From Octopus sinensis (lineage: Eukaryota): a stretch of DNA of 22,291 nucleotides. Location of the stretch: the NCBI RefSeq assembly GCF_006345805.1, contig NW_021836917.1:1-22291 (forward strand), written 5' to 3'. The translations under genes and the position numbers were made by a program. Shown piece by piece: positions 1 to 22,291 of the stretch. Under the pieces are notes generated by a model. It was not told the origin of the DNA. It made no database searches and saw only the letters and a list, made by a program, of their open reading frames with translations. Within the stretch, counting starts at the first letter, position 1; the number at the start of each line of letters is the position of its first letter.

Positions 1-387
1 TGGGCCTATATTGTTGACAGCAACCACGGTGTAGATAGATATGAACTGGATCCCTAGACTTGTGGGGCCTCCCTGGCAATTGCCCTGTGGGCCCTTACCT
101 AAAACAGCATTAGTTATAGAGTTGTGAGTTATTGTGCAGATGTGACGTGGTGCCAAATCTCCCTCTCATCAAATTCCTTACTGTCTTTAGCCCTTTTAAT
201 GCTTGGCAACCAACTTGACACTGGCCCGGGCTCTGTGATACAAACTCACTGCTTTAAAATTTAAACCTTTTTCCATCAAAATTTTATGTCAATTGATACT
301 TTAAAAACCAGCTTAACCCTCTTGTTACCATATTTCTGTTGAGATGCTCTGAGTTTCTTTCAATTATTTTAAACATAAAGAATTTAG

Positions 388-783
388 ACGCTGGAGTGGC
401 TGTGTGGTAAGTAGCTTGCTAACCAACCACATGGTTCCAGGTTCAGTCCCACTGCGTGGCATCTTGGGCAAGTGTCTTCTGCTATAGCTCCGGGCCGACC
501 AATGCCGTGTGAGTGGATTTGGTAGATGGAAACTGAAAGAAGCCCGTCGTATATATGTATATATATATGTGTGTGCGTGAGTGTTTGTCCCCCTAGCATT
601 GCTTGACAACCGCTGCTGGTGTGTTTATGTCCCCGTCACTAAGCGGTTCGGCAAAAGAGAGACCGATAGAATAAGTACTAGGCTTACAAAAGAATAAGTC
701 CCGGGGTCGAGCTGCTCGATTAAAGGCGGTGCTCCAGCATGGCCGCAGTCAAATGACTGAAACAAGTAAAAGAGTAAAAGAGA
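388..783 (+). mobile_element. tRNA-derived SINE, family 1 (CORE-like segment), full length
   Basis: A-box TGGCTGTGTGG, B-box GGTTCAGTCCC, CORE-like CTTGGGCAAGTG, internal (TA)/(TG) tract, tail ending (GTAAAAGA)n. Near-identical copies recur at 8389-8787, 12371-12990, 18736-19166 and 21710-22116. Confidence 0.85.
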
Positions 784-1214
784 GTAGTAAAATAAGTTAG
801 TTATCATTAAGCTAGTATTAGGAACATAAATTGTGACTAAGTCTTGGTGGAAGATTTTAATTCGAAACTTATGAAAAGAAAGACATTTGTACTCAGAGCC
901 CGGACCGGTTTCAGCCAGGTTGATAATGAAAGGGTTAATAATGTTCTTTCATTCTTTGTTCATCTCTCCTTTTCTTTCTTTCTTTCTTTCATTCTTTTTT
1001 GTCTTTCCCTTTCTTTTCCTTTCTTTCTCCATCCTTCCCTCTCTCCCCCTTTCTTTCTTCCTCCCTCTTTTTGTTTATTTATTGTTCTTTTTCCATTTTA
1101 TTTTCCAGAAAGAAGAGACATAACTTCACACCACTGGCACCCCCATGACTCCCAAAGCCAGGCACTAACTTTATCCCACCCTCACCCATTCTTACCTCCA
1201 AAGAATAACAACAA

Positions 1215-1448
1215 ACCACACACACACACACATTAACACACCCATCCACACACACATATATATATACGCACACACATACATATTTATATATACACTTATA
1301 TACACACACGTACATACACACATATATATGCACACACATACACATATACATACACATTAAAAATTACACACACACGTACTCACACACACACATACACACG
1401 TACTCACACACACACATACACACGTACTCACACACACACACACACACT
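1215..1448. repeat. (CA)n/(TACA)n compound microsatellite
   Basis: Directly visible; ends just before the exon-1 acceptor region. Confidence 0.9.
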
Positions 1449-1603
1449 CTTATAATTACAGACTTACACAATTGCAGACAAACTCATTCTCTACATCCAT
1501 ACTGTTTGACCAATTGCACTCGTGGCCCCAACAAACACCCTCCTCCAAAACGTTTCCTGCCACTGCCCCTGCCCTGCCCTGCACCCCAGCAAATTTCCCC
1601 TCC

Positions 1604-1865
1604 ATGGAGGACGTCGAGTTAGAAGTACAGACCATGTACCCAGGCTTCGTGCACCACTTGAACTCCACAAGCATGCAACAGAAGTCCAACGTGCTGACGG
1701 CAAGGTTGCCGTTTGTTGGTAGGGTGCGTCTGCTCACCGACTGTGTGGGCCTGCTCAAGTGCTGTTTTGTCGTGATCTGCTACGTGTATGCCGTGTTCGT
1801 CTCTCTGGTAGTTATCGTGCAACCCCAGTATGACGACGACAACATGTCGGCCCCTTTTGCAGTCC
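1604..1865 (+). CDS. ZDHHC21: ZDHHC21-like palmitoyltransferase, coding exon 1 (N-terminus + TM1)
   Basis: ATG at 1604 (tccATGG). Reads MEDVELEVQTMYPGFVHHLNSTSMQQKSNVLTARLPFVGRVRLLTDCVGLLKCCFVVICYVYAVFVSLVVIVQPQYDDDNMSAPFAV, then C|GTGAGT donor at 1866 (phase 1). GRVRLLTDCVG...QPQYDDDNM aligns by eye with human ZDHHC21 GLRIHFVVDPHG...FPHYEEGHI. Candidate acceptors tacAG 1460-61 or tgcAG 1476-77. The true start codon is less certain than the exon. Confidence 0.85.
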
Positions 1866-2070
1866 GTGAGTATCATCTTGGATTATTCTCGTTAACAGTT
1901 AATCATATACATAACCTGTACTTATCCCTGCCTGTATTTTGGTACCCACATGTAAATTCCTCTATTTTTATTGGCTACACATTGTTTTCAACTCAACCTG
2001 GTGCCTTACCATTTAAGTGCCTGATTCATTGGCATGGGTGCTAGTTATGCTAGTTATATTGACAATATAT

Positions 2071-2115
<45 letters not shown>

Positions 2116-2386
2116 AAAATTAGTAATGCAATACGAGAGTATTGCCTTTCCAGTTTGTTGCACTCATGCATTTTTGCTAGTACATACGCGGTGAAGCTAT
2201 ACATTAGCGTCGTATTATTACGTTCGCTATTTCCAGTAAATATCGGTACTTGTTGTTTGCCATATCTTTACTTCTATATATATATATATATACGGGAAGC
2301 TTTATGAAAATAAACAAAGACGAAGGCAGGTGGAAACAAACGAACAATTGTATTAGTATGGCGCTCAGGAAAATAAATAAACACGT

Positions 2387-2422
2387 CTTTAACGTTTCGA
2401 GCCTACGCTCTTCACAGAAAGA
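2387..2422 (-). ncRNA. Minimal type I hammerhead-like motif in the PLE 3' end (non-canonical core)
   Basis: Minus strand TCTTT-CTGTGAA-GAGC-GTAG-GCTC-GAAAC-GTT-AAAGA: stem I TCTTT/AAAGA, stem II GAGC/GCTC, palindromic ACGT stem III. The core lacks the A of CUGANGA. Confidence 0.55.
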
Positions 2423-2974
2423 TACACAGAGAGAGAAAAAACCAGAAAGAAGGAGAGAAAAAAATGCGTGCAGTAGCTAACGAATCAACATGGCGATCTG
2501 ATTTCGGCCAGAGGTCAAAGATCAAACATGAGACACGAGAGCGAATAAGGGGAGATAATAGGGTTGATAAAAGGGTTGAGGGACCAGCTAAAAGTGCGTG
2601 GGAGGGGTCTGGATGTGTGTATGTATAGGGTTGGTGTATGTATTAGTATGTATAAGGGTGTGTGTGTGTGTGTGTGTGTGTATGAGAGAGTATTAGTGCA
2701 TAAGATTGGTCTGGATGTGCGTATGTATGGGGTTGGTGTATGTATTAGTATGTATTAGTATGTATTAGTACGTATTGGTATGTATAGGTGTGTGTGTGTG
2801 TGTGTGTGAGAGAGTATAAGTGCGTATGCGGTGTCTGGACGTGTGTATGTATAGGGTTGGTGTAAGTATTAGTATGTACTAGTATGTATTAGTACGTATT
2901 AGTATGTATTAGTTGGTGTGTGTATTAGTATGGCACATCATATGTGATGTGATGTGTAAAGTCATGTGGTGTAG

Positions 2975-3250
2975 TGAGGAGAAGAGGGGGAGGGGAAGAA
3001 GGGGAGGGGAAGAAGAGGGGAGGAGAAGGGGGAAGAGGAGACGATGGGGGAGAAGGAAGGTGAGAGGGGGATGGAGGAAAGAGGGAGAGAGAAGGGGGAG
3101 AGAGGGAGTGAGGGAGCAGGGGGAAGAGGGAGGGAGAAAGAGGGAAGAAGGGAAGGGGAGTAGGGGTGAAGGATGAAGGACTGAAGAAGTAGGGGTCGGG
3201 GGGAGAAGGATAGGTGAGGAGGGGGAGAGGGGGGTTAGATGAGGAGGGGG
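2975..3250 (+). repeat. Purine-rich (G/A) low-complexity tract in the PLE 3' region
   Basis: Almost only G and A on the + strand. The preceding 2600-2940 holds (TG)n and three copies of a GGTGTATGTATTAGTATGTA-like unit. Confidence 0.85.
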
Positions 3251-5293
3251 GCAGAAGGCGTATAAGAGCGAAGAGAGAAGATTAATTCCTGTTCACGGCG
3301 CAAACGGGAATCCGGATGGCCTCTGTGTAAGGACAAACCGAACACAGATAGGTGTTGCAAGGAGTGACCGGTGGAGCGGAAATGGCGTGAGACCGGTGTG
3401 TCGTTCGCAAGGTGGATGTCACGAAGGTGTTCCGCGAACCGGTCAGCCAAGCGGCGTCCCGTTGTCCGATGTACAAGAATTGCAGAGAGAGCAAGAGATG
3501 CAATAGATAATATTGCTGGAGGTGCAGGTGAAGGAGTGGATGATGGGATAGGGTCGATGGTGGGGTGCTAGTGAGGCGGGTGGTGTTGGAGAGGTAAGGG
3601 CAAGTGCGGCAACGTGGGCGGGAGCAGGGGAACGAGCTGGGTTGGGAGGTAGGGTCAGGGAAGGAGCTATGGACCAAAAGGTCTCGAAGGTTTTGGGCTC
3701 GTTTGAAAGAGGGGAGGGGTCGGTTAGGGAAGAGGTGTGAAGTGGACAGGTCGGACTGGAGATGACGGAAAGCTCGAAGAATGGTGCGTTGGAGACGTAG
3801 GGTCGTGGGGTGGTAAGTGAGGGGAAAGGGAGGCGGGAGACTACAGGGCGGGTTCGGGAGAGAGAGCAGATACACGGTCCACGGACCGTGCTCTGGCAAG
3901 GGCGGTGTGGATAGTGGTGAGGGGGTATCCACGTAGGGTGAAGTGGTGAGCCATACGTTGAGACTGAGTCTCAAAGTCATGGTCGTCACTACAGAGCCTA
4001 CGTAGACGGAGGAATTGGGAATAGGGGATGGAAAGCTTGGTGTGTTCTGGGTGGGAGGAAGAGAAGTTGAGGTATGAGTGTGAGTCTGTGTGTTTGTAGT
4101 GAATGGAGGTGGTAAGAGTGGAGTGAAGAATGCTAACCGAAATGTCGAGGAAGGAGACAGAGGTGTTGGAGATAGTGGAAGTGAAGTGGAGGGCTGGATG
4201 GAAAGATTGGACGAAAGAGAGGAAGGAATCTAGATGTTCGCGGGAGAGTGAGGGCACCGATAATGTCGTCAATATAACGACCATATAGTTCAGGAGTGGG
4301 ACCAGTGAAATTAGAGAATATTTGGGCTCAACATAGCCAACGAACAGGTTCGCATAGTTGGGGCCCATTCGCGTTCCCATGGCCACTCCCGAGACCTGAT
4401 GGTAGAACTCGCCCGCGAACGAGAAGCAGTTCAGAGTAAGGACAAGTTCGGCCAGACGAATGAGTGTGGAGGTGTCAGGTACAGGGTTAGAGCGGAGGTC
4501 AAGAAAGTGTCGAAGGGCCTGCAGTCCTTCGTGGTGAGGATAACAGTATAGAGGCTTTGGATGTCCATAGTAAAAAGGATTTTGGAGGAGCCGGGAGGAA
4601 AGGAGAAAGAGTTGAAAAGCCGGAGAGCATGGTTGGTATCGTGGATGTGGGAGGGAAGAGATGCCACTAGGGGGGCAAGGACACGGTCGAGGTATAGAGA
4701 TGAGCTCCGTGGGGCAGTTACAGGCGAGACGATGGGGCGGCCAGGGTTGTTGGGTTTGTGGATTTTGGGGAGGAAGTAAATGGTGGGGGTACGTGGGGTT
4801 CGCACAATTAGGTTGGATGCGGTGCGGGGAGACGGGAGGACGAGATGAGGTCTTGGACAGTAGAGGATACCGTCTGTTGGTAGCTACGTGTGGGGTTAGA
4901 GGGCAGAGGGGAATAGAAGGAGATATATATATATATATATATTTATCAAAAGAAAAAACTGGATGCAAAAGATTTTGCAGTACGTATGTTTCTGGCTTTA
5001 TTGAGCAATTTATATCAATGCATAATTGAAATAACATGTAGGTCAACAGCCTTCTTTAGCCGCGTACAATTACCACACCAAAGACATGTATTACATTATA
5101 GCAGATTTGAGAAGTTTGGGAAAAAAATGAGTTTCATTGGGAAGGTAAATCCTCATAGTCGTATGTGGCATAGCGAGACACCAAAATAAAACGTCTATAT
5201 ATATATATATATATATACATACATACATGTATGTATACATGTATGTATACATGTATGTATACATGTATGTATATATGTATGTATATATGTATG

Positions 5294-5637
5294 TCATCAT
5301 CATCGTTTAACGTCCGTTTTCCGCGCTAGATGGGTTGGACGGTTCGACCGGGGTCTGTGAAGCCAGGGGCTGCTCCAGGCTCCAGTCTGATCTGGCAGAG
5401 TTTCTACGGCTGGATGCCCTTCCTAACGCCAACCACTCCGCGAGTGTAGTGGGTGCATTTTACGTGCCACCTGCACAGGTGCCAGGGGGGGGTTCGGCAT
5501 CGGTCACGATCGGTTGGAGCTTTTAACGTGCCAGCGGCACTGGAGCCAGCCAAGGCAGTGCTGGCAACGTTCGGATGGTCTTTTTATGTGCCACCGGCAC
5601 AGGAGCCAGTCGGGGCGGCGCTGGCATCGGCCACGCT
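5294..5637 (-). mobile_element. SINE-like repeat, family 3 (RTE-like 3' tail ending (GAT)n)
   Basis: Reverse complement of the GAAGGGCATCCAGCTGTAGAAAC...AACGGACGTTAAACGATGATGAT tail also seen at 15170-15310, 16760-16913, 17975-18108 and 18521-18660. Confidence 0.75.
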
Positions 5638-6176
5638 ATATATATATATGTATGTATGTATGTATATATGTATGTATATATGTATGTATATATATATGTA
5701 TATATATAAGAAGGATGACCACTAAGTGGACATCCATATGCTAAAAGTTGACCCCCTATGGTCTTACCACTAAGAAAGGAATGTTCTCAAGAAAATTCAG
5801 CAAACGCCAGAATGTAAGCGAGCAAGACAAATGGAAAGATACAAAATATACAGATTAATCACAGACTACTTTCGTTGCTACCACTTACGTAATTACTTAC
5901 ATAAATGTCCGCAATTCGTCTGTGTGATCGTCATAGCAAAAATATAATTTGCAGAACTATACACAAGACGTCCACATGAGATTGTATATGTATATAGTTC
6001 TACCAATTACATTTGGGGTTATATTTCAAAAGTCTTCACTTTGGCGTGTCAAAATACTGGAAACAATTTTGCAGAAAATAATTCTTTGCCATGAATTTTG
6101 TCATGAATTTAAATTTAGTTATTTTAAATTTTTAATTTTTAAATTAAAATTTTAAAATTTAAAATTTAAATATATA

Positions 6177-6571
6177 CTAGCAGTATCACCCGGTGTTGCT
6201 CGGATTTGTAAGGGAAATAACTATATAAGCATTTTTAGAGATGTAAAGTATAATAGCCATCTCAATATGGCTAACCACAAAGGGGGGTGGTGTTACTGTA
6301 GCTTTTTAGTTCTGAGATTTAATAATAAATTTAGAGAGTTACTTCCCTTATATATGCCAAAAATGCATTTAAAAATGTGAAAAATTGATGGTAAATTTTT
6401 TTTAAATCGTAGACTCATCGTAGACGCGCGCTAATACCCAGAAGGGCTCGATATGAATCACGACTATAAGATACCAAGTTTTGGTTAAACTGCACCGCAA
6501 AATGTGGGAGTAGTTAGGAATCTAAATCGTAGGAGACAGACAGCACACAACCTCTCTTTTATATATAAAGA
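6177..6571 (-). mobile_element. Non-autonomous Helitron-like element (395 bp)
   Basis: Minus strand starts A^TC(TTTATATATAAAA...GTCTGTCT) and ends CCGAGCAACACCGGGTGATACTG-CTAG^T. This gives the TC...CTAG termini inserted between A and T, with a GC-rich subterminal hairpin-like segment. Confidence 0.7.
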
Positions 6572-6579
6572 TATATATA

Positions 6580-7330
6580 TGGCAGGCTTCTTTCAGTTTC
6601 CATCTACCAAATTCACTCCAAAGGCTTTGGTCAGCCCGAGGCTATAACAGAAAAGGTGGCAAGCTGGCAGAATCGTTAGCATGTAGGCAAAATGATTAGC
6701 AGTATTTCATCTGCCGTTACATTCTGAGTTCAAATTCCGCCGAGGTCGACTTTGCCTTTCATCCTTTCGGGGTTGATAAATTAAGTACCAGTTACGCACT
6801 GGGATTGAGGTAATAGACTTAATCCGTTTGTCTGTCCTTGTTTGTCCCCTCTGTGTTTAGAACCTTGTGGGTAGTAAAGAAATAGGTATTTCATCTGCCG
6901 CTATGTTCTGAGTTCAAATTCCGCCCAGGTCAACTTTGACTTTCATCCTTCAGGGTCAATTAAATAAGTACCAGTCACGCACTGGGGTCGATATAATCGA
7001 CTTAATCCATTTGTCGTCCTTGTTTGTCCTCTCTATGTTTAGCCCCTTGTGGTAGTAAAGTAATAGGTATTTCATCTGCCGTTACATTCTGAGTTCAAAT
7101 TCCGCCGAGGTCGACTTTGCCTTTCATCCTTTCGGGGTTGATAAATTAAGTACCAGTTACGCACTGGGATTGAGGTAATCGACTTAATCCGTTTGTCTGT
7201 CCTTGTTTGTCCCCTCTGTGTTTAGCCCCTTGTGGGTAGTAAAGAAATAGGTATATAGTAGAAGACACTTACCCAAGGTGCCATGCAGTGGGACTGAACC
7301 CGGAACCATGTGGCTGTGAAGCAAGCTTCA
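6580..7330 (-). mobile_element. Family 1 SINE head split by an inserted family 2 SINE
   Basis: 6580-6652 and 7253-7330 join into a continuous reverse-strand family 1 head; TATAACAGAA / TATAGTAGAA flank the insert like a decayed target-site duplication. Confidence 0.7.
6653..7251 (+). mobile_element. tRNA-derived SINE, family 2, with body in three tandem ~184-bp units
   Basis: Head TGGCAGAATCG...GAGTTCAAATTCC; units start at 6702, 6886 and 7067. Shared core GTCGACTTTGCCTTTCATCCTTTCGGGG..ATAAATTAAGTACCAG, with related copies at 13750-14550. Confidence 0.8.
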
Positions 7331-7397
7331 TAACACAGCCACGCTTCACGCACACACACACACTACTTACTTTCTCTTTCTCTCTCATCTCTTCCAG

Positions 7398-7502
7398 TTT
7401 ATACATACCTGTGCTTCAATATGTTTCTCTCTTTGATAATGTCCATTATTACCAACCCTGGCCAACTCTACCTCACGCAGGCTCTGGAACCTCTACTCTC
7501 AG
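7398..7502 (+). CDS. ZDHHC21: ZDHHC21-like exon 2 (TM2 + DPG-equivalent NPG motif)
   Basis: Pyrimidine tract + ttccAG acceptor and G|GTAACA donor; 105 bp, phase 1 to phase 1. Reads (L)YTYLCFNMFLSLIMSIITNPGQLYLTQALEPLLS(D); SIITNPG corresponds to ASITDPG of ZDHHC21. Confidence 0.88.
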
Positions 7503-7793
7503 GTAACAACAAGCTTCTGTCAATTTCTCTGACTGTACCTGTCTCTGTTGTCCATCTACCTGTCTGTATCTGCCTGTTTGTTGCATGTTTTCTCTATACC
7601 TGTGTTTACCTGCTTAACCATCCATATATATTTATATATATATATATATATACAAAATGAGAAAATGGAGAAACATACTTAAATCAATCAATTATCAACC
7701 ATCAGATAATACCCAATTAATACTTTATTACACCATTACATAACAGAAATGACATTATACATGGAAATAAATATAAAATACAATTACATCATA

Positions 7794-7904
7794 TCTGACA
7801 GCTGTTTCGGCCGTGAAGACAAGTATGTCTCATTTAACCTATTAGCCATATAAAGCAGGTATAAGTGAGACATTAACAAGGATGTCTCACGGCCTCTTCA
7901 GAGA
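7794..7904 (-). ncRNA. Type I hammerhead ribozyme motif with an 86-nt extended stem II
   Basis: Minus strand TCT-CTGAAGA-GGCCGTGA...TCACGGCC-GAAAC-AGCT-GTC-AGA. Intact core, 8-bp stem II base, palindromic ACAGCTGT stem III, GUC cleavage triplet, 3-bp stem I. Confidence 0.7.
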
Positions 7905-8209
7905 ATTTAATATAAGTGTGAAAAAAATTTACACATAAATATAAAAATATAAAATATAGAAATGTGTGCATAGACACTCATAATTCTACACACATATATA
8001 TACACATTAATACAATAATACAATATAAACAAAATATATCAGTATACATTAACAAACACAGTTATTTTCCATATTGGACTCCTAGTTCCATAACTAACAT
8101 CAAGGAAATACATGTACACTCACATTAAAATTTAAAGCAGACATATATATATATAAAACAGTCCAGTTCATTAAAATGTATAACCACACAAAAAGTCAAT
8201 AAGATTAAT

Positions 8210-8247
<38 letters not shown>

Positions 8248-8333
8248 CCATGATTGTACCATGTAAAGCAAGCGGACATCTACATATCAACATATATATA
8301 TATATACATATCAACATATATATACATATCAAC

Positions 8334-8382
<49 letters not shown>

Positions 8383-8388
8383 TATATA

Positions 8389-8787
8389 CTCTTTTACTTG
8401 TTTCAGTCATTTGACTGCAGCCATGCTGGAGCACCACCTTTAGTCGAGCAAATCGACCCCAGGACTTATTCTTTGTAAGCCTAGTACTTATTCTATCGGT
8501 CTCTTTTGCCGAACCGTTAAGTTACGGGGACATGAACACACCAGCATCTGTTGTCAAGCGATGTTGGGAGGGCAAACACAGACACACAAACACACACGCA
8601 CATACATATATATATACATATATTCGACGAGCTTCTTTCAGTTTCCGTCTACCAAATCCACTGACAAGGCTTTGGTCGGCCCGAGGCTATAGTAGAAGAC
8701 ACTTGCCCAAGGTGTCACGCAGTGGGACTGAACTTGGAACCATGTGGTTGGTAAGCAAGCTACTTACCACACAGCCACTCCTGCACC
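8389..8787 (-). mobile_element. Family 1 SINE, full length
   Basis: Reverse complement of 388-783. Confidence 0.85.
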
Positions 8788-8822
8788 TATATATCTAAAT
8801 ATATATATATATATATAAATTC

Positions 8823-9870
8823 TATAATTATGAGTATAAATATAATTAGGGTTCAGCAAATTGCTTCACCACATACCGAAATTTAGAAATAGCAGTTAAA
8901 TACTATTCCTCTACCATAAGATATCTCCCAGACAGCAAGACTCTGTGTTTCTGGATTAAAGGGATTGTAGTGTGAACGGTGAAAAGAGTACAACAGAAAA
9001 AGGGAGAATGGAAATGTAATTGGGTCTTACCTCGTTGGAGATGAACTTGGATCGCTTTTAGCCAACTCGCTCGTCTGGTCCCTTCGTCGTGTCCACCGCA
9101 ACTCGTCAATGCCACACGTGCATTCTGCCTGTCACTTCCGCTTCCTCCGGCGCATGCGCCCTGCAAGCCCCACTTCCGCTCTCCCCCATCCGTCACATCT
9201 GGGATGTAAAATTTTTATTTTTATCAACCAAGCGACATCGAATAGCTATTCGATGCCGCTTGGTCGAATATGTATTTAATTATTAGTACTCTAAAACTTA
9301 CAATTGAAATACTACACTGAAGACGGAAATAAGTGAGTAAAAACAAAAATTTTACATCACTTTAATCCAGAAACGTGTATGTGGTTGATCAAAGCTGGGT
9401 GGATTCATTATTCTTTTCCCTTTACCTACGTGAATTAAGAGTCTTGCTGTCTGGGGGATATTTTATGGTAGTAGTGGAATAGTATTTAACTGCTATTTCT
9501 AAATTTCGGTATGTGGTGAAGCAATTTGCTGAACCCTAATTATAATTTAAGCTTATAATTATGAACTACTTGGTAAAATTATTATTAATTAATTGATTAA
9601 TTTTTACCCTTTATTATTATTTAAAGGATATGAAACTGACTTATTGGAAGTCCACCTGAAGATTGTCGATCAAGACAAGAAACGATTGTAGTGGCGGTTT
9701 TTTTGACTATTTATTAAAATTTTATGTATTGATTAAGTCTTTCCTTGTTTGTTTTGCAAAATAGTGGTTTTGTCCTAATAATATTTTATAATATTTTACT
9801 ATAAAATTGGATTAATCCTAAATCTGATTTTTTCCCTGTAAATTTGGATTTATTCCCTAATATTTATTAT
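8823..9870. mobile_element. Inverted pair of Penelope-like pseudo-LTR fragments with a GC-rich core
   Basis: 8841-8909 is the exact reverse complement of 9476-9544 (69 bp; ~120 bp with mismatches). A hammerhead follows at 9652-9694, and 10495-10575 is another inverted copy of 9400-9480. PLE identity is inferred from the hammerhead and inverted layout; no ORF was recognised. Confidence 0.55.
9652..9694 (+). ncRNA. Minimal type I hammerhead ribozyme motif, sense to the host pre-mRNA
   Basis: CCAC-CTGAAGA-TTGTC-GATCAA-GACAA-GAAAC-GATT-GTA-GTGG: 4-bp stem I, 5-bp stem II, 2-bp stem III, GUA triplet, full catalytic core. Confidence 0.75.
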
Positions 9871-9874
9871 TATT

Positions 9875-10144
9875 ATATATATATATATATTATATATATA
9901 TATATATATTTAGATACACACACACACATATACACATATACTAACATATACATATATACATATATATATACATATATATTAACATACATATATATATACA
10001 ACACATAGATATATAATATATATATATATTATATATACACACACACCATATACACATTTATAAATACATATACATATATTCACATATATATATATACATT
10101 ATATATACATATATATATATATATATAATATATATATATATATG

Positions 10145-10187
<43 letters not shown>

Positions 10188-10444
10188 CATACATATACCT
10201 ACATACAATATATATATTATATATATATATATATATATAGATATACATACATATATACTACATATATACATAAATATATATATATACATAATATTATACA
10301 TACCTATATATACATACATATATACATACATATATATATATACCTAATATATACATATATAATATATATATATATATACATACATATATACATACATATA
10401 TACATACATATTACATACATATATATACATACATATATACATAC

Positions 10445-10495
<51 letters not shown>
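9875..10495. repeat. Long (TA)n/(TACA)n compound microsatellite
   Basis: Directly visible; source of the spurious YI-repeat ORFs. Confidence 0.92.
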
Positions 10496-10496
<1 letters not shown>

Positions 10497-10744
10497 TCCA
10501 ATACTACCATAAATTCCCCCAGACGCAAGACTCTTAATTCACGTAGGTAAAGGGAAAAGAATAATGAATCCACCCGTCCTTGTTTTCTTTGTATCGTCTG
10601 TCTGAACGTTTTGTTGACCCTTTTTTGTACCACCTGACTGTCTGGATGTTTTGCGTTCTTGTACCGTTTTTGTATTTTTCATATATTAAAAATATAGTGG
10701 CGTACGTAATTTGTCTCTTATCTGTAAGTATATATATATATATG

Positions 10745-11130
10745 TGGAGGCGCAATGGCCCAGTGGTTAGGGCAGCCGGACTCGCGGTCAGGATTGCGGT
10801 TTCGATTCCCAGACCGGGCGTTGTGAGTTTTTTATGAGCGAAAACACCTAAAAGCTCCACGAGCCTCCGGCAAGGGATGGTGGTGATCCCTGCTTGTACT
10901 ATTCACCACAACTTTCTCTCACTCTTACTTCCTGTTTCTGTTGTACCTGTATTTCAAAGGGCGGCCTTGTCACTCTCTGTGTCACGCTGAATATCCCCGA
11001 GAAATACGTTAAGGGTACACGTGCCTGTGGAGTGCTCAGCCACTTATACGTTAATTTCATGAGCAGGCTGTTCTGTTGATTCGGATCAACCGGAACCCTC
11101 GTCGTCGTAACCGACGGAGTGCTTCCATTC
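10745..11130 (+). mobile_element. tRNA-derived SINE, family 4
   Basis: A-box TGGCCCAGTGG, B-box-like GGTTTCGATTCC. Its 3' part (TGTGGAGTGCTCAGCCAC...GTAACCGACGGAGTG) recurs in decayed form at ~20140-20355. Confidence 0.7.
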
Positions 11131-11146
11131 CATCCATATATATATA

Positions 11147-11995
11147 TGAGGGGCGTTCAATAAGTAATGCCCCTGACCCACTTCCTATAGCAGTAGAGCA
11201 ACGAAACTTGGCACAGTTATTAGTCTTTTTCTACATAGGAACCACCCAGAGTTACGCATTTCTCCCATCGTTTGATGCAGCTCTGGAGACCGTTTTTATA
11301 GAAGACCCCAGCTTGGTCCTCCAACCACGACGTGACTACAGAAATCAAGGCTTCATCATCTGGGAAACACTTTTGAAAAAGGTTGACTCATCTTCTTGGC
11401 ACATCTCCAAATTCATCCTCGAGCACTCGACGCGTTCTTGCTTCTGGAAAGGTGTGAGCAACCTCGGAATCCATCTGGGAGACACCTTTTGCATATGCAA
11501 ATGGTCATGAATGATAGTTTCCAAAGACCCAGTACTAATCTTGACCTCATGGTCTATTTGACGAATAGTTATGCGTCGATCTTCCAAAATGGCAGCCTCA
11601 ACTTGACGGACAGATACCTCATCAATGGCAGAAGGGGGGGCGACCAGATCTGGGAGCTGTTTCCACAGAGTTCCGACCGTGTTTGAATTCACGATGCCAG
11701 CGTTTTACAAGGTCATATGATGGGGCATCATCACCATAAGTTACTTTCATTTCATCAAAAGTCTCCCGTGGTGTGCGTCCTTTCAAATACAAAAACCGGA
11801 TCACTACTCGACACTCAACAGGCTCCATTTCACACTTGACTCAGTTCAAACACATGTAAATCAGAAACCACAATTAGTTCAGAGCTGTAATTTGCCACCT
11901 AATCTATAGAGATATAAGTAATTGCACATGCAAAATTTCAGCTAGATCAAACAACTGCAAGTGGGTCAGGGGCATTACTTATTGAACGTTCCTCG
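11147..11995 (-). mobile_element. Internally deleted Tc1/mariner (mariner-type) DNA transposon
   Basis: 37-bp TIRs (GAGGGGCGTTCAATAAGTAATGCCCCTGACCCACTT..., 3 mismatches) and TA duplications at 11145-46 and 11996-97. The minus strand encodes the HTH region (MEPVECRVVIRFLYLKG...RSGRP; RWIPRLL) and the C-terminus (FYKNGLQSCIKRWEKCVTLGGSYVEKD*); the catalytic DDD domain is absent. Confidence 0.9.
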
Positions 11996-12370
11996 TATAT
12001 ATCTAAATTTTGTACGACTCTATCATTCTTTTTATTCTTTCATTCTTTCCTTCTTTCCTATCAGCCTCTTCGCACTTCATTCATTCCACTCTTCGTCTTT
12101 CGTTCCTCCTCTCTCACATTTCATGGCTTCTCTTCATGCTCGCCTTCCCTCTTACACTTCACTCTGTCCCTTTCATTTTTTCTAGCCCCTCCTTAATTCT
12201 TCTATCCATCTGCCTCTACCTCTCTCTCTCTTCTCTCCCCATGTGGCCGGTGTTCATCCAAGCCCGACCTTTCTTTCTTGGTTCGACTACCATCCTTGCA
12301 ACATCTATATTCCTCCCTCTGCTGGTCAAATCTTATGTCTCTATATATATATATATATGCGTGTGTGTGT

Positions 12371-12990
12371 GCAGGAGTGGCTGTGTGGTAAGTAGCTTGT
12401 TTACCAACCACATGGTTCCAGGTTCAGCCCCACTGTGTGGCACCTTGGCCAAGTGTCTTCTACTATAGCCTCAGGTCGACCAAAGCCTTGTGAGTGGATT
12501 TGGTAGATGGAAACTGAAAGAAGCCCGTCGTATGTATATATATATGTATGTGTGTGATGTTTGTGTGTCTGTGTTTGTCCCCCTAGCATTGCTTGACAAC
12601 AGATGCTGGTGTGTTTACGTGTGGTAAGTAGCTTGCTTACCAACCACCTGGTTCCGGGTTCAGTCCCACTGTATGGCATCTTGGGCAAGTGTCTTCTACT
12701 ATAGCCTCGGGCTGACCAAAGCCTTGTGAGTGGATTTGGTAGACGGAAACTGAAAGAAGCCCGTCGTATGTATGTATATATATATGTATGTGTATGTGTG
12801 TCTTTGTGTGTTTGTCCCCCCAACATCACTTGACAACCAGTGCTGGTGTGTTTACGTCCCCGACACTTAGCGGTTCGGCAAAAGAGACCGATAGAATAAG
12901 TACTGGGCTTACAGAGAATAAGTCCTGGGGTCGATTTGCTCGACTAAAGGCGGTGCACCAGCATGGCCTCAGTCAAATGACTGAAACAAA
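12371..12990 (+). mobile_element. Family 1 SINE dimer (3'-truncated copy followed by a 5'-truncated copy)
   Basis: The head sequence GTGGTAAGTAGCTTG restarts at ~12621; only the second copy has the tail. Confidence 0.8.
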
Positions 12991-13749
12991 TAATAGGATA
13001 AAAAAATAATAAAAGTAATGGGTAAAACTATATTAAACATACCATATGCAAATTAGCCAACTTCAGAAACAGGGTCTGTTTACTCAATATGTGGAGCAGT
13101 ATATGGTATAATATTACACAATATTGTCGGCTTTCTGGGAATTCCGGAATTCTGTAAACCGGATAAGAAGTCCTGTACTACATTTTAAAACGTGAAAAAC
13201 GAGCCAAAGGAAAAAAAAGAGAAAAAAATTAATCAGGAAAAGACAACTACGCAAAATTTTGTAAGAGTTGTTTCCCTTGATAATTTTTGCAATAATTTTT
13301 ATGGTCTTTTTTTTTATGAGATTTAAAGGCGATTTTTCGTTAATATTTTAGCGAAAACCGAATTCTTCTAATATTTGTTTAACCCTAGGTCAACTAGTCC
13401 TGGTCGATCGGACAAGTTTCTGGTGAAATTTTTTTTTTTTATAATTGCTGGTGTTGGATGTAAGGGGACATATTTTACAATAACATTAGCCAAAATGGTC
13501 CTTTCCATTTTTATGTAGTATATAGGACTTGAGAGGGATTTGACTGCCATTTCCAGCTCAGCGTGTCGAATGGTAACATAGAGGCTCCTTTATTACTTTG
13601 TAGTAGTCGTAGATCAGTAGTATTGAGCAGAATATTTGCTGTAGCCCATCTTTTAATACCAAGACAAAACAATGTAGATGATAACACTTCCAATCAGTTA
13701 AGATCAGAAGCCACGAGAACCACTGCCTGGTACTGCATCAGGGCTTTTG

Positions 13750-14364
13750 TTGTTAGCACACTGGGCGAAATGCTTAGCGGTATTTCTTCTGCCACTACGT
13801 TCTGAGTTCAAATTCCGCCGAGGTCGACTTTGCCTTTCATCCTTTCGGGGTTGATTAAATAAGTACCAGTTACGCACTGGAGTCGATATAGTCCACTTAA
13901 TTCGTTTGTCTGTCCTTCTTTGTCCCCTCTGTGTTTAGCCCCTTGTGGGTAGTAAAGAAATAGGTATTTCGTCTGCTGCCACGTTCTGAGTTCAAATTCC
14001 ACCGAGGTTGACTTTGTCTTTCATCCTTTTGGAGTCAATTAGATAAGTATCAGCTATGTACTGGGGTTGATGTAATCGACTTAATCCCTTAATTTGAGGC
14101 CTTTTGCTTCCAGTAGAAAGGATTATTATTATCATTGTTATTAAGGCAGCAAGCTGGCAGAACGGTTAGCATGCTGGGCAAAATGTTCCGTGGCATTTAA
14201 TCTGTTTTTACGTTCTCAGTTCAAATTCTGCTGGGGTCAGCTTTGCCTTTCAGTCTTTTGGCATTGATAAAATAAGTACCACTGAGGTTGATTTAATCAA
14301 CTTATTCCCTCCCCTAAAATTGCTGGCCTTGTGCCAAAATTTGAAAGCATCATTATTATTGTTG

Positions 14365-14399
<35 letters not shown>

Positions 14400-14550
14400 T
14401 TTTCCTGAGTTCAAATTCCACCGAGGCTGATGTCACCTTTCATCCTTTCGGGGTCGATTAAATAAATACCAGTTATGCACTGGGCTTGATGTAATTGACT
14501 TAACATCCCCCCCCCCCCCAAGTTGCCCTTGTGGCAAAAATTTGAAATCA
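13750..14550 (+). mobile_element. Cluster of family 2 SINE copies and fragments upstream of exon 3
   Basis: GAGTTCAAATTC...CTTTCATCCTTT core repeated at ~13800, ~13985, ~14215 and ~14405. Confidence 0.75.
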
Positions 14551-14580
14551 TTATTATCATAATTTTAAACTTTATTACAG

Positions 14581-14692
14581 ACACCACCAGTAAGTCATAC
14601 TGTAAAACATGCCACATGCATCGTCCACCTCGGTCATTCCACTGCAGCCACTGTGGTCACTGTGTACGGCGAATGGATTTCCATTACAGTTG
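14581..14692 (+). CDS. ZDHHC21: ZDHHC21-like exon 3 (cysteine-rich domain; DHHC motif present as DFHY)
   Basis: tttattacAG acceptor and TG|GTGAGT donor; 112 bp, phase 1 to phase 2. Reads (D)[36 protein letters not shown](W), versus ZDHHC21 [32 protein letters not shown]. Too short to appear in the ORF track. Confidence 0.93.
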
Positions 14693-14739
14693 GTGAGTAT
14701 TGTTTATGAAATACTTTTTGAAACCTTTATTATTATCAC

Positions 14740-15310
14740 TCCGTGCCGGTGACACGTAAAAAGCACCATCCATTCGTGGCCGTTGCCAGTCTCGCTAGGC
14801 CCCTGTGCCGGTGGCACATAAAAAGCACCATCCGTTCGTGGCCGTTACCAGTCTTGCCTGGCCCCCGTGCCGGTGGCACGTAAAAAGCACCGTCCGTTCG
14901 TGGCTGTTGCCAGCGCTGCCCCGACTGGCCTCCATGCCGGTGACACGTAAAAAGCACCATCCGTTCGTGGCCGTTGCCAGTCTCGCCAGGCCCCCGTGCC
15001 GGTGGCACGTAAAGAGCACCATCCGTTCGTGGCTGTTGCCAGCGCCGCCCCGACTGGTCTCCGTGCCAGTGGCACGTAAAAATACCATCCGTTCATGGCC
15101 GTTTGCCAGCTCCGTCTGGCTCCTGTGCGGGTGGCACGTAAAAAGCACCCACTACACTCGCGGAGTGGTTGGCGTTAGGAAGGGCATCCAGCTGTAGAAA
15201 CACTGCCAGATCAGACTGGGCCTGATGCAGCCTTCTGGCTTCCCAGACCCCAGTTGAGCCGTCCAACCCATGCTAGCATGGAAAACGGTCGCTAAATGAT
15301 GATGATGATT
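14740..15310 (+). mobile_element. Family 3 element with an internal 62/67-bp minisatellite (7 unit starts)
   Basis: GTGCCGGTGGCACGTAAAAAGCACC units start at 14743, 14805, 14867, 14934, 14996, 15063 and 15125, followed by the family 3 tail ending (GAT)n. Confidence 0.8.
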
Positions 15311-15331
15311 ATTATTATTATTGTTATTATT

Positions 15332-16120
15332 GAGTGAGAGAGCAGTGCATGCCATCAAAGTGACACTGGGGTAAAATATACGAAGCCCAGTATACCCATC
15401 ATGACTACCCATCTGATAAGGGTACACCAGGCACATGCATCACAACCATATGTGCGCGACATGGTGATCTTATATCATGATAAACAGTGCATGACCTTGC
15501 AGGTGGGGCCCAGTTAGAATTTTCTTCTGGTCGAGTAGCACATCCTGCTCAAAAGGTCCCTGAATAAGGATTGTTTAAGGATGTTGAATGAAACACCCAT
15601 GTTTCCGGTGGTGAATTATTCAAACCTCAAAGAATACCTCTCAACACATGGCTATGATGCTCCCCCACTACTTCTGCTCGTGATCAGAGATGCACACATC
15701 GTCAGCCACTAAGGGACATAATCAACTGGTTAAGGTCAAACAACTGACAAGCAAATCTGTGGTGTTGAGCAGAATATTTGCTGTAACCCATCTTTTATAC
15801 CAAGACAAAACAATGTACATGATGACACTTCCAATCAGTTAAGATCAGAAGCATGAGAGCCCTGCCTGGTACGCATCAGTGCATTTGCTCATTTACTTCT
15901 GCTCATGATCAGAGCATTGCACATATTGTCAAGCCACTAAGGGCCATGTCTACTGGAATTAAGGTCAAACCACTGACAACAAGTATAATCTGTGGTACTT
16001 GAGCAGATAGTTACTGTCGCCCATCTTTATACCAAGAGAAAACAATGTACATGATTGACACTTCCAATCAGTTAAGATCCAAGCCATGAGAGCCACTGCC
16101 TGGTTACTGCATCAGGGCAA
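15332..16120. repeat. Unclassified ~550-bp interspersed repeat plus a noisy tandem copy of its last ~230 bp
   Basis: 15891-16120 repeats ~15670-15883 with many indels; a further fragment lies at ~13620-13745. Confidence 0.65.
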
Positions 16121-16387
16121 TTATATCATTTATTCATTTCTCATATCATCATCATCAAGGCACCAAGCATTTTGCTCAGCAAAATGCTTGGTGGCATCTC
16201 ATCTGTCTTTAAGCTCTGAGTTCAAGTCATGCTGAAGTTGACTTTTGTACATACATTTAGTATAATACATAGATGCCTATTTTCATTTAATGTTGTTTAA
16301 ATTCACAGAGAAAAAAGATAATTCAATATTAATATTTTTCTTTTTTCTTTCATTTTTCAACCAATCAAAAAACAATTTAAAAAACAG

Positions 16388-16525
16388 GCTGAACAACGTG
16401 TCGGTGAGGATAATCACCACATCTTCCTCCTGACAATTATATACACCCTGTTTTTCTGCATCACTACGCTCATTTTGACTGTTCTACATTTCTACTATTA
16501 TCCCAAATGTATAACCTGTGATAAG
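16388..16525 (+). CDS. ZDHHC21: ZDHHC21-like exon 4 (end of CRD + TM3), with an apparent 1-bp deletion at ~16397/16398
   Basis: aaacAG acceptor and AAG|GTATGT donor. G CTG AAC AAC GT GTC GGT GAG GAT AAT CAC gives (W)LNN-x-VGEDNHHIFLLTIIYTLFFCITTLILTVLHFYYYPKCITCDK, versus ZDHHC21 WINNCVGEDNHWLFL...CHYYYFLP. The exon is 138 bp; 139 bp are needed to link phase 2 to phase 0. Confidence 0.88.
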
Positions 16526-16554
16526 GTATGTATAAATTTTATATAAATCGAAAT

Positions 16555-16913
16555 CGAATTGAACCAGCCAGGATCCCTGGTCTGGTGGTACGTAAAAAGC
16601 ACTATCCGACTCATGGCCGATGCCAGCGCCACCTCGACTGGCTTCCGTGCCGGTGGCACATAAAATACACCAATCTGACCGTGGCCGTTGCCAGCCCCGC
16701 CTGGCACCTGTGCAGGTGGCACGTAAAAAGCACCCACTACACTCACGGAGTGGTTGGCGTTAGGAAGGGCATCCAGCTGTAGAAACATTGCCAAATTAGA
16801 CTGGAGCCTGGTGCAGCCTTCTGGCTTCCCAGAACCCCGGTCGAACCGTCCAACCCATGCTAGCATGGAGAACGGACGTTAAACGACGATGATGATGATG
16901 ATGATGATGATGA
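16555..16913 (+). mobile_element. Family 3 element
   Basis: Minisatellite-like units plus the tail ending (GAT)n; begins ~30 bp after the exon-4 donor. Confidence 0.78.
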
Positions 16914-16915
16914 TA

Positions 16916-17120
16916 TGAAGGGAGTGCTGAAAACTTCCTGGCTTTAAGGGTATCACAAAAGGCCTGGTTGTAGACCCAACCTTCTGAATTCTTTTACATT
17001 GCTTAGCAAAACTGAAGGACCACTGCAATAAGTGTGTAAATCACGGATAAAATCATAATTAACTGATCCTCCTGTAATTTCTTCTACCCAAAGCTAGGAA
17101 CCTTTCAGCACTTCTTTGTG
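16916..17120. mobile_element. Mariner-like MITE, decayed
   Basis: Imperfect ~30-bp TIRs (GGGAGTGCTGAAAACTTCCTGGCTTT / AAAGCTAGGAACCTTTCAGCAC) with TA on both sides. Confidence 0.55.
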
Positions 17121-17143
17121 TATGTATATGTGTATATATAAAT

Positions 17144-17530
17144 AATTAATTGTTATCACCATATTAATATGGCAGTCTTATAGATATAAGACTAAAAGCT
17201 GTCGCTGATTAGCTCCATGAGGCCATCGCCTTAAGATAGCTATTTGACACACAAACTGTGTCCATTACAACCTTCGAACAAGGGAGGTCAGCCGCTTCAC
17301 ACTGCCAGTCAGACAGCTACAGACGCTTTTCAGGGTATTTGCCCTTTGTCAATGTAGCGTAGTCGACCCAGCAGGTGTCGCCACTGATCGTCTCTGTTCG
17401 AAGGTTTTATTTACCTAGTTTCGGTGTCAAATAGCTATCTTAAGGCGATGGCCTCATGGAGCTAATCAGCGACAGCTTTTAGTCTTATATCTATAAGACT
17501 GCCATATTAATATGGCGATAACAATTAATT
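17144..17530. repeat. Fold-back element with 107-bp inverted arms
   Basis: 17144-17250 and 17424-17530 are reverse complements at 106 of 107 positions; a further 12-bp pair at 17269-17280/17395-17406 lies in almost the same register. Confidence 0.9.
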
Positions 17531-17809
17531 TCCAGTAACGCTGCCGTAATCTCTTTTAGAGAGACTTAGTTATTTTAATATTTCTATATATAAATAGATA
17601 TATTAATATATTTAGCTATAGGGTATGAGAGGTATTGGTGTCAAGAAGACCCTAAAAGTGTCCGGTAATGCTAAGTAAGTGCAAAGGATATATGGATAGA
17701 CCATGATTAAGCTCCAGGTTTGATAAAGATACGAGTGAGGTGTCCAATGTGGGTCATGTATTAGCATGTATATATATACTTAGTGCTTAAGGAGACCTAT
17801 TGAGTCAAG

Positions 17810-18108
17810 TACATGAACATCGAAATAAATATCAATGGAAATAGTAGTTGTGATACCTGTGCCGGTGGCACATAATAAGCACCATCCAAACGTGGCCGTT
17901 GCCAGCGCCACCTTGACTAGCTTCTGTGCCGGTGGCACATAAAAAGCACCCACTACACTCGCGGATTGGTTGGCGTTAGGAAGGGCATCCAGCTGTAGAA
18001 ACACTGCCAGATGAGACAGGAGCCTGGTGCAGCCCCTGGCTTCCCAGACCCCGGTCGAACCGTCCAACCCGTGCTAGCGCGGAAAACGGACGTTAAACGA
18101 TGATGATG
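17810..18108 (+). mobile_element. Family 3 element
   Basis: Same unit and (GAT)n tail as the other copies. Confidence 0.75.
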
Positions 18109-18117
18109 AACAAGTCC

Positions 18118-18280
18118 TGAGTTTTCAGAACATTTATAAAGCAAAAGTCTTACAGTTGTTTCCGTGATATTTTATATATCCCTTCATCAGAGACAGTGTG
18201 AGTATATCTCATGAAGGGATATATAAAATATCCTGGAAACAACTGTAAGACTTTTGCTTTATAAATGTTCTGAAAACTCA
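18118..18280. repeat. 70-bp inverted duplication of a hammerhead-bearing pseudo-LTR fragment
   Basis: 18118-18187 pairs with 18211-18280 (2 mismatches) around a 23-nt loop. Confidence 0.85.
18147..18194 (-). ncRNA. Type I hammerhead ribozyme motif
   Basis: Minus strand GTCT-CTGATGA-A-GGGATAT-ATAAA-ATATCAC-G-GAAAC-AACT-GTA-AGAC: stem I GTCT/AGAC, intact core, GUA triplet, one mismatch in stem II. Confidence 0.65.
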
Positions 18281-18328
18281 TTACAGCCTTGGATTTTTTA
18301 TTTCATTCTGTCAGCTTATATATATATA

Positions 18329-18660
18329 CTCTCTTACTCTTTTACTTGTTTCAGTCATTTGACTGTGGCCATGCTGGAGCACCACCTTTAGTCGAGCTAT
18401 TCAACCCCAGGACTTGTTCTTTGTAAGCCTAGCACTTCTATCGGTCTCTTTTGCCGAACCGCTAAGTTATGGGGACGTAAACACACCAGCATCGGTTGTC
18501 AAGCGATATTGGGGTTAGGGTTAGGAAGGGCATCCAGCTGTAGAAACTCTGCCAGATCAAGATTGGAGCCTGGTGCAACCATCTGGTTCGCCAGTCCTCA
18601 GTCAAATCGTCCAACCCATGCTAGCATGGAAAGCGGACGTTAAACAATGATGATGATGAT
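18329..18660. mobile_element. Family 1 SINE tail (minus, 18329-18514) fused to a family 3 tail (plus, 18521-18660)
   Basis: Both segments match the other copies in the window. Confidence 0.75.
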
Positions 18661-18735
18661 ATTATAAATTTTATTGGTAAAATACTTTTCTGGGAACGAA
18701 TTACAATTTGTAACATTGCTACTATGGGTACTATA

Positions 18736-18900
18736 GGCGCAGGAGTGGCTGTGTGGTAAGTAGCTCGCTTACCAACCACATGGTTCCGGGTTCAGTCCCA
18801 CTGTGTGGCATCTTGGGCAAGTGTCTTCTGCTATAGCCTCGGGCCGACCGAAGCCTTGTGAGTGCATTTGGTAGACGGAAACTGAAAGAAGCCTGTCGTA

Positions 18901-18945
<45 letters not shown>

Positions 18946-19166
18946 TTGTGTTTGTGTGTCTGTGTTTGTCCCCCTAGCATTGCTTGACGACCGATGCTGG
19001 TGTGTTTATGTCCCCGTTACTTAGCGGTTCGGCAAAAAGAGACCGATAGAATAAGTACTGGGCTTACAAAAGAATAAGTCTCGGGGTCGAGTTGCTCGAC
19101 TAAAGGCGGTGCTCCAGCATGGCTGCAGTCAAATGACTGAAACAAGTAAAAGAGAGAGTAAAGAGA
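18736..19166 (+). mobile_element. Family 1 SINE, full length
   Basis: GGCGCAGGAGTGGCTGTGTGG head through the (GTAAAAGA)-type tail. Confidence 0.87.
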
Positions 19167-19315
19167 GGTAATTACTGCTCTGTTTTATGATTTTTCCCTT
19201 TATGAGCGGTCTCTGGGAGCAAATTAATTAATGTATGTAGGCACTACTGTATATATCTGTTGAAAAAATCTCTATTTCACATTCATTATAATGTTGTTAA
19301 TTTATCTCTTCCCAG

Positions 19316-19432
19316 CAAATATTTTACATAAAACACAGTATCTGGTTTATATACACCCTAAACGTCATCTTGATCTACGGCCTGTTCCAATCCCTCATCA
19401 TGTTCGTCGTACAACATCTAAACATAATTATG
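19316..19432 (+). CDS. ZDHHC21: ZDHHC21-like exon 5 (TM4)
   Basis: ctcttcccAG acceptor and ATG|GTGAGT donor; 117 bp, phase 0 to phase 0. Reads QIFYIKHSIWFIYTLNVILIYGLFQSLIMFVVQHLNIIM, resembling ZDHHC21 LFVFRHEL...FYTQLIGIIT. Confidence 0.88.
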
Positions 19433-19552
19433 GTGAGTAGACAACCTTCTTCTATCATACGATTTGGGTTTGTCCTTTATCGATAGTTAAATGGTCAAGC
19501 AGTGGGTGGGTCACTTTTTGCTCGTGGGTGACAAGGTAATATTATTTTTTTT

Positions 19553-20050
19553 TTTTACTTGTTTCAGTCATTTTGACTGCGGCCATGCTGGAGCACCGCC
19601 TTTAATCGGGCAACTCGATCCCGGGACTTATTCTTTGTAAGCCCAGTACTTAGTCTATCGGTCTCTTTTGCCGAAACTGCCTAATTGACCGGCACGGCAC
19701 GTAACACCACACAGACACACACAACACAACAAAATGTTTAGTATACACAATGGGCTAGTCGCGTGCCGCTCCAACATCGACCAAGACACACACAACACAC
19801 CCAAGACCACAGTGGGATAACAACTGTGGTTACATACAAGCTACTACACATCACAGTCCACGCCTAATTTAGGTTCTATACTGATCACTTCGAACCGGAG
19901 TGAGACGCAACATTCCGCGTGTTATGCGAAAAGGAAGTCATTAAGGATCGACCCGGGGTATAGCAGAAGACACTTTTTGCCCAAGCATTCAGACCCACGC
20001 AAGCCTTCTCACTCTCCGGACTTGTACCCGGACCGACGTTTTGCCATGGG
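19553..20050 (-). mobile_element. Family 1 SINE with a recognisable tail (19553-19680) and a scrambled remainder
   Basis: The tail is clear. GGGGTATAGCAGAAGACACTTTT.GCCCAAG at ~19955-19985 is a corrupted head segment. Confidence 0.55.
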
Positions 20051-20565
20051 AGTGGTACGGAACATTCGTTCGAGCATACTTGACTGGCACCCTGAGAACA
20101 AGGATCACAGGACCCTCCTACGCCTATATTATATTCCGTTGTTTGGATCCTCTGACTGGAAGCCTTGTCATTGTAACCGACGGAGTGTCATGGCTGAGTG
20201 GTCGGGATATTCAGTTCAGGCTGTGTTATGCTGAATCTCCCTGAGAACTTCATTAAGGATACATGTCTGTGGAGTACTCAGCCACTTGCATGTTGATATC
20301 AGGAGCAAGCTATTCCAGTGATCGGATCGACTGGAAGCCTTGTCATTGTAACCAATGAAACGTCAATCTCGTTATCACTTTATCTTTTGACCTTCTCTGT
20401 CGGCATAGCTTGAAACGTATCGACAGGGGCCTAATGATTACCGTGGACAGCATCATACTTTTCCTTTGACATATCTCTCTCTCTCTCTGTTTTTGGCTTG
20501 GTTCCATTCTCCAGCTGGACCCCCCCCCAACCTTTTCTAACATCATACAGGAAGGAGTATATCAC

Positions 20566-20825
20566 CATAAGAGAGTTGCTGAAGCGTGGAACAAACTGCC
20601 GGCATCGGTTGTTAGTTGTCGGAGCACTGCATCCTTCAAAACTTCCATGCTTCCTGAGATTTGCCAACACTACACCTGATTTTCTCCCCTCCATACACGC
20701 ACAAGCATGTTCACTTTCCAGACATTTCTACATTACTGCATGTACTTTATATGCACTTTCTGACAAGTTGTGGTGCACCTGAGCACTGTATACAATAATT
20801 TCATTATTATATTATTATTATTATA
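20566..20825 (+). mobile_element. CR1-like LINE 3' end
   Basis: 20566-20679 encodes HKRVAEAWNKLPASVVSCRSTASFKTSMLPEICQHYT*, the RV..WN.LP..VV...S...FK C-terminus typical of CR1-group ORF2, followed by a 3' UTR and (ATT)n tail. Confidence 0.72.
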
Positions 20826-20933
20826 ATCACCCATAAATGAAGAGTGTCTCCATCCCCTGGCATAGAATCCCCACATGACTGGTTAAATTTTGTGCATGCT
20901 TATAATGCCTTTTGTCTTTTGTTCTTTTTCCAG

Positions 20934-20977
20934 AACCGAACGACTGTGGAGAATGTATTATTAACACCTGTCGTTGA
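20934..20977 (+). CDS. ZDHHC21: ZDHHC21-like exon 6 (TTxE motif); gene continues beyond the window
   Basis: Long pyrimidine tract + ttccAG acceptor and GA|GTGAGT donor; 44 bp. Reads NRTTVENVLLTPVV(E/D), containing the family TTxE motif right after TM4. No stop codon or C-terminal exon found in the window. Confidence 0.85.
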
Positions 20978-21396
20978 GTGAGTACTTGTTTATATTTTAT
21001 CTTACCTGTTTCTTATGATAACCCTGTAGGCACAGGTGTGGTTGAAGTGCTGGTTTCCCAGTTGTGTGATTTGGGGTGTAGGGAAAAACTGAGCCTGTAT
21101 CATTCACATTATTGTTACCCTTTTGATGCAAATTGAACAAAAGAAGTGTATTGTTTGTTTATATATAACATGCAGTTATATAATCAAATACTCTTAGATA
21201 CAGAATGAAAATGAAGCAGAGCAAGCCAATATAATATATTTAAAAGCAATATGTAAATTTACCATTACTAAACCAATAAGCACACCTACATAATTGTTTT
21301 CTTCCCTCTCGAATTTGTTTCCTCATAACTTCTAGAAAATGGATAGTTTCTAATGAAATTTTCTACACAAATGCTTCAGATCATGTAGGTTCCAAT

Positions 21397-21424
<28 letters not shown>

Positions 21425-21427
<3 letters not shown>

Positions 21428-21600
21428 GTACATGGTTGTGTGGTAAGTAGTTTGCTTCTCAACCACTTGGCACCTTGGGCAAGTGTCTTCTACTACAGCC
21501 TTGGGATGACCAAAGCCTTGTGAATGGATTTGGTAAATTATGGGGATGCAAAGGCGGTGCTCCAGCTTGGCCACAGTCAAATGACTGAAACAAATAAACA
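21425..21600 (+). mobile_element. Internally deleted family 1 SINE
   Basis: Head to GGATTTGGTA joined directly to the AAAGGCGGTGCTCCAGC tail. Confidence 0.65.
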
Positions 21601-21709
21601 AATAAAAGTGTGTGTGTAAATGTATGTGAATGTACGTAAACACATAGGTGTGTGTTTTTACACACACACGTAATTTACACACATATATATATATATACAC
21701 ATACACATA

Positions 21710-22116
21710 GGCGCAGGAGTGGCTGTGTGGTAAGTAGCTTGCTAACCAACCACATGGTTCCAGGTTCAGTCCCACTGCATGGCATCTTGGGCAAGTGTCT
21801 TCTGCTATAGCCCCGGGACGACCAATGCCTTGTGAGTGGATTTGGTAGAGGGAAACTGAAAGAAGCCTGTCGTATATATGTATATATATATATGTGTGTG
21901 TGTTTGTGTGTCTGTGTTTGTCCCTCTAGCATTGCTTGACAACCGATGCTGGTGTGTTTACATCCCCGTCACTTAGCGGTTCGGCAAAAGAGACTGATAG
22001 AATAAGTACTGGGCTTACAAAAGAATAAGTCCCGGGGTCGATTTGCTCGACTAAAAGGCGGTGCTCCAGCATGGCCGCAGTCAAATGACTGAAACAAGTA
22101 AAAGAGTAAAAGAGAG
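21710..22116 (+). mobile_element. Family 1 SINE, full length
   Basis: Nearly collinear with 388-783. Confidence 0.87.
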
Positions 22117-22291
22117 TAAATAGTAATATATACACACATACACACACCCATATATACAAGCATGTATTGTGTTTTCATCTGTCTACTGGTTCTGTGTGGC
22201 AGGCAGAAAGGGTTTGAATCAGAGCCATTCAACCGTGACCTTCCCTTTCAGTGAAATGAACTCATGCAGAACCCAGCTTCACTCTTCCTGC

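Follow-up and report, generated by a model that had tools for sequence, protein, structure and literature searches.

The question raised by this locus is whether a palmitoyltransferase-like gene of octopus, in which the catalytic tetrapeptide reads D-F-H-Y instead of D-H-H-C, still encodes a protein that selection maintains, or whether it is a gene in decay. The cysteine of the DHHC box is the acyl-accepting residue, and the catalytic cycle of the family depends on it. An earlier note on this DNA, made from the letters alone, proposed a folded, non-catalytic protein rather than random decay. We regard the Octopus gene as probably a Cys-less orthologue of ZDHHC21 that is kept by selection, i.e. 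a pseudoenzyme, because purifying selection has acted on it since a species split of about 34 My ago despite the catalytic loss.

The window, by which we mean the whole stretch of DNA analysed, is VCDQ01006003.1, an unplaced contig of 22,291 bp from the Octopus sinensis assembly GCA_006345805.1. Coding exons 1-6 of the octopus ZDHHC21 orthologue all lie in it on the + strand, and the two boxes in question are encoded by the third:

Exon 1, 1604..1865, + strand: ATG at 1604; residues 1-87 plus one base; first transmembrane segment (TM1); donor C/GTGAGT.
Exon 2, 7398..7502, + strand: TM2 and the NPG motif (LYTYLCFNMFLSLIMSIITNPGQLYLTQALEPLLS); phase 1 at both ends.
Exon 3, 14581..14692, + strand: core of the cysteine-rich domain (CRD) with seven zinc ligands; acceptor ttacAG; donor TG/GTGAGT, phase 2.
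Upstream box, 14634..14645, + strand: S-F-H-C (TCA TTC CAC TGC), where the family has (S/A)-H-H-C; zinc-binding His and Cys kept.
Catalytic box, 14676..14687, + strand: D-F-H-Y (GAT TTC CAT TAC), where the family has D-H-H-C; catalytic His changed to Phe and catalytic Cys to Tyr.
Exon 4, 16388..16525, + strand: LNN[C]VGEDNH and TM3; 138 nt, against 139 nt in O. bimaculoides.
Exon 5, 19316..19432, + strand: TM4 (QIFYIKHSIWFIYTLNVILIYGLFQSLIMFVVQHLNIIM).
Exon 6, 20934..20977, + strand: NRTTVENVLLTPVV (NRTTVEN, with the TTxE motif present as TTVE); donor GA/GTGAGT.

The product of exon 1 is 100% identical to residues 1-87 of the O. vulgaris protein (P0023; tblastn), the coding frame of exon 3 begins at 14583, and the O. 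bimaculoides counterpart of exon 2 begins at position 9978 of the locus in that species (L002). Exons 1, 2, 4 and 5 encode one hydrophobic helix each, giving a four-TM topology with the CRD between TM2 and TM3. All 11 splice sites in the window are canonical, and no in-frame stop occurs across the six exons if a frameshift in exon 4 is set aside. The 3' end of the gene seems to lie beyond the contig, since exon 6 ends in a good donor and the final O. bimaculoides exon is found 45 kb further downstream (L002 61581-61835).

The family placement of the gene was examined by an exhaustive HMMER search with the NCBI protein model of the contig (P0001) as query. Its spliced conceptual protein, with an X at the shift, matches the Pfam DHHC domain PF01529 (E = 1.9e-26; 93.1 bits against a cut-off of 28.7), and there is a sequence match to hDHHC20 (E = 1e-16). 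Among the matches listed, the nearest relatives outside Octopus are canonical ZDHHC21 or ZDHHC21-like proteins (28-38% identity), which come from gastropods, bivalves, a chiton, echinoderms, hemichordates, amphioxus and vertebrates. Judged from its sequence, the gene is a ZDHHC21 orthologue, as all named top matches are ZDHHC21 or ZDHHC21-like and the subfamily motifs NNCVGEDNH, PxCxxCDK and WxxPCRR are present. Compared with the ZDHHC21 and ZDHHC21-like proteins of vertebrates, molluscs, echinoderms and amphioxus, the octopus protein belongs to the same length class and has the same four TM helices and N/DPG after TM2, and it shares with them the arrangement CxxC...HCxxCxxC...NNCVGEDNH, PxCxxCDK after TM3, NRTTxE after TM4 and a WxxPC(R/K)R tail. 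The C-terminus is different, being a Thr/Ala-rich tail in octopus and a short ...H-x-V end in other ZDHHC21. Further matches (P0009-P0021) are canonical proteins of other phyla or genomic ORF fragments, with no degenerate box and no cephalopod among them. Neither another cephalopod orthologue nor a DHHC-intact octopus paralogue was among the matches listed, which is not proof of absence. When the spliced conceptual peptide was used in a word-indexed search of proteins, the contig's own model was the sole match.

Direct reading of the DNA confirms the boxes as they had been described: codons 14676-14687 encode D-F-H-Y, the upstream box at 14634-14645 is S-F-H-C, and the position of the Pro in DHHCPW is occupied by Ser (AGT) in O. 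sinensis. The DFHY box retains the Asp and the zinc-binding His, and all seven zinc ligands said to be kept in exon 3 were found on reading (7/7; CxxC, H-C-xx-C-xx-C and the second His of the DHHC box). These boxes are not confined to the contig. A close cluster of three proteins, namely O. vulgaris CAI9743222.1 (345 aa, full length) and CAI9743221.1 (268 aa) and O. bimaculoides XP_014788632.1 (250 aa), carries both SFHC and DFHY with an intact frame and eight zinc ligands, and the O. bimaculoides genome spells DFHY with the same codons as the window. Fixation of DFHY across species, which the earlier note had put forward as a check, is thus borne out in O. vulgaris and O. bimaculoides, whose assemblies are independent. 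All three Octopus species have DFHY in place of the tetrapeptide that supplies the Cys nucleophile and the His general base, whereas canonical ZDHHC21 has DHHC in 136/136 relatives examined and (S/A)HHC in 134 of these. Put differently, the box is DHHC in 136/139 ZDHHC21-family proteins with a recognisable CRD, and DFHY is found only in the three Octopus proteins. Each replacement of His by Phe takes two nucleotide changes (CAY to TTC), which may hint at selection for aromatic packing over drift.

A broader view of the changes was obtained from an alignment with 49 non-octopus ZDHHC21-family proteins, in which 39 columns are conserved at ≥90%. The octopus protein keeps 29 of the 39, including the eight zinc ligands, the Asp, W160, NN, VGE, N169, F173, the TT of TTxE and W282/P285, and it departs from the family at ten (W60Y, W127K, H142F, R146H, H156F, C158Y, P159S, I161L, L176T and G275K). 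H142F is the change of the first His of the upstream box, which is 100% conserved in the 49 relatives. The combination of eight zinc columns kept and both catalytic columns changed has a hypergeometric p = 0.007, a post-hoc figure. From this alignment the residue loss appears to be enriched at the active site, yet it extends beyond it, and the claim that the loss is confined to catalytic positions does not hold with 10/39 family-conserved positions changed. The octopus protein is also the more divergent one, being 34-36% identical to those of other molluscs, which are 50-54% identical among themselves. Tajima relative-rate tests count 1.3-2 times more octopus-specific changes, but with p from 0.01 to 0.56 the significance is intermittent and this is to be read as a trend only.

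Selection on the gene was estimated from a single species pair, the window against the O. bimaculoides locus, over 170 codons of exons 2-6. With 14 synonymous (Sd) and eight non-synonymous (Nd) differences, dS is 0.139, dN is 0.020 and dN/dS is 0.146 (Fisher p = 1.5e-5; bootstrap interval 0.05-0.34), a ratio that rests on only 22 substitutions in one species pair. The alignable introns of O. sinensis and O. bimaculoides diverge by 0.098 over 3,515 nt, indicating that non-synonymous sites have evolved about five times more slowly than introns. Indels show the same disparity: the coding comparison has 1 in 518 nt, while the intron alignments, about 3,500 nt in all, contain 245 gap columns. Exon 3 has one synonymous difference in 112 nt between the two species. 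The split between O. sinensis and O. bimaculoides is dated to about 34 My ago (PMC10700109), and since DFHY is found in both lineages it must be older than that split. Octopus ZDHHC21 has been under purifying selection since then. At the level of the genus, the proposal of a folded non-catalytic protein instead of random decay therefore gains support from the dN/dS of 0.146 and from the open reading frame and eight zinc ligands of O. vulgaris and O. bimaculoides, whereas the frameshifted copy on the contig speaks against it.

The frameshift lies at the start of exon 4, which as assembled reads G CTG AAC AAC GTG TCG GTG AGG:

Missing base, 16397..16398, + strand: AACAAC^GTGTC, against AACAACTGTGTC in O. 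bimaculoides (pairwise alignment).
Premature TGA in the DFHY frame, 16431..16433, + strand: 92 nt ahead of the donor of exon 4.
Wrong-frame start of the NCBI model P0001, 14609..14692, + strand: ATG at 14609, with exon 3 misread as MPHASSTSVIPLQPLWSLCTANGFPLQL.

The longer context is AACAACTGTGTCGGTGAG in O. bimaculoides and AACAAC-GTGTCGGTGAG in the window. The base is deleted from the Cys codon of N-N-C, i.e. from the eighth zinc ligand (Cys164), so that exon 4 has 138 nt instead of 139 and the contig as assembled leaves this ligand unencoded; the window thus encodes 7/8 zinc ligands, and O. vulgaris and O. bimaculoides 8/8. The features described as kept in the window largely are, namely NPG, the four TM segments, TTVE and the 11 canonical splice sites, but VGEDNH is out of frame because of the base absent from the NNC Cys codon. 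The intact reading frame that the earlier note implied is contradicted by the shift at 16397/16398 and the stop at 16431-16433. Inspection by eye found no AG or GT in the phase needed for an alternative acceptor or donor to restore the frame near 16388 or 14692. As assembled, the window would give a truncated product of 174 residues, and the premature stop would be expected to trigger nonsense-mediated decay. The start of P0001, which is titled 'probable palmitoyltransferase ZDHHC21, partial', is an annotation work-around for the frameshift and not the real coding frame.

The most likely explanation of the frameshift is an uncorrected assembly error in an unplaced long-read contig; the sizeable remainder of the probability goes to a private or recent loss-of-function allele of O. 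sinensis. The O. sinensis assembly has 86% of its bases placed and 5.2% of BUSCOs duplicated (PMC10700109), and a fragment of only 22 kb that was left unplaced in such an assembly may plausibly retain indels. If the deletion were real, O. sinensis, or one of its haplotypes, would recently have become a true pseudogene through the loss of 1 nt, while the gene stayed functional in O. vulgaris and O. bimaculoides. This is unlikely, though far from negligible. In its favour, the deletion is present in the assembled sequence and outside any homopolymer, two private amino-acid changes, S91Y and I223V, set the window apart from both other species, the partial P0001, which dodges the frame, is the sole model of an O. 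sinensis protein that was found, and the 90% cluster is without a full-length O. sinensis member. Against these points stand the intact gene of O. vulgaris, which split from O. sinensis only about 2.5 My ago (PMC10700109), the strong long-term constraint on the gene, the lack of a second lesion with all splice sites intact, and the kind of contig on which the deletion was found.

Far less probable is an old, decaying unitary pseudogene common to octopuses, of which DFHY was the first of many disabling mutations. Both catalytic residues and eight other family-conserved residues are indeed lost, the octopus branch is accelerated, and the window contig has a frameshift, all of which speak for decay. 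The low dN/dS and the slow dN over some 34 My nevertheless disfavour such a pseudogene, as do the 345 residues in O. vulgaris and the 250 in O. bimaculoides without any stop or frameshift, the retention of eight zinc ligands and every splice site, and the scarcity of coding indels relative to introns. Where a pseudogene would show dN/dS about 1, multiple lesions and lost splice sites, we found a single lesion, and that in just one of the assemblies. That the box itself is an artefact of sequencing or assembly, and that the true gene reads DHHC, could be suspected in a small unplaced contig with at least one suspect indel. This reading is effectively refuted by the O. vulgaris and O. bimaculoides sequences: three species (O. 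vulgaris compared as protein) share the five nucleotide differences that separate the box from a DHHC-coding one, and their assemblies are the independent work of different groups and projects. The O. vulgaris annotation further lists two isoforms of the gene; since isoforms were added in that pipeline only through PASA transcript updates, they provide indirect evidence of transcription.

Editing of the transcript offers one more way in which the gene could have remained an enzyme. A-to-I RNA editing is pervasive in coleoid cephalopods, and nucleotide-level constraint has been reported around cephalopod editing sites. Were A14686 edited, TAC (Tyr) would be read as TGC (Cys) and DFHY as DFHC in a fraction of transcripts, restoring the acyl-accepting Cys of a conditional enzyme. 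One A-to-G change can bring about only one of the catalytic reversions, Tyr to Cys, A14686 has a 5' U, which is a favoured ADAR context, and exon 3 with its flanks (14510-14736) shows 3 differences in 227 nt against a background of 9.8% (binomial 2e-7). We nonetheless consider editing very unlikely, as no stable local structure is predicted (z = -0.40 for the pre-mRNA fold and -1.2 for the spliced mRNA), the pairing probability of A14686 is 0.17, the change of the catalytic His to Phe (TTC) is irreversible by editing, and conservation of the flanks is explained equally well by splicing signals. Literature searches found no data on editing of a palmitoyltransferase.

The pseudoenzyme reading also agrees with the predicted fold. 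For the O. vulgaris protein, an AF2 model based on a 51-sequence alignment (pLDDT 80.8, pTM 0.77) has long helices at 47-77, 83-105, 170-196 and 214-244 and the hairpins of the CRD, and its best Foldseek matches in the PDB are hDHHC20 (TM 0.64, E = 1.4e-9), ZDHHC9, Erf2 and ZDHHC5. The model is consistent with a retained fold, but as evidence it is weak, since the aligned sequences are mostly canonical ones, and folding at the mutant sites is beyond its reach. Among the best sequence and structure matches of the octopus protein is PDB 7KHM, hDHHS20 with palmitoyl-CoA, a Cys-less protein that folds, keeps its zinc sites and binds acyl-CoA. DHHS and DHHA mutants are laboratory constructs with a single substitution, while the octopus variant is natural and under selection, and its general base is gone as well.

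In the genus Octopus the protein retains the DHHC architecture, with four TM helices and a cytosolic CRD holding both CCHC zinc sites, and also NNCVGEDNH, TTxE, the Asp of the catalytic box and a tail of the form WxxPC(K/R)R. With the thiol nucleophile and the general base gone, the canonical two-step cycle of auto-acylation and transfer should be impossible, judging from what is known of DHHC20 and of DHHS mutants. Such a zinc-folded membrane protein might bind clients, acyl-CoA or other zDHHC enzymes and act as a scaffold, adaptor or regulator. Among other membrane pseudoenzymes, iRhoms are polytopic proteins that have lost their catalytic residues, remain under selection and act as client-binding regulators. 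Their fold and chemistry are unrelated to those of the octopus protein, and the likeness is an analogy for a possible mode of action; by this analogy, and by the proposal made for ZDHHC13, a role as scaffold, adaptor or regulator is plausible. Octopuses might further have turned their only ZDHHC21 orthologue non-catalytic, with the DHHC-intact copy gone and a new function selected, e.g. as a regulator or substrate adaptor of zDHHC enzymes, although we regard this stronger version as doubtful. No paper on octopus ZDHHC21 turned up in literature searches. The reading as a DHHC pseudoenzyme of the ZDHHC21 subfamily that lacks both the His and the Cys is well supported at the level of the genus.

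Other natural departures from the DHHC tetrapeptide differ from DFHY in what they spare. Yeast Akr1, Akr2 and Pfa5 carry natural DHYC variants. These proteins are active and keep the catalytic His and Cys, the change being at the zinc-binding His, which octopus keeps. As for ZDHHC13 (DQHC), a 2026 preprint concludes that it is likely a pseudoenzyme acting through other PATs as a scaffold, and reports vertebrate orthologues with Ser at the Cys position (bioRxiv 10.64898/2026.04.20.719575). The statement that known natural variants keep the Cys is therefore outdated, since some vertebrate ZDHHC13 orthologues have Ser there. Like octopus ZDHHC21, ZDHHC13 is a natural zDHHC protein with a non-canonical box and accelerated, divergent orthologues; unlike it, ZDHHC13 belongs to another subfamily and has ankyrin repeats and six TM helices. 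In the human protein, moreover, the Cys is kept and is itself S-acylated, whereas in octopus ZDHHC21 the His and the Cys are replaced by bulky aromatics and no ankyrin domain is present. If the pseudoenzyme reading is true, the DHHC fold would have a selectable function other than catalysis, an idea only now raised for ZDHHC13. The octopus protein would be the cleaner test case of the two, with neither a residual cysteine nor an ankyrin domain, and canonical orthologues from other molluscs exist for swap experiments.

The analysis also touches on the public annotation of two of the species. The O. sinensis annotation carries a mis-framed gene model on VCDQ01006003.1, and the RefSeq model of O. 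bimaculoides is N-terminally truncated; it is without exon 1 because the corresponding region is a run of N in that assembly (L002 8768-9764).

The third exon of the O. sinensis ZDHHC21 gene stands within a segment that is unusually similar to its counterpart in O. bimaculoides. This segment, which comprises the exon together with about 70 nt of upstream and 44 nt of downstream intron, is 98.2% identical between the two species (window 14510-14736 against 12199-12425 of L002, the O. bimaculoides genomic locus), whereas the remaining alignable intron sequence is only about 90% identical (binomial probability 2e-7). The comparison suggests that exon 3 and its flanks are under additional constraint at the nucleotide level, for instance from splicing control, RNA structure or editing. 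At the protein level, two amino-acid states are private to the O. sinensis contig when compared with O. vulgaris and O. bimaculoides (window 7400-7408 and 19361-19363): a Tyr (YTYLCF) where the other two species have Ser (YTSLCF and YISLCF), and a Val (LNVILIYG) where both have Ile (LNIILIYG).

Two stretches of sequence bear on the public models of this gene:

Window 14609-14692 and 16388-20975: NCBI protein model P0001 of O. sinensis, with an internal ATG start and the cysteine-rich domain (CRD) exon out of frame
L002 8768-9764 (O. bimaculoides, CM046628.1): run of N of 997 nt at the expected site of exon 1

Residues 1-28 of P0001 are a wrong-frame translation of the CRD exon and not genuine ZDHHC21 sequence, and this public model requires correction. 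The O. bimaculoides RefSeq protein XP_014788632.1 begins within exon 2 and is devoid of TM1, because the site of exon 1 is occupied by the run of N.

The introns carry several repetitive or transposon-like sequences:

Window 3285-5055, minus strand: pair of long ORFs in intron 1, of 404 and 315 aa, with a GC content of 0.50-0.58 and strong GC skew
Window 11223-11840, minus strand: mariner/Mos1-type transposase remnant in intron 2 (Pfam HTH_48, E = 6e-10)
Window 14721-15149: tandemly repeated unit of 62-67 nt that includes CCGTGCCGGTGGCACGTAAAAAGCACC, starting directly after exon 3
Window near 5294-5587, 16576-16900 and 17856-18116: copies related to the tandem unit
Window 9800-10550, 8260-8400 and 1200-1450: long TA/TAC-type microsatellites and CA-rich tracts

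The ORF pair in intron 1 looks like a retroelement; neither ORF had a Pfam match at E <= 0.01, and where the O. bimaculoides locus can be aligned it lacks an equivalent of this insertion. The ORF fragments adjoining the mariner/Mos1-type remnant are split over different frames. Dispersed copies of the 62-67-nt unit match numerous sites in the O. bimaculoides locus, and the family is probably SINE-derived. The TA/TAC-type microsatellites translate as YIYIYI in several frames.

In the octopus proteins the C-terminus is a low-complexity tail rich in Thr and Ala (about residues 298-345 of P0023 from O. vulgaris and 203-250 of P0022 from O. bimaculoides), which is encoded by the last exon, outside the window. 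In other members of the ZDHHC21 family this end of the protein is short and conserved, with H-x-V as the final residues.
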